From an uncultured virus (IMG/VR IMGVR_UViG_3300009376_000008) (lineage: Duplodnaviria > Heunggongvirae > Uroviricota > Caudoviricetes): a stretch of DNA of 64,000 nucleotides. The stretch lies in IMG/VR virus record IMGVR_UViG_3300009376_000008, one strand, 5' to 3'. Below, in pieces: positions 1-64,000 of this stretch (the stretch's first letter is position 1; each line of letters starts with the position of its first letter). The notes under the pieces were generated by a model. The model saw nothing but the letters and a program-made list of their open reading frames with translations, searched no databases and was not told the origin of the DNA. The position numbers and the translations under genes were made by a program.

Positions 1-380
1 ATTACTGGATTTATTTCATCGACATTTGAAGCCTGGCGATTCGATTTATGTTGGGTACGAAATGTTTTTGGTTCATAAAACCTTAAATTTTCAGCAGTAT
101 ACCTACGACTAATTTCATTGTAAGACCAAGTCCGATGACGGTGATGCTGAGACCTAACGAACAGAGGAACGATAAAGCGAAACGTAACAACATTATGCTC
201 AAGCGTTGAAGTGTGTCGGTGCCTAATAAGATACTTGATAAGCTTTTCGTCCTTTTCATCCATAGTCTCCTTTTGTTTTCCAAAACTAACACGAGCTGCA
301 TTAACTACTGTAATGTCTTCGCCCATGTGTTGTACGTATTCAACGGAACCAATGCCATCACCATATAGATCAACTTTCAC
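1..380 (-). CDS. thyX: Flavin-dependent thymidylate synthase ThyX (5' part; runs off the window start)
   Basis: Not in the ORF track. Manual translation from GTG at 380 (GAGG upstream) is open to position 1: MKVDLYGDGIGSVEYVQHMGEDITVVNAARVSFG...HRHTSTLEH...FIVPLFVRSQHHRHRTWSYNEISRRY. Contains the ThyX motif RHRx7SxR plus VNAARVS and HxSxxEH. Confidence 0.93.
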   Translation of the reverse strand, partial: MKVDLYGDGIGSVEYVQHMGEDITVVNAARVSFGKQKETMDEKDEKLIKYLIRHRHTSTLEHNVVTFRFIVPLFVRSQHHRHRTWSYNEISRRYTAENLRFYEPKTFRTQHKSNRQASNVDEINPV

Positions 381-897
381 TATTCACCTCATTGCCCCAA
401 GAATCCCAACCATCTCTGATATTCCTGGCGAACATTTCTAAATAGGGGCCATGGCTTCTAGACTCGATAAGCTCATACATTTCTTCTGGTTTTTTACTAT
501 GCTTTCCGCGGGGGAGGAGAGCTTGACCAATCAGAGACGAAACACTGTTTAGATCCGTCCGTGGCGTAAACCCCCTACCCCTTATAGCAAATAGACAGAG
601 TTCATGTTGCCCACGGAAATATCTACCTAAACCAAATCTTGGTTTTGCCCAAACTAAATTTGTAATATATCTAAAACCCAGATGCTCTATTATCCTTAGT
701 GCCTCTGGCAAATGATTGTTAGCTACCCACATGTAAAGATGAGCATCGTCTGCCACCTTTCCCTCTAAGACTTCGGCCATTAAAACTTTGATCTCATGCT
801 CCTTCATAAGAGGGTAATGTCGATCGGCACCACGCTTGATTTTTCCACCACCCGACTGATTCCAAGGTGGGTCTGCTAGAATCGTAGCATACCTCAC
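370..897 (-). CDS. MT-A70-family N6-adenine methyltransferase
   Basis: ILADPPW catalytic motif, HLYMW, LVWAK, G-YFR-QHE, HSKKP and LEMFAR...GWDSWGNE are typical of MT-A70 proteins. Confidence 0.9.
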   Translation of the reverse strand: MRYATILADPPWNQSGGGKIKRGADRHYPLMKEHEIKVLMAEVLEGKVADDAHLYMWVANNHLPEALRIIEHLGFRYITNLVWAKPRFGLGRYFRGQHELCLFAIRGRGFTPRTDLNSVSSLIGQALLPRGKHSKKPEEMYELIESRSHGPYLEMFARNIRDGWDSWGNEVNSES

Positions 898-1877
898 GAA
901 TAATTCCTGATAAGAACTTCTACTGCTTTTGAACCGTCTCCTAGATTATTTCTTCCAGCCGTATACTGGGTTCTAAAATAACGGCAATTCCAGGAATCAT
1001 CAAACTTATCAGCAAACCACCCTTCGTTGATAGTCATTCCTAAAAATTTTACTTCATTAAAATCTTGATTCAAAGACTCTCTATTGCTCAATGCACACCA
1101 AGAACCAGCACGGGAAGCATCTTTTAAGAATTCGATTAAACGAACTTGATCATCTTCAGTAAATCCTGGCACACGAGTAGACTTATATTTTGCAAATGAC
1201 TTCCGATACGGAGGATCTGCATAAAACCAAGACCCTTCTCCGAAATATGCTTGGGTTTTTTCAAAATCCTGATCCATTATAACACACGTATCAAGAAACT
1301 TCGAAAATGACTTAACGCTTTCAATATCAAAAAGCCTCCCGTTAGGTTTCCATGTCATCAATCCTGCTGGGCTAGCATAGCGATAATTGAAATTTTTACT
1401 GGTCTGCCAAATTCCATTAAATCCAGTTTGCAGCATATAAAGAAGTGCCGCGGCATGTTCAATAGGGTTCATAGAATCTGGGTTTAACGCGTATCTATTC
1501 CTAAGGTCATAGTAGTGTCTTTTTCTACTATCAACATTTGAAAAGTTGGCATATGCATTTACATGCTTAAGGTATTCTTTCTCAAACATCGCGTAGGTCG
1601 GAGACTGCATGTATCGGAACATATTCATTAATTCAGCACACGAGTCATTTAATACTATAACGGCATCTGGGTAATTCTTTCTTACCCATTTACTAATGCA
1701 GCCTGACCCTGCAAAGACATCAACAAAAATGTTAACATCAGAATTAGGAAAGAAACCAGAGTGATTGTACCTGGCAAACATCCGGTCTTTCCCGCCAGCC
1801 CATTTAAAAGGAGGACGAGTGCCCTTTAATCGTAATTCAGTCGGTCCATTCGACTTCGTAATATCCCATGTCTTCAT
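894..1877 (-). CDS. Dam/D12-class N6-adenine DNA methyltransferase
   Basis: PPFKWAGGK, DVFAGSG (SAM binding), LND, FNG and FYADPPY catalytic motif. Confidence 0.88.
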   Translation of the reverse strand: MKTWDITKSNGPTELRLKGTRPPFKWAGGKDRMFARYNHSGFFPNSDVNIFVDVFAGSGCISKWVRKNYPDAVIVLNDSCAELMNMFRYMQSPTYAMFEKEYLKHVNAYANFSNVDSRKRHYYDLRNRYALNPDSMNPIEHAAALLYMLQTGFNGIWQTSKNFNYRYASPAGLMTWKPNGRLFDIESVKSFSKFLDTCVIMDQDFEKTQAYFGEGSWFYADPPYRKSFAKYKSTRVPGFTEDDQVRLIEFLKDASRAGSWCALSNRESLNQDFNEVKFLGMTINEGWFADKFDDSWNCRYFRTQYTAGRNNLGDGSKAVEVLIRNYS

Positions 1878-2907
1878 CTACTGTAGTCTCCACAATGAGT
1901 TTTGCCACAGCGTACGGGTCACAATTGGAGGCTGGGCGTCTATCTTCAATATAACCTTTCCAGCCGTTTTGTTCAACACTATTTGGAATCCTTACAGATG
2001 CGCCACGATCACCGACACCCCAAGTAAACTTATCGATATGTTGCGTTTCGTGTTCTCCAGTTAGGCGTCGGTCGTTCCCTTCACCATAGCCTCTTATGTG
2101 GTCTTGGTGATTATATCTCATTTTTTCCATAAGGCTTTCAAATCTTACTTTGTTCCCAGAGTCATTTCGCATCCAAGATGTTGAAAAATTTGTATGACAA
2201 CCAGATCCATTCCAGTCTCCCTGAACTGGTTTTGGGTTCAGGTCAATATCCCAATTGTATTCTTCTGCTAATCGATAAAGAACGTATCGACTTATCCATA
2301 AATCATCACAAGCCTTAAGGGTATCCGTGCTAAAACACTGATACTCCCATTGGCTAATAGCAACTTCAGCATTTGTTCCAGTTAGTTTAATCCCCATTTT
2401 CAAACACTTCGTGAGGTGCTGTTCTACTAGTTTTCTACCGATTACTTGATTTCCGCCGACGCCGCAATAATAAAGTCCTTGAGGCTGTGGCAAAAATCCT
2501 TCCACAGGAAAACCAAGTGGTCGGTACCCATTGGTAATAAAGTATTCTTGCTCAAATCCCCACCAGAATTCTTCAGAAGAATATTTCTTATTTGAGTCCC
2601 GAAGCTTAGCTCTTGAATTACTTTCGTGAGGCGTTCCATTATTATTGTAAACTTCGCATAATACTAAAAAATGGTTAGGATTCCACTTATAAGCTCTTGC
2701 AGGTTTTAAAATTAATTCCGAATTGTGCCCTGGTGCTTGCTTTGTAGAGCTACCATCGAAATTCCAATCTGGCAAAGATTTCGTATCAGGCATACCTGCA
2801 GTATCCATGGAAATAGTAGACTCTTTTTTGACAGTTATTTTGCTTCTTAGGTTAGAGGTCTTATAGCCATCCAACCAAACGTATTCTAGTAAAATATCGT
2901 TATTCAT
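1837..2907 (-). CDS. glnII: Glutamine synthetase type II (GSII)
   Basis: LEYVWLDG, LRSK, WNFDGSST, GFEQEY, NAEV, QWEYQ, PKPVQGDWNGSGCHTNFS, RLTGEHET, RGASVRIP and YIEDRRPASNCDPY; the 356 aa size fits GSII. Confidence 0.93.
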   Translation of the reverse strand: MNNDILLEYVWLDGYKTSNLRSKITVKKESTISMDTAGMPDTKSLPDWNFDGSSTKQAPGHNSELILKPARAYKWNPNHFLVLCEVYNNNGTPHESNSRAKLRDSNKKYSSEEFWWGFEQEYFITNGYRPLGFPVEGFLPQPQGLYYCGVGGNQVIGRKLVEQHLTKCLKMGIKLTGTNAEVAISQWEYQCFSTDTLKACDDLWISRYVLYRLAEEYNWDIDLNPKPVQGDWNGSGCHTNFSTSWMRNDSGNKVRFESLMEKMRYNHQDHIRGYGEGNDRRLTGEHETQHIDKFTWGVGDRGASVRIPNSVEQNGWKGYIEDRRPASNCDPYAVAKLIVETTVDEDMGYYEVEWTD

Positions 2908-3325
2908 CTTTTTTTTCCTTTGTGACTAATTTATCACGAATGTGTGGAGCAATGGGGACAGCTTCGCCATCACCATCAATTCTAACAAATACCATTTCAC
3001 ATTTACAAACCAGTTTTTGTGTCCCATTATAAACGCTATGCCGACGTGCCTCTATCTCAACCTGCAAGGAAGTCCTACCTAGACTAGATACACGTCCGTA
3101 AATTTTAATGAGCTGTCCAGGTCGGACAGCTCTTTCAAAGTCAACAGCGGATATATGTTTTGTAACAATTTTTCCGGTTTCGGCAAACTCTGCTGCAAGA
3201 GCAGCTCCTGCCTCATCCAACCAAGAGAGCATTACGCCACCGAATAAGTTTCCATGGTTCCCTACATCTCGGGTCTTGCATATGTGTGTCGAAACAGGCT
3301 TCATTTCAGACCATGACTGAGTCAT
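2900..3325 (-). CDS. Hot-dog-fold acyl-CoA thioesterase (YciA-like)
   Basis: DVGNHGNLFGGVMLSWLDEAG, VDFERAV, GRTSLQVEIE and MVFVRID. Start probably ATG at 3325 (just after the upstream stop) or slightly later, not 3361. Confidence 0.85.
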   Translation of the reverse strand: MTQSWSEMKPVSTHICKTRDVGNHGNLFGGVMLSWLDEAGAALAAEFAETGKIVTKHISAVDFERAVRPGQLIKIYGRVSSLGRTSLQVEIEARRHSVYNGTQKLVCKCEMVFVRIDGDGEAVPIAPHIRDKLVTKEKKDE

Positions 3326-3326
3326 T

Positions 3327-3659
3327 TTACTTCTCATAGGGTACAGCATACCCTTCGTCAAGTAACCAGGAATTTATCGATGTATCACTCCCACAATAAA
3401 TAGTCGCTAACCATCGCCCATACTTTCCTTTTTTGTCTTTTTCTGTTTTAATTCTGATCTCTTTATCTAAAATTTTCTCCCGAAGGGCGTCTCGACTTTT
3501 CAGGCCTTCCGGTCTTTCTTTGCCGCGGACTTCCGGGGTATCAATCCCCAGCAACCGTAATTTTTGTCCCTTGACCCACACTCCGAAACCGAGATCAATA
3601 TTCACGGTAATTGTGTCTCCATCATAAACCTTTGTTACTATAGCCCTGTATTCAAACAT
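3327..3659 (-). CDS. Thermonuclease (SNase-like)
   Basis: VYDGDT, LRLLGIDTPE and GKYGRWLA motifs; probable start MFEY at 3659. Confidence 0.88.
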   Translation of the reverse strand: MFEYRAIVTKVYDGDTITVNIDLGFGVWVKGQKLRLLGIDTPEVRGKERPEGLKSRDALREKILDKEIRIKTEKDKKGKYGRWLATIYCGSDTSINSWLLDEGYAVPYEK

Positions 3660-4546
3660 TATTCTATGTGCCCTGTTCCCACTACTTCCCATTCGGTATG
3701 GGTTTCAATAAAAGAATTATTTATGTCAGTCTCAACTAGCTCTATTTTATGCCGATTCAAATGAACAGCTGCTAAAGAACCTGGAGGAAATTGCTGAAAA
3801 TAGGAGCCAGGGATAGACATGTATCCAGAGTCTTCATCGACACAGTCTACCCTTCCCAAAAATTGGGATCCATCCCAAGAATAAACGGCCACCGTAATCA
3901 TAAAAATAGAATCGGTATTAGTAGGACTCCACGAAAAAGTAGTTGCAGAATTTCTATAGATAGCTGCGTCATATGCGTATGATGGATCAACCCAAAGCAA
4001 CGTATACGGTTCGATGAAATCGAAACCATGAGAAGATACTAGATCGAAACTTCCTTCGTCTGTTTGGACCGTATAAACCGAATCTCTTTGATATTGCGAT
4101 TCCCAAATTTGAGTTGTCTGATAAGTTCCGTTCCCAGTTTGTGGCACAACAAACGAATGGCCAGGAGAACTTACTGTAAAACTAGACCCAACTGACATTG
4201 GTACTGTAGATGGGCTAACAGTATATAAATTGTCCACGCACGTGCCCGGGGAAGGAATCCACTCAGTGTGACCATCTGTAGATGGTTGATGAAACTGGCC
4301 GGAGAATGTAACAGTAATTTCTTGTGATTCTCCAACGCATGCAGGACAGGCAACTTGCCGCAATTTATAATTGGTATATCCTGTAATACCACTATTTGGG
4401 AGACCTTCCCCAGAATCTGCAGGCTCATTTGTATCTGCAGAATCTACAACCACTTCAGAAGTATCTTGGTTTTTTTCAACATAGCCTATCAGCCCGACTT
4501 CCGTACTACACGAACTAAGTGCCCATACGAAAAAAACACTAATCAT
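3659..4546 (-). CDS. Putative lipoprotein
   Basis: Short hydrophobic N-terminus ending LSSC (lipobox-like), acidic D/S/T linker, CPAC motif, beta-rich body. Confidence 0.6.
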   Translation of the reverse strand: MISVFFVWALSSCSTEVGLIGYVEKNQDTSEVVVDSADTNEPADSGEGLPNSGITGYTNYKLRQVACPACVGESQEITVTFSGQFHQPSTDGHTEWIPSPGTCVDNLYTVSPSTVPMSVGSSFTVSSPGHSFVVPQTGNGTYQTTQIWESQYQRDSVYTVQTDEGSFDLVSSHGFDFIEPYTLLWVDPSYAYDAAIYRNSATTFSWSPTNTDSIFMITVAVYSWDGSQFLGRVDCVDEDSGYMSIPGSYFQQFPPGSLAAVHLNRHKIELVETDINNSFIETHTEWEVVGTGHIE

Positions 4547-4742
4547 CTGCTGCCCCCCTGAACTTTCTGCTTAGGCGACTCTCCAAGCCCAATTGTTTCT
4601 TGTCAGGAAAATAATACACCTTTGCGCCTAGTTTGTGTCCATAGGGCCAGCTTTTTGTTGGATCTTTTCCTATCTCTTCTTTTCGCCAGAAAAAAAGCTT
4701 ATTCCAAAACTGGGAGAATATCGATTTTATCTTATTCCACAT
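4539..4742 (-). CDS. Small hypothetical protein with amphipathic Trp-rich N-terminus
   Basis: Fills the gap with tight junctions on the coding strand; AGGTG-like SD region upstream. Confidence 0.55.
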   Translation of the reverse strand: MWNKIKSIFSQFWNKLFFWRKEEIGKDPTKSWPYGHKLGAKVYYFPDKKQLGLESRLSRKFRGAADD

Positions 4743-4745
4743 AAA

Positions 4746-6062
4746 TCACCAAGTGGCTATAGCGACGCGTTTCCAAGTATTTGTATCGACGCATACATAA
4801 ATGTAATCAGAATCCCAACAGATCATTCCTGCAGTACCAGTTGCAGTCGCAGACGCAGGAGTCTGGGATGAACGAATTCGGATTGCATCTGAATTAACGT
4901 CTAATGCCTCTGTAGGAGAAGCTGTCCCAATTCCAACGGTGCCATCTGATTTAATACACAAATGATCATCATTATGATTGTTGCTTCCCCACATTTTTGT
5001 TATGCTATCGGCAGCGGAGTAGCCAATACCTCCTACTACAGTATCAGCATTACGGAAACTAATGTAAGCGTTTCTCTCAGAGCTAGCACTATCTAATCTT
5101 ATTTCAACATCAGCGGAATTGTTGTCGCTTTCCAACACAAACCTTGCGTTACCAGAAGATGGCTTTACATGCAAGTTGTGTGATGGGGAGACCGTTCCAA
5201 TTCCGACTCTATTATTTGAAGAGTCGACATAGAGCGTAGAAGTATCGACAGTTAGATCGCCAGAAACTGTAAGAGCTGTCAAGGTACCAAGGGAAGTGAC
5301 GTTTGTTTGAGCTGCTGTAGTAAGAGTCAAATCAGAAACATAGGTCTTAACTCTTGACATGGCTGTTTTTCTATTACTGCCGTTTGCTCCGTCATCGACC
5401 ATAAGAAGGTCAGCATCAACAAGAGCTGCGCCGATGTCCGTAGCGCCGTCAATGTCCAGGGTTAGCGTTCCTATATAAGTTTTTATATCAGAAGCTGGTA
5501 TCTGCTTTGTTGTATTCCCATCAATTACTAAAAACGCGTCGGCGTCGGCAATCGTAATAGAGCTCGCAGATTTTGCAGAACCATCTAAGAGATTTAATTC
5601 TGCTGCTGTTGAATTTACGGCAGTAGATCCAACAATAAGCCCACCCGCTGGGACAGTGATGGTTGCTGAGCCGGTTAGTGCTGGTGATAACACTCCTTCT
5701 GAACCAGTTATTGTCGATCCCTTAATGCCGGCCAGTGATAGTGATAATGGGCCAGTTGATACTCCAGTAAATGTTCCTGTTCCAACAGTAAATAAATCTG
5801 TAGATTCATCCCACCCAAAGAATACATTAGCATCATCGCCACGTTCAATAATAACACCGGCGTCTTCTAAACCAGAATCTCGAGAGCCTGTTGTTCCATA
5901 AGCTAACTCTATTATTCTATCATCTACCCTAGCATTCGTTGTTGTTGTTCCGGCTATAGTTACATCGCCTTTAAGCTCGATTGTATCCGTAGTCTCCAGA
6001 ATAATTTTATTACCAGATTCGTATGTTACAACACCTTTAGTGTTATTGATAACGGTCTTCAT
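4746..6062 (-). CDS. Tail-fibre-like virion protein
   Basis: Thr/Gly/Ser-rich beta repeats, two (R/T)VGIGT..P motifs, C-terminal GMICWDSDYIYVC...WKRVAI domain; GGAGAG SD and late-promoter-like motif upstream. Confidence 0.7.
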   Translation of the reverse strand: MKTVINNTKGVVTYESGNKIILETTDTIELKGDVTIAGTTTTNARVDDRIIELAYGTTGSRDSGLEDAGVIIERGDDANVFFGWDESTDLFTVGTGTFTGVSTGPLSLSLAGIKGSTITGSEGVLSPALTGSATITVPAGGLIVGSTAVNSTAAELNLLDGSAKSASSITIADADAFLVIDGNTTKQIPASDIKTYIGTLTLDIDGATDIGAALVDADLLMVDDGANGSNRKTAMSRVKTYVSDLTLTTAAQTNVTSLGTLTALTVSGDLTVDTSTLYVDSSNNRVGIGTVSPSHNLHVKPSSGNARFVLESDNNSADVEIRLDSASSERNAYISFRNADTVVGGIGYSAADSITKMWGSNNHNDDHLCIKSDGTVGIGTASPTEALDVNSDAIRIRSSQTPASATATGTAGMICWDSDYIYVCVDTNTWKRVAIATW

Positions 6063-6100
6063 GAACTCTCTCCAAATTAACGCTTGTTATAATTAAGCAC

Positions 6101-7006
6101 TTAGTCGTGAAGTTCTTCAAGCATTTTTACTATATCTAAACCTGCACAGTCAATTTTCTTAGCAATCTGGTGATAATGGCTTACAAAGCCTTTGAATTTT
6201 CCATAGGCGCACCTGGGATCGTACCTTGTCGATGTCTTGAAATTAGAATCTCCAGATTCTGGCCCAACTAATGGAATATCCCAGCCTTCATGCATAGCCA
6301 TCCATAAAGCTTTTAAAGCCTCAAGTTGGACAGGGTAAAATCCAAGAAACGGCTTCATCTTTTTACCGTGGCATTCCGCATTATCAATTATTGGCCGCTC
6401 TCCAAATCCGTGTTTTACATACCAATCTTGATACTTGAGATAATAGGCATTAGAGATCTCAACACCGATACTGCGCTTGTTGGCATTTCCAGCATGCCAG
6501 GCAGCATGTTGGGTATCTAGTAGCTGGTAGATCGTACCATCATTGTCAATATTAAAATGTACTGAAATACCGCGTTTATTGAGGACCTTCGAGCACGATT
6601 CAGCGCTAAGGCATACATCCCAATGGTTTACAAACATGTTGACTTCACGTTTCTTCTTTCCGCCATAATTGTAATAGTTTCCACGCTGCGCTTTTAGGCC
6701 GCCTGCTTCATTCCACAAAACAACCTTCGGCCAATCGATTTCAACTAGTTCTGAATTACACACTACAAAGTTTTGGTCTTTTGCAGCATGCTGATAAAAC
6801 GATGGCGCACCAATCGTTGAATCTCGTTCAGTCCAAATTCTTCTGTATGTTCCAGGGCCGCACAGTCCGTCAGCTGTCAATCCATTCTTTTTTTGCCACG
6901 CGCGAATTGCTCTAACTAAATTTTCGTCATGATGCTCTGCTCCAAACCAATCGGGCTCCCATCCCAATGAGTCTGCAGAACTCTTGTTATAAAATACCTT
7001 ATCCAT
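6101..7006 (-). CDS. Endolysin: peptidoglycan-binding domain plus N-acetylmuramoyl-L-alanine amidase (Amidase_2)
   Basis: AIRAWQKKNGLTADGLCGPGT (PG_binding_1); VNHW, SVHFNIDNDGTIYQ, AWHAG..N..SIGVE, SH and KIDC Zn-amidase motifs. Confidence 0.88.
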   Translation of the reverse strand: MDKVFYNKSSADSLGWEPDWFGAEHHDENLVRAIRAWQKKNGLTADGLCGPGTYRRIWTERDSTIGAPSFYQHAAKDQNFVVCNSELVEIDWPKVVLWNEAGGLKAQRGNYYNYGGKKKREVNMFVNHWDVCLSAESCSKVLNKRGISVHFNIDNDGTIYQLLDTQHAAWHAGNANKRSIGVEISNAYYLKYQDWYVKHGFGERPIIDNAECHGKKMKPFLGFYPVQLEALKALWMAMHEGWDIPLVGPESGDSNFKTSTRYDPRCAYGKFKGFVSHYHQIAKKIDCAGLDIVKMLEELHD

Positions 7007-7015
7007 TCTTTCCTC

Positions 7016-7618
7016 CTAAACCAATTTGATATCCACCCCTACATCGATTTGAAGCTTTGGCACTCTAAGATGATTTGCCAAATTAAGAGAAAGAGCTTCA
7101 TCCGCTTCTATAAACCAATCAGCGTGGCCCTTATCATGGATCTTCTTGAGAAAGAAATCTTCGTCTTTACCACAGTTTCTTCCCATCATTTTCAGGATTT
7201 TATCATTTAATCTTTTTGTTTCTTCTGCAGAAGCCTGGATCTCTTCGTTTTTTCCCCAAGTGGCAGAACTAACTTCGTGAATCATTATTGTAGAATCACT
7301 ATCCATGTAACGCATACCATCAGCGCCGAAGCTGAAAAGGATTGCACCACATGACATGGCTTTTCCTTCAATAATTGTGGCAACAGGTAACTCTGCAGCT
7401 TTTATACATGCAATCATCGCCATAAGACTGTATACTTGGCCGCCATAACTGTCGATAAGAATTGGGATAACCGATTGACCTGTATTATGAGCCATAGCCA
7501 TTTTTTGGCCAAATTCTTTTGCCGATTCTTCGTTAAATTTATTAACTCGAACTACAATTGGCGGGTTTCGTAATTCGTAATCTTTCAACAGCGGGCTAGC
7601 TTCTAATTTATAGTGCAT
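7016..7618 (-). CDS. clpP: ClpP-family protease
   Basis: IDSYGG, GKAMSCG (catalytic Ser), IMIHE (His), DWFIEADEA. Confidence 0.88.
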   Translation of the reverse strand: MHYKLEASPLLKDYELRNPPIVVRVNKFNEESAKEFGQKMAMAHNTGQSVIPILIDSYGGQVYSLMAMIACIKAAELPVATIIEGKAMSCGAILFSFGADGMRYMDSDSTIMIHEVSSATWGKNEEIQASAEETKRLNDKILKMMGRNCGKDEDFFLKKIHDKGHADWFIEADEALSLNLANHLRVPKLQIDVGVDIKLV

Positions 7619-7626
7619 TTATCCTC

Positions 7627-10116
7627 CTAAGAACACGCGCTATATCCACAAGAGGAACACAAAACACAACCTTCTTGATAGATCATAGAATTTTCTGCAC
7701 CACAAGAGGAACAATTTTTAGCAGAAGAGATAGTGCCATCGGCAATATACTTTTTAAGACATCTAGCAATTACTTTTGAGAAACTAAACAAGTCTGCATC
7801 CTTATCCTTTTGAAGCTGTTCAACTAAATATTGAATAGGCACTCCATGGCGAAGAGCCAGAGAAATTGTTCTCGTGTAACCCGCATGATTGGGGTTGTCA
7901 AACAGCTTCACGACATCTTTAATTATAAGATCATCGCCGTTTTGTAAATGTAAGTCGTATCGATTGGGAACGGTCTTTCTAGCATGTTTTACTAATTTCC
8001 CTTCGCTATATTTTCTTGGAAGCTCGATATATTCACTAAGGCCACCCATAACTTCATAAGGTCGGCCATCCATTAAGCCAATCAAAACAACCCATTTTTC
8101 TCCCTTAATAGTCGGGGTATGAATTTCGCATTCAAGTTCTTTTGGTCTTTTGGGAGCTCGATGAGTCGGAAATTCATTATCGCCATCAATGGCCCTGTTT
8201 ACTAAAACACCAGAGCGGCAACCCTCTCTATAGATGGTTAACCCTTTGCATCCCGCTTCCCAACCTGCCTCGTAAACTTTCCTAACTGTATCAACATCAA
8301 CATCTTCTGGAAGATTAGTTGTATTTGAGATAGCATGGCAAACCCACTTTTGGGCTACAGACTGTAACCATACCTTATTAACCCAGTCAATCTCGACCGC
8401 AGTTGCATTAGCATAAGGGCTTTGCTGCACAAGCTGATCGTCATCTAACCCTTGGGTATCAAAACCCTGAGTATGAATCCATTCATCGAACTTATGGTGA
8501 TAAACTGTATACTCTTGCCATTTATCCCCAAGGTCGTCGACAAAATCTACACGGACGTTACCATCTTGCGGATTAATTTTCCTGCGGCGAGTATAATGAA
8601 GCATAAACGCCGGCTCAATACCGGATGTTGTTTGTGTCAATGTCGATACTGATCCTGCTGGAGCGGTTGTTGTATTCGCTATGTTTCTTCTGCCATGAAC
8701 ATAGTAATCTTCCCTGATGTGTAAAGGAAGTTCGTCTAAAATCCTAGTTAAGAAAGGATGACCACGTTCCTTGTCGACAGAACATACTGGGAACGCGCCT
8801 CGTTCTCGAGCCATTGCAATGGACTCGGTATAAGACCCGATCGCCAAATGCTTGTAGAACTGCTCTACAACAGCAATACTCTCAGAGGACCCATATTGAT
8901 AACCTAGCATCGCCAAAGTATCGCCTACGCCAGTAACGCCTAAACCAGTTCGACGACCCGTAATAGCCCTATCTTTAATAAATGACCACAACTCTTTTTC
9001 TATTTGTTTAACTTGAGCCGGCTCTGGATCGTTATTGATTTTATCTATAATCTTATCAATTTGTATAAGTTCTAAATCGATCATGTCATCCATAAGGCGT
9101 TGAGCTTTTCTAGTTACTTCAACATAATGCTCATAATCAAAAGTGGCATTCGTGGTCCACGGCTCTTGCACAAAACTGGTGAGGTTTACTAACATTAGGC
9201 GACAAGAGTCTCCGGGGGAAAGTATAATTTCCCCACAAGGATTTGTTGACGTAGAACCGAAACCGTCTGCTTCATAGACGTCAGAAGGGGTATTTCTCGT
9301 CGCCGTATCCCAAAAAAGTATACCAGGCTCTGCAGATGCATGAGCGCTTTCGATAATAACATCCCAAATCTCTCTAGCAGAAACATGGTTACTGATGGTA
9401 GGGTTTTCACTATCTACAGGCCACTTTTGTTCATATGTCTTATCTGCCTTTACGGCTTTCATAAATTCATCTGAAATTCTTACAGAAATATTTGCGCCTG
9501 TTACTTTTTGTAAGTCTCTCTTTATTTTAATAAAATCTACTACTTGAGGATGGTGCACACAGATCGAAAGCATCAATGCCCCGCGGCGGCCGCCTTGGGC
9601 AACTTCCCTGCAGGAATTTGAGAACCTCTCCATAAAAAGCTCAATCCCATCCGTGGTTCTAGCAGCATTGGCACACGTAATTCCTCGAGGGCGAATATTG
9701 CTAATATCAAACCCGACGCCACCGCGGCGCTTCATGATTTGAACTTGCTGTTGATCTGTAAAAAGAATTCCTCCATAACTATCGTGAGGAGAATCTATAA
9801 CAAAGCAGTTAGATAACGACTGGACTTGATAAGGGTTTCCGATTCCACTCATTGGGGAACCCTGTGGAACAACATACTTAAAGTCTTTTAGCAGATCATA
9901 AATCTCATTTTTGGACATCGGATTCGGATAATTTTTCTCAATTTTCCAAAATTGCTTGGCCAACCGAGAATGCATCTGATCTGGATTTAATTCATAATAA
10001 TTGTTTTTAAGATCCCTTAATGCATACTTGGTTATCCACACATTGGTTGCGAGTTCATCACCATCAAAATACTCTAGTGTAGAATCTCTAACTTCCTCGT
10101 ATGTATAGCATTTCAT
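7627..10116 (-). CDS. nrdJ: Class II (adenosylcobalamin-dependent) ribonucleotide reductase
   Basis: SNCF, RRGALM, TNPCGE, RRTGLGVTG, TAPAGS, TTSGIEP, KGLTIYR and C-terminal CxxC...EGCxxCxxCGYSAC; no NrdB nearby; no intein. Confidence 0.9.
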   Translation of the reverse strand: MKCYTYEEVRDSTLEYFDGDELATNVWITKYALRDLKNNYYELNPDQMHSRLAKQFWKIEKNYPNPMSKNEIYDLLKDFKYVVPQGSPMSGIGNPYQVQSLSNCFVIDSPHDSYGGILFTDQQQVQIMKRRGGVGFDISNIRPRGITCANAARTTDGIELFMERFSNSCREVAQGGRRGALMLSICVHHPQVVDFIKIKRDLQKVTGANISVRISDEFMKAVKADKTYEQKWPVDSENPTISNHVSAREIWDVIIESAHASAEPGILFWDTATRNTPSDVYEADGFGSTSTNPCGEIILSPGDSCRLMLVNLTSFVQEPWTTNATFDYEHYVEVTRKAQRLMDDMIDLELIQIDKIIDKINNDPEPAQVKQIEKELWSFIKDRAITGRRTGLGVTGVGDTLAMLGYQYGSSESIAVVEQFYKHLAIGSYTESIAMARERGAFPVCSVDKERGHPFLTRILDELPLHIREDYYVHGRRNIANTTTAPAGSVSTLTQTTSGIEPAFMLHYTRRRKINPQDGNVRVDFVDDLGDKWQEYTVYHHKFDEWIHTQGFDTQGLDDDQLVQQSPYANATAVEIDWVNKVWLQSVAQKWVCHAISNTTNLPEDVDVDTVRKVYEAGWEAGCKGLTIYREGCRSGVLVNRAIDGDNEFPTHRAPKRPKELECEIHTPTIKGEKWVVLIGLMDGRPYEVMGGLSEYIELPRKYSEGKLVKHARKTVPNRYDLHLQNGDDLIIKDVVKLFDNPNHAGYTRTISLALRHGVPIQYLVEQLQKDKDADLFSFSKVIARCLKKYIADGTISSAKNCSSCGAENSMIYQEGCVLCSSCGYSACS

Positions 10117-11504
10117 CCTATCACATCCCGTCTATCCTTTTTAAAGTCATTCCATGCAGACTTGAGCTTCTCTTTCGGCTGATATTCCATCGCCTGCTCA
10201 TCGGTTAAAACTGAAAAGGTAGACGTGGCTGTATCTATCTTAACCGGAAAAATCAATCCATCTCGTCCAGCGCGATTTTTTGCAATAAAAACTCTTGCAA
10301 AGCCAGAGGCTTTTTCTTCTGGTTTTCTAGAAATAGTCAACACAACATCAGAAACCATTGCTTTTCCATAAGCTTCAGACATGTTTTCTAGACCAACAAT
10401 TTCTTGTCCTGAGCCACTACGATTGGATTGGCTAGCAGTCCAAATAGGAACGTTAAAGTCGCACGCTAGTTGTCTTAGTTCTTCATAAATAAGCATTAGC
10501 TCGTGGCGTAAAGAATCGTAAGATTTAGAACTGCGCATAATATCTGCATAATCAATAATCACTACGCTAGGTTTCATTCCACGCATTTTTAATTTGTCTA
10601 AATGATTTCTAATCGTTGCAACAGACGCAGATCGCGTAGCGTAATTTTTAATAATAAGACGCCCCAACTTAGTGTCATCATAAAACTTTTTAATTATTTC
10701 TTTATTCTGCGAGATCTCATTTGATGGAACTCCAACTAAATTAGAATCGTATCTCTTACCAACACCGACTTCAGAAAGCTCTAGAGTGTAGTGGACTACG
10801 TTTTTCCCAACCCTAAGCGCCTCACAACCCATAGCAACAAGCCAATGAGATTTTCCTACTCCTGTTGGGGCAACAACTACGCCAAGCTCACCTCGGCCGA
10901 GGCCTCCATCTAAAACATCGTGGGCATCTAATTGACTAATACCTGTTGGACAAGTCTGCCTAATGATGTCAATAAACCTGGCCTCCATGTCTTCAAAAAA
11001 ATCGTGGCCGACTGAATGCGGCATACCGACGGCAACAGCCTCTCTCATAAGATCCACAACAGATTCAAACTTATCCTCTTCGACTAGATCAACAGCCTTT
11101 TCCAAAGCCTCCTTGAAAGCTTGTCGCTTACAAAAATCCAGCGTCCTATCTTTAACAAAGTCAAGATCTCCAGGATGTGGATTTGCACGGACGCGATGTA
11201 AAAATTCTACAATCTGTTCTCGAAGTACACCATCGGCTCCAACACCAGTCAATTCGTCTCTAATGATAGTAATCAACAGTTGCATAGTGGGAAAGCATTT
11301 GTACTTTTCTAAATAAGAGAAATAGCGATCACAAAGATATTGGATATATCTAAGATCAAAGAAATGAGGCTTCATAACTTCTGACATCTGCTTTGCCCAA
11401 TCAATGTCGGTTATTAAGCCTTGGAAAATCTTCTCCTGGAATAAACGACCATATTGAGAAAAATGGGCCGTTCCCTGCTCTGATAAAGTGAATGCAACGT
11501 TCAT
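10113..11504 (-). CDS. Replicative DnaB-like helicase (T4 gp41-like)
   Basis: Walker A APTGVGKS, YTLE, IIDYAD, WTASQSNR, AKNRAG. Confidence 0.93.
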   Translation of the reverse strand: MNVAFTLSEQGTAHFSQYGRLFQEKIFQGLITDIDWAKQMSEVMKPHFFDLRYIQYLCDRYFSYLEKYKCFPTMQLLITIIRDELTGVGADGVLREQIVEFLHRVRANPHPGDLDFVKDRTLDFCKRQAFKEALEKAVDLVEEDKFESVVDLMREAVAVGMPHSVGHDFFEDMEARFIDIIRQTCPTGISQLDAHDVLDGGLGRGELGVVVAPTGVGKSHWLVAMGCEALRVGKNVVHYTLELSEVGVGKRYDSNLVGVPSNEISQNKEIIKKFYDDTKLGRLIIKNYATRSASVATIRNHLDKLKMRGMKPSVVIIDYADIMRSSKSYDSLRHELMLIYEELRQLACDFNVPIWTASQSNRSGSGQEIVGLENMSEAYGKAMVSDVVLTISRKPEEKASGFARVFIAKNRAGRDGLIFPVKIDTATSTFSVLTDEQAMEYQPKEKLKSAWNDFKKDRRDVIG

Positions 11505-11517
11505 AAATAATCCTGCG

Positions 11518-12468
11518 CTATTTGATTGTTGATAGATCGAGATAAAATTTGTCTACATCAAGACTTCGAGGCAATGTTACGCCCTCCGAAATAAGATTTC
11601 GCATCATCCCTAGTTTATCGCGTTTGGAATCTTTGTATTGATAAAAACTGTTTATTCGATCAATGTGATATGCTGATAAATTTGCCGTATCTAAATACAT
11701 CAAACGCCAATTCCTTTTGATCTTTTCAGAATCGATCAAAATATTGTTGTGAATGTTCAGCCTCTGTTTTTGCGGCTGATTCCTACAATCATTAATTATG
11801 TCTTCGACCGAGACAAAATCGGGATCTGTTAATTTTGGGAATCTTTTTACGAGCGTTTTAAACCCACAGCCCCTGATGCCGTCTATATTATCAGAAGAAT
11901 CTCCAACAAAGCATTTTGCAGTCGCAAAATTATTCGGATGAATCTTAAATTCGGAGAGCACTGTTGCAATGTCAACTATCTTTTTTGTTGTGGGCGTCCA
12001 CTGTATAACATTTTCATTAATTAGCTGATAGAAATCTTTGTCAGATGATGCAATAATTACATCCTCGTCTAAAACGTGTTTCGCTAAATACCCAATGACA
12101 TCGTCTGCCTCACAATCAGCCACATAGATTTGGCGAATCGGAGTATTCGTTAATAATTTCGTACAAAGAGAAATTTGGTGATTAAAATTTTCCTTAGTGT
12201 CTGGGATGTCTTCATAGATATCTGCTCGATTTAATCTTAACGGCCGGCGGTTACCTTTGTACGCAGGAAGAAGAGCTCGTCTGCGAGGGGAGCCTCCACC
12301 TTCCCAAACAACAATCATATCGTCTGGTGAAAATCTTCTTGCAATTGCTCCAATGGATTTAAGAAAACCCAAAGTTCCACCAATGTGGTTACCGTTTTCG
12401 GACATCGACGGGTTTACAACATAGGCTCGAATGAAAATATTCATCGCATCGATTAACAAAGTTTTCAT
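11518..12468 (-). CDS. Stand-alone 5'-3' exonuclease / flap endonuclease (T4 RNase H-like)
   Basis: LLIDAMN, YKGNR, EADDVIG, SSDKDFYQL and GDSSDNIDGIRGCG (helix-3-turn-helix). Confidence 0.92.
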   Translation of the reverse strand: MKTLLIDAMNIFIRAYVVNPSMSENGNHIGGTLGFLKSIGAIARRFSPDDMIVVWEGGGSPRRRALLPAYKGNRRPLRLNRADIYEDIPDTKENFNHQISLCTKLLTNTPIRQIYVADCEADDVIGYLAKHVLDEDVIIASSDKDFYQLINENVIQWTPTTKKIVDIATVLSEFKIHPNNFATAKCFVGDSSDNIDGIRGCGFKTLVKRFPKLTDPDFVSVEDIINDCRNQPQKQRLNIHNNILIDSEKIKRNWRLMYLDTANLSAYHIDRINSFYQYKDSKRDKLGMMRNLISEGVTLPRSLDVDKFYLDLSTIK

Positions 12469-12475
12469 GATATCC

Positions 12476-13651
12476 TTAGCTTTCTAATTCAATGGCTACT
12501 GTTCTAACTTCCTCATACGATTCTGGGTCTATGTTTGCTTTTTCTAGATTTCCCATAATTTCTGCAAAGGCCGCATTAAAAACAATATCAATATAAGGGG
12601 ACAACTCAGGATCTTCCATTACTTCTTTAAAATCTGCCTTATAAAATTTCTTTTCAGCAATAACCTTATTTCCTTTATTTCGAACTATTAAAGATTTCCA
12701 TGCTCCAGTACCCTCTACCGATATTGCAACAGCATTATGGTAGACCGGCCCTTTTTCCTTACAGTATTTACGCAAGACATCAAATACTTGTTCATGTTCG
12801 AATACGCCTTGGCCAAACCTAATCTCGAATAAACATGTTCTAAACGGTGGTGCAACCTTATTCTTAATTGTTTTAGCTGAAACATTGATTCCAACAATGT
12901 TGCCTTTTTTATCTTTTATTTGCTGGCCTGCACCTAGCTTAATTCGTACGGACGAATGAAATGGAATTGCCTTACCGCCAGGTGTTGTCATAGGATCTCC
13001 AAACATAACGCCGATCTTCGTCCTAGTTTGATTAAGACAAATCATCAAAACGTTCTGGTTGGCGATTACGCCTGTAATCTTTCGCATACCTTTGGAAATA
13101 ACACGAGCATTTAAGCCAATGGTTTCCTTATCGTAGTCTCCAATTAATTCTGCTTTTGGAGAAGTCGCCGCAACAGAGTCCCATATAATAGTAATTGGAA
13201 CATCCTTCTTGAATTGTTTGGCTTTTAAAATTGTCTTTTCTGCGATCGACAATACCTCTTCAGTACAATGAGTGTCGACGTATACGAAACGTTTCTCAAT
13301 ATCAACCCCCAGAAGCGCCAGGTTCTCCACAGACGTTGCATTCTCGGTATCTATGTATACAACAATACCTCCGGCCTCCTGAGTGCTTCTGGCAATCTGA
13401 ATGGCTATGTGAGATTTGCCAATCGATGGGGGACCAAAAATCTCGATGATCCTCCCCTCAGGCAAACCACCATCTGCTCTTCCAGATACTATAAAATCTA
13501 ATTGCTTTGAGCCAGTTTTGACCCATCTTTTGACATGGGTTGGACTTTCGTCATACGCTAGGTTATACGCAACTCTCGATCCGTGCTCTTTATTTAGAGA
13601 TTTTATGAGATCTGATGTAAAGTCACCAGCGCCATTTTTTTCTTTTGCCAT
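12476..13651 (-). CDS. recA: RecA/UvsX recombinase
   Basis: GGLPEGRIIEIFGPPSIGKS, YIDTE, WDSVAA, NQTRTKIGVMFGDP-TTPGGKA, KNKVAPPF. Confidence 0.95.
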   Translation of the reverse strand: MAKEKNGAGDFTSDLIKSLNKEHGSRVAYNLAYDESPTHVKRWVKTGSKQLDFIVSGRADGGLPEGRIIEIFGPPSIGKSHIAIQIARSTQEAGGIVVYIDTENATSVENLALLGVDIEKRFVYVDTHCTEEVLSIAEKTILKAKQFKKDVPITIIWDSVAATSPKAELIGDYDKETIGLNARVISKGMRKITGVIANQNVLMICLNQTRTKIGVMFGDPMTTPGGKAIPFHSSVRIKLGAGQQIKDKKGNIVGINVSAKTIKNKVAPPFRTCLFEIRFGQGVFEHEQVFDVLRKYCKEKGPVYHNAVAISVEGTGAWKSLIVRNKGNKVIAEKKFYKADFKEVMEDPELSPYIDIVFNAAFAEIMGNLEKANIDPESYEEVRTVAIELES

Positions 13652-13670
13652 ACTCCCTCCTATACCTTAA

Positions 13671-13699
13671 AATTTACTCGAATTATGCAGCTTGTACAA
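13671..13699 (-). promoter_or_regulatory. Sigma70-like promoter for the recA/exonuclease/helicase/RNR cluster
   Basis: TTGTAC-N17-TAAATT on the minus strand, just past the SSB terminator and upstream of the AGGAGG SD of recA. Confidence 0.55.
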
Positions 13700-13702
13700 G
13701 CG

Positions 13703-13740
13703 AAAATAAAAAAATAGGGCCCCCATTTCTGGGGACCCTT
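13703..13740 (-). terminator. Rho-independent terminator after SSB
   Basis: AGGGUCCCCA-GAAA-UGGGGGCCCU hairpin followed by AUUUUUUUAUUUU. Confidence 0.9.
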
Positions 13741-13765
13741 TAGATGCAAGATCGACGATTTTTGT

Positions 13766-14569
13766 CTAGAGATCCATATCTTCCAGATCGGCAAAAGCAT
13801 CATCAATGTCTGTATAAGTCTTTTTCGACTTATCCGTAGTACCGGTTTTGGAGGGGGTACTGTTTCGATGATTTGTGTTTTCCGTCACCGTATTGTCTCC
13901 AGTAGGTTCATCTTCACCGTTCAACCAATTATTAACAATGGCTTCAAGCTCGTCATAAGACTTCAGGGTAAAGATCTCATCAAGATCTGGGAAAGCATCT
14001 GATGCAGTCCATCCCTTAACTTGATCAGCTGTCCCAAGCGAAGACTCCTTAGGCCGAGGCCTAATGTCGGTCGTTGCATACATGCGGCCCGGCTGCTTTG
14101 TGCATACCACCTTGATGTCATGACCACTACTGACATCAGTGATGTCGCCATAATCTGGATCCATAATAATATTCAACAAACTTTGGTAAACAGTTTTTCC
14201 GAAAGCCCAAAGACGGACCCCTTCACTCTCTTCACCTCTAACGATAACAGCTGCGTAAGTACGCATCTTAGGATACAGCTTCTTAGCCATTTCATAAGCT
14301 TCCTTTGTACCTTCATCCCGAAGCTTGTTGATTAGCTCCTGAATGGGATCAGGCTTCCCAAACTGATTGGGTGTTAGAAGCCCAGGGTTATTCCCAATGC
14401 CATAATAAAACCATCGCTCCTTAAATGGGTTCCCGTCATTGTTGGGAATTCCAATAATTCGAACGTTGTAGGTTTCACCTTCTTGCGGTCGCCACATGGC
14501 GCGACGCTTATTATTGACACCAGAAAGCTGGTTAAGCTTTTTGCGAATCGCATCAAAATCAATAGCCAT
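13766..14569 (-). CDS. Single-stranded DNA-binding protein (T4 gp32-like)
   Basis: WRP...VRII, NPF, VIVRGEE..GVRLWAFGKTVY, DYGDITD...GHDI, acidic C-terminal tail (DDAFADLEDMDL). Confidence 0.85.
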   Translation of the reverse strand: MAIDFDAIRKKLNQLSGVNNKRRAMWRPQEGETYNVRIIGIPNNDGNPFKERWFYYGIGNNPGLLTPNQFGKPDPIQELINKLRDEGTKEAYEMAKKLYPKMRTYAAVIVRGEESEGVRLWAFGKTVYQSLLNIIMDPDYGDITDVSSGHDIKVVCTKQPGRMYATTDIRPRPKESSLGTADQVKGWTASDAFPDLDEIFTLKSYDELEAIVNNWLNGEDEPTGDNTVTENTNHRNSTPSKTGTTDKSKKTYTDIDDAFADLEDMDL

Positions 14570-14624
14570 TTTTTAATCTCCAATTTATTAAATTTTTAAA
14601 TCACTTTTTCTTAGTGACAGAACT

Positions 14625-14653
14625 ATAATACACGCTAACGCAACTTTGTTCAG
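14625..14653 (-). promoter_or_regulatory. Sigma70-like promoter for SSB
   Basis: CTGAAC-N17-TATTAT on the minus strand, followed by an AU-rich leader and GGAG SD. Confidence 0.45.
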
Positions 14654-14655
14654 GC

Positions 14656-14964
14656 TTATTTTTTCTTTTTTCGCGATTTCTTTTTCTTCTTTTTTCCGCG
14701 CAAATAATCGGACGGACTTCCAGTATCTGGGTAACGGGCATCTGTTCCGAGAGGAGTCATTGGGCCTAGGCCAGCGCCCATCCCAGCAACCGTAACCGCT
14801 TCGTCTTTCGTATCAGTAAGAGTCTCTTCGTCGTCATCTTTATCCTTATCTTTATCGTCCGGATCATCTCTGTCCTCTTCACGACTTTGATCCGGTTCTC
14901 CAAGGATTTCCTCAAACAACATCGTTCTTATAATTTTTCTTAATTCTGCTTCTGATAATAACAT
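14656..14964 (-). CDS. Small charged protein (acidic middle, poly-Lys tail); possible internal head protein
   Basis: N-terminal LLSEAELRKIIR motif, D/E tract, KKKKKKSRKKKK C-terminus; GAGG SD. Confidence 0.65.
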   Translation of the reverse strand: MLLSEAELRKIIRTMLFEEILGEPDQSREEDRDDPDDKDKDKDDDEETLTDTKDEAVTVAGMGAGLGPMTPLGTDARYPDTGSPSDYLRGKKKKKKSRKKKK

Positions 14965-14978
14965 TATAATTCCTCTAT

Positions 14979-15626
14979 TTAATTCCAGCTTTTTGCATTT
15001 TTGCCCTGATAGAATACAAATGTATTTTGAGCCTTATCTGCTTTTTCGATTCTCATCTGTGCTTGATGCGAAGACTGAATGTTTAAAGCTGTCGCGTTTA
15101 TTGCTGCCGTAAATAACGATCGTAGAAAGAAATAAACTGCTTTTGCATCTGATCCCATTGGGGCGGAAGCAACCTCTATTTTAACGCCCTTCTTAGTTCC
15201 ATCAGAATTTCTGACTACCCGAACTCCTGTAACCAACTGGCCGAAATCTCGGTGCTTAGATGCTGAACTATAAAGACCTTCTACTGCGCTAATAAGATTT
15301 GAACCGAGGCCGCCAGATGGAACACCTAATTTCTTCAGGAGTTCTTTGGCTCGTGTTGGATCAGCAGCCAGCTCTCTGGTATCTGTTACGTGACCAGGAG
15401 GACGACCTTGGCCGAGACTATTATCTGTCCCGCCATCCAAAGTTACTGGGCGGCCTTTACTATGGCCATAGTCAGAAGGTTCTTCTTTGGCCGACTCTTT
15501 TTCCGCGTCTTCTTTTTCTTTTGTTTCTCGTCTTTTTTGTTGAGTATTTGATTCTTCTTTTTCTTCAGAAATCATAGCCTCAGAAAGAAGTTTATGCAAC
15601 AAGCGCCTATTTCTTTTATTCATCAA
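14979..15626 (-). CDS. Hypothetical protein
   Basis: 215 aa ORF tightly packed on the coding strand; LLSEAMISEE near the N-terminus. Confidence 0.65.
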   Translation of the reverse strand: MMNKRNRRLLHKLLSEAMISEEKEESNTQQKRRETKEKEDAEKESAKEEPSDYGHSKGRPVTLDGGTDNSLGQGRPPGHVTDTRELAADPTRAKELLKKLGVPSGGLGSNLISAVEGLYSSASKHRDFGQLVTGVRVVRNSDGTKKGVKIEVASAPMGSDAKAVYFFLRSLFTAAINATALNIQSSHQAQMRIEKADKAQNTFVFYQGKNAKSWN

Positions 15627-16695
15627 AAGACCCCACTTTTATCGGTAACCGAAATCCACCACCAACATCAAGGTGATCAACATTAATATCCACATTATTA
15701 ATTATGAGAGCATCATGGATTATCCAATATGGTTTTGCAAGTTTATTCATTGATAACAAATTACAAAAACCAGTCAAGGCAGCATCAACCGCAGAGGACT
15801 GCAGCCATAATGACAAAAGGTGGTTCTTTGTTGCGTCAGAAACGGGAATAGGTCGGCCATACATGTTAAGCAAAAAACCATCAGTAATCTGTTCCTCTAG
15901 TTCTTTGATTATTTCATCAACCTTAAAAAATTCAGCGATGGCTTCAGCGTGCTTATTTCTGCGTTCAGAATTATATAGAGATGCAATAACCGAAAGTTTA
16001 ACCTTAGTTCTGGACAGCTTTCCAGCAAACACATCTTCGGCCAAAGCTGAATAAAGATCTAAATAAGTCTGTCGACCTTGATGAGCTAACAAAAGATTAG
16101 GCTCCATTGACCGAAAATCAATCTGTATCGCATCGACCAAGCCTTTACGAAGGTCAGCATGCATGGTTAAGACAGGAGGCCCAGAAACAACTGTGAGCCT
16201 TCCTGTTTTAGTCTTAGTCCGAATGTAATCAGGAGCGGAAAGATACCCGTTTGAAAACTTGCTACTTAAGAATTTTTCAAACCTTGCAGTCGTCGCGTCG
16301 TTTAACTTATTTGGGTCATACGGTGCCGGCTGCATCATTCGAATTAAGCATTCGATTTTAACCTGCTCCTTAATAATGTTAGAGTCGATTGACGTTTTTA
16401 GTTTTTCGTAAACATCGTAAACTGCTGTAAGGTTTGAAAAGAATTTATCTTTGCCAAGGATACGAATCCAATTGGGATTCTTTGCACCGAGAGTTTTAAC
16501 CATCTTTCTAAAATTTTCCGGTATTAACTCAGGTATTTCATGATGGAAAAGACGCGCTATGTTTTGTAGAGAACGACAGCATTCAGATCCCAAGATAAAA
16601 CATCCATTTGGGATAGTATCTACGAACGAAACCTTTCCTTCATCGTAGATTAAGAATTTTTTTCCATTTATCTTAGATCGGTCGACAGCAAACAT
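15616..16695 (-). CDS. Minimal family-A DNA polymerase (palm/fingers only)
   Basis: TKTGRL, motif A IDFRSMEP, DLY, motif B RTKVKLSVIASLY, YGR, WLQSSAVD, motif C IIHDAL; 359 aa with no recognisable exonuclease domain. Confidence 0.8.
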   Translation of the reverse strand: MFAVDRSKINGKKFLIYDEGKVSFVDTIPNGCFILGSECCRSLQNIARLFHHEIPELIPENFRKMVKTLGAKNPNWIRILGKDKFFSNLTAVYDVYEKLKTSIDSNIIKEQVKIECLIRMMQPAPYDPNKLNDATTARFEKFLSSKFSNGYLSAPDYIRTKTKTGRLTVVSGPPVLTMHADLRKGLVDAIQIDFRSMEPNLLLAHQGRQTYLDLYSALAEDVFAGKLSRTKVKLSVIASLYNSERRNKHAEAIAEFFKVDEIIKELEEQITDGFLLNMYGRPIPVSDATKNHLLSLWLQSSAVDAALTGFCNLLSMNKLAKPYWIIHDALIINNVDINVDHLDVGGGFRLPIKVGSFDE

Positions 16696-16701
16696 ACTCA
16701 G

Positions 16702-16730
16702 ATTATAATGGTCGCAGCCACGTTGTTCAA
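16702..16730 (-). promoter_or_regulatory. Sigma70-like promoter, probably giving a leaderless mRNA for the mini-PolA
   Basis: TTGAAC-N17-TATAAT; the ATG lies only 6 nt past the -10 box and there is no SD. Confidence 0.65.
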
Positions 16731-19700
16731 GACGAGGAATTCTTTAAATCACTTGCAGAGGCCATCATCTTACTAATGTTTTGCGTTAACGATTGGAACT
16801 GGCCAAATTTCTGCATCGGAGATAATTTTAGTTTTGTTTTGAAGTCGCCAGGTGCCAAAGTGTGATCAATCCCTGTAACAACGTAGACATCATCAAGACT
16901 AGTGCCTGTACCAAAATCAACAAAAAACTGTTGACCGAATTGTACAGCTGGACAGCCGTAGGTTTCTAATGATAGTGATGATGGAAATGTTCGCAATGGA
17001 AGGCCGTCATCCTGGCCAGGCTTTGAGCCTGCAGGCTTAACTGACGTCATGTGAATTGTTGCCATTTTCCCATCCGACTTTGTTGCCAAAGACGCTGCGA
17101 TAACTGCACTAGTGGCTGTTCCATATTTAATGCTAGGCATATTTCTTGTCAGAAGATATCGCATCCCTGCGGGGCCGCCTTTGATTCTTACATAAGGTCT
17201 TTCTAGAACTGCTTTTTCTTGATCAGTATCATCCTCACTGGGTGTGTTTCCTGCAGCATCTGTTTTTGGATCATAATCTATCCAATCTGCAACGGCGTCA
17301 GAATTAATAGTCTCCAAGAGATCAAGTGCCTCTACAACAGCCCATTGTCTTCCCCAAGAATCTCCATGTTTACTGCCTTGATTTGCAGGTCCAGTTTTAT
17401 CCGGAGGCTCTGAGAAATTCTTGTTTTCTGATACTGCAGCACGATTGATGCTTGAGGATAAAGAGGATCTCAGGCTATCCCACATTTGAGAAAACCCGCT
17501 ATAGGATGTACAGGCTGAATCGAAGAAATGAAGTCGCAAAATAGTCTTTTGGTTTCCGCCTTCCTGATCTTTTCGCTGCGGGACGCACTCAATGTATATT
17601 TGTACTTGAGGCCTTTTAAAAGAAAGAGAGGCGTCTGTAGATCCATAAGCTTTGGCCAATACTTTCTTTTTCTCAGACGATACTTTTGCTTGTTCGGATT
17701 TATTTTTTTCATAAGCTTTAGCCAACTTGGCTTTTCCGGTTTCTGGGTCCCTATCGTATAGGTCTGCGAACCCATAAGCATCGCATGCCATGTTTCCAAA
17801 AAAATTAGAATTCATTTTTCCAATAAAGGATGCAATTGTCATGGCGGGCCGTTTCTTAAACTCCTCTTTCATTATTGTGAAAAAGTTAGCTTTGTTGACT
17901 GGGAAACACCCAACATCCAAGTCGAAGCACCAAGAGGACTGCGAATTGAATGGATAAAATAAAAGTTGAACTTCGTCAAATTTACGTGTTGCTGCCAATG
18001 GGGCAGCAATAAAATCTAAACAAAGCCTTGCAAAAGATACGTGATCTTTTCCTCTTGCTGGATCCGTCTCACTGCTTAGTTCGCCTCTGGCTCTAATACC
18101 ATTCTCTTCCTGAACCTTTATAAAGGGGTCTGGTTTTTTGTCTATACCATTTGTAACGCTAGTAAACCAAGCGTCAATCATGTTTCCAAAACTGTCTGCA
18201 TTTCCAGCTACTTCTCCAAGCTTAGCTCCGAGATCGCCATATTCTCCTTCGTTGTTTTTTAACGAACGAACTAATGAGTTAAGTTCTGCCCGATCTTCTC
18301 TGGACATACCCATAATAGCTTGAGCACTATTCGCTTTTCCTAATACGTCTTGCCCGACCATCTCTTCGTTATCATCTAAATCGCCTCGAATCTTTCGCTT
18401 TAATTCCCGAATGTCCTTAAATAGCCGTTGCATAACAGCAACCTGATCACTAATTTCAGCACTTGTAATAAGCCACGAAGTTGTTTCATAAGAGCCCTTC
18501 GTATAAATCTTACATTTTATATCTACTTCTCCGACATCGTTAAAACTAAGAGTGCTATTTTGAATTCCAAACTTTTGTTGGTGCTTCATGCTACCAATAA
18601 GATCTGCAATCGGATTTGTCCCTTGACCATATTCTGGATGTGTCCAGCCATAGTCTACTAGTAACTCTATTTCTCCAAGGCCGCTAGGTCGTACAAAAGA
18701 AGAAATCTCGTGTAATCTAGATCGATCATGGAGCGTAAAAGCTATATCCCCTGTCTGCGTAGACATCATACCTCTAGTCGGGGCAACTTTTAGGTTTAAG
18801 GATTTAAAAGTCATAAATGGCCGAAACTTATCAATAGTCGGGGTAGGCCTAGCTGCATTGAGTTGGCCTTCAACAGGAGGGCCTAAATCAGTATGGTGAT
18901 TATCAGCGTCGACCATTGTCTGAGGGCTGGTAAACACTTCCATGCCTGCAACTGTTACTGCAGTTTCTTCTAAAACTGGCTGCCCATTTTCATCATAAGC
19001 CGTTGTCCCATCTGGATTCTTTTTAACTGTTAAAGTTGGATCTAGCCCCAAGGGAAGTGCTGATGCAAGTCGTCCAGTGAGGTTTAATTTATCTCCATCA
19101 TATGCATCTGCCTTACCATGGAGAAACCTAAATAACGAGATTCCATCGCCTAGCTTCTTTGTGGCCTCATCGACAGGTGCCATTGTTGTGATTATCTTGA
19201 TATCAACGAATGGTTGACATTTAGACATCTCTATAGTTGGAATCATGTTCATAAATGTTCCAACGACCCCAGCATCTCGATTAGCAAAATTTAAAGCTAC
19301 ATCATGAAACTGAATTATAGAAATGTTTGGATCTTCTTTTGTAGGGTTATCGAAGCTTGAATTATAATTTTCGTCTAATAATTCCTGCATTGTTACATTA
19401 TTAACAAACTTTGGACCGGTATCAGGCCCGGCAGTAATCGTAAATAACCTATCCTCATCCGAATCTATTGCAGCTGCGACATCTCCTTCGAGTCCGCCAG
19501 CATCTCCTACAAACGCAGAAAGGTCAGCTATAAATGCAGCGATCCCAGTACCGCCATCTGTAAGACCCAAAAGACCATCGATTACTCGAGTAAACGCCTT
19601 ACCAGCCTCTGTATCTGGGACTGTTACACTATTTGTTAATTCATTATATTCTGCTAAGCCTGCAACAGGCTCTGGTACATCACCTACGGAAGCTACGTTT

Positions 19701-19792
19701 AGTAACCTAGCCATAAACTGATGCTGACTTATTTCACCAACGTATGGCCCTAAGGCCGCCACTGCTGCTTGTAGAATATCGTTACGACTCAT
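16727..19792 (-). CDS. Large baseplate hub-like protein (gp27/VgrG-type, by position)
   Basis: Follows the LysM/gpX gene; VDYGW motif; C-terminal GCP...FGQQFFVDFGTG...YVVTGIDHTL.PG.F.T.L typical of hub proteins. Confidence 0.6.
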   Translation of the reverse strand: MSRNDILQAAVAALGPYVGEISQHQFMARLLNVASVGDVPEPVAGLAEYNELTNSVTVPDTEAGKAFTRVIDGLLGLTDGGTGIAAFIADLSAFVGDAGGLEGDVAAAIDSDEDRLFTITAGPDTGPKFVNNVTMQELLDENYNSSFDNPTKEDPNISIIQFHDVALNFANRDAGVVGTFMNMIPTIEMSKCQPFVDIKIITTMAPVDEATKKLGDGISLFRFLHGKADAYDGDKLNLTGRLASALPLGLDPTLTVKKNPDGTTAYDENGQPVLEETAVTVAGMEVFTSPQTMVDADNHHTDLGPPVEGQLNAARPTPTIDKFRPFMTFKSLNLKVAPTRGMMSTQTGDIAFTLHDRSRLHEISSFVRPSGLGEIELLVDYGWTHPEYGQGTNPIADLIGSMKHQQKFGIQNSTLSFNDVGEVDIKCKIYTKGSYETTSWLITSAEISDQVAVMQRLFKDIRELKRKIRGDLDDNEEMVGQDVLGKANSAQAIMGMSREDRAELNSLVRSLKNNEGEYGDLGAKLGEVAGNADSFGNMIDAWFTSVTNGIDKKPDPFIKVQEENGIRARGELSSETDPARGKDHVSFARLCLDFIAAPLAATRKFDEVQLLFYPFNSQSSWCFDLDVGCFPVNKANFFTIMKEEFKKRPAMTIASFIGKMNSNFFGNMACDAYGFADLYDRDPETGKAKLAKAYEKNKSEQAKVSSEKKKVLAKAYGSTDASLSFKRPQVQIYIECVPQRKDQEGGNQKTILRLHFFDSACTSYSGFSQMWDSLRSSLSSSINRAAVSENKNFSEPPDKTGPANQGSKHGDSWGRQWAVVEALDLLETINSDAVADWIDYDPKTDAAGNTPSEDDTDQEKAVLERPYVRIKGGPAGMRYLLTRNMPSIKYGTATSAVIAASLATKSDGKMATIHMTSVKPAGSKPGQDDGLPLRTFPSSLSLETYGCPAVQFGQQFFVDFGTGTSLDDVYVVTGIDHTLAPGDFKTKLKLSPMQKFGQFQSLTQNISKMMASASDLKNSSS

Positions 19793-20089
19793 TTAGCCTA
19801 CCACCTGTCTAACTTGTTCTAGGTTACGAGGAATTAAGATTCTAGTCCCGGGTGGAACTTGCAGTCCCCAACCAATCCCCGAAGTTGCTGCTAGTATCCA
19901 CCAATCTCTTGAGTCTCCCAGAAATTTTGCAGCAAGATGGTCGAGGCGTTCGTTTTCTTTTAATACGTGAACTGTCGTTTTAATTCGACCCTCGATGACC
20001 ATTACCCTAAGAAGCCGCATCGTTGTCGCAGTCCCTCTTAATCTACCGCCACGTAAAAATTTATCTCTTTGGTATCGTCTTAATGGCAT
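19793..20089 (-). CDS. LysM/gpX-like baseplate protein
   Basis: ERLDHLAAKFLGDSRDWWILA...VPPGTRILIP. Confidence 0.8.
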   Translation of the reverse strand: MPLRRYQRDKFLRGGRLRGTATTMRLLRVMVIEGRIKTTVHVLKENERLDHLAAKFLGDSRDWWILAATSGIGWGLQVPPGTRILIPRNLEQVRQVVG

Positions 20090-23000
20090 TAGAATAGACC
20101 TCCTAGAGCATCAAGGGCTGATTCTTCTCCAGCGACTTCTGGATCTTCAGCAATTGCCTGTATCCGCTTGTCTTCAGCAACAACAGACTGTTGATCTTCA
20201 GCTGACAAAGGAGAGCTCTCTATTCGATTCTGGCCGTCCCATGCATCGCCGGCAATATCCCCGGAGGAAGCCATCTTGTATACAGGGGCCCTGTTGTACC
20301 CATCGGAATCCAAACCAGGAGGAATATCGTGGATAGGCGTAAAGCCAATAGAGATTTCTAGCATTGTTGGGCCGCGAGTACCAGGATCAATGTCCCATGG
20401 AGCTTCGTTTAGTTTATAACCTATGTCAAGACCGGTAATCACTCCTGCAAGTCCGCGACCCATAGAACTTTCGAAAGCCTTAAACAATGGATTATTCGGA
20501 CCGAACATTTCCGCAGCTATTTTGCCTGCATCTGTATCTAAATCGCCTGCTTCAAGCTTCCTTTCAGCCTCAGCATCCGCATCAAGATGGGGTTTAACAG
20601 TTGAATTCTCGGCTAGCATCGGCCAAGTGACACTGTTGGATACCGACCTAGCAAACGATGTACCGTCAGTAATAAGGTGCTTATAGTAAACTGTAACTTC
20701 AGAAGAGGTCGAAGTTGTCGTACCAGCATAAACATCATTCGGGTCTTTATAAGTAACGCTTTTAAAAATATCATTATCACAAGTAACTTTTACCAAAACA
20801 TCCCCAGACCCCTTCTTTTGTCTCTCAGCTCTCGAAAAACCTGGATCTTTTTTATATGAATTGATTGTGGCCTTAAACCTAGTCATAAGAACTCTTCCTC
20901 GACCATAGTGCGAGGTGGCCGATGGCAAAACTACATAGACTTCAGAATCTACAGGAAACCCTTTACTCTCATCTGGGTCACCTGTTTCTGCATCGACTGG
21001 CGTCTGCTTACAAATTGCCTGGGCAGCTTTAACAGCGTTATCATAATGATGCCCTTCAGGATTTTCGCCAGTACCCCAGCCTTTATCACCACCCTCAGAA
21101 GTTCCAAATAGTCTTGTTAGATTAAACTTAGAATAATTGGTCTGGATAATGTCCCCAATTCTAAGACGAACAACTGGTGTAGCAGTTGGAATCTGACTAA
21201 ATGGCTGAACGTAATTTGCATTCCCGGCCTCAAACTCAGATTGCAATACAGTTCCCCTAGACCACTGTGGATATACCATAGTCACTAGCTTATTTAGCTT
21301 AACATACATTTCGTTCATGTCTTCTTTTTGCATAGCTGCCATTGTAAACGTTACACTTATAGATCGACTTGTCTTTTGATATACCTGTACATCCTCAATT
21401 CTACCAAAGCCAGAAGTTGCATTATACGATGGAGAGAAGCTATCGGATAAACTAGATAGAAATGCATGAAACGCAACGATTTCATTAGTACGCAAATCCT
21501 GAATATAGAACGGCATGTATTCTGCTTCTAGTAAGCCTTCTATAAAATTCACTTCAGCAGGAGCAAACCTTTTTCTCGTTGTATCAGTTGGTGGACCAAT
21601 CTTAGAATGAAGTGCGGACTCTACTGTTTTTGCATCTTCTAACAGAGTTCCGTATACTTGCCCCATGAAGTGGTGCAGTGATGGATTAATTAGATGATTT
21701 GCCAACAAGGCAGCATTACGTTGTGTATAATCCCCTGTGCCTTGGCCGAATCGGCGGGCCGAATTTGAGAACCCACCTGGCAAAAGATACATAGACGGTA
21801 GCCTGTTAATAGACTGTGCAATTTCCATTGCTGGTTTGCCAGCCTCGTCTAAAACCCTCGTTCTGGACCTAAACGGGGCGAAACTAGGATGGGTATCCCA
21901 GTAGCCGCGGTTGTCGGTACCGTGCTTAAAGCCGTTTGGCGAAAATGCAGGGGTAGTGGTTAAGTCCCCGCCAGACGCAAATAGAGCCTCGCCTAGCGAA
22001 ACTAGTGCTCTAATTAACCTTATTACAGAAGAGTCTCTTAGTGCCATTAAAAATGCATCAAGTGCAAATAAAAGTTGGGCTCCAGGGATTACTTCTCCAG
22101 CATCAGAAAGCTTAGGCATCGGCCAAAGTTTATCAAGATCTGTCAGTAGTCTTACAAAGTGCCTAAGGAATGGAGACCAAAAAACCACCATACTTGCATC
22201 ATCGCCTATCATTTTCCCAAGATGACCTACAGTTGCCCCAATAAATGAACCCCAGAAATCATCTTCGTAAGCGAGTGCATCGATAGCTGTCCAAGGAACT
22301 GGTATTTCTAACCAGTTCATCATAGATTCAAAATCGAGAGAGCCACCTATAGGTAAAGCATCTAGGAGTGCTGCACCGAGGCCGGTTTCTGGTGGTGTGG
22401 CTAATATATCTGATTTTCGGCCGATTGAAGAACCATAAGCCAAATCCCAATTTGGTACATTACCAACACCTCTAGTGGGCTGAATTATACCATCTTCATC
22501 TTCTTCCTTTTCAGGTTTGGTAATAGCTGCGCCTAATCCAGAAATTCCAAGGCCGACGACTTCAAGAACTAACTGCATAAGAAACGCAGCAACAAAAGAT
22601 TGCTTACCAACATAATACCAGTCTGGCGTATCGTAATTTAATTCGCGCATTTTATCCAGCAAGCCTTCAAGGTAACCAAGTTTGCCTTCTGCATCATCAA
22701 ATGGAATTGAATTCCATTCTTCGCCAAGAGGATCATGGCCCATCCATGTACCGAGCAATCCATCAGTTTCTGGCCAGTCGCCAGAGTTTTTAGTCATTTC
22801 CTCAGAATAATCTTTGTTAATGTATGCACTATCAACGAAAGGCCGGTCTGGGGTATACCTTCTTTGCGTGTCCTTAATTTTACCGGCTAAAGCCCCAAAC
22901 ATTGGAGTATCTGCGTTTTGTAGGCCGAACGTAGTATCATTCTCAGGATAATAACCTCTTGTCCACCTATTATTCCTAAGCGTTGCTGATGTGGCAACCT

Positions 23001-23541
23001 CTGGGTGTACTTCGTCGAGAACTGCTTTGGTTTCTGCCGGCATACTTTCGTGAGTCCTTCCCGTAGTTTCGTCAAACGGTGCACCAGCAAACCTGTTAAG
23101 GACATCATGTCCGTCTTCTTGGCCATCCTTATTTAAAATCGTGTCAACATGATTCTCTTCGTCGACACCACCGCCGAAGAAAGCTCCTTCGCTTTCAAAT
23201 ACCCGGATAGCCTCGTTTAAAGCATCCTCGTATGTTGTTGTAAAACCATATTCGTTTGCTGTCGGGCCGACAGGTTTGCCGTTAGCATCTGTTAGTGAAT
23301 AATCTGATGCGCCTTCTGTATCTTCTACAGGCCACATGTTTATGTTTTCTAAAGCATTGTCAGATGAAGGTCCGCCTGTTCTTTGGTGAAGATACTCTCC
23401 TATCTTTTCCTTTACAGACGTGGGAATATCGTCGCCATAAGGCTCAAGTAAACCATTGCCATCAGAATCCTCAGGCCGGATCGGATCTGGATCATCTCCA
23501 TAGCCTTTTAAGGATTCAATTAATTCGCCAATTGTTGCCAT
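20089..23541 (-). CDS. Baseplate/tail-tube-initiator-like protein with a long N-terminal extension
   Basis: C-terminal half has FHAFLSSLSDSFSPSY...GRIEDVQVYQKTSRSISVTF, P.VRLRIGD, G.ITGL and PWDID...ISIGFTPIH; sits between tape measure and LysM genes. Confidence 0.6.
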   Translation of the reverse strand: MATIGELIESLKGYGDDPDPIRPEDSDGNGLLEPYGDDIPTSVKEKIGEYLHQRTGGPSSDNALENINMWPVEDTEGASDYSLTDANGKPVGPTANEYGFTTTYEDALNEAIRVFESEGAFFGGGVDEENHVDTILNKDGQEDGHDVLNRFAGAPFDETTGRTHESMPAETKAVLDEVHPEVATSATLRNNRWTRGYYPENDTTFGLQNADTPMFGALAGKIKDTQRRYTPDRPFVDSAYINKDYSEEMTKNSGDWPETDGLLGTWMGHDPLGEEWNSIPFDDAEGKLGYLEGLLDKMRELNYDTPDWYYVGKQSFVAAFLMQLVLEVVGLGISGLGAAITKPEKEEDEDGIIQPTRGVGNVPNWDLAYGSSIGRKSDILATPPETGLGAALLDALPIGGSLDFESMMNWLEIPVPWTAIDALAYEDDFWGSFIGATVGHLGKMIGDDASMVVFWSPFLRHFVRLLTDLDKLWPMPKLSDAGEVIPGAQLLFALDAFLMALRDSSVIRLIRALVSLGEALFASGGDLTTTPAFSPNGFKHGTDNRGYWDTHPSFAPFRSRTRVLDEAGKPAMEIAQSINRLPSMYLLPGGFSNSARRFGQGTGDYTQRNAALLANHLINPSLHHFMGQVYGTLLEDAKTVESALHSKIGPPTDTTRKRFAPAEVNFIEGLLEAEYMPFYIQDLRTNEIVAFHAFLSSLSDSFSPSYNATSGFGRIEDVQVYQKTSRSISVTFTMAAMQKEDMNEMYVKLNKLVTMVYPQWSRGTVLQSEFEAGNANYVQPFSQIPTATPVVRLRIGDIIQTNYSKFNLTRLFGTSEGGDKGWGTGENPEGHHYDNAVKAAQAICKQTPVDAETGDPDESKGFPVDSEVYVVLPSATSHYGRGRVLMTRFKATINSYKKDPGFSRAERQKKGSGDVLVKVTCDNDIFKSVTYKDPNDVYAGTTTSTSSEVTVYYKHLITDGTSFARSVSNSVTWPMLAENSTVKPHLDADAEAERKLEAGDLDTDAGKIAAEMFGPNNPLFKAFESSMGRGLAGVITGLDIGYKLNEAPWDIDPGTRGPTMLEISIGFTPIHDIPPGLDSDGYNRAPVYKMASSGDIAGDAWDGQNRIESSPLSAEDQQSVVAEDKRIQAIAEDPEVAGEESALDALGGLF

Positions 23542-23552
23542 TATTTAGTCAC

Positions 23553-26500
23553 CTATCCCAAAAATTCTGCATCGCCGACAGCGACGTCTCTTCCTTCGTT
23601 AATAACAAAATACGCACCATCATCAGGATTCAAGCTTGCCGCTAGCTGTTTAGAATCAATCCTTACATTCACTACCATATTAATAGCAAGACCCTTGTGG
23701 TTAACTTTTAATTCTCCAACACCCTGCAACCCTTCTGCAACCTTGGCCATAGTTGAATCGACGACTAGATCTTCTAGCGTTGTAAACGCTTGCGAGAGTT
23801 CATCAATCTTTTCAGCAGCCTTCTGAACAACAACCTCTGGGGTTACATTCATTTTTGCAAATTTGGCTGTTCTAAATAACGCAAACCTAACTCTATCTAG
23901 GGATTTTGCGACATGAATAAACCGATCTGCAAAGGCTCCTAGAATTTCAACAGATGCATCCATAGCTTCAGGACGGACCTTAAACTGAAGACCTTTTATC
24001 ATTTCTGTAAATGTCTCTTCAATTCTGTCAACCATAAATTCTACCATGCCCGGTGGAGGTGCAAAAGATATCATTTTATGCATTTCAAACCATAGAGCAT
24101 GAACGTCTACCATTAAGCCTATTAAGCCTTGGAGACCAGCTTTAGGTATAAGCTTAGCACCCATTCCGAGGGCCGCAATTCCACCCATCATTCCAATAGC
24201 GCTGGTAATCATAAATTCCATCGCTTTTGGTGGAGGTGCCATCTTAGCGATTTTAAACATTTTGAACCAAATGTCGGCAATATTGTCTAAAGCGTTAGTT
24301 ACAATAGCGCCTGTAACGCTTAGGCGTACAGTTTGCTTCGCTGTTTCTGTTATGATTTTATTGACTTCCTCGAGGCCTTCTGTCAAACCCCAAAGAGCTG
24401 TCCCAATAAACATAAGATCCTTCGCCCTACCAAACATGTCTTTCGCAGTAACATCAAAATCAAAGCCCTCGTATGCACCTTCGAGTAGCATACCAACTTT
24501 CTTACCCAAGAATTCAAGAGCTTGGACCGGTGGCGATACTTGCCACGCATAGACAACCCACTCAAAGAGAGGGATGAGATAATTTTCAATCAAGTGAGTT
24601 AGCATATAGAGTGATTTAGCCGCGCTATCTAGGGGAGGAGCATCGCTCAACCGTTCGTCTACATAGCGAATTAGACCATCGAGGCCGATCATACCTCCTG
24701 CGGTACCAGTAATTAAGAGAGCCATGTTGTGGATTGCTTCATTGGTTTTCGGCTTGAACCATTTTCCGCCAGATGCATCTCCAATAACTTTGAATAATGG
24801 AAGCAAGAAAGTCTCGATGAAAACCTTGAAACCAACGTATACAGTGGGATCTAATTTCCCCACCTTAAGAGATCCAACAGTGGTCATTAACGTCTGCAGG
24901 GTAGTTCCCGTTCCTGTTCCTACAATGGCGTTGTAAAGACTTTCTACGTCAGTTGCATTCCCGGGCGAACCTGACCATCTTCGAAGAGTCTGGAACATAG
25001 GGATTATACCTTTATCTGTCATAGCTTCCGCAGCAACCCAGACGGCTACCGCCTGTTTTCCTGTCTTGCCCATAGATAATGTAGAAGCATTTTGGATAGA
25101 TTTCACAAGCTGGCCGAAAATAGCATCATCTGCGAAAATGTCATTCAGGCCTTCGATATCAGCCTTTGCGCCTTTTATACCACCAGCACCTTTCATGTTT
25201 GTGATGGCAGTAGACATTTCACCCATTGCATCAAACCCAGCGACAACTACTTTGATTCGCGCGAGGACTGCCTTGGGGTTCTTGATACCTTTCGTTGCTT
25301 CTAAGACGCCTGCCATCAATAATCTCATGCCGTAAGCAGCTTCCTTGATAATGTCTGTCATCAAGCCGCCCTCCGATTCAGTCCCGAAAAGAAGCTTAAT
25401 TGATCCTTTCCAACTGGACATCTCTCCACCGCCATATTTGCCCATAATTTCCATGGCTCTTCCGACGGACTCCAGCATTGTGCCGACAACTTCCATGGCT
25501 TTAGCCACGAGCTCCAATCTAACCTTCATCGCACCAGGTCGCTTAATGCCCTTCGTTGCTTCCATGACGCCTTCCATTAGTAGTTTTATTCCACCAGCGG
25601 CGCCCTTCATGACCTTTACCATAAGGCCATCTGTTCCGAAGAAAAAGTCAATGTCGTCGGACCAAGATGTTGGTCGACCCTTTCCGTATTTATAAACCAT
25701 ATCCCAGGCTTTACCCATCCCGTCAATTGCTTTTCCGGCATTTTCCATTGCAAGAGAAATAAGGCCCATGCGTTCTTTCAGCATCTTCGGCTTTTTAATA
25801 CCCTTTGTTGCTTTTTGCATATAATAGATAAGCCACCAAAGACCGAGTCCAGCAGACTTCATCATCTTAATCATTAAACCGGTTCTGGGATGGAAGAATA
25901 CATCGATGTCTTGACTCCAAGACGTGGACCGATCTTTTCCAAACTTATAAACTATATCCCATGCCTTACCCATGGCGCCGAGAGCCTCTCCAGCAACCTT
26001 CATGGCCATTGCCACAACTTCCATTCGGCCTTTCATTATTACTGGGTCCATGCCCATAGTCGCGATGCGAACATAAATCATTAAAATCGCGAGTCCAAGG
26101 CCCATCGCCTTCATCATCCTAACCAGTAATCCATTAGGCCCGAAGTAGAAATTAACCTCGCTCTCCCATGAGCCAGTCTTATACTTGACGATCATGTCCA
26201 TGGCTTTAAGCATTGGGCCGATGCCTTCGCCGATAACGTTGACTGCCTGAACGATGACGCCCATTTGCTTCCCAGCTTTTTCTGGATCTTTAATTGCACG
26301 TGCCTGAGTCATCATGGTCTGGATCAACACTTTGATTGAGTCTACCATCTTGACCATGCCCTCAGCCATTAAGCCAACCATATCTCCCATAGCCGTCATC
26401 AGTTCTTTCATTTTAGTAGACTCATCGGTGCCTTTCTTACCGCTCCACAAGTTCCATCCTCCTCCACTCGAGGAGGCCTTGGCCGATGCTTGCATCGCCG

Positions 26501-29500
26501 TCATTGCGGGACCGAGTCCGGATGCCAAGCCAGTAACCGCTCCCATCACGGCAGCAATAACCTTGGCTACAGCCTCAAGGGCTTTAGGATCAATCTTCAT
26601 TTCACCGATAAGTTTGATAACAGGGACAAGCGCATTTAGAATCAAGACTGCAGCACCACCAAGAGCCCTAATAATTGGTCCGACAGACTTGGACATCATA
26701 TCCATATGAGCCCCCATCATCGCCATGACTTTATAGCCCCCTCTCCCTTTCGCAGCTTTCTTAAATACTTTTATTTGCTCTGGGGAAGGGGACATCTTTT
26801 CCATAATGTCTACAATGACGGCGAGTACTTTTGCCACGCCCTCAAGGGCTTTTGCAGCAGAGTCACTCTTAATCATGGAAGCAGCTATTAGCATCATGAC
26901 TATCATGTTCGAGCTTGCATTGATAATGCCAATAATAGCATTCTTCTGCATCCTCATAACTCTCTTCATGTTTTCAAGAGCTTTCTTCTTCCGTTTATTA
27001 CCCCACCAGTCGGCAGTTGCCTGAATCATCTTCATCATTTCTGGACTGGGCGTTACTGCCTGACCGAGCTTGGCAATAGAGCTTATGATATCACCAATAG
27101 CCTGTAAAGCTTGGAGGTTCTCTGGCTTAATTTCGGCTGTTGAAACTAGTGTTACGAGCTGCCCGATAATATCTTTAATCGGACACATTATTGAATCGAT
27201 AACGCCTTCCATGGCCTGGAGGTTTTCCTCCATTGTTGACTGCCCAGAAGTATCCATAGGCTGAGATGCAGCCATAGTCATGGCAACAGCAACCATCATA
27301 TCAGACATAGCTGACATAATCGCGCCGAGAGCTTCCGTAATTTGCTTAACGCTGGCCGGATCTTTTACTTTAATATTGGCGATTTTTTCGATTGCTGGCA
27401 TTAATTCATTAACCATGTGCACAGCCAACCCGCCTAATACGGCAAATCCAGCCGCAATAATTGCTACACCTGCAGTTCCAAACGGGAATGACATCAGCAT
27501 CATTCCCAGCAAACCAGCAACAGGCATCGCAAGCATGACTATACCCATCAATAACGACAGAGCAATCATGATAGGCGCCACTTGTTTTAATACGCTCGGA
27601 TTGATCGACGAGAACATCTTGGCAATAATCCACGCGACACCGCCTAACGCAATCATAGTAGCACCTAAGACCACTAGGCCGAGTGCTACTTGAGGCTTAG
27701 CAAACTTTGATGCTCCTTTCGCAAGCTTTAGAGCAATTGCGGCAGCCAGCATTGTGGCTCCCATGGTTAAAAAGAATAATCCGATCGTTGCTATTGGCGG
27801 CATCGGCATAGACATCTTAATCATCTTGATAATAGCCATTGCTACAAGGCCCAAAGCCACCATCAACGCAACGACAAGTATGCCGGCCTGGGTAGCCATG
27901 ATGATTTGTGGTGGAAGGAGTTTTGATAACGATTGGACAGCGCGGGCCATCCCGTCAAAAGCCATAGCCAATGCGATCATTATAGCAGCGGTCACTAAAG
28001 CCATTTTCGGATCTAGTTGTTTTACAACTTGATATAAGAGGAGAAATGCAGCTAAGGTTCCTAAGAAAGCCCCTACAATAAACAGCGTTATCATAGCCGC
28101 ATTATACATTGCAAGCGGCCAGACAATTACTCTTGTCCCTAAATCCTCTGCAATGTCAAGTAGGCTTTCTGTAGGCGCCGCAGGTGTTGGTGCCGCTGGA
28201 CCCATTGATGCAGCTGCACTTCCTACAGCTTTTAGCATTCCGCCTAAAATACCTTTCAAGACAGCGCCGGCTAAAGCAACTGCTGCAGCTGAGATTAAAG
28301 CCTTAGTGATAGCAATGATAAACATCCACTTAAGGGCTGTGAATAAATGAGGTTTTAACCATTCCCATAATTTGTTCATTCCCTCTAAGAGAGGAGGTCC
28401 TAATATTTTCCACAGCTCTACCGCTACAACTTTAATAGCTTCCCATAAAGCCATGAATGCTTCGCCCCAAGCGCCCATAACGCCTGTATCATCACTCCAG
28501 CTTATTGCAATATTCTTAATCTTGTCGGCAACCCAATGAATTAGGCCAGTAGCTAATTTTTCAAACATTTTAGCAGCTACCTTCATAAATCCGGCCAGCA
28601 TCTTGTTCCATTCAACAACAGCATCGGAACTAAAAAAGTCTCCTACTGAGGCAAAAATTTGATCTAGGAATTTCTGAATTGCTGCTGAGGGGTCTCCGCC
28701 TCCTTTAATATCCTTTGCAAAACCAACAATGAAACCAGATAATTTCTTAAACCACTTTACGATCTCGGCAAGATAAGCCTTCCATTTACCAACAAAACCC
28801 ATAGCGTCTTTGCTAAAAACTCCGCCAGATCCGAATAGCTGCTTTGCAAGATCCCTACCAATTTGAAAAACTTGACGAAGTGCTGAATGAAGGGCTGCAA
28901 AGAATTCTCTGTATGGCTTAGTATGCTTAAGGCCGCTGAGGAAACCTTCTTTAAAATGGCCAAAGAAAGTGTTTGACTGAACAGTCATTTGTTTAAAGGC
29001 TTTTTTAATCTCTTTAGCAGCCTCTCTCATTGCCTCTGCAGGATCCATCTCTTTCTGGGCATCCTCGGCCGCGGCAACCATATCATCATAATTAATGTCT
29101 GCGTTAGCTGGATCAAACATGGCATTAAGGTCGTTAGGATCAACGTTCATGGTTTCGGCTAAGTACGCACGTTGGTGCCTACTCATATCATCTATTGACT
29201 TGCCAGTCTCCATAAAGGATTGCCTCATCATATCCATCTGTTCGGCTGGAGACTCTGCATTCATAAGCGCCATGGCATCAACATTCATGCCGAATGCCTC
29301 ACCAAGCTTTGCAGCTCCTGATGCAGCGTCTTCAAAATTGCTGAAACTGTCAAACATACCCTTAAGGGATTTGACTTCAACACCGAGAGCAGAAGCATAA
29401 CCAGCCGTAGCAACCAATTCTTTCTGGGATAGATGACCAAAGGACTTCACATCTTCCTGAAGGGCTGTGAAATTCTTGCCGAGAGACTTCAGTTCTACAC

Positions 29501-30398
29501 CAAACTTCTTCTTAAGGCCGACAGCCATCTTGGCATAGTTTTCTGTAGCTTCTTTTGCTGATTCCCCAGCCCGTTCTGCTGCTTCACCCATAATGGCCAT
29601 TGCCTTACCGCCAACAGCAAATGCCTTATTCATCATTAAGGCTTCAAATCCAGCATTTGCCCAATACTCAGAGCTTCGACGGAATATCTCTCCGCCCTCC
29701 TTGGCAATAGCGTTAAAGATCTTTAGCTGATCAGCCATGTCGCCAAACGTACTATATAGGCTCATGCCGGTTTTATTAGCAAACTCGCCGCTACTTCGGA
29801 CGTCCCCGAACATGTTGACTACATCTTTACCTGTACCTGTTGAAAGGTCGCCGAATGTATCCCGAATTTCTTCATATGCTGTACGGATCTTTTCACCGTT
29901 TTTGTACATGTCCTTGGCCATAGCGCCAAGGGCATCCCAGGTGGAGGTATACGCACTCCAGACGCTTTTAATTAAATTCGTAGATGTAGTAACAATGCCG
30001 CTGAGTAATGCTCCCACAGACTTGATCATGCCCATCATGTTTTTCCAGACAGATCCAACTACGGCAATAGCAGCACCAGCGGCCGCATACTTCTTTAATT
30101 TCTTTGTTCCATCGGAGACTGCGGCATTTTGATCTTTTGTTTTGCCAAGTAACTTCTCCATTGCAGAAGTCATGTTACCGGTTTCTTCAGTGGCCGACTC
30201 AGTATTGGCGGCGGCTTCGGTCATGTTCTGGTTATGCTCTTCGAAGCCTGGCATCATATCCAGTAATCCAGACATAGCATCAGTAAAACTATTGGCGCCC
30301 TCATTGAGCATACCCATAGTATCACTGAGTCCAGCCATGGACTCTTGCATTTGCGAAAGTATATCCGCTTGTGCTTCTAGATCTCCAGTACTTGCCAC
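23553..30398 (-). CDS. Tail tape measure protein
   Basis: 2281 aa, helical A/M/K-rich, central hydrophobic segments and internal repeats; downstream of tube and chaperone genes. Confidence 0.88.
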   Translation of the reverse strand: MASTGDLEAQADILSQMQESMAGLSDTMGMLNEGANSFTDAMSGLLDMMPGFEEHNQNMTEAAANTESATEETGNMTSAMEKLLGKTKDQNAAVSDGTKKLKKYAAAGAAIAVVGSVWKNMMGMIKSVGALLSGIVTTSTNLIKSVWSAYTSTWDALGAMAKDMYKNGEKIRTAYEEIRDTFGDLSTGTGKDVVNMFGDVRSSGEFANKTGMSLYSTFGDMADQLKIFNAIAKEGGEIFRRSSEYWANAGFEALMMNKAFAVGGKAMAIMGEAAERAGESAKEATENYAKMAVGLKKKFGVELKSLGKNFTALQEDVKSFGHLSQKELVATAGYASALGVEVKSLKGMFDSFSNFEDAASGAAKLGEAFGMNVDAMALMNAESPAEQMDMMRQSFMETGKSIDDMSRHQRAYLAETMNVDPNDLNAMFDPANADINYDDMVAAAEDAQKEMDPAEAMREAAKEIKKAFKQMTVQSNTFFGHFKEGFLSGLKHTKPYREFFAALHSALRQVFQIGRDLAKQLFGSGGVFSKDAMGFVGKWKAYLAEIVKWFKKLSGFIVGFAKDIKGGGDPSAAIQKFLDQIFASVGDFFSSDAVVEWNKMLAGFMKVAAKMFEKLATGLIHWVADKIKNIAISWSDDTGVMGAWGEAFMALWEAIKVVAVELWKILGPPLLEGMNKLWEWLKPHLFTALKWMFIIAITKALISAAAVALAGAVLKGILGGMLKAVGSAAASMGPAAPTPAAPTESLLDIAEDLGTRVIVWPLAMYNAAMITLFIVGAFLGTLAAFLLLYQVVKQLDPKMALVTAAIMIALAMAFDGMARAVQSLSKLLPPQIIMATQAGILVVALMVALGLVAMAIIKMIKMSMPMPPIATIGLFFLTMGATMLAAAIALKLAKGASKFAKPQVALGLVVLGATMIALGGVAWIIAKMFSSINPSVLKQVAPIMIALSLLMGIVMLAMPVAGLLGMMLMSFPFGTAGVAIIAAGFAVLGGLAVHMVNELMPAIEKIANIKVKDPASVKQITEALGAIMSAMSDMMVAVAMTMAASQPMDTSGQSTMEENLQAMEGVIDSIMCPIKDIIGQLVTLVSTAEIKPENLQALQAIGDIISSIAKLGQAVTPSPEMMKMIQATADWWGNKRKKKALENMKRVMRMQKNAIIGIINASSNMIVMMLIAASMIKSDSAAKALEGVAKVLAVIVDIMEKMSPSPEQIKVFKKAAKGRGGYKVMAMMGAHMDMMSKSVGPIIRALGGAAVLILNALVPVIKLIGEMKIDPKALEAVAKVIAAVMGAVTGLASGLGPAMTAMQASAKASSSGGGWNLWSGKKGTDESTKMKELMTAMGDMVGLMAEGMVKMVDSIKVLIQTMMTQARAIKDPEKAGKQMGVIVQAVNVIGEGIGPMLKAMDMIVKYKTGSWESEVNFYFGPNGLLVRMMKAMGLGLAILMIYVRIATMGMDPVIMKGRMEVVAMAMKVAGEALGAMGKAWDIVYKFGKDRSTSWSQDIDVFFHPRTGLMIKMMKSAGLGLWWLIYYMQKATKGIKKPKMLKERMGLISLAMENAGKAIDGMGKAWDMVYKYGKGRPTSWSDDIDFFFGTDGLMVKVMKGAAGGIKLLMEGVMEATKGIKRPGAMKVRLELVAKAMEVVGTMLESVGRAMEIMGKYGGGEMSSWKGSIKLLFGTESEGGLMTDIIKEAAYGMRLLMAGVLEATKGIKNPKAVLARIKVVVAGFDAMGEMSTAITNMKGAGGIKGAKADIEGLNDIFADDAIFGQLVKSIQNASTLSMGKTGKQAVAVWVAAEAMTDKGIIPMFQTLRRWSGSPGNATDVESLYNAIVGTGTGTTLQTLMTTVGSLKVGKLDPTVYVGFKVFIETFLLPLFKVIGDASGGKWFKPKTNEAIHNMALLITGTAGGMIGLDGLIRYVDERLSDAPPLDSAAKSLYMLTHLIENYLIPLFEWVVYAWQVSPPVQALEFLGKKVGMLLEGAYEGFDFDVTAKDMFGRAKDLMFIGTALWGLTEGLEEVNKIITETAKQTVRLSVTGAIVTNALDNIADIWFKMFKIAKMAPPPKAMEFMITSAIGMMGGIAALGMGAKLIPKAGLQGLIGLMVDVHALWFEMHKMISFAPPPGMVEFMVDRIEETFTEMIKGLQFKVRPEAMDASVEILGAFADRFIHVAKSLDRVRFALFRTAKFAKMNVTPEVVVQKAAEKIDELSQAFTTLEDLVVDSTMAKVAEGLQGVGELKVNHKGLAINMVVNVRIDSKQLAASLNPDDGAYFVINEGRDVAVGDAEFLG

Positions 30399-30421
30399 TA
30401 TAATACTCCTCTATACTAAAC

Positions 30422-30428
30422 TAATTAT
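30422..30428 (-). promoter_or_regulatory. Putative late promoter ATAATTA (tape measure)
   Basis: Motif 24 nt upstream of the ATG; shared with other structural genes. Confidence 0.6.
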
Positions 30429-30453
30429 TTAGGAGAAGAAAATGTCGGGAGTA

Positions 30454-30699
30454 CTAAAACAACCATTTTTTGCCTGAGACCTCAAAATACTTCTTGGCTC
30501 GGGCATTTTTTATTTGAACCTGCTCTAAAACATCATCCAAATTAGCGTTTTTGCTATGGAGTTTATCGTATAAAACTTTGGATTCTGACAAAACTTCGTA
30601 AAGCGCTTTGCCCTCGTTTTTATTGGAGCAATTTAGATGAACTGTTTTTTTCTTTCCTTGGATAAATAAAACTACATCTCTTAACTGATGATCTGTCAT
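30454..30699 (-). CDS. Hypothetical protein
   Basis: 81 aa, GGGAG SD upstream. Confidence 0.65.
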   Translation of the reverse strand: MTDHQLRDVVLFIQGKKKTVHLNCSNKNEGKALYEVLSESKVLYDKLHSKNANLDDVLEQVQIKNARAKKYFEVSGKKWLF

Positions 30700-30726
30700 T
30701 GGAATCTCCCTTTATACAATTACATA

Positions 30727-30951
30727 TTACGTAAAACGCCTTAATTTAGCAGGAACCATGTTTCGTGATCGCCCCATTAATTCCCTGGCCTCTGGAGTAT
30801 TTTGGTGTGCCGCTCGTGTGGGTGCACCTTGGCCTTTGTTGGCCTTGTTTACTCTTTCGATTTCTTCATTTAACCGCTGGATAAACCAAACTCTTTGCCA
30901 GATTGGCATATTGTAACACTCGATATACGAAAACCCCATATAATACATCAT
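30727..30951 (-). CDS. Tail assembly chaperone, frameshift extension (gpT-like)
   Basis: Frame stays open upstream to the U7 run at 31000-31006 (FFGLTPTHKEIVLEHTFLMMYYMGFSY.ECYNMPIWQRVWF); no well-spaced SD for its own ATG. Confidence 0.65.
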   Translation of the reverse strand: MMYYMGFSYIECYNMPIWQRVWFIQRLNEEIERVNKANKGQGAPTRAAHQNTPEARELMGRSRNMVPAKLRRFT

Positions 30952-30979
30952 GAGGAATGTATGCTCAAGGACAATCTCC

Positions 30980-31828
30980 TTATGCGTCGGCGTCAGGCCA
31001 AAAAAAGCTGGCGCCTAACGGCAACCGTACCTCCGACGTCTCTAGACAACTCGGACAATCCATCCAGGCTTTCATTTCGATTCCTGGTTCTGTTTTATCC
31101 ATGTGATTACGGAGCGCGCGGGAGTCTTTAGCCGGCATGTTTCTAATGAAAAAACTAATCTTTGTTTTATCTTCGATACCAGCCACGCTTACTACCTGGT
31201 GTTGATACCGTGCAGTAATTAAATTATCTGATCCAAGAGCCTTCTTCTTCTTTTGGTTTTGAAGCTTTTGCATGTATGCCTCATCAGCACCCGTCATAAA
31301 CTTATAAATTACAGTCTTCTTACAGTACGGTAATTCAAAAGCAAATAGGTTAGTATTCGGCTCTGTAGGTTGTTCTCCGAGTCGCTTAATCGGTAGCTCA
31401 GATAAATTAAATTCCTGAGAACTATTTTCTGTACACGAAGGGCACTGTACCTCGACATTATAGTCTGCACCATAGCCAGTAATACGAAGAGCAGTCATAA
31501 TAGCATTTCTATCACCAGAAATCATTTCGTCTGGATTTATAGACTTATCTACAAGACAACTCTTGATTAACTCTGTAATAACTGTGCCTTTTTTAATTAG
31601 TGCCTTACTCGTGAGAATGTCTTCCTCACGGGCAGTCATCGGCCGGATATCAATCGTCTCTTGGTTATGGAGAGGACTATCTTCACCATAACATTGACCT
31701 TGACTTGGGAGTGGAATAGCTTCCACGGGGATTTCTAATCCAAAGTCATCTTTCATAACATTCCGGGTGGGCATTCCCATTGAGGCCGGTCTACCTTCAA
31801 AGACTTTATTGGAATCTCTTTTTGACAT
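30980..31828 (-). CDS. Tail/baseplate assembly chaperone (T4 gp26/gp51-like, gpG-equivalent)
   Basis: IPLPSQG, IRPMTAREEDIL, GDRNAIM..LRITGYG, two CPSC motifs, ends SFFWP; lies between tube and tape measure. Confidence 0.75.
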   Translation of the reverse strand: MSKRDSNKVFEGRPASMGMPTRNVMKDDFGLEIPVEAIPLPSQGQCYGEDSPLHNQETIDIRPMTAREEDILTSKALIKKGTVITELIKSCLVDKSINPDEMISGDRNAIMTALRITGYGADYNVEVQCPSCTENSSQEFNLSELPIKRLGEQPTEPNTNLFAFELPYCKKTVIYKFMTGADEAYMQKLQNQKKKKALGSDNLITARYQHQVVSVAGIEDKTKISFFIRNMPAKDSRALRNHMDKTEPGIEMKAWMDCPSCLETSEVRLPLGASFFWPDADA

Positions 31829-31876
31829 AATCTGAACTCCTTAACGAAACAAATTTATTATGTGTAACACCACATT

Positions 31877-31906
31877 ATTTTAAAAAACCTTGTGCGGCTT
31901 TGTAAA
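31877..31906 (-). promoter_or_regulatory. Sigma70-like promoter for the chaperone gene
   Basis: TTTACA-N18-TAAAAT downstream of the tube terminator. Confidence 0.45.
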
Positions 31907-31911
31907 ATTAA

Positions 31912-31960
31912 ATATAAGCAAACGGGATTTGCCTGTAAAAAAATTACGCAAATCCCGCTT
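31912..31960 (-). terminator. Terminator-like hairpin after the tail tube gene
   Basis: CGGGATTTGC / GCAAATCCCG 10-bp inverted repeat followed on the minus strand by UUUGCUUAUAUUU. Confidence 0.7.
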
Positions 31961-31981
31961 GACAGAAATAATTTGAGTCGA

Positions 31982-32470
31982 TCAGTATTGAAGGACGCAG
32001 TTATCGTAACGCATACTCAGTGAAATTTCAGTTGCATCATCTGTACCATAATCCAATCCACCGAAGTCGATTGAGGTCAAAAATGCTCCCTTAATATCCC
32101 AGAATTCTACAACTGTTCCAATCGGATCAAGAAGCTTGAGCTGAATGTCTCTCTTATAGAAATCCGCATAACCAGCACGTCCAGATACAGATTCGTAGTG
32201 AGTACGAATCCATTCCATGCATTGCTGTGCGCCCGAAGGTGCGATAGGATCATAGAGGGTTACATCCAGAGTACCTAAGTCGGCCTTACCTGCAAGGTAA
32301 CGCTTTGAGTTAATGTACTCTAGGGTGTTCTCGTTAAACGAGATTGAGGGTCTTTTAGCGCTCTTACAAAGGAAGGCGTCAATTCCTTCGATCGCAAGAA
32401 CCCATCGATTCTGCCTTTTAGGTTCAAACTTATTAGGCAGTAACGATCTTACATCTAATGTTTCTGGCAT
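31982..32470 (-). CDS. Tail tube protein (T4 gp19-like)
   Basis: FEPKRQNRW, YLAGK, LYDPIAPSGAQQCMEW, GYADFYKRDI, W.IKGAF; follows the sheath genes. Confidence 0.9.
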   Translation of the reverse strand: MPETLDVRSLLPNKFEPKRQNRWVLAIEGIDAFLCKSAKRPSISFNENTLEYINSKRYLAGKADLGTLDVTLYDPIAPSGAQQCMEWIRTHYESVSGRAGYADFYKRDIQLKLLDPIGTVVEFWDIKGAFLTSIDFGGLDYGTDDATEISLSMRYDNCVLQY

Positions 32471-32495
32471 TGTTAATTCTCCTGTGTTATACCAT

Positions 32496-32502
32496 TAATT
32501 AT
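32496..32502 (-). promoter_or_regulatory. Putative late promoter ATAATTA (tail tube)
   Basis: 26 nt upstream of the ATG, with an AGGAG SD between. Confidence 0.6.
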
Positions 32503-32509
32503 GAGGTTA

Positions 32510-35500
32510 CTAGATCTCTGCCCCTGCGTTTGTTACAACGAAGTCGAGCGAGATAAACTCAACTGACCTAGTGGGCTGTAAGAAAATCTTACCGCGTACT
32601 GTGTTATTTTCTACATCTGCCTGTGTGGTGGTAGTTGTATCGATAACGACCTTGAATCGATCAAGACCTTGCTGGGCCTGGATTCTTGCTAGGATTGGTT
32701 GAACCGCCCCAGAGAACCTTGCGAGCGTTGCGGCTCGGTTTGGCTCGAAAAGAATACCATTTGCAACCTTCTTGACCTTTCTTCTAATGTCAATGAGCAG
32801 ACGTCTGACATTGACTCTGTCCAGTGCTGATTGTGCTGCGAGCAGGGTCTTTTGACCAAATACCACAACACCTGGGCTCTGGGGGAAACTTGTAATCGGG
32901 TTAATGTCGACCTCATAAAGAGAATCTAGGTTTGCCCGAGAGAACTTGACCTGTGACTCAGTTGTCGTCTTTAGTGCACCTCGGTTGAATCCTGCAGGAG
33001 CAAACCAAGGATGTGCAACCTTATCATTGTAAGCAAGTGCTCCCATAACTGCGACAGATGGAGGACATCTAACTGAAGCTCCAGTAGCAGCGTCTGTTAC
33101 AAGTACATCTGGGAAATATGCTGCAGCAAAGCTGCTATCCAACGACCGGGCTTGAAGCCTTGCCGCAGTGTTTCCAACATTAATTTCTCCAGTAGAACCA
33201 GTAATCAACGCAGAATCTGCTGTACCATCATGGTTACACTCTTCAATGTCCATGACATACATAGCATCAAATCGCTCCTCAACCTTATCGATTGCATAAT
33301 CTGTAACTCCGGGCTCTCTCAATCCTGGGAGTGCTAGAAGCTGGATATCTGTAGTCGACTTCTCGGAAATAACATCAAGTGCCTTTCTGTATGCGGCTAC
33401 TGTCGGTCCAGCCGTTCCGCCCTGAGCAGCTGAATCGGTCATTTCTCTCATTGCTGCTGCATTCAAAAGCTTAGACTTATCTCTATCAAAAATGTTTACC
33501 CCGTCAAATCCGCCTTGAAGCATTACATTAAACTTGTAATAACGCCTCGAAGCTGCTTGCTCAAAGTCTTTAGCAACATTTAGGAATCGATAACCAGCAG
33601 TTCCAGGATTGGATCCGTTACGCTTATAGGTAGCAAGAGACCACTGAGTGGGATCTACTACGTCATCATCGCTCTTGACCTTAATGTAAACTTTCTCTAG
33701 AGAGAATTTTCCAAACTGGAATACATCTGAATCGAGGATTGAAGCGTTTTGGTTTGCGGTACCTGTATTATTGCCAGTCCAAGCAGGATAGCTGTCTTCG
33801 TAACCAGGCAAATATTTTGCCCAGTTTGCCATTGTTGGATCAAGGACCGTACTCTTATTGGGTTCGTCAACACTAGTGTGCTTTTCAAATTGGACTCCCC
33901 AATAAAGATCCTGATTGGCTCTTGCTTTATTGCCAGTCCCAGCAGCAATCTTAGATCGGTATCTTACCGGCGGAGTTTGCATGTCAAGGAAACATCCGAC
34001 AAGGCTTGAACCATTTGGATTTGCAAGATGACCAACAACAGGCTCATGAGCTTTCAAGGCAGAAGAACCAGAAGTTACAAGGTGATGGAATCCTCGGAAT
34101 CCAACAGGCAGACATTCTTCGTTGACTCTTCCGTTTTTAACATCGGGAGGTAGTTCAACACGAACATACTGAGAGTTGTTTGCATAGGAGCCTTCAACAA
34201 TAAGCTTTTGATTAGCTGAATTCTTATCAAAATCAAAGTATGTATTTTGATCTCCAACAATTCTAGCTACGAATCTTTCAGAGTTAGGATCTAAATCAAC
34301 CCCAATAAATTTCTCTAAAACGATAGGATCGGAATCGGTATCGGTAAAAGCCCTTACCAGAACATCGAATTTACCATACTTGTAATTTACATCTCTGCTC
34401 TTTTCAATGTTAGCAATAGAGACCTTATATTTCCCATTACCTGCAGTTCCTGCGTCTAAAGCATGGAATTTCATTAAGTTGATCTCTGTGTTTCCTAGAT
34501 TCTGTGAAATAATCCATGGCGAGAACGCGTGCTGGAATCTATTTTCGAAACTCTCGTAGTTTGGAGTATAAGTGGAGCTATGGAATGATGCTCGGTCATA
34601 GGAGCCGGAGTTAACAATAACTCTGGTTCTGTGTCCGCGTTGATTCTGAAGTGGCACACAAACCGCCAAAGAAGGATCAACATCATAATGAGCATACAGA
34701 AGATGACCACGCTCTTCGAGCATGGCAGGATCAGTATTGAATACATTGGGGAAATACTGTCCTTTCCCGGGATCCATAGATGCTGTAAGTACTTTTGCGT
34801 ACGTACCAGTGTATCCGTTTAGGTACATGGTAAACATTTCGCCACCATTGGCGCTAAGGTCCATAGAACCATACCGGCCGCCAGCATCTTTTGTTGCTGC
34901 ATATTCACCGATAGCGTATGCTGAAGAAGTTGTCGGGTTAGAGTGTCCAGACCCAGAAAGGCCAGGCAAAACACCAGACGGGAACATCAGAACACCACGG
35001 ACAATAGATGCCGACATCGGTGTATTAATATTTGCGTCTTGGAAATATGTAGACCCAAGGGATTCTGACATAATCGATGCTAAGAAGAAAGTTCTTCCAG
35101 GCGCACCACCACCGCCGTTTCCAGCGACATTTCCGTATCCGGCGTAAATGTTGTGACCAACTGTTCCACCATTCTGAGATTGTCTAGCGCCAACTGTAAA
35201 TCCAGCATTAGTTACTACACTATTGGAGCCCTTCTTTTTTCCATCGCCGACCCCTAGTACCCTCATAAAGCATCCTGACTTAGCATTCCGCATCCATTCG
35301 GCTACAGCAATAGGTGCGAACTTTTCGCCATCACTACCACCAAATTGTGCGCGGTAATCGGCCATAGTTGCAAATACAACTGGAACAAAGGCTGGCCCTT
35401 TTTCTGACGTTCCAATTATCGCAGCCGGGGTGCCTTTCGGCCTAGTTTGTCCGGGTTGTGATAGATCAATTTCGCGGGCGGAAACCCCGGGGCTTTTCAT

Positions 35501-35515
35501 TACTTTTTCTGCCAT
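32510..35515 (-). CDS. Tail sheath protein 2
   Basis: SPGVSAREIDLS, KGPAFVP, PWFAPAGFNRG, INPI, GQKTL...SALDRVNVRRLL, FEPN, LQPTRSVEFI. Confidence 0.93.
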   Translation of the reverse strand: MAEKVMKSPGVSAREIDLSQPGQTRPKGTPAAIIGTSEKGPAFVPVVFATMADYRAQFGGSDGEKFAPIAVAEWMRNAKSGCFMRVLGVGDGKKKGSNSVVTNAGFTVGARQSQNGGTVGHNIYAGYGNVAGNGGGGAPGRTFFLASIMSESLGSTYFQDANINTPMSASIVRGVLMFPSGVLPGLSGSGHSNPTTSSAYAIGEYAATKDAGGRYGSMDLSANGGEMFTMYLNGYTGTYAKVLTASMDPGKGQYFPNVFNTDPAMLEERGHLLYAHYDVDPSLAVCVPLQNQRGHRTRVIVNSGSYDRASFHSSTYTPNYESFENRFQHAFSPWIISQNLGNTEINLMKFHALDAGTAGNGKYKVSIANIEKSRDVNYKYGKFDVLVRAFTDTDSDPIVLEKFIGVDLDPNSERFVARIVGDQNTYFDFDKNSANQKLIVEGSYANNSQYVRVELPPDVKNGRVNEECLPVGFRGFHHLVTSGSSALKAHEPVVGHLANPNGSSLVGCFLDMQTPPVRYRSKIAAGTGNKARANQDLYWGVQFEKHTSVDEPNKSTVLDPTMANWAKYLPGYEDSYPAWTGNNTGTANQNASILDSDVFQFGKFSLEKVYIKVKSDDDVVDPTQWSLATYKRNGSNPGTAGYRFLNVAKDFEQAASRRYYKFNVMLQGGFDGVNIFDRDKSKLLNAAAMREMTDSAAQGGTAGPTVAAYRKALDVISEKSTTDIQLLALPGLREPGVTDYAIDKVEERFDAMYVMDIEECNHDGTADSALITGSTGEINVGNTAARLQARSLDSSFAAAYFPDVLVTDAATGASVRCPPSVAVMGALAYNDKVAHPWFAPAGFNRGALKTTTESQVKFSRANLDSLYEVDINPITSFPQSPGVVVFGQKTLLAAQSALDRVNVRRLLIDIRRKVKKVANGILFEPNRAATLARFSGAVQPILARIQAQQGLDRFKVVIDTTTTTQADVENNTVRGKIFLQPTRSVEFISLDFVVTNAGAEI

Positions 35516-35539
35516 TGTTTTAAACTCCTAATCTTTCAA

Positions 35540-35546
35540 TAAGTAT
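35540..35546 (-). promoter_or_regulatory. Putative late promoter ATACTTA (sheath 2)
   Basis: 25 nt upstream of the ATG. Confidence 0.6.
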
Positions 35547-38500
35547 TACTCGAAGGAAACTCCAGAGTTCGTAATGATAAAATCAATCGCAATAAATTCG
35601 ATTGCTCTCGTCGGTACAACGACGATCTTACCATTTAAACGATTCTCTTCGACATCCCTCGGGGAATTGTTTGTATCATCCATTACGACTCTGAAACTTT
35701 CGATACCAGCTTGTGACTGGATTAACGCCAATCTTGGAGACACCAGGTTAATAAATCTTGATCTGGTGGCTGCATTATTCATCTCGAACAACATCTTGTC
35801 AGCGATTCCCATAACCTGACGCTTGAGCTCAAGAAGCAGTCGACGAACATTAACTCGATCCAACGCAGATTGCGCCATCTGGAGACTCTTCTGTCCGAAG
35901 ATAACAAAGCCGCCATCAGGGAATGTTGCGATTGGATTAATTCTTGCATCGTATAGCTCGTCACGATCTGCCGATGTGAGTCTAGACTTCACATTGTTTA
36001 CGAATCCTAGAGCGCCTCGGTTGAAGCCCGCAGGGGCAAACCATGGATAAGAGACGTTATCATTAAACGCCAATGCACCAACTGCCGCTACAGATGCAGG
36101 CACGAATACCCGCCTTCCGCCGTTAACTGGATCTGTAATAGATACATCTGGGAAATATGTGGCTGCATAGTTGTTATCAACCTGCCTTCTAGTAAATTCT
36201 TCTGCTGTCTTCTGAGCACTCGGCGCTGTTGTACTTGTGATCCACAATCTATTACCGTCTTCATCATAAGCAGGAATATCCATTAAGTATATCGACATTC
36301 CGTAATCTTTGTTCTCAGCCGCAGCAAAATCTGTTACGTATGGATCTCTAATACCCGGAATAGCAAGAATATTACTTCTTACGGTCATTGGATCTGTCAT
36401 GATCTCTACAGCTTTACGATACGATGCAACGACATTGTTATCTTTACCGGCTCCAGACATGGTCCCATCATTAGTTCCGGTTAAACCTAGACCACCACTA
36501 AACTCATCACCCGCCTTGCCTCCATAGGCATTCTCGGTTGAAGCAGCTTTGTCATTCATGTAGTAGTTGTCTTCATCAAGGATGTTTAAGCCATCGAAAC
36601 CTCCGAAGAAGATGTTCGTAAACTTAGTGTAAGCCGTGAATCGGTTGAAGAGTAATGAACTTGAGTTTACCAGAGTAGCGAAAGAAATTCTGTCCGCCTT
36701 AAGGATAGGATCACGAATCGTACCAGTCCTAGAATCCGGAGTCGCATTACGAATGTAACAGGCCTCCTTCATGTGCTCACCAGCAGAACCTGTTAGTCTT
36801 CCACTTGTATCAATCTCCCCAGTTGCAGTTAGTTCCTGTCGGATACAAACCCTAGCAAGCGTGAACTTATGATTGTGGAAGTTATCGGCTGCCGTAGCAT
36901 CAAACTGTGTCATAGTATCGCATTTTGGGATACCTTGAAGCTTAGTATAGGTTCTAACCAACTGGTTAGTTCCCCCACCGATGTTTGAGTTATAAACATT
37001 AGAACTTCCAGACTTAATTCTATCGAACTTAACGCCCCAATAAAATCTTGCATCTGATCGTTCCTTAACGCCAGGTTCTCCGATAAATTCAGGTGTTGCG
37101 GTTTCGTTAACAGAACCCTTGGTTACCTTGAATCGGAATGGTAGAGGCGGAACAATAGAACCACTAAGGTTTCCAGCGTTGCCATTACCATAAAGTCGAA
37201 CAGTTCCTAAGGATTGAATAGAGTTTGCCCCGTAAGAATTCGGGTCTTTATTGTTAACCCCGGTCTTAAGAGCAGGAATCCCGCGGAAGCCGAAAGGCAT
37301 TGCAGCCGCCGGGACTTCTTTTCGATCTACGAGAACATTCATTCTCACGCGGACCCATTGACTACGATTTGGATATTTTCCAGAAATCACCAACCTTCTT
37401 TCGTCCTCATCGATGGAATCAAAGTCATACTTGACTCTCATATCGCCAATCTGGCGAGCGATGAATCGATCTGAAGCTGGGTCTAGGGTACATCCAGGAT
37501 ATCTTTCAAGCATCTGGGGACCAAAATCTTCATCATCGAACTTTCTAATCTGAACTTCGAAAGTTGGGTAATCATAGTTTGGATCATTACTAGCCTTGAG
37601 GTCTGCAATAGAAACCTTAATTCTTTCGTTAGCCCAAGCTCCATCTGAGAGGGCTTCGAAGTGGAAAAGAGGATATTCTTCACTACCGAAAGGCTGGCTA
37701 ATGAATTCTGTTGTCCTAGGTGCACGATAACGAGTATCGAATCGACCATAGACATAATCAAATGTATTATTCGATCCAAGACCAGAGTCAGGAGCGCCTG
37801 CGCTTCCACTAAGGATAGCAACTGAGGCTGAACCATCGACAATGGATGCCAACTCTTCTTCCACTGAGTAATCTGCCCACAGAAGGTGCTTTTCTCTCTG
37901 GAAAGCATTCGGGTCAGTATTTAGTACCTTGGAAATGTAGTAAGGGTCATTTGGATCTAAAGACGCAGTATAAACTCGCCAGCCGTCTTTTCCGTCATCT
38001 GTGCCAAACAGAGCGTCGCCTGTATCGCCGCTTGCATCGTTTTCAATGTCTGCTGCAAACACACCAATCTTGAACCTCTTACCTTCGCCTGCAGGCGTCG
38101 CAAGGTCATCGCTAATGTTATCTGGTAGAGTACCCGCAGTTTCAGATGTGTTCATAACAACAACTTGAGAACCAGTTGTCGTAAACAACATTGCGCGGAC
38201 GAGGGAGACTGTGTCTGCCAACGCAGTTGTAGAATCTGTACCACCACTGAACGATGTGAGCGTAACACTACCGACCGAGCCTGTAATAGTTTGGTTACCG
38301 ACTGTACCGACAACAGTTTGGTTTAGCGTTATCGTTCCACCAGAAATGGTTGTTGTAATCGTACCATTGTGACCAGTAAAGCCCTCGATGGCCTGCTGTA
38401 AGTTAGCCGCTGTTGTATTCGCGTCTGTAGCAGACTCAAACTCAGGAGGGCTGGCAGTGAAATCATTTGCTGCAGCAGCCGTATACGCGACGGTAGTTCC

Positions 38501-39070
38501 AGCCGCATCGATAATCGTGATTGTTGCATTAGCAATAGATGTACCGGGTGATGCGAATGCGATAGTACCAGTAGCCTTAGCACCAAGGTCGCGGACACCA
38601 GGAAAAGAATCGTTGTCTGTAAAGACCGGGAAACCAATATCAGAAGCTGCAGCGATTGTGTGCGTAGCACAAATAAATTGTACAGTTCCAGGACATCTTC
38701 CCAAAGTATCTTTCGCCGTAGAGTTAGGCGCTAACTGGAATCCTGCGTTATTTACAACGCCGGATAATGTTGTAGCCGCAACATGAGCAGAAGTACTGTT
38801 TGCTCCAGCGCCGAGTACTCTCATGTATGTTACTGCTGACCGATGCTTTAAGAACTCTCTTACAGCATAGGGTCCGAACCTCTCTGGATCGAGTGTTCCG
38901 AACTTAGTTTCAAAGTCGCCAAAGCTACCAACGGTAACCGGAACAAATGCCGGACCGTGTTCGGCTGTCCCAATAACCCCCGCTGGGGTACCAAGATTTG
39001 CTACCCGAGGGCTCGCGAGATCGATTTCGTTTTCGAAAAATCCAGGGCTTCTAAATGTTTGTTCTGCCAT
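35546..39070 (-). CDS. Tail sheath protein 1
   Basis: SPGFFENEIDL, HGPAFVP, PWFAPAGFNRG, RINPI, SALDRVNVRRLL, VPTRAIEFI. Confidence 0.93.
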   Translation of the reverse strand: MAEQTFRSPGFFENEIDLASPRVANLGTPAGVIGTAEHGPAFVPVTVGSFGDFETKFGTLDPERFGPYAVREFLKHRSAVTYMRVLGAGANSTSAHVAATTLSGVVNNAGFQLAPNSTAKDTLGRCPGTVQFICATHTIAAASDIGFPVFTDNDSFPGVRDLGAKATGTIAFASPGTSIANATITIIDAAGTTVAYTAAAANDFTASPPEFESATDANTTAANLQQAIEGFTGHNGTITTTISGGTITLNQTVVGTVGNQTITGSVGSVTLTSFSGGTDSTTALADTVSLVRAMLFTTTGSQVVVMNTSETAGTLPDNISDDLATPAGEGKRFKIGVFAADIENDASGDTGDALFGTDDGKDGWRVYTASLDPNDPYYISKVLNTDPNAFQREKHLLWADYSVEEELASIVDGSASVAILSGSAGAPDSGLGSNNTFDYVYGRFDTRYRAPRTTEFISQPFGSEEYPLFHFEALSDGAWANERIKVSIADLKASNDPNYDYPTFEVQIRKFDDEDFGPQMLERYPGCTLDPASDRFIARQIGDMRVKYDFDSIDEDERRLVISGKYPNRSQWVRVRMNVLVDRKEVPAAAMPFGFRGIPALKTGVNNKDPNSYGANSIQSLGTVRLYGNGNAGNLSGSIVPPLPFRFKVTKGSVNETATPEFIGEPGVKERSDARFYWGVKFDRIKSGSSNVYNSNIGGGTNQLVRTYTKLQGIPKCDTMTQFDATAADNFHNHKFTLARVCIRQELTATGEIDTSGRLTGSAGEHMKEACYIRNATPDSRTGTIRDPILKADRISFATLVNSSSLLFNRFTAYTKFTNIFFGGFDGLNILDEDNYYMNDKAASTENAYGGKAGDEFSGGLGLTGTNDGTMSGAGKDNNVVASYRKAVEIMTDPMTVRSNILAIPGIRDPYVTDFAAAENKDYGMSIYLMDIPAYDEDGNRLWITSTTAPSAQKTAEEFTRRQVDNNYAATYFPDVSITDPVNGGRRVFVPASVAAVGALAFNDNVSYPWFAPAGFNRGALGFVNNVKSRLTSADRDELYDARINPIATFPDGGFVIFGQKSLQMAQSALDRVNVRRLLLELKRQVMGIADKMLFEMNNAATRSRFINLVSPRLALIQSQAGIESFRVVMDDTNNSPRDVEENRLNGKIVVVPTRAIEFIAIDFIITNSGVSFE

Positions 39071-39095
39071 GATTATGTCTCCTAATTTCTATCAA

Positions 39096-39102
39096 TAAGT
39101 AT
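39096..39102 (-). promoter_or_regulatory. Putative late promoter ATACTTA (sheath 1)
   Basis: 26 nt upstream of the ATG. Confidence 0.6.
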
Positions 39103-39122
39103 GCAATTAATTTTCGCTAATC

Positions 39123-40457
39123 CTAAATACTGAAAGGCTTAATGATTTTTTCACCGAATCTGGATGAGCTGGTTTTGATTTTAACAATTTTCCGTTCAAC
39201 CTTTCCTGTGAATGGATCTTTAAACTTTTCTACACGTACAACCTCAGTATCGCTAAATTTTGTGTGAGTCCCAATAGTTGTACCGGTTCCGGCTGTATTA
39301 GCCGCCTCTGTGGCAGCCTGGCCGGCTACTACACCACCGATGTCTGAATGATTCGACCTAGATGTCGATCCAGCACCGGCAACTTCACTGGAGATACCCG
39401 TACTGTGCTCGCCAACAGTAACGCCGGCCCTAGTAATATAGTCTGCAACAATGCCAGATCCAGGCAATGGAGAATTTTCGTTTTCAAAATCCTCGAGTAG
39501 ATAATCCGCAGGATTACCGCTTGGTACCGGCACGGCTTGTGGCGATATGTCAACGCCAACAGCTGGAGTGAACTCCATCTTTGGCGCAGATACGACCCGT
39601 CGAAGCATATTTTGATTACCATGATATTTTGGATTCAAAATATATCCATTCACACTGATGTTAAAAGAATACTTCACTATTCTTTCTTCTTCCGTAAAAG
39701 AATCAAAGTTAAGTTCACTATTCAGACCAGACTCTACTGATGCCACAAACCAATACCCTTTATCTGTTTCAATCCTGAATGCTCTTGCTGGATTCCAGCT
39801 ATAAGAAACCATCATGGCTTCAAGCATTTCATTCATCTGTTGTAAATATTGCGTCCAGAACGTAACTTCATAAGTCGATTTAAAAAATCTCGGAGACGGA
39901 ATGCTAATTGTCTCAATAACCTTTGTTGACGGTTCAAGATTCAAATACCCGGAACCAACTGGAACGTTTCTTTGATATCCCTTTTTAGATGGACCGATGT
40001 GTTTATCTTCCTGGGTTACGTTATCTTGATGGATAAGGCCGAGTGCATTAAGTTCTTTTGCAAGCTCAGAAGTATCAGAGTGAATCCTTTGTTTTAAAAC
40101 TACTTCACCAGTCCCTGGGCCGACGCCATATCCTTCTTCGACTGTCTGCTCTAATCCGGATCTCATAATAGAGATTAACGGCAAAATAAGGGCGCCATGG
40201 CGATCTGTTAACGGACGCTTCCTTCGTAAAATAAAGGCACGTTCACCTGTTGCAAAAATAACAGGCACTCTTATTACATCACCTTTGTGCTCATACATCA
40301 GTGGTAACTCGGCATTGAAAAGATTAAATAATGCACGATCCACATCTTCAACCCCGCAGGATGGAATATCGTAATCTTCCGGAATGTTTGCTCCGTACAG
40401 TGCATTTTCCCCGAAAGCGGCATTACTTGGTTTATTAAATTTAGTAGACATTAGCAA
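39123..40457 (-). CDS. Tail terminator / sheath stabiliser (gp15-like)
   Basis: VPVIFATGER, LPLISI.R, YEVTFWT....QMNE, ERIVKYSF.I.V.GY; lies between neck and sheath genes. Confidence 0.65.
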   Translation of the reverse strand: MLMSTKFNKPSNAAFGENALYGANIPEDYDIPSCGVEDVDRALFNLFNAELPLMYEHKGDVIRVPVIFATGERAFILRRKRPLTDRHGALILPLISIMRSGLEQTVEEGYGVGPGTGEVVLKQRIHSDTSELAKELNALGLIHQDNVTQEDKHIGPSKKGYQRNVPVGSGYLNLEPSTKVIETISIPSPRFFKSTYEVTFWTQYLQQMNEMLEAMMVSYSWNPARAFRIETDKGYWFVASVESGLNSELNFDSFTEEERIVKYSFNISVNGYILNPKYHGNQNMLRRVVSAPKMEFTPAVGVDISPQAVPVPSGNPADYLLEDFENENSPLPGSGIVADYITRAGVTVGEHSTGISSEVAGAGSTSRSNHSDIGGVVAGQAATEAANTAGTGTTIGTHTKFSDTEVVRVEKFKDPFTGKVERKIVKIKTSSSRFGEKIIKPFSI

Positions 40458-41110
40458 TTATCTCCATAGAAGCTAGACGTTTTATTACCAACTTTCTTTA
40501 CTTCTTTTGGAACTGAAATTGGAGCATCTAAAACCCCATCTTGCTGTAGCTGCCTAAGATCACCAGTTGGCTGTTCGCCATCTGCGGTAAATCCTCGTTT
40601 CTGTTTAAAGTCCTGTTGTACTGCATCTGGATCGTTAAAATTCTCTTCAGTTGGGCCATGGGGTGTAACATCAATCTGACCTTTTCTGGCCTGTTTTGCT
40701 GTTAGAAAGTAGCCCGTCACGTGTTCGACTTGACCAAAAATAATACTATCATATTTTTGAGATACGATTTCAAAGAAATTATCGCCGAAACTGAAATAGT
40801 CTCCTTCTCTAATGCTAATGTCTCTATCGACTGCATCTCTATAATGAATCCATGCTGTAATTGTGGCCCTTCCTTCGTGACCGAATCGATCCGTTACGAT
40901 TTCTCTTTGTTGCCATTCAACTCTTGATTCGATTTCAATTGGCGGATCAAAGATTTTTTCGATAGCTTCCTCATAAATGTCATGAACGTTAGTAAGATCC
41001 TCTCTTACAGAATAATAAAAAATCTTTGCCCCTACAACATCTTTATTAACCTCTTTCTGAAGGTCACTTATTAGGTCGATTTCTCTCGGTGTTATAAAAA
41101 GTCTGGCCAC
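40451..41110 (-). CDS. Neck / head-closure protein (gp14-like)
   Basis: IYEEAIEK.F.PP.E, REGDYF.FG..FFEI; synteny after gp13. Confidence 0.65.
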   Translation of the reverse strand: MARLFITPREIDLISDLQKEVNKDVVGAKIFYYSVREDLTNVHDIYEEAIEKIFDPPIEIESRVEWQQREIVTDRFGHEGRATITAWIHYRDAVDRDISIREGDYFSFGDNFFEIVSQKYDSIIFGQVEHVTGYFLTAKQARKGQIDVTPHGPTEENFNDPDAVQQDFKQKRGFTADGEQPTGDLRQLQQDGVLDAPISVPKEVKKVGNKTSSFYGDNC

Positions 41111-41120
41111 AGTAGATCCC

Positions 41121-42287
41121 CTATCCCATTGAGATCGCCTTGCCTAAAGGTACTGGAATTGCTGCTAAAATCTTTCGCATATTCTCAGCCTCTACAGCTT
41201 GCGTCTCTAATAGTTTGTCATACGTAAGGGAATCTAACATTTCTCTGAACTCTTCGCGGAGGCTATCCTTCTCTTCTTTTCCAGCACTAACTAAATCTGA
41301 CCCATTTAAAGTAAGGTCTCCGCCCGCAATAGGGACAGCTGAGAACTTCGATCTTATCATGCCTAATAACTCTTTGCAGTTTGCTAGCGTGTATTGTCTA
41401 ATCCACTGCCTTCCCATAGAATTAATCTTGTTATACGCAAGATTACCAAATGGGATGTTACTGTATGAATTTACGCCCTGAATAGAGTCATCCTGATATG
41501 ACGGATTATGCGGATCCATTGCGAGGCCGACATTAAAATAAAGTTTTTGTGCGCTTTGGTCCATAGTCGGCCGAGGATAAATTCTAATATTGCGGCCGAC
41601 GATCTGATAACTATAGTTAGATCTACGAACACGGTTTGAGATATCCATCTGACCGCCTCTCAGCAGATCTTCAAAAACAGGTAAAACATAAAATACCGTT
41701 TCTGGCGTAAATGATTCAAACGCAAATTCATTATTCAAGTAATTGATTGCCGAAGTAGTGTCGAAGAATCGATAAGCTGCCTGAGGGCTATAGTGCCAAA
41801 CATCTAAGACCCTAAGTTTTCCTTTCGTAGTCTGACTTTCAAAAATGTTATTACCGGCACCGTCTACTAAATCATTGTATAGATTATAGTCCTGTGTTCC
41901 TGACATCAAGGTAATAGAACCAGACATCATATCATAAGAACCACCCACGCCTGCGTGAGAGGCATACGGTTCAGCTTTCCTTGCAAGGAACTCAAGCGTC
42001 TCGCGTGGGAACTTTCCTTCCGAGCCCGAGGTCGATCCTGTTGACATCCCCAAAAGATTGCCGAGCTGCGACTTCGTTTGGTATTCGTTTATAAATCGAC
42101 TATATTCGAAAACACTTTCTTCAAAGCACATCCAGATCTGTTTGCTAGTAAGCTCAACAGAAAGTATGTCGTCACCCAATTTGCGCTTCACAAAAGTAAT
42201 CATTGAATCAGCATCAGAAATAAAATCTGAATCGCTGTCAAAGACGGCAAATGGTGTCGGAGATCGAGTATTAGAAAAAGATGGCAT
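41121..42287 (-). CDS. Neck / head-tail adaptor protein (gp13-like)
   Basis: KRKLG...VELT..QI, WIRQYTLA.CKE.LG.IRSKF..VPI.GG..TLNG. Confidence 0.8.
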   Translation of the reverse strand: MPSFSNTRSPTPFAVFDSDSDFISDADSMITFVKRKLGDDILSVELTSKQIWMCFEESVFEYSRFINEYQTKSQLGNLLGMSTGSTSGSEGKFPRETLEFLARKAEPYASHAGVGGSYDMMSGSITLMSGTQDYNLYNDLVDGAGNNIFESQTTKGKLRVLDVWHYSPQAAYRFFDTTSAINYLNNEFAFESFTPETVFYVLPVFEDLLRGGQMDISNRVRRSNYSYQIVGRNIRIYPRPTMDQSAQKLYFNVGLAMDPHNPSYQDDSIQGVNSYSNIPFGNLAYNKINSMGRQWIRQYTLANCKELLGMIRSKFSAVPIAGGDLTLNGSDLVSAGKEEKDSLREEFREMLDSLTYDKLLETQAVEAENMRKILAAIPVPLGKAISMG

Positions 42288-42311
42288 TCATGCACTCCAA
42301 AGTTTCATCAT

Positions 42312-42318
42312 TAATTAT
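42312..42318 (-). promoter_or_regulatory. Putative late promoter ATAATTA (neck genes)
   Basis: 25 nt upstream of the ATG at 42287. Confidence 0.6.
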
Positions 42319-42364
42319 GAGGACTGGAACGCAACTACCTATAGGAACAAAACCCACTTTCCCA

Positions 42365-42450
42365 AATTCTTACACGTGGTTGAACATTATTCAAAGAAAA
42401 AAAAACAAAAAACTATTTTTCAATCTGTGGCTCAACCACGTGTAAAAATT
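42365..42450. repeat. 19-bp inverted repeat (18/19 identity; 14-bp perfect core TTACACGTGGTTGA) flanking a 48-bp A-tract spacer
   Basis: AATTCTTACACGTGGTTGA at 42365-42383 versus TCAACCACGTGTAAAAATT at 42432-42450. Confidence 0.85.
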
Positions 42451-42458
42451 ACATAGAT

Positions 42459-42764
42459 TTATAGAGAGGGCAACTTTGTCGGAATCTTTCCATTTTCCGA
42501 TGTCGCGAAATAAAGCCTTAATTGTTCCCTTAAATCTTCATCTCGACCACTAGCAGCTTTAGGTGCTTCTGCTTTTTTCGCCTCTTCGCATCCGGCTTCA
42601 CAAGCAGCAACCCTAGTTTCTAATGCGCTAAGTGCTGCAGATAATTTCGATTCAAGATCTGCAACCTTGGCCTCAAGGTCTGCATGAGTATGAGCTGCAA
42701 CAGAAGCTGCTTCTGCTCTCTGCCTCGTAGATGTACGTTGCGTTGTTGATTTTGTTGTAGCCAT
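42459..42764 (-). CDS. Small coiled-coil protein
   Basis: GGAGG SD, heptad pattern LEAKVADLESKLSAALSALETRV; late motif at 42797-42803. Confidence 0.7.
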   Translation of the reverse strand: MATTKSTTQRTSTRQRAEAASVAAHTHADLEAKVADLESKLSAALSALETRVAACEAGCEEAKKAEAPKAASGRDEDLREQLRLYFATSENGKIPTKLPSL

Positions 42765-42821
42765 TGGGCTCCTCCATGTGTGAACTAATCAGTTAATAAT
42801 TATGCGCTTGGAAGGCAAAGT

Positions 42822-42861
42822 AAAATAAAAATACCGCCAACCCCATAAGAGAAGGCGGTAT
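42822..42861 (-). terminator. Rho-independent terminator
   Basis: AUACCGCC...GGCGGUAU stem followed by UUUUAUUUU. Confidence 0.8.
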
Positions 42862-42888
42862 CAATATTCTTAAAAACCAAGCAAAGTA

Positions 42889-43404
42889 TTATGCTACGTT
42901 AAGACCGCCAGTATTAAGAGCTAGTCCATCAATAACATCATGAACAAGCCATCCGGTAGCGGCTGTTGTAGAAATACACGTAATCGAAAAAGCTGTTCCC
43001 AAAATAGCGTTAGCATCAAAGCCAATTGAGTCATAAGCCTGAGAAGCCGCTGTATTATCGCCATCACCCTTTGGTACGACGGCTAAAATCTTATCAGAAG
43101 ATGCTCCCAGAACATTCATGTCCTGACCGACTGTTGCAATTGCAACAAAAGTATAAGTGCAGCCAACTGTAGCTGTCGCAAGAGCTGGAAGCGTAACTGT
43201 TTGTGTTCCTGTAGTTAACGCGGGGACGGTGAAGATAGTTCCTGATTCTGTAACCAGAAGATCTCCTCTGATTATCGTAGCAGCGCCTGCATCAGATAGC
43301 GCGACGACTGGACGCTTATAACTTAAGCTCCCACCAGTCAAGGCGAGGTTGGATCCGGACTCCTGATAAAGCCCCTTTGTTGTCGAATAATTGACCTTAG
43401 GCAT
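42889..43404 (-). CDS. Probable virion decoration/structural protein
   Basis: True start probably MPKVNY at 43404 (AAAGGAGA SD); T/A/G-rich beta protein with VTLPA...G.TYTF motif. Confidence 0.65.
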   Translation of the reverse strand: MPKVNYSTTKGLYQESGSNLALTGGSLSYKRPVVALSDAGAATIIRGDLLVTESGTIFTVPALTTGTQTVTLPALATATVGCTYTFVAIATVGQDMNVLGASSDKILAVVPKGDGDNTAASQAYDSIGFDANAILGTAFSITCISTTAATGWLVHDVIDGLALNTGGLNVA

Positions 43405-43497
43405 AATTTTTCTCCTTTGTTGGTTAGAGGTACTTGTCCACATGCTTCCGATGCTAACGTGTGGGGACCGCCATTATGCATGCACCGGGCTTGACTA
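43405..43497 (-). ncRNA. Candidate structured 5' leader RNA (possible double pseudoknot)
   Basis: GC-rich ~90-nt leader between a late promoter motif (43498-43504) and the SD; complementary segments CCGGUGC/GCAUCGG, UAAUG/CGUUA, AUGC/GCAU and GUCC/GGAC or CCAC/GUGG. Confidence 0.45.
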
Positions 43498-43525
43498 TAA
43501 GTATTAGATAGCTGTATCAATCGCC

Positions 43526-44143
43526 TTATTTTTTTATTCTCACGGATGCATACATCAAAGCAGTAGCTTGCCAAACATGGTATGGTGCTAAAAGCGGAGG
43601 TAATTCTTCGATTTTGGGAGGATACATCTCAAAGATCTCTGTCTCTTTATCTCCCATCATACCACCTTTTTCTTTGATCTTAGTAAGCTTCCACTGGGGT
43701 ACATAACGAATTTGACCCCATGCGGTTTTTTCGCCCTTGCTTATCTCACGTCCCTTTTCATCATACAGCTTAACAGATATGGTAGAATACTTATCTCCTA
43801 CGTGAACGAACGTTCTAAGCGTCCAGTGGCCATTCTGGACACCACAAAAGAGGGCATCCTTAATATAGTCGCAGCCCTCGTGTAAAAACCTTATGTTGTC
43901 TTTGTTATAAACATGGATCTCTTTTTTAAATCCGTATGCGGAACGGCTAGCTAGTGAATTTTCTAATCCACCGACACTACTTCCATAATGATGAACCAAG
44001 TGGTTCAACTGTTCCGATGTCCCTCGGCCGGTATTCATTGAAACTTCTGAAATTGAAACATAAATAACAAGCGGCTCTTCTGCATAAGCATGTTGCGGAG
44101 TAGCAACTAACGCAACTAAACATAATAAAAACTTTCTAAACAT
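43526..44143 (-). CDS. Hypothetical exported protein with Sec signal peptide
   Basis: MFRKFLLCLVALVATPQHAYA-EE (n/h/c regions, AxA site); GAGGTG SD; late motif at 44161-44167. Confidence 0.7.
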   Translation of the reverse strand: MFRKFLLCLVALVATPQHAYAEEPLVIYVSISEVSMNTGRGTSEQLNHLVHHYGSSVGGLENSLASRSAYGFKKEIHVYNKDNIRFLHEGCDYIKDALFCGVQNGHWTLRTFVHVGDKYSTISVKLYDEKGREISKGEKTAWGQIRYVPQWKLTKIKEKGGMMGDKETEIFEMYPPKIEELPPLLAPYHVWQATALMYASVRIKK

Positions 44144-44175
44144 AATACACCTCGCACTATTAATTATGCGAATAT

Positions 44176-44209
44176 AAAAAAAAACGGTCGCCCCCGAAGG
44201 GACGACCGC
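44176..44209 (-). terminator. Rho-independent terminator after the major capsid gene
   Basis: CGGUCGUCC-CUUCGG-GGGCGACCG stem with cUUCGg tetraloop followed by U9. Confidence 0.93.
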
Positions 44210-44231
44210 TGTTTAATCAGACAACCTAAGA

Positions 44232-46127
44232 TTAGATGATGTTAAGATCTCTAACCGTGACCGTACCGTAGAAGTCAGACCGAACCATCTTCTTACCGTA
44301 CCGAGTCATCACGCCCTTGCGGGGTGTGAAGTCTTCGGGAGCGAAGATAGTAGGAGTGACGATCAGAGGCACGTAAGGCGCATAGACGTATCCTGTCTCG
44401 AGGTAAGAACCTCCCTTATAGCCAACAAGAACCTTGTTGCGGGGGAAGTATGGATCCTTGTAGACCGTGAAACGGTTACTAAGGTTACCAACACGCTCGG
44501 CTCCAACAGTCATTGGAGAACCAACCTGTCCGTCACCGTCGATGCTATAAGTAGGCTTATAGAGGACGGAAGACTCAAGGATTGTCGCAACATCAGGGCC
44601 GACGACGCAGAAGTTGGCAGAGCCACGCAGTGTCTTACGGTGAATGGTGTTAGCAACATCGATAATGGTCTCAACAAGAGTCTCGTACCATTCGCGGACC
44701 GTACCAGTGAAGGCAGGGCCAGGACGAAGAGTATCAGTTCTCTGAATCTCCTTACCGGTTTCCTTGTTGACGAACTTACCAGGTGCACGACTCCAGTAGA
44801 AGTTAGCACCGTTGGCCTGTGTGAGAAGGTCATTGAGAATCTCACGGTCAAGCTCAAGAGCAATCTGCTCTGAGAGGATTTGAGTAAGCTCAACCTCAGC
44901 GTCAAGGCTGTGATAAGCGTTCAAGTCCTGTGCGAGTTCTGGGGACCAACGAGCACGCAGCTTTCTGGTTACCGCTGTAACCGAGATGCTCTCGATCTTG
45001 ATGTCAATCTCAGGGATGACAGGAGCTGCAGTACCACCAGATCCATCGGAAACAGCGAAGCTAGATTCGAAGGAAGGAATAGTGAGTGCATCACCAGTCG
45101 TTGAGTTAACGTCAAGCTTAGCGGACTGAACACCTGACAGACCATACTTGGAAGGTCCAGGAACAATAGTTCCACCGTCCTTAATAAGAACAGTCAAGAT
45201 GTGAGTTCCGTTAAGAGGATCATCTACGAACGCAGGAGTGTTACCTCTTACCCAGTTACCACGCTTGTTAAGACGACGGATGTTATAAACATCTTTACCG
45301 CCCTGTAGATTAATATCATAAGGATCGGTAACAGTTCCAACACCTGTGCCAACGCCATTGTCGACAACCGCAATGTCTTTGATCATTGTGATGTCGCAAG
45401 GCTCACCACTGGAACCTGTAAGGTCGCCAACAGGGAAAACTGCGAAGGCAAGCGAGTCACCGCCATCAACAAGATCGGCAAGAACCGGATCAAACTGGAG
45501 GTGTCGACCTGTGGAACCAGTAATCTGGCCAGAAGCCGAGATAATAGAACCAGAAGACCATGCACCAGCATCGGTAAAGATACCCCAGTGAAGACAAGGC
45601 ATTGCTGTATTGGACCAGTGCTTTCTGGAATAACCAGAACCAGCTAAGTCATACTGACCGCCGACACCTAAAGAGCCTGTGCGAATGTCCTTACCGGAAG
45701 GGCTATTATAAATAGACCCGCCCTGTGTGTAAGTACCGTCACCAGACTTTACGCCACCAACTTCGGTACCATAAGTGTAGTCAAGGTAAAAGAGCAGGCC
45801 AGAGGGCAAGCTCATAGGCTGAATAGAAACCAGGTCGTTTGCCACAAGGCCGCCGAAGACTCGACGAACGATTGGGAAAGCGATATTCTGGAAACCGCGA
45901 ACATCACCAGAGGCAGCTGTGCCACTGGATGTGCCAAGAGTGTTGAATTCGCGAAGAAGCTGGGCAGCTTGATTCTCAAGCATAACAGCCATATTCTCAC
46001 GATTCTGACCCTCGAGGCCACGAAGTAGACCAGTTCGGTTCCACTTCTCTGTGAGTTGACGATATTGGGACCCCATGTGTCTCTGGCGGATACCCTCAGT
46101 CAACTGATTTAGTGTAAACTTAGACAT
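44232..46127 (-). CDS. Major capsid protein (T4 gp23-like)
   Basis: LENQ, FPIVRRVF, VSIQPM..PSGL.FYL, TRKLRARWSPELAQDL.AYH..DAE.EL, EIL, YAPYVPL, FTPRKGVMTRYG. Confidence 0.96.
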   Translation of the reverse strand: MSKFTLNQLTEGIRQRHMGSQYRQLTEKWNRTGLLRGLEGQNRENMAVMLENQAAQLLREFNTLGTSSGTAASGDVRGFQNIAFPIVRRVFGGLVANDLVSIQPMSLPSGLLFYLDYTYGTEVGGVKSGDGTYTQGGSIYNSPSGKDIRTGSLGVGGQYDLAGSGYSRKHWSNTAMPCLHWGIFTDAGAWSSGSIISASGQITGSTGRHLQFDPVLADLVDGGDSLAFAVFPVGDLTGSSGEPCDITMIKDIAVVDNGVGTGVGTVTDPYDINLQGGKDVYNIRRLNKRGNWVRGNTPAFVDDPLNGTHILTVLIKDGGTIVPGPSKYGLSGVQSAKLDVNSTTGDALTIPSFESSFAVSDGSGGTAAPVIPEIDIKIESISVTAVTRKLRARWSPELAQDLNAYHSLDAEVELTQILSEQIALELDREILNDLLTQANGANFYWSRAPGKFVNKETGKEIQRTDTLRPGPAFTGTVREWYETLVETIIDVANTIHRKTLRGSANFCVVGPDVATILESSVLYKPTYSIDGDGQVGSPMTVGAERVGNLSNRFTVYKDPYFPRNKVLVGYKGGSYLETGYVYAPYVPLIVTPTIFAPEDFTPRKGVMTRYGKKMVRSDFYGTVTVRDLNII

Positions 46128-46169
46128 TTGTATTTATCTCCATTTTGATTTAAGTCAGTTTAAGTACAA

Positions 46170-48083
46170 TTACTCGGGTTTGTTAATGCCAGCAAGAACT
46201 GCCCATCGATCCAGCTCCATCCCACTTTTTGCCGGGGCCGCCGACCGGGTGGATTTGCTTGCAGATCCAGTCCTTAAAGCACCTTCGCTAATACGACCAC
46301 TTCCCGAAGTGCGGCGCTTACGAAGGCTCTCTGTTAGGCTAGTATAAAGCAACTTAGCCTCACGGAGCGTCTTGGCATTATCTAGGGCCTCAACAATTGC
46401 TCTCTGTTGCTTTGTATTAAGGTCATAACTCTGCATAAGCTTGTTTACATAAAGTAGCTTCGCATTAAACAGATTTGATTCCTTTAATTCTTTTCGTACG
46501 GCTTTCGCTTTCCGCTCAGCAAGCTGTGCTCTACGAGCATTCTTGCGTGCAGCGGCTTCAGCGACTTGCGCGCGTCTTGATGTGGGTCGACGACGAGCGG
46601 CTGCTCTACGACGAGCTGCTCTACGGCGGCTCTCGGTAGCTAGATTGGTACCGTCAAGATCAACGGCTCCAGCAGGGCTTGCATCGCCAAATGCGCTTTG
46701 TCCCTTATTGGCATCGCCAGGTGCGTCGTTTTGCTCACCGAGTTCTTCGGCAAGAGCATTAAGGAGTGCTTCTTCAGAAACTTCAATAAAAGGCTCCTGG
46801 CCTGCAGTACCATCACCGAAAGAAGATGCACCGGATCCATCCATTGGACCCTGCTCTTGAAGTCGACGTCTACGACGGAGCGCAGCTCTACGACGACGGG
46901 CAGATTCAGACATTCTACGAGAAGGACGACGACGACGGGCGGCAACCTTACGATTGCGACTCATGCGAGCGATCTCTCGACGAAGCATAGCTTCAGAAAT
47001 CTCAACGATCTCCTCTTTTTCCTCTTCTTCCTCTTCCTCTTCCTCTTCCTTTTCGTCTTCTTCAGCCTCTCTTAAGCCCCACTCTTCAAGATCTTCATCT
47101 TCAAGTTCGAACTCATCTTCGCCTTCAAGGTCTTCTTCGTCTCCGCCGCCATCAACGAGATCCTGCAATTCGTCTGGATCTACACCCAGAACATCTGCAA
47201 CCGCGACGGCTACATCAGACTTGGGCACCATTTCATCATCGCCCTCTTCTTCTTCCATATCTCCAAGCTCGTCATCAAGGCCGTCGAGTTCATCACCACC
47301 GCCCTCAATGTCGTCTTGCTCCATGAGCCACCAGGCTCTTTCAGTAAGCCGGCGCGACCGGCGGGTTTTTCTTCTCGACATTTTCATGCTCTCCTTTAAT
47401 AAAAAATCTAAAGCTTTTAATTTCTTGCGACTAGAAGCATCGCCAGCCTCTGTCATAACTATTAGTCTCTTTCTAATTTTCAAGATCTCTTTCAGTACAG
47501 CGCGCTTCTTTTTAGCTGTTTTTGCCTCGTTAAGACGCGTTACTAGAAATCCTAGCGAATTTTTCTTCAATTGGTATTGACTTCCACCAAATCGCTTCAA
47601 GACATCAGGCGATACATCTAAGACCTTATTAGACTTGGATCCCTCAACTGTGACTGATACTTTAACTTGCTTTCCATCTTTTTCAAAAGAAAATTCTGTG
47701 GGTGCAGCTCCACCGAGACCGTCATCCATTGCATCGAGTGGAAGCTCATCATCCATTAGTTCATCTCCAACGAGATCGTCTGCGGGGGCTCCCATTTCAT
47801 CGGGGGTCAAGGTTGCAGTAAGAACTGCATCATCTTCTGGAGCCAGTGCCGGCTCAACATCAGGCATTTCGTAACCAGCGTCTGCATCTGCAGGGATCGG
47901 TTCCATTTCATCGTCAAGAAGCTCATCGTCAAGATCGACCATTTCATCGTCAAGTAATTCTTGTTCAATCAATCTACGAATCCTCGGAGCAACTGCCTCA
48001 ATAATTTTATTTTTAGCATTCTGCTCAGCCAGCTCTCGAAGTCTGTTTGCTTCAATAACCGCGTCTTTATACATCTTGCTCAT
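46170..48083 (-). CDS. Prohead scaffold/core protein
   Basis: Immediately upstream of the MCP; A..L...AE.NAK N-terminus, acidic tracts, NLFNAKLLYVNKL, AKTLREAKLLY and RWAVLAGI C-terminus; late motif at 48108-48114. Confidence 0.8.
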   Translation of the reverse strand: MSKMYKDAVIEANRLRELAEQNAKNKIIEAVAPRIRRLIEQELLDDEMVDLDDELLDDEMEPIPADADAGYEMPDVEPALAPEDDAVLTATLTPDEMGAPADDLVGDELMDDELPLDAMDDGLGGAAPTEFSFEKDGKQVKVSVTVEGSKSNKVLDVSPDVLKRFGGSQYQLKKNSLGFLVTRLNEAKTAKKKRAVLKEILKIRKRLIVMTEAGDASSRKKLKALDFLLKESMKMSRRKTRRSRRLTERAWWLMEQDDIEGGGDELDGLDDELGDMEEEEGDDEMVPKSDVAVAVADVLGVDPDELQDLVDGGGDEEDLEGEDEFELEDEDLEEWGLREAEEDEKEEEEEEEEEEKEEIVEISEAMLRREIARMSRNRKVAARRRRPSRRMSESARRRRAALRRRRRLQEQGPMDGSGASSFGDGTAGQEPFIEVSEEALLNALAEELGEQNDAPGDANKGQSAFGDASPAGAVDLDGTNLATESRRRAARRRAAARRRPTSRRAQVAEAAARKNARRAQLAERKAKAVRKELKESNLFNAKLLYVNKLMQSYDLNTKQQRAIVEALDNAKTLREAKLLYTSLTESLRKRRTSGSGRISEGALRTGSASKSTRSAAPAKSGMELDRWAVLAGINKPE

Positions 48084-48145
48084 AAGATTTTCTCCAATAT
48101 ACTAAGTTAATTATGATAGATTAAGCCAAACTTAAGTAACATTCA

Positions 48146-48373
48146 CTAATTCTTTTTGTTTGACCGTCTTTTTCCCAAATATCGCTTGCGTCTGTTACGC
48201 TGCCCTTTGGTAATCGGAGCAGACTTATCTTTGAGCTCCTTAAGAATCCCGCTTTTCTTCCATTTTTTCATGAAAGCAGAAACTAACGCGTTGTTTGCCT
48301 CTTCAACTGTTCTCTTGCGTCGCGACGGGCGTTCTTTAACGCAGAAGTTATAACCTTTCCGAATCATTCTCAA
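48146..48373 (-). CDS. rpsU: Divergent ribosomal protein bS21 homolog
   Basis: ALVSAFMKKWKKSGILKELKDK...KGQRNRRKR resembles the bS21 pattern AL++FK+...K.G+L.E++.+...K...R.RK; basic, about 73-75 aa (ATG at 48367 is the likelier start); lies in the head module as in described bS21 phages. Confidence 0.6.
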   Translation of the reverse strand: MRMIRKGYNFCVKERPSRRKRTVEEANNALVSAFMKKWKKSGILKELKDKSAPITKGQRNRRKRYLGKRRSNKKN

Positions 48374-48930
48374 AATCCTAATAAAATTAGTCTAACACAT
48401 TCACGAACCTGCTTCAAAGCCAAATCTTCCAAATTTTCAATCGGCTCTTCAGATTCCATATCCTCACCATACGGCTCATATAAATAAGACCACCCTTCGT
48501 TTTCGCCGGGATCTATTGTTGGCGCCATTGTTGATGCATCCGCCCTTGCAGTTCTTCCAACAAGTTTGCCGCCTGAAGCTGTACGTCTTTTATTCTTGTA
48601 CATACCCGGGACTGGGGAAATTGAATTTGCCACCATAGCTTCACCTAATTTGGTGTTACCTGCAGCATAATAAAACGGGTTAATACCATTTTTGGCCAAA
48701 GGGTCTTGGCCTTGAGGTCCAGTGTTTTTTGCTCTTACATCGTCGATCAATTCATCTTCCACTTCAACGTCGTCAACATCCATCCCTTCGGATTCATCCC
48801 AATAAGGAAAGGTAGAGCCACCCAAAGCCTTTTTAAGGTGATACTTTGGGTTAGCTCTACCATATCCTAAATCATCTCTCGAATCTAAATAACTCTTGGG
48901 AAAATTGCCGCCGCTAAATTTCGATGGCAT
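48370..48930 (-). CDS. Hypothetical head-module protein
   Basis: 186 aa, tightly packed, G/P/D-rich. Confidence 0.65.
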   Translation of the reverse strand: MPSKFSGGNFPKSYLDSRDDLGYGRANPKYHLKKALGGSTFPYWDESEGMDVDDVEVEDELIDDVRAKNTGPQGQDPLAKNGINPFYYAAGNTKLGEAMVANSISPVPGMYKNKRRTASGGKLVGRTARADASTMAPTIDPGENEGWSYLYEPYGEDMESEEPIENLEDLALKQVRECVRLILLGF

Positions 48931-48934
48931 TTTC

Positions 48935-49450
48935 TTAGACCGTTACATAGCCACCGGCTTCTGTAGCGCCACTGTCTCCACCAAGGTATTCCCCGATAGT
49001 GTGTCCAGCAATCTTTGCAGAAGTTTCTGATGGACTTACTGTTCCACCAACACCGGATCCCCAAGTATTTACATCCTTCTCCATGAATCCATCTGGTGGA
49101 TCTGGGACTGTAGTGTAATCAAATCCATCTTCTGGACTTGCAGGGTTAGGTACATAGGGTGTAGCTGGTAATCCGCCACCGCCTGTTTTTACTTCGCTAA
49201 AATCTGGTGCGCCATTATTTGCGTAGTCGCGATCAAATTCTCCGTATGTATGACCGGCATCATTAACTACGCCGTCCATGAGACTGTGATCTCCAGACTG
49301 AGCTCTTGCCTTGATGTCGTCGTCGGCCATTGCATCACCAGCATGAATTGGGCTGGCAGGAAACGCTGAGCGCAACGTGTTTGTGTCGGAAGAACCAAAT
49401 CCTCGATCTGTAACGGGAACTTCTGTCATTAATTGTCTATGTGAAGGCAT
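48935..49450 (-). CDS. Hypothetical head-module protein
   Basis: 171 aa, AAGGAG SD, G/P-rich (PATPYVPNPASP). Confidence 0.7.
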   Translation of the reverse strand: MPSHRQLMTEVPVTDRGFGSSDTNTLRSAFPASPIHAGDAMADDDIKARAQSGDHSLMDGVVNDAGHTYGEFDRDYANNGAPDFSEVKTGGGGLPATPYVPNPASPEDGFDYTTVPDPPDGFMEKDVNTWGSGVGGTVSPSETSAKIAGHTIGEYLGGDSGATEAGGYVTV

Positions 49451-49460
49451 TTATATCTCC

Positions 49461-49760
49461 TTATATCCTTTTAAGAATTTTTCTCTTGACCCGTGATTGA
49501 GCCTCTTTGATTCTCTTTAACTTTCTTCTCAAACGTCGCTCTTGAATCTTTAGCGCTTTGGCGTGGTCGATGTCCTTTTCAAGGGTTTTCGCCTCTTCGC
49601 CAGCCTCATATTCATCAGCCTTAACTTTTTCAGTTGGCTCTAACTTTCCAGATAGGGCCTCTCTTTGGAGTTTTCTAGACTCTGCAACCACTAATTTACG
49701 AAGAGCAGATGAAGTTAGCTTGCGGCTTCTTCGGGCTCTTGTAGATCTTTTCCTTCTCAT
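49461..49760 (-). CDS. Small highly basic protein (possible internal DNA-binding head protein)
   Basis: R/K-rich termini, KLTSSALRKLVVAE motif; late motif at 49780-49786. Confidence 0.7.
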   Translation of the reverse strand: MRRKRSTRARRSRKLTSSALRKLVVAESRKLQREALSGKLEPTEKVKADEYEAGEEAKTLEKDIDHAKALKIQERRLRRKLKRIKEAQSRVKRKILKRI

Positions 49761-49793
49761 TTTAAATCTCCGGTATCTTTAATTATGTATGCT

Positions 49794-50270
49794 TCAATGG
49801 GGTTTTTTACCCTCAGAAAACGCTAAAGTTGCCCAATTTGAAGAACCTTCAAATAAATCCTCTAGATCATTTTCGTGTACTACTTGCGCAGCACCATCCC
49901 CTGGAACGTAACTAGACCGACCTGCGGATGCACTACGGTCATTTGCAATCATTTTTGGTAAAGTAGTATTGGCGGTATCTGCAAAAATTTGAGCCATGAC
50001 TGGATCATTGGTGACGCCGCCCATAAAATCCTCTGCCTGTTTGGCAGGAGGAGCCTTCTGAATTATTTTTTCATTTAGCATCTTTTTTCTAGCTTGCATT
50101 TTTTTAATCATCTCATTATTTCCTTTCGAGCGAGACGATCGGCGAGATTTTGGTGCTGCAACCTCTTGCAAAGCTTCACTGGGGTCATCGTCGTAAAGGC
50201 CTTCCATAAGGATCTCTACAAGACATTCCTTTACTAAATCTTTAAGTACTGAACGTTTTACTTTAGCCAT
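49794..50270 (-). CDS. Hypothetical head-module protein
   Basis: VKRSVLKDLVKECLVEILMEG N-terminal motif; AGGAAG SD. Confidence 0.7.
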   Translation of the reverse strand: MAKVKRSVLKDLVKECLVEILMEGLYDDDPSEALQEVAAPKSRRSSRSKGNNEMIKKMQARKKMLNEKIIQKAPPAKQAEDFMGGVTNDPVMAQIFADTANTTLPKMIANDRSASAGRSSYVPGDGAAQVVHENDLEDLFEGSSNWATLAFSEGKKPH

Positions 50271-50278
50271 TTCTCTTC

Positions 50279-50809
50279 CTATGCGGCCGCAATACTATAG
50301 ATAGCGGCCTGGGCTGCAACAGTCGCTGTCCCAGTAACGGCAGCCTCCTGAGTAATTCCTGTCAAATCTTCAGTTATCTCAACTGGCGGGAAAGTTCTGA
50401 CGTTTGTTAAGCCTGCTACTAAATTAATAACGCAGTCATTTTGTCCGCTAGGAACAAAGATCTTAATAATCTTGCACTTAAGCTCCAAAGGCGTCGTAAT
50501 CGCAGTCATTACAGGGGCTGTAATATAGTTTGCGCCTTGAACACCTTTGGATCCGCTAACATCGCCAAATCCTACCCTGCAGGTTCCAGCGCTAGATACA
50601 ACACTTAGCTTAATCCACCTGGAAACATAAGGGAGCGTAATTGTTATAACAGAGTCAGCACTAACTGTACCTACAGATTTGTAAAAAACAAAAGGAACAC
50701 CGCTAGAAATGTATTCACTGGCCATGTTATGATCTGGGTACGGCGTATCGATTCCGCCTGGGAAATATCCCACCCTTTGTTCGTCAAAATATTTTCCTTC
50801 ATTAGCCAT
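50279..50809 (-). CDS. Hypothetical (probable virion beta-sandwich) protein
   Basis: 176 aa, EY..SG.P, P.VSRWI motif; directly after the protease. Confidence 0.65.
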   Translation of the reverse strand: MANEGKYFDEQRVGYFPGGIDTPYPDHNMASEYISSGVPFVFYKSVGTVSADSVITITLPYVSRWIKLSVVSSAGTCRVGFGDVSGSKGVQGANYITAPVMTAITTPLELKCKIIKIFVPSGQNDCVINLVAGLTNVRTFPPVEITEDLTGITQEAAVTGTATVAAQAAIYSIAAA

Positions 50810-51420
50810 TATTCATCACTCCATGTCAAAATTTCATTAAAAATTCGATCTACTCTATCTGATTTATTGAAATGCTTGTTAAGATCAGACCTACTAATTT
50901 CTCGACCCTCTCGCATCATAAATGCACCAGGGGTTGAAGGCTCTGAGACAAAGTCCCAACAGATAAGCTGAAAATCATCTTGGACAACTTGATGCTCACC
51001 TTCTCTCCTAGTTGAACCGACACCACGAGATGAAATGCCTAACGTGACGCCAGACTCTACTAGCGATTTAAGAATTTGACCGGATGGAGTTTCTAAAATT
51101 TCAACTGTGCCATAACACGTTTCGCCATCCATATACGCTTCCCTAACAATGTGGGATGCATTCTTTAATTCTACAACAGACGAATCAGGATGGTCTAATT
51201 CACCGAGGGCTCTATTTTCTTTGATAAACTTCTGATAGTTGCGTACTTCTCGTTCCAAAACTTCCATCGGGTAAACACGGCCGTTCTGATTAAGGGTGTT
51301 TGCTTTTTGCAAAACTCCTTTCATTACAAGTCGTCCGCCATTGACCCCAGCGTCTTCGTTAAGGGCCTCTTTATCATATTCCCATGGAGACCATTCCGTT
51401 AAAATCTTTAGCTTGTTCAT
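50809..51420 (-). CDS. Prohead maturation protease (T4 gp21-like)
   Basis: NQNGRVYP, ALGELDHP, SHIV, TPSGQIL, GISSRGVGS, DFVSEPSTPGA. Confidence 0.95.
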   Translation of the reverse strand: MNKLKILTEWSPWEYDKEALNEDAGVNGGRLVMKGVLQKANTLNQNGRVYPMEVLEREVRNYQKFIKENRALGELDHPDSSVVELKNASHIVREAYMDGETCYGTVEILETPSGQILKSLVESGVTLGISSRGVGSTRREGEHQVVQDDFQLICWDFVSEPSTPGAFMMREGREISRSDLNKHFNKSDRVDRIFNEILTWSDE

Positions 51421-52259
51421 AATAGTTCTCCCCCCAGCTCGTCTTTAATCCTACACATAATTAGTGCCTTAGAGACTAAATCATCGTTTAAATTTTCAAA
51501 CGAAACTTCCTTGATTTCGGATAGAACATCAGCAATCTTAGCATCAATAACTTTGTTGTCATTTTCTGATTGAAATTTAGTAATTTCTGTTATAGCAGAA
51601 ACCTGGACAGCTTTACACATTTTTCCAAGCTTTTCAGAACCTTTGTTAAACGACCACTCTTTTAAAATGGCAATCTGCCTAGTTGTTAGCTCTTCCGAAT
51701 ATAGGGAATTAAATTTGTCTGTCATAATCTTCAAGACCAAGGGATTGACTTCCGGATCTTTCATTTCTTCTAAGTTTTTAACCTCTTTATTTTCTAACAA
51801 AATTGCATGAACTTTGTTTTCGTATTCATTTAAAAACTTAGGATCAGCCGCATCCCATTTTCGATACTCGTCTAATAGCCTCTGGATAGTGGCTAAATTC
51901 CTATAGTTCGAAATTTTAGTTTTATAAAAATCTGGGCCTAAAGAATGGTTTATTTCTTTAATAAGCCTTGATCTTTCTAAACTTAATCTTTTTGATTTAA
52001 TTCTTCTGGCGGCATTTCTTGTTTCGCCTAAAATTCTTGTAGCTAAAGAATCTGCCTTAATGTTGGTTACAGCCAGTGAATTTAGTAACCTAAATTCCTT
52101 ATACAATTCTGATTCTTTTGAATAGTTTCTTTTAAGGATTTTTTTAATCTTACGAAACTCTGTATCGTTATTCTCTATAAGCGCTTCGCTTAGTTTCAGC
52201 ACTAACTGCTCATAGATAATCCCGACATTTCTTTTTTTGTTGTGGGATCTTTTTGCCAT
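51417..52259 (-). CDS. Hypothetical helical protein between portal and protease
   Basis: 280 aa, HNKKRNVGIIYEQL N-terminus; tight junctions with both neighbours. Confidence 0.7.
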   Translation of the reverse strand: MAKRSHNKKRNVGIIYEQLVLKLSEALIENNDTEFRKIKKILKRNYSKESELYKEFRLLNSLAVTNIKADSLATRILGETRNAARRIKSKRLSLERSRLIKEINHSLGPDFYKTKISNYRNLATIQRLLDEYRKWDAADPKFLNEYENKVHAILLENKEVKNLEEMKDPEVNPLVLKIMTDKFNSLYSEELTTRQIAILKEWSFNKGSEKLGKMCKAVQVSAITEITKFQSENDNKVIDAKIADVLSEIKEVSFENLNDDLVSKALIMCRIKDELGGELL

Positions 52260-54277
52260 TATGTTTCTCCGTGATCGTCGTCTTCTTTCAAATCAATGTC
52301 TAAACCTAAATCTAATTCTTCGTCAACGTCTTCTTTAAGAACTGTAGGACGATTACCTACTATTTCTTCAAATTTGGCCAACGTTTCTTTCATCCTGAAA
52401 TCTAAACGAGGTTTCTCCACAGATAAGTATTCGCTCCGTTGGTCAAAAAGTGCATCAGCTAATTTTCCTTCTTTAAAAGCTTTCCCTAAAAAATCTTCAT
52501 CATATGGCTTATTGGACGTATCTTGGGGCCGAGCTGTTCGGCCAGTTGATGACATCTTAAGGAAATCCGGAAAATGAGCGTCTCTTCTTTTTAATTTTCT
52601 CTGTTTTAATTTTCCACCAAATACATTTTTAGGTTCAGAAGAAGGCCTAACTAAATCCTGGTCTTCTGGGTCGAACTCAATATCGTCTAAATCGTCTAAT
52701 GAATCTTCGTCTAACGAATCTTCGTCGACGTCAGCTTCCTGAAATTCTTCAGTCTTTTTATCTTTAGGAACGCCCGTTAATAGCCTAAGATCTTTAGGAA
52801 CATCTCCGGCAAATAATCCGCCGCCGCCTTCGTCTTCGCCGCCGCCTTCTTCACCACCACCTTCTTCGCCGCCGCCACCAGGAGCAGTCGCACCCTCTAA
52901 CTCAAGGTCTGACAGTTTGTCGTCCATCTTTTCATCTTCGATCGTCTGAATCTCATCTCTCGTGAAGCCCATTACATTTCTTCGAATCCATGCTCGTGAT
53001 ACAAGGCCTTCGGGAGCCGCTCCAGCAATCGTAAACTTAGTGTTGATTAATTCTAATTTCTGCTGTTGCGCAACGGCCGAAGGGTTAGATAATTGCAACT
53101 CGAATTCAAGTAAGTCATCATCTTCAAATCCATGTGAGTAGAGATGAATCATTGCAATCTTGTTTAACTCTGCAACAATGGTTTTTTGAATCCTTTGAAT
53201 AGTTCTCGAAAAACGAATATCTTCCTGGGCTAAGGTTGCCTTTGAGCCGATCTCTTCATCATAGCCGAGATACGCTTTTGGGATTTTTAATGCAGCGAAA
53301 AGTTTTTTCTGAACATACTCTACATCTTCGATAGCCGCAGTATTAGAGCCTCCAGCCAAAGTATCAATCTTTGTACCACTATCACCGCCACGAACAGGGA
53401 TAAAATAGTCTTCATCTACGCTTAATGGGTTATATCTTAGATCAACCTGGCCGGTAGTTTTATTTACAACGCTATTTCTTTTCAAAGATGTTCTTGCTTG
53501 CTCAATGTAATTAGAAACATCTTCTGGCGGCACATTTCCTACGTCAATATAAAAAACACGACGTTCGGGTGCACGGATGACGCGATAGACAAGCATCGCA
53601 TCCTCGATAAGAATTAGCTGACGCCAAATACGCCTTGCAGACTCAAGAACAGAAGAGCCATAAGGCAGAAAGGCATCGTTACCGAGCAAACGAAAGTGAG
53701 CAATTTGCCAATTTTCTAGGACCTGATTCCCTTGAGTAACCCAGCGAAACCGAACAGCTGATGGGTTATCTGGGTCGAATCCTTCTTCTCGTTCCATTTC
53801 TGTAATTGGAATTGGATAAGCATTAATTACCCCAAACTCTGGGGAGACATCATTAAAAATAAAGAAATCGCCGTATTTAACAAGGTTTCTTACCCACATA
53901 ACAAGATTAAAATTTACATTCAGTGTATCGTAAAACAAAGTTTCAAGGAGTTCTTTAATTTTACGATTTTCAGAATAAATGTGAAGACATCTACCGTTGG
54001 CGTCTGGGGATACACATTCTTCTGCATAAATATCTAAAGCAGAAGCAATCTCAGGAGTAGCCTCCATCTCCGAAAAATCGGAATATCTTGCCATTCTATC
54101 AAATGTACCATACGCTGATAACGTAGAATTATAGACATCTGAATGATGTCTTTTAAATAATTCAACTGCCGAACTGGCATTTTTATCAGCCTTGGAATAA
54201 TTTTTAACACGCCGCTTAATCGACGGCCCAGTGGCAAATAACTTAGTTAATCTTCTAAATAAATTTTCTTCAGCCAT
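52259..54277 (-). CDS. Portal protein (T4 gp20-like)
   Basis: PEIASALDIYA, LIEDAMLVYRVIRAPERRVFYIDVGN, EDYFIPVRG, IDTLAGG, DVEY..KKLF.ALK.P; acidic low-complexity C-tail. Confidence 0.95.
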   Translation of the reverse strand: MAEENLFRRLTKLFATGPSIKRRVKNYSKADKNASSAVELFKRHHSDVYNSTLSAYGTFDRMARYSDFSEMEATPEIASALDIYAEECVSPDANGRCLHIYSENRKIKELLETLFYDTLNVNFNLVMWVRNLVKYGDFFIFNDVSPEFGVINAYPIPITEMEREEGFDPDNPSAVRFRWVTQGNQVLENWQIAHFRLLGNDAFLPYGSSVLESARRIWRQLILIEDAMLVYRVIRAPERRVFYIDVGNVPPEDVSNYIEQARTSLKRNSVVNKTTGQVDLRYNPLSVDEDYFIPVRGGDSGTKIDTLAGGSNTAAIEDVEYVQKKLFAALKIPKAYLGYDEEIGSKATLAQEDIRFSRTIQRIQKTIVAELNKIAMIHLYSHGFEDDDLLEFELQLSNPSAVAQQQKLELINTKFTIAGAAPEGLVSRAWIRRNVMGFTRDEIQTIEDEKMDDKLSDLELEGATAPGGGGEEGGGEEGGGEDEGGGGLFAGDVPKDLRLLTGVPKDKKTEEFQEADVDEDSLDEDSLDDLDDIEFDPEDQDLVRPSSEPKNVFGGKLKQRKLKRRDAHFPDFLKMSSTGRTARPQDTSNKPYDEDFLGKAFKEGKLADALFDQRSEYLSVEKPRLDFRMKETLAKFEEIVGNRPTVLKEDVDEELDLGLDIDLKEDDDHGET

Positions 54278-54286
54278 TCTTTAAAC

Positions 54287-55876
54287 CTACTCTAAAAGCC
54301 ATTTTAAATCAGCCATGGGGTCTCCCTCTGATGGCCATTTTTTTCTAACGTCAGGGGTATAATTATTTCCATCGGTAGTAATGGCGGAATCTTTTAATAC
54401 TGTATCACCTATTTGTGTTGAGTTAACACCAAAACCTTCAAGCATTGCCTTATTTATGTCAACTGTCTGTTTATGGTATTTTGGATCAGTGTCATATAAC
54501 CAAACACCTATAGCCAAAGAAAGAACTAAATCATCATTCGCACCCTTCCTAGCCTGGGCTTTGTTGTTTTTCCAAACGAATGTCTTAAGCTCTTCGTAAA
54601 ACCTAGAAGAGTGAATCCGAACTTGGCGTTTTCTTAATACCTCTTCGAGCTTTGTCAAAATTTGATTTCTGCTTTTGCCCGACGTTGTAAAGCCTATTTT
54701 TGATAAATCTACATCGCCGTACATTGCAGCATATCGATCCTTTTCGTTTACAAAATATAGGTTACGATAATCTAATTCTCTTAACTTCATAATAACGGCA
54801 TACCCGTATGTGTTATTCTCAGGGCAAATCAGAGCATCGCAGTATCTTCTACCGGCCTCTGCTAAAATAGAAGCAAATCTATCAGGAGGGGCCTTTCCTT
54901 TATATTCGCATACTACTTCAGATGTATCTGTATCGATTACGTGAAATGTAGAATAATCTGCAGCATCTCCGCGGGCCACATCTGCAGAAATAACGTACTT
55001 GTGAGAGGTTAAAGGGTATTTCCATGTCCAAACGTTCATGCCCGGACCCCATTTTTCTAATGGGGGTTTAATCCACCCTCTAAGAAATTCAATATCCTCA
55101 CTTTGCAAAAAGGTATCACCGGATGCCTGGAAATCACACAAGAGTTCTTGCGCAATCTGTCTAGCGGACATGTTTTTCGTTTCTGAATCAAACCAATCCT
55201 CATTTCGATCTGGGTGGACATCCCATGGGAGCTTGATAGGATTAAATTCGTTCTCCTGCTCGATCGCTTTCATCCACAATTCATAATATTGGCCACCGAC
55301 GCCATTCGGAGTAGACAGTACTATGGCGCGGCCGCCAGTCGACAACGTTGGATATAAGCCCATCCATAGGGTATCGAAGTTCCTAACAAAGGCAGCCTCA
55401 TCCACAATCAATAAGGACAGCGCTTCAGAACGGCCAGCATCCTCAGAAGTTGGGATTGCTTTTACAACAGAGCCATTAGAAAATTCAATTGCTTGTTTGT
55501 TGTTGTTTACGATCTCTGGCAACAGAAGCCAGGGCGGCATTGATCTAATGCAATATTTTACTTTCCTAATAAAGTTTTGAGCTACAGATAACTTAGTTGC
55601 AATAACAAGAACATTCTTGTTTTTTCTAAACAGCGTTAGCCAAGTAGCATAACCAGCAGTAATAGTAGATAATCCTAGCTGTCTAGATTTCAGAATTATG
55701 TTAAAGCGATTTTCTTGAAACGCCTCTACACAATCATCTTGAAAATCATATGTCTTAAAAGGAATAGCGCCCTGTGTAGGATGCTGAATCTTTACATACT
55801 TGTTGAAGAAATAAATCGGATCCTTACCGCACCTAACTATTTCCTTGATTTGGCGCTGTTTATTTGTAATGGCCAT
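54287..55876 (-). CDS. Terminase large subunit (T4 gp17-like)
   Basis: DPIYF, KSRQLGLST (Walker A), LLIVDEAAF (Walker B), LSTPNG, ADVARG...DYS, ENN, DDLVLS. Confidence 0.95.
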   Translation of the reverse strand: MAITNKQRQIKEIVRCGKDPIYFFNKYVKIQHPTQGAIPFKTYDFQDDCVEAFQENRFNIILKSRQLGLSTITAGYATWLTLFRKNKNVLVIATKLSVAQNFIRKVKYCIRSMPPWLLLPEIVNNNKQAIEFSNGSVVKAIPTSEDAGRSEALSLLIVDEAAFVRNFDTLWMGLYPTLSTGGRAIVLSTPNGVGGQYYELWMKAIEQENEFNPIKLPWDVHPDRNEDWFDSETKNMSARQIAQELLCDFQASGDTFLQSEDIEFLRGWIKPPLEKWGPGMNVWTWKYPLTSHKYVISADVARGDAADYSTFHVIDTDTSEVVCEYKGKAPPDRFASILAEAGRRYCDALICPENNTYGYAVIMKLRELDYRNLYFVNEKDRYAAMYGDVDLSKIGFTTSGKSRNQILTKLEEVLRKRQVRIHSSRFYEELKTFVWKNNKAQARKGANDDLVLSLAIGVWLYDTDPKYHKQTVDINKAMLEGFGVNSTQIGDTVLKDSAITTDGNNYTPDVRKKWPSEGDPMADLKWLLE

Positions 55877-56266
55877 TTAGCTGATCTCAAATGTAATATG
55901 CCTTCTATAATAAGCAATTTTACGTGGGTTATTTGCCGTAGCGGAAATTAACTCAACGTCATCTGCAGAACCGACCTCTTGAAGCTTCAGAGCCCTACCA
56001 GCAACCTCGCGGAACTGACGCTTCGCTTCAGCAATTGCCTGATTGAGTACATCAACCGACTCTCTTTCATTTTCTTTCTTTTGAGTAGCTAACCCATCGC
56101 TGCTATTATAATGAACAACGGTTTGGTACTTAATTTCCAGTAAGCTTCCATGGATCTTGGCAGTAATGCCATATCCTGCGCCTACCACAGAGCTTCTTCC
56201 GAAGGTGGTATTGAAAATATTTCCTAGAACATTGATCTCATTAATTGTAAGTGTTTCATTTGGCAT
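55877..56266 (-). CDS. Hypothetical protein directly upstream of TerL
   Basis: AAGGAG SD; late motif at 56293-56299. Confidence 0.7.
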   Translation of the reverse strand: MPNETLTINEINVLGNIFNTTFGRSSVVGAGYGITAKIHGSLLEIKYQTVVHYNSSDGLATQKKENERESVDVLNQAIAEAKRQFREVAGRALKLQEVGSADDVELISATANNPRKIAYYRRHITFEIS

Positions 56267-56534
56267 CTTGGTTTTCTCCCTTTAGACAATTATAATTATT
56301 CAGAAATTTTTGGACATCCTCTTTTTTTGGTCGCCAACCTTTCTTCCATTTATTGACATTAGACCAATAAAATTCATTTTGACAATCGGTACAACAATCA
56401 AACGATTTAATGCTGACTACGTCATCAAAATGTCGGAGTGCGCAATTGCAAACTGGGCAATCATAAGGTATCCTTGTAAAATCTTCATCTAATACTATAA
56501 CACAGTCGTTTTTTTCTATGGTTCTATTATTCAT
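56256..56534 (-). CDS. Small Zn-finger protein
   Basis: CPVC...CCTDC, then WKKGWRP. Confidence 0.65.
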   Translation of the reverse strand: MNNRTIEKNDCVIVLDEDFTRIPYDCPVCNCALRHFDDVVSIKSFDCCTDCQNEFYWSNVNKWKKGWRPKKEDVQKFLNNYNCLKGENQDAK

Positions 56535-59500
56535 AATTAGTCCTCGAATCTTTTCCTACCTTGGTTATTTCAATTATATCATCAACAGAATCCTTTACGA
56601 CATCTACGTGGCTAATGATCATAATAAGGCGATAATAATTTTTCAACCGATGCAACAAATTTGTAACAGACTCAATGTTTTGCGGATCCAGGGAACCAAA
56701 TCCCTCATCTACAATGAAAATATCAGATTTATTTAACGCACTAATATTGCTAAGTGCCACACGAAGAGCCATCGAAGAAACCATTTTTTCCATGCCTGAC
56801 GCACACTCAATCGGGCGACGACTATCACCGTAGTTTAAATAAACGTCCGTGCTTCTCTCATCCACTTCCATCTCGACCGAGAACCCCACAATGTCTTGCA
56901 AGATTCTAGACAGTTCGATATTGATAGCTGGCAGATTTCTGCTCATAATATAGGTCGGAATACCCCGCCAAGATGTTGCCCTAATCAAAAAATCATGAAC
57001 CTTCCACTCTACTTGTAGCGCATCGTATTCTGCTTGGGCTTGTTGTAGCTGGGCTATTGTCGCCTGTTTACTTCCGATCTGTTCAGCAGTACTAGACCAC
57101 TCATCGTTAAGATTACTGAGATTATCTACTAGTTTTTGAATTTGAAACTGTAGGTTTTTCATTTCTTCAGTCTTGTCTTCGTCCGCTTTTAGCCTTAGCG
57201 CCAACAATTCTTCTTTAAGCTTAGAAATATCTCGCTCAGCGTGACCTAAGCCAATAACGCACTCATTTTTCGTAGATTCAAGCCTAACAACAGCCATTTT
57301 ATCCTGCGACTCTTTTCTTAACATAGCTTCATAGCGATTTATTTTGTTTCTTAAATCCTGAGCATCAAGATCTTCGATTTGTTTGGCCATGGATTCTACA
57401 TCTAAAGTAAAGCCATTAACAACTTCCTTCTGGTGATCTATCAACGACTTGTTGTCATGAGAATTTTTGATAAATTTGCACGTAGGAAAACTATCTCCGC
57501 ACGGTACTTGAGATAAAAGCTTAATAGACTTTTTCTGTGTCTTTAATAGATTGTTTTCTCTATCTAATTTTGACTCAAGCCGCAGAAGATTCTTTCGCAG
57601 ATCCTCTAGTGTTTCAAGCCTTCTTCGTAATGAATCAACTGGCACTCGAGATTTAATAGAATCATATTTTTCTAAAGAGGCTTGAAGATCTGTAATTTCA
57701 TCATCGCAAACCACGATTCTATTTGTTAATTCCTTAAACATTTTCTGTTTGATTTTAAGCGCTTTGTCTTTTTGGTCTATAATAGCCGGATCTACCCAGT
57801 CTTCTCCGTGATCTTCTTCTGCTAATTTTCTTAGTTTTGTTAATCTGCCCTCGATATCTGTTTTCTTAAATTCTAAATCTTCTTTCTTATCTTGAAGACT
57901 TTTGATTTGCCCCTTTTCTGTTCTTATCTCTGCCACCCAATCTTTAGGTGATAGTCTCTTTAGCATACCTTTTACGCCAGCGGCTTCATCTTTTACAAGC
58001 TTATGAAGATCGTCAAATACATCTAGCCCCAAAAAAGACGACAGGATTCTTTTTCTCTCTGTAGATCCATTATCGATAAAGGCGTTCATGTTTCCTTGAG
58101 CGGCAAAAGAAGTCATCATAAAATCTTCAGATGTTCCGATCAACTGTCTTACAGTTTTCTCTGTATCTTTTCGTTGTTCTCCACTAAGATCTCGAATTAT
58201 GCAGCCGTCTGTATCAACCTCATAAAGGTTTAAATAAGTCATGGCCCCAGACCCGCGTTTTCCTCTTGCTGGGTATCTAACACTTTGTCGCTCTAACCGA
58301 TACAGCTTACCGTTTACAGATACGGTTGCGTCTGCTGCACAATGCTGTTTTCTCGTATTTATTACATGTTGAATACCAACAATTCCTCGATCATTAGCAT
58401 TAAACAGAGAGTACATCATGGTTCCTGGTATGCTGCTCTTCCCGCTTCGGTTCTTTCCAAATAGCCCGACTATCCCGCTTAGCTTAGAAAAATCAATCGC
58501 ATTATCTTCACCATACCCAAACGTATTATCGAACCCCATTCTTTTGATAGACCATTTATTTCCTCTAGCTTCTTTATTATGGGTAATCTTCGGTAGTAAT
58601 GAATCCATAATTCTATCCACTTCTTGCCAAAATTCATCACTTTCAGAAGATTCTCCAGCGTACTCTCTTAATAGGCTCTTGTGAACTGCTGGCCGGGTTA
58701 AGTCTTCTACTTCTACTTTGGCTTGTTCATCTGTTAATTTTGGATCATCGTTTTTTGAACCTAATTTATAGACCACTTCATCAGCGGTCCATTCTCTAGT
58801 CAGAACATTGCTCAGTTTGCGCTGGATTTTGGGATCTAGCTGTCTATCACTCCTAATGCGAAACCTCGCGCCAGGTGGCCATTTCTCGCATTCCTTTACT
58901 GTGTTTTGAATAGACCCTAACCAATCTACTGTAACAAATGGGTTTCCGTGAAATACAGGATAAAAATCTACAGTCCACTTATCTTTAGATTCAATGTCCC
59001 ATAACAAAAACCCCTTCTCTCCCGATTCTCCGTAATTTTGTTGGATTGTAGAACCTGGATACCAAATTCTTCCCGCTTTATCTAAGCACTGTCGTTTATG
59101 AATGTCTCCAAGCATTGTAAATTCAAAAGACCTAAAGAGATCCATCTTACAATCACCATCGAGCATAAAATCCGAATCAGTATGGCTTCCCCATACAGCA
59201 CCATGGTATAGAGCTATGTTGATTTTACCTTTTTCCGCTTTTATGTTCTTGTAACCCGGCTCGTCAAACGGACTAAATACGCACCAATTGACCTCGTTGT
59301 TGTATAAATCAGGAAATGTTCCGCTCTCTCTATAAAGGTGAACCTTTGGGAGATTCAACGCTCTAAGAATTGGGCTAATTGCATCTTGCCGATCAGAATT
59401 AAGAACTAATCCATCATGGTTTCCAAGCATAACATGCACCGGCGCAATTCTGCTCATAGTTGTAAACCACCAATTAAGACAATCAATGAGTTCTGGCGAG

Positions 59501-59664
59501 ATTCCTTGAGTCTTGCTATGAACTATATCGCCAGCAATCACAAAACAATCTGGATTCAGTGACCTCGCTTGCTCAAACAAATCTTCAAAAGAACGCTTGT
59601 ATTCTTCGTGACGCGTCAAGCCTCGCCAGTGAACGTCTGCAATGTGAATGCACCTAAAACTCAT
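56527..59664 (-). CDS. Fused SbcD/Mre11 nuclease and SbcC/Rad50 ABC ATPase (gp47-gp46 fusion)
   Basis: N-terminal HIADVH, AGDI, GNHD, LYHG and LGDIH phosphoesterase motifs; then GKNRSGKSS, Q-loop AQG, coiled coil, ASGMEK signature, DEGFGSLD and ISH. Confidence 0.92.
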   Translation of the reverse strand: MSFRCIHIADVHWRGLTRHEEYKRSFEDLFEQARSLNPDCFVIAGDIVHSKTQGISPELIDCLNWWFTTMSRIAPVHVMLGNHDGLVLNSDRQDAISPILRALNLPKVHLYRESGTFPDLYNNEVNWCVFSPFDEPGYKNIKAEKGKINIALYHGAVWGSHTDSDFMLDGDCKMDLFRSFEFTMLGDIHKRQCLDKAGRIWYPGSTIQQNYGESGEKGFLLWDIESKDKWTVDFYPVFHGNPFVTVDWLGSIQNTVKECEKWPPGARFRIRSDRQLDPKIQRKLSNVLTREWTADEVVYKLGSKNDDPKLTDEQAKVEVEDLTRPAVHKSLLREYAGESSESDEFWQEVDRIMDSLLPKITHNKEARGNKWSIKRMGFDNTFGYGEDNAIDFSKLSGIVGLFGKNRSGKSSIPGTMMYSLFNANDRGIVGIQHVINTRKQHCAADATVSVNGKLYRLERQSVRYPARGKRGSGAMTYLNLYEVDTDGCIIRDLSGEQRKDTEKTVRQLIGTSEDFMMTSFAAQGNMNAFIDNGSTERKRILSSFLGLDVFDDLHKLVKDEAAGVKGMLKRLSPKDWVAEIRTEKGQIKSLQDKKEDLEFKKTDIEGRLTKLRKLAEEDHGEDWVDPAIIDQKDKALKIKQKMFKELTNRIVVCDDEITDLQASLEKYDSIKSRVPVDSLRRRLETLEDLRKNLLRLESKLDRENNLLKTQKKSIKLLSQVPCGDSFPTCKFIKNSHDNKSLIDHQKEVVNGFTLDVESMAKQIEDLDAQDLRNKINRYEAMLRKESQDKMAVVRLESTKNECVIGLGHAERDISKLKEELLALRLKADEDKTEEMKNLQFQIQKLVDNLSNLNDEWSSTAEQIGSKQATIAQLQQAQAEYDALQVEWKVHDFLIRATSWRGIPTYIMSRNLPAINIELSRILQDIVGFSVEMEVDERSTDVYLNYGDSRRPIECASGMEKMVSSMALRVALSNISALNKSDIFIVDEGFGSLDPQNIESVTNLLHRLKNYYRLIMIISHVDVVKDSVDDIIEITKVGKDSRTNYE

Positions 59665-60590
59665 ATTCTCAACCCCTGTAATTTCGCTAAAATTAGCGAA
59701 TTTTGAGAGTATTTTTTACTCTCTCTTATTAATTCGGCGACTTCAGTAAATTCGCAATCGCCTACATCCTTCTCTAAAGGACAATTTAGCCAAACATCAA
59801 TAGAATAAGAAGATAAAAGCTTTGCTATTTTCATTGCTTTATTCTGCGCATCTGGATCTAACAACAATACCACTGGTGTGGCATTCTTTGTTATTCTTTC
59901 AAAAAGTAAAGAATTCTCATTTAAGGTACTCCCCAATAAACAAGTAGAATTAACACCACACTTAATCAAATCTAGCGGTCCTTCTACTAAAACTATCCTA
60001 TTACCAAAGTCTACATCTATTTCATTAAAAATAATGTCTTTTTTCGGTAAAGATTCATTAACATATCGAATGTGATTATTCTTATCTATGGCTCTTCCAG
60101 TCAAATAATTCAAATTACCATCTTCATCAAAGGAAGGCATCAATAACCTGCGGTACCATTTACCGATTCGAGAGTATCCGCACCTATATCGCCATAACAT
60201 AGGAGCAGAAAATCCCCTAGAGTGTGCGTAATTTTTAATCTCTCTTGCATATGGATCATTTGTATCATCACCAAGTAGTTTAAAATCTTCAGGTAATCTA
60301 ATTTCGATAGGCGCTTCAACGACTGTTTTGGCATTGGCCTGTGGGAATCTCGCCATATACTGCGATTTCTTTGAAGGAGAAATCATGCCTACTAGTCTAG
60401 CTATCCCACGGCCCTTTAAATCGCAAACCCAGCAATGATAAATCTCGTTATCAAGCCTGATACATAATTTGCTTTTTCCTGGTTTGCCACACTCTGGACA
60501 TCGAACCGATATCTCAATATTATCCCTTGCGACCTGGACGTCTTTGAAAAGTTTAGCCAGGAACGCTATTTTATCTTGTAGTAAAGCCAT
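59661..60590 (-). CDS. DNA primase (Zn-binding domain plus TOPRIM)
   Basis: CPEC...HCWVC Zn finger, LVEGPLD, LLDPD, DVGD. Confidence 0.9.
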   Translation of the reverse strand: MALLQDKIAFLAKLFKDVQVARDNIEISVRCPECGKPGKSKLCIRLDNEIYHCWVCDLKGRGIARLVGMISPSKKSQYMARFPQANAKTVVEAPIEIRLPEDFKLLGDDTNDPYAREIKNYAHSRGFSAPMLWRYRCGYSRIGKWYRRLLMPSFDEDGNLNYLTGRAIDKNNHIRYVNESLPKKDIIFNEIDVDFGNRIVLVEGPLDLIKCGVNSTCLLGSTLNENSLLFERITKNATPVVLLLDPDAQNKAMKIAKLLSSYSIDVWLNCPLEKDVGDCEFTEVAELIRESKKYSQNSLILAKLQGLRI

Positions 60591-60599
60591 AACTCTATT

Positions 60600-61178
60600 C
60601 TACTGAATAGATTTAGATTTTATAAATCCTGCATTCGCAATCACGAAAGAGTCCGCTATATCGTAACACGAAGGACAATCTATAGTAATTCCTTTTCGGG
60701 GCCCGCTTTTAAGGGTTTTCTGAGGCCAATTAAATTTGGGTAACTTTGCCTTAGTCCAGATCAAAACCTGCTCTTTCGTTGAGATGCCGCATGTTTTCTC
60801 TCGCTGTATTTTTAAGCCAACAAGTTTTCTAGCAGCATTAGCATTTATTAACCCAGGAACGATGTCTATCGTCTTGTGCAACATGAATTGACACATACCA
60901 TTGAAGGTTGCTAACCGCATCATTGTGGCCGCTGTGGAGCCACCCTTTGCGAACCTCTGGAACGGCTCTTCAATCCAGATTTCAGTAATCTGTTCACCTA
61001 AGCAAACGCCTTCATGTTTACTATCAAAAATCTGTGATAACTGTTGTTCTAAAAACAATGCCCGCTCAGAAAGACCGCCCTTAGGTAATACTATTGCATG
61101 CGCTTCAATAAACTTAGCGTCCGGATCTAAAAAAGTTACTCCCACAACGGAAGTGGATATATCAAAACCAACTATCAT
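60600..61178 (-). CDS. RuvC-like Holliday junction resolvase
   Basis: IVGFDISTS, WIEE, ARK, K.Q, DIADSFVIA. Confidence 0.85.
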   Translation of the reverse strand: MIVGFDISTSVVGVTFLDPDAKFIEAHAIVLPKGGLSERALFLEQQLSQIFDSKHEGVCLGEQITEIWIEEPFQRFAKGGSTAATMMRLATFNGMCQFMLHKTIDIVPGLINANAARKLVGLKIQREKTCGISTKEQVLIWTKAKLPKFNWPQKTLKSGPRKGITIDCPSCYDIADSFVIANAGFIKSKSIQ

Positions 61179-63823
61179 TAAAAATCAAACTTTACTCTTA
61201 TGAGAAACTCATCTTCTTTACGTTTGGTTATTGGTTGTGAAAATCTAGCCTTTGCAATAACGTTCATGTTCGAATCATGAAAATTTAAGCCAGAAAGATA
61301 AACAAAGTCCGTTGCAGTTTCATTTGGCCGATCAGATGGAGCATAGGCAGCATAGTTCGGATTACTAGAACTGTTTAATAGGGTCTTTGAACATGGTACC
61401 ATAACCTCAAACATATGAAGATTCTGTTCTCCTTTAAATGAAATCTCGTAATGATCCTTTCCCATCATGAACAGATGAGGAGATTTCAATGCTATTATAC
61501 CATCTTCGTAGTAAACTGTTCCTACAAAATTATTCATTGCTACAGAACCGCTGCAGTCTGCTCGAATCATATTGCCATAACCGTCGTCGATTAGACGAAC
61601 CGGTACTAATCGATCAGAGCCAGATACAGTAGGCATTACATACAGGTTGCTTTTCATCTCTATGGTGCCCGGGTTTATTCTATTTCCGTAAAATAAAGTT
61701 GGCACATTGAAAATAGCCACCATGTTAGAAGATTTTTCACCACTGCCGATCAAACCGTATGGCTGTGGGTTAAAAAACCTTGTAGAGGGAATCGATGGTG
61801 GCCGGAAACCTAGTGATCGAGGAATAACTGATGTTGCTCTATTCCTAGGCCCATGGGGGCGTTCATTTATCGTGTCTACTTTTGAATAATTCCACCCCTC
61901 GTCGACAAGACACAGTTTTGAATCTAAATTAGTTCTAAAGTTGCCTAAATTACTAAGATTACAAACACTAGGCCGGTCTTCTGAAATAATTGATCCACTG
62001 AAATCGACCGAACTATAGCTCTCATACGTTTGTGTAAATTGGCCATTATCACATGGCAAAACCAATAAATTTCTCTGTTTATGTCCTGGAAACCGTTCAT
62101 ATCCTATGCTACTGCTCATCTCGTGACAACTATTGTATGCCCTGACAGAAGACGAGAGTTGGTGCAAGTATGGGTATCGGCCAGTTGCAAAATCTCTCAA
62201 AAAGGCTTGGGCGTTAATATTCAAAATACCCCCAATGCTTGAATGATGGGTATTGAATGGAGAATCGAAAGCAAGTCTACCTGGAACAGGATAATTCTCA
62301 TAAAAATCTTCTAACGTTGCCTCCCTTGTTCTAGAGTCTCTAGCGCCATAAAGATCTCCGACTAAAGTGTTATAGTTATTCGGCGGTGCATTTGGCGTAT
62401 AAATTACTGGTACGTGAAATAGCAGCTCACCAGAAGATCCAGTAGAAATTCCTTTATATTTTCTAATAAAGCCTACTGAACGGATTCTATTACTTAGTTT
62501 TATTTCATGTATCTCAGCATTAAGCCCAGAGACGAAGGAACCTGATGGATAACCCGCAGCGCCGGTTGTCGCTTCTACGCCCTGATTATACCTTGTGGTG
62601 GTCGAAAAGAAATCCAAGGCATTTGCTGCTGTGCCTGTATAATAGGCGCCCACAAACATGCTATCAACTGCTTGGGTGAGATCTGCCATCGTAAAAGAAG
62701 ATGGGGGCTCAAAATATCCGGCAGTCCTACCATCGATAAGAAATGAGCCAGTGTTATTGTTTTGAGTTGGAGAATATCTTACACAGCAATGGTGCCAATG
62801 AGAGGCCGTAATATAATCTTTAGACTTATACGTCATTACAGAAGCCCTGTTTCGATTAGAAACAGTCAAATCAATACTATCTGGTTCAACATTTCCGCTG
62901 GCATATGTTGCCATCTGGAGAAGAAGCCTGTAATTAAGTGGGAGGCCACTGGCCTCTAGGTTGCCCTGTCTAGATCCTGTAACAACAGAAATAGCAAACG
63001 CGCCAGGTAGATGAATAATAGTCCCAGCAGACGTAGGCTGTCGTTGCATTTTAAGGTAGAATTCAAGCTGAAATTCAGACGTCGGTAAATATCTATTTGA
63101 CGGACTGTTATAAACGATGGCTGGCTGAAGAGCAGAACCCGTGTTGAAGGTATTCTGGAACATGTTTATACAATTGTAATTCGTATAACCCCAGCCTAGC
63201 GATGGCCGGCCGACAGAATAAGTGCCGTCTAGAACAGTACGGATTATTTCTTTTCGTCGAAAGGGCTTTGCTATAAAGTCTGTGCCTGGAACAAATCTAG
63301 AAATACTAGAGGTTGCCCTATTTCTTGGGTGCATAGGAAGGTCGGAATAACCACTATGGGCCCAGTTTAAATTAAGCTGCACATATTCTTTTTTAAAGTA
63401 TTCGGGCGGAAAAGGATTCGGCGGCTTATGTCCCTGCCTCATAGCAAGGACATCATCATACTCGCCGTCTTCATCGTGATCGGCAGGATTGGCACCATCT
63501 AACAATAAGCCTAGTTGTAAATCGTAATTGTAACTAGACGTAGATTCAGAAAAAATCTCGCCAGAACCTACTGGCGTCTTTTTTGCTGCGTAAATCTGTC
63601 TTCTTCGGCCTTCGAACGTATTTTCATCAAATTTCTGAGGACCTTCATGATCAGCGATACCCTCTCTTTCGTCAATACTGTCCTTTTGCGTATGAGACCG
63701 ATTTACGATAATATTAATCGAACCGGTAACGCCTCCATAACTAGAAGAAAGAAACGTCCGCTTTGGAGCAAATTGAATTGAAGAATTGGATAGAAATTCT
63801 GGAAATAGTTTGATTATGGCCAT
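61178..63823 (-). CDS. Large virion baseplate/fibre-attachment protein with a LamG-like domain
   Basis: Central F.LEFYLK...WHHCCV...LIDG LamG-like segment; VGTVYYEDG; C-terminal YLSGLNFHD.NMNVIAKARFSQPI.K......RVKFDF. Confidence 0.65.
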   Translation of the reverse strand: MAIIKLFPEFLSNSSIQFAPKRTFLSSSYGGVTGSINIIVNRSHTQKDSIDEREGIADHEGPQKFDENTFEGRRRQIYAAKKTPVGSGEIFSESTSSYNYDLQLGLLLDGANPADHDEDGEYDDVLAMRQGHKPPNPFPPEYFKKEYVQLNLNWAHSGYSDLPMHPRNRATSSISRFVPGTDFIAKPFRRKEIIRTVLDGTYSVGRPSLGWGYTNYNCINMFQNTFNTGSALQPAIVYNSPSNRYLPTSEFQLEFYLKMQRQPTSAGTIIHLPGAFAISVVTGSRQGNLEASGLPLNYRLLLQMATYASGNVEPDSIDLTVSNRNRASVMTYKSKDYITASHWHHCCVRYSPTQNNNTGSFLIDGRTAGYFEPPSSFTMADLTQAVDSMFVGAYYTGTAANALDFFSTTTRYNQGVEATTGAAGYPSGSFVSGLNAEIHEIKLSNRIRSVGFIRKYKGISTGSSGELLFHVPVIYTPNAPPNNYNTLVGDLYGARDSRTREATLEDFYENYPVPGRLAFDSPFNTHHSSIGGILNINAQAFLRDFATGRYPYLHQLSSSVRAYNSCHEMSSSIGYERFPGHKQRNLLVLPCDNGQFTQTYESYSSVDFSGSIISEDRPSVCNLSNLGNFRTNLDSKLCLVDEGWNYSKVDTINERPHGPRNRATSVIPRSLGFRPPSIPSTRFFNPQPYGLIGSGEKSSNMVAIFNVPTLFYGNRINPGTIEMKSNLYVMPTVSGSDRLVPVRLIDDGYGNMIRADCSGSVAMNNFVGTVYYEDGIIALKSPHLFMMGKDHYEISFKGEQNLHMFEVMVPCSKTLLNSSSNPNYAAYAPSDRPNETATDFVYLSGLNFHDSNMNVIAKARFSQPITKRKEDEFLIRVKFDF

Positions 63824-63834
63824 GTGTCATCATT

Positions 63835-64000
63835 TTAAAAGTCTAGACGAACTCTGACCGTAAGATCTTTTTCGTCGTTCTTTTCAATTGGTCTTGACAA
63901 CTTTCCACAAGCCATAAGCTCATTGTTTGTATTGTATAGACCAACTGTCGTTATAAAAGTAAAGCTTCTCTCTGTTGGATCTGTTTGATCTTCAATGACA
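63835..64000 (-). CDS. C-terminus of a paralogous virion protein (partial)
   Basis: Manual translation ...TFITTVGLYNTNNELMACGKLSRPIEKNDEKDLTVRVRLDF* shares the C-terminal domain of 61178..63823. Confidence 0.75.
   Translation of the reverse strand, partial: VIEDQTDPTERSFTFITTVGLYNTNNELMACGKLSRPIEKNDEKDLTVRVRLDF

Follow-up and report, generated by a model that had tools for sequence, protein, structure and literature searches.

The stretch that precedes a small late gene in an uncultured T4-like phage is, judging from the comparison of its homologues, a real and conserved structured leader RNA, with a conservation far above chance. Our best reading, to which we assign a probability of roughly 0.6, is that this leader (positions 43492–43401, minus strand, of the 64,000-nt stretch of viral DNA that was analysed, hereafter the window) would serve as a gate on translation, or as an operator, for a late operon of virion-appendage genes in a marine T4-like phage, and that it would represent the complete 5' untranslated leader of a late transcription unit. 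The RNA family, its phage context, and an HDV-like architecture devoid of the catalytic residues are new; the kind of element, i.e., a leader whose pseudoknot governs initiation, is already known.

The window belongs to a T4-like phage according to the proteins that it encodes (portal, protease, gp23, sheath, baseplate and gp32). The head genes include a gp20-type portal, an S77 prohead protease and a gp23-type capsid protein, which is approximately 45% identical to those of its nearest cultured relatives, Flavobacterium phage immuto and Microcystis phage Mel-JY01; a tail sheath, a baseplate protein, a RecA/UvsX-like protein and a T4-type terminase are also encoded. The sequencing runs that contain DNA of the window are labelled as marine or seawater metagenomes, and at least half of the sampled words were present in 5 of 20 rows; no RNA data set was among the runs listed. 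At 1837–2904 (minus strand) the phage encodes a glutamine-synthetase-like protein (Pfam Gln-synt_C and Gln-synt_N), whose gene adjoins a thioesterase and two DNA methyltransferases. The genes and signals relevant to the leader are the following:

13766–14566: gp32 homologue of the window
44232–46127: capsid gene, first in the local order, ahead of the 205-aa ORF
44210–44183: terminator of the capsid gene, from the consensus terminator scan
43526–44143, minus strand: 205-aa ORF that separates the capsid gene from the leader; its N-terminus resembles a signal peptide, and it has a late motif of its own
43498–43504, minus strand: ATACTTA, a TATA motif like that of late promoters, separated by 93 nt from the ATG at 43404
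42889–43404, minus strand: 171-aa ORF with a strong Shine-Dalgarno sequence and the N-terminal motif MPKVxYxxxKGLxQxxG
42820–42865, minus strand: inverted repeat followed by a T-run, terminator-like, 3' of the 171-aa ORF, read by eye
42803: next late motif, after the inverted repeat and T-run

The late motif ATA[AC]TTA is found ahead of about 11 late genes on the minus strand of the window, with 17–32 nt between the motif and the start codon, in contrast with the 93 nt that precede the ATG at 43404. The leader is also rich in G+C, with 56% in a core of 62 nt versus approximately 42% for the window; the original prediction had called attention to both the atypically long gap and the unusual composition, and it was right in both. 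The inverted repeat at 42820–42865 was not listed by the consensus terminator scan because its loop is too long for the rule used in the scan. Since the 171-aa ORF has its own late motif and a terminator-like repeat behind it, the leader would serve a transcription unit of a single gene. The 205-aa ORF has no Pfam or PHROG family and looks like an insertion, because the capsid gene directly precedes the leader in the four relatives examined (L005, L088, L093 and L019).

The set of leaders was assembled from the loci of homologues of the 171-aa protein and from pattern scans of IMG/VR. It comprises 56 distinct full leaders, all of them in AT-rich marine phage contigs; a few more, e.g., that of L093, were dropped by the filters and are outside this number. 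The element is kept upstream of relatives whose proteins are 46–77% identical to that of the window. Two alignments were used: A2, which contains 44 distinct elements, and A3, a later alignment of the family; in both, the element of the window aligns with the subtype C element of L181. A covariance model of P1 and P2 built from 44 sequences (R1) gave a single match in the window, with a score of 64.7 bits that is so by construction, given that the window's element is among the 44 building sequences; the next best match had E > 2. One match was also obtained in each of four records of 5.7, 32, 133 and 273 kb. Neither a second copy of the element, sought with R1, nor a second MPKV-type gene was found in the window. 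From 5' to 3', the parts of the leader are:

43489–43492, minus strand: unpaired 5' AAGC (consensus ARGC), with the predicted +1 at the A in 43492; bases A3, G5 and C6 are invariant in alignment A3
43482–43488, minus strand: 5' strand of P1, CCGGUGC, from covariation and RNAalifold
43473–43479, minus strand: putative 5' strand of PK2, GCAUAAU, in the internal loop J1/2 and complementary to AUUAUGC
43469–43473, minus strand: 5' strand of P2, UGGCG, from covariation
43460–43468, minus strand: loop of P2, GUCCCCACA, which holds the 5' strand of PK1, CCAC, at 43464–43461
43455–43459, minus strand: 3' strand of P2, CGUUA, from covariation
43448–43454, minus strand: 3' strand of P1, GCAUCGG, from covariation
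43442–43447, minus strand: linker AAGCAU (family consensus AAKCWU), with A, A, C and U invariant
43438–43441, minus strand: 3' strand of PK1, GUGG, with the covarying column 34:56
43434–43437, minus strand: ACAA conserved 3' of PK1, from the alignments
43412–43429, minus strand: weak hairpin of CUCU (43429–43426) with the Shine-Dalgarno GGAG (43415–43412), from a predicted fold
43401–43407, minus strand: putative 3' strand of PK2, AUUAUGC, which contains the start codon (43404–43402)

Comparison across the family establishes the helices P1 and P2 and the first pseudoknot, PK1. In the tested columns of A2 (7–13/42–48 for P1, 23–28/36–41 for P2 and 32–35/55–58 for PK1), 95% of the cells of the 44 elements are paired versus 76% after shuffling, and none of 500 shuffles reached 95%; in slid controls the value was 20–37%. 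P1, proposed from the start as CCGGUGC/GCAUCGG, is a 7-bp helix with 99% of its cells paired and changes on both sides in five of its seven pairs. P2 has 4–5 bp and changes on both sides in four of six pairs, and the register that covaries is UGGCG/CGUUA; the nested stem UAAUG/CGUUA originally suggested in its place is paired in 40% of the cells and has to be abandoned. RNAalifold, unaided, recovered P1 and 3 bp of P2. In PK1, the CCRC of the hairpin loop pairs with a downstream GYGG, and the variable pair (column 34:56) is A:U in 26 and G:C in 18 of the 44 elements, and broken in none. The first search pattern fixed parts of both PK1 strands, and for this reason the scan was repeated with the 3' strand and the variable loop base free. 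This rescan returned 50 distinct matches with at least six of the seven P1 pairs, i.e., 39 real members and 11 GC-rich chance matches; in all 39 members the sequence is GNGG, and N is the complement of the loop base (A:U in 22 and G:C in 17). A pseudoknot of the loop with GUGGAC had been anticipated, and only its 4-bp core CCAC:GUGG, kept in the 39 members, is borne out. Approximately 17 unpaired bases are conserved as well, namely the 5' ARGC, the ACC of the loop, the linker AAKCWU and the ACAA that follows PK1, which suggests a specific tertiary fold or a binding partner.

The support for the fold is comparative and not thermodynamic, since folding with nested pairs was no better than for shuffled sequences: the 116-nt leader stretch of the window gave −20 kcal/mol and z = +0.86, in a calculation that ignores pseudoknots. 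This unremarkable z-score, together with a reading frame that is open from 43443, would be in line with there being no RNA element at all, the stretch being either a chance GC-rich remnant or part of an N-terminally extended coding sequence that starts at the ATG at 43443. Nevertheless, compensatory changes are observed across 44–56 versions, in relatives the upstream ATG either lies out of frame or has a stop after it, and the conserved N-terminus begins at MPKV behind a strong Shine-Dalgarno sequence; the first two observations refute this explanation, whose probability is close to nil. The codon at 43443, which had been given as a GTG and a conceivable true start, is an ATG; it was rejected as the start because it lies within the conserved RNA of the linker and the 3' strand of PK1 and because relatives do not preserve its frame with respect to the main ORF.

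The original prediction of a novel cis-regulatory structured leader had named two checks, a scan against Rfam and a covariation analysis of the leaders of homologues, and both agree with it. Compensatory changes were found in P1, P2 and PK1, and Rfam 15 gave no match on the element of the window, either at the gathering threshold or at E ≤ 10; the 12 weak matches obtained on nine other loci are all outside the element, and those that resemble the L20 leader are located upstream of it. When two variants of the leader were compared by blastn with 50,697 phage records, only chance matches of 25–27 nt appeared. At the level of titles and abstract openings, no description of the leader motif was found in the literature. 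A catalogue published in 2023 contains about 10,000 candidates for viral structured RNAs (PMC10690425); four 11-nt motif strings were absent from six supplementary files of it, and files 1, 2 and 4 may list the motif.

With respect to the start of the transcript, a TATA-like 7-mer (ATATATA, ATACTTA, ATAATTA and similar) is located exactly 5 nt before the invariant A of ARGC in 52 of the 54 leaders that have enough upstream sequence. The T4 late promoter consists, according to PMC2988020, of a TATA box positioned approximately one turn of the helix before the start. By analogy with this geometry, and from the fixed spacing, the RNA should begin at or next to 43492, which places the predicted +1 some 4 nt before P1. 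An element that starts within 4 nt of the predicted +1 is also what could be seen if the fold were purely structural and acted like a cap, shielding a heavily used late mRNA from 5'-end-dependent decay or cleavage in an AU-rich leader, and perhaps also presenting the ribosome-binding site. This explanation agrees with a gene that is a self-contained unit from promoter to terminator, and with the different long leader of a sister clade (see below), which opens with a covarying 5' hairpin and may mean that this gene generally requires structure at its 5' end. On the other hand, a plain hairpin would suffice for protection, and the pairing of the start codon and the conserved unpaired bases would be left unexplained. 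A purely protective 5' structure is thus a serious rival of the translational gate, even if on balance an unlikely one.

The pairing that would involve the start codon is the second pseudoknot, PK2, which in the window consists of 7 bp between GCAUAAU (43479–43473) and AUUAUGC (43407–43401). In the family, the consensus of the internal loop is (G)CAUAA(U/C) and that of the start region is (A/G)UUAUG(C). The longest contiguous helix has 5–8 bp and overlaps the AUG in 55 of the 56 leaders, L218 being the one without PK2. When the leaders were aligned on AUAA and UUAU, five positions were paired in at least 52 of the 55; at the flanking position 13 leaders have U:A, 18 have C:G, and in the others a mismatch ends the helix, while three variants with a 2-nt insertion before the AUG have U:A where others carry C:G. 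When the AUG was used as the anchor, 298 of the 336 cells of six positions (89%) were paired versus 15–42% when the strands were slid. Helices of at least 5 bp were also common in two null comparisons: 31% of the trials gave one when the internal loops were tried against start regions elsewhere in the window (53 of them), and shuffled loops gave one in 26%. Being nearly invariant in its 3' strand, the short, AU-rich PK2 offers few independent events, and only one of its pairs covaries cleanly. From this comparison, a real PK2 that joins the internal loop to the start codon is probable, though not proven; the near-invariance of the 3' strand could instead reflect the context of initiation or a site for a protein. 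In this regard, RegA-type operators are A/U-rich, unstructured sites in which the AUG is included. Those of T4 quoted in PMC3014915 are AAAAUUAUG-like, and the start region of the leader, AAAUUAUG, resembles them. A match to regA (PF01818) was found neither in 45 ORFs of the window, which is not a whole genome, nor in two related records, of 82% and 53% completeness; this negative result is weak because the control genomes gave no match either.

The presence of two pseudoknots had been foreseen, and their number stands, but the partners of the second are the internal loop and the start codon instead of AUGC:GCAU, which is paired in 61% of the cells and confined to one subtype. Likewise, for the 5' arm to pair instead with GCAUGUG, as proposed, the G of AAGCAU would be required, a position occupied by U or C in other subtypes, and the conformational switch that was built on this pairing lacks conservation to the same extent.

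Downstream of PK1, at a distance of 8–9 nt, a pyrimidine tract is predicted to pair with the Shine-Dalgarno sequence in 46 of the 56 tails; the ten leaders of subtype E do not have this helix because their Shine-Dalgarno sequence directly follows ACAA. In subtype C, UCCU/AGGA alternates with UCAC/GUGA. A weak helix between the tract and the Shine-Dalgarno sequence is, from these alignments, probable.

A gate on initiation is the most economical explanation of the leader because the start codon lies in a helix and the Shine-Dalgarno sequence in a weak hairpin. The 5' domain (P1, P2 and PK1) would fold first and display the internal loop, which would capture the start codon once it is transcribed; the folded leader would then close the ribosome-binding site and in this way gate the initiation of translation. 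The gated gene would be the first of an operon for small virion-appendage proteins with variable C-termini. In the version that we favour, a phage protein, possibly one encoded by the operon itself, would bind the leader as its operator; in a minimal version, the leader would exert a fixed dampening of translation and protect the 5' end of the mRNA. A strong Shine-Dalgarno sequence and a late structural gene sit oddly with repression.

A start codon and a Shine-Dalgarno sequence built into the fold, about 17 invariant or nearly invariant unpaired bases in junctions and loops, and an RNA that is far better conserved than the downstream proteins are features that a riboswitch could also show; the double pseudoknot would then be the aptamer of a metabolite or an ion, and the ligand would stabilise or open the fold around the start codon. 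This possibility seems quite unlikely, given that each record searched has one copy, always before virion-appendage genes and never before metabolic or transport genes, that no Rfam riboswitch family matches, and that a loose pattern scan of prokaryote genomes returned at least 120 loci, of which none among the matches listed looked real. The known translational riboswitches with an H-type pseudoknot, such as preQ1-II, SAM-II, SAM-V and guanidine-III, resemble the leader in their compactness and in having the ribosome-binding region within the fold; unlike them, the leader has no Rfam match and no association with metabolic genes. The association of the element with a single structural operon is the reason for preferring a protein operator to a metabolite switch.

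A handful of bacterial operons, and T4 gene 32, are known to have leaders that control translation by means of a pseudoknot; one such leader is the pseudoknotted translational operator of the E. coli alpha operon, which responds to S4. The operator of rpsO, for S15, is also a pseudoknot, as indicated in PMC3014915. The leader described here is similar to these two in that its pseudoknot includes the initiation region and its fold would govern 30S initiation; its sequence is nevertheless unrelated and its context is a late virion gene of a phage. For T4 gene 32, PMC3014915 places the knot 67 nt upstream, where it nucleates cooperative binding. Both leaders come from T4-type phages and have a 5' pseudoknot followed by an A/U-rich stretch up to the ribosome-binding site; in our case, however, the downstream gene is not gp32 but a fibre/spike-like gene, and the second pseudoknot reaches the AUG. 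It is by analogy with gene 32 and rpsO, as presented in that source (PMC3014915), that we would favour a protein operator.

The strands of the leader follow the order P1a, PK2a, P2a, PK1a, P2b, P1b, linker, PK1b, Shine-Dalgarno hairpin and PK2b. HDV-like ribozymes are nested double pseudoknots with the strand order P1, P2, P3, P1.1 and P4, in which P1 opens with a G·U wobble formed by the G at +1, and the catalytic cytosine is located in J4/2, just 5' of the 3' strand of P2. We take P1 of the leader to correspond to P1 of HDV, PK2 to P2, P2 to P3, PK1 to P1.1 and the Shine-Dalgarno hairpin to P4. Under this assumption the order of the strands maps one-to-one on the HDV-like fold, and the leader shares with these ribozymes, including the minimal and the phage "theta" ones, a P1 of 7 bp and a loop that pairs just after the 3' strand of P1. 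A self-cleaving ribozyme that trims a few 5' nucleotides and leaves an mRNA with a 5'-OH would account for such a topology; this reading is disfavoured because the residues that define HDV are absent, and we consider it very improbable. The first pair of P1 is C:G, and not G·U, in 43 of the 44 elements; there is no conserved C between the Shine-Dalgarno sequence and the 3' strand of PK2, i.e., in the equivalent of J4/2, a stretch that is A-rich and has A or G only in the alignment; a conserved linker of 6 nt separates P1b from PK1b, the P1.1-like helix; the start codon is part of the helix that resembles P2; and no HDV-type Rfam model matched the element of the window or nine other loci at E ≤ 10. 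Furthermore, cleavage would remove only about 4 nt. A different idea, also doubtful, takes the HDV-type double-pseudoknot fold as reused without the canonical catalytic residues: the core would be a new class of ligand-sensing or catalytic RNA, with which T4-like phages of the ocean would switch the production of their variable appendages according to a cellular signal.

The product of the gated gene gives further indications about the operon. The 171-aa protein has 109 homologues in metagenomes and neither a Pfam nor a PHROGs family, and a tblastn search with it against cultured phages gave no match. Its AF2 model has a pLDDT of 83 and matches, with Foldseek, the N-terminus of CBA120 TSP4, the Pa223 capsid spike and the N-termini of fibres; the model thus agrees with a late virion gene downstream of the leader, as had been proposed, and points to a fibre- or spike-like one. 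The ORF that follows the leader starts with MP in 43 of the 56 cases, and with MA (11), MT (1) or MG (1) in the remaining 13. The MP ORFs that were read have the N-terminus MPKVxYTxxKGLxQxxGxG and a variable remainder, and the complete ones encode 108–191 aa; a profile of the protein family of the window matched only 15 of 48 downstream proteins. At the non-MP loci examined, a gene of the MP...KGL type is immediately next in seven of eight, and the sequence of the eighth stops short of the following gene. The 273-kb record shows the order gp23-type capsid gene, leader, small gene and head-tail adaptor; in the 133-kb record the adaptor also follows the leader gene, and the capsid gene is absent among the nine ORFs scanned. 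From the fold matches and the pattern of conservation, we infer that the 171-aa protein is probably a small appendage of the virion, anchored by a conserved part and variable in its outer one.

If this reading is correct, the leader would define a widespread and well-delimited new RNA family in uncultured T4-like phages of the ocean and would control the genes most likely to shape the surface of the virion, with an HDV-like architecture and the masking of the start codon combined in one element. The conservation of unpaired bases points to an interaction partner. Since the leader is small (approximately 90 nt) and its covariation is clear, probing, toeprinting, reporter assays and structural work are practical.

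Some loci carry additional genes next to the leader. In six loci of subtype C (L164, L165, L186, L199, L200 and L240), the gene that separates the leader from the MPKV-type gene encodes a protein of 137–148 aa, rich in Lys, Glu and Pro, with an Arg/Lys-rich N-terminus (MATSRGRKS..KKK) and a C-terminal LSLV. In L216 and L253 the same place is occupied by MAEE proteins of 83–93 aa. Judging from its sequence, a Lys/Glu/Pro-rich protein with a basic N-terminus, encoded beside a structured leader, is a candidate binder. Tandem paralogues of the appendage gene are present in L012–L014, L026, L034, L035, L050, L079 and L192. In the tandem loci found by protein homology, the matched copy lies directly downstream of a paralogue and has only a short plain leader; of the two copies in L192, the first carries the structured leader.

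The genes of relatives outside the family have other long leaders. The sister clade, whose appendage proteins begin with MGTK and whose capsid proteins are 57–64% identical to that of the window, has a different long leader behind ACTTATAG (L002:1313–1430), which is also found in L009, L015–L017, L020, L029, L054, L062, L094, L095 and L100. Its 5' hairpin shows compensatory changes (GUGAAC/GUUCAU, GUGAAUC/GAUUCAU and GCGAGUC/GACUCG), and is followed by a CAUGUU...AACAUG helix around variable hairpins and then by AUUAUAAA(A/U)GGAGGG. More distant homologues (L037–L043 and L051; L041, L048, L069, L070 and L101) have yet another long leader, in which two direct repeats (GTAGTAGCGCATAAAT-like or AGTAGTCACTAAACA-like), approximately 50 nt apart, precede the Shine-Dalgarno sequence.
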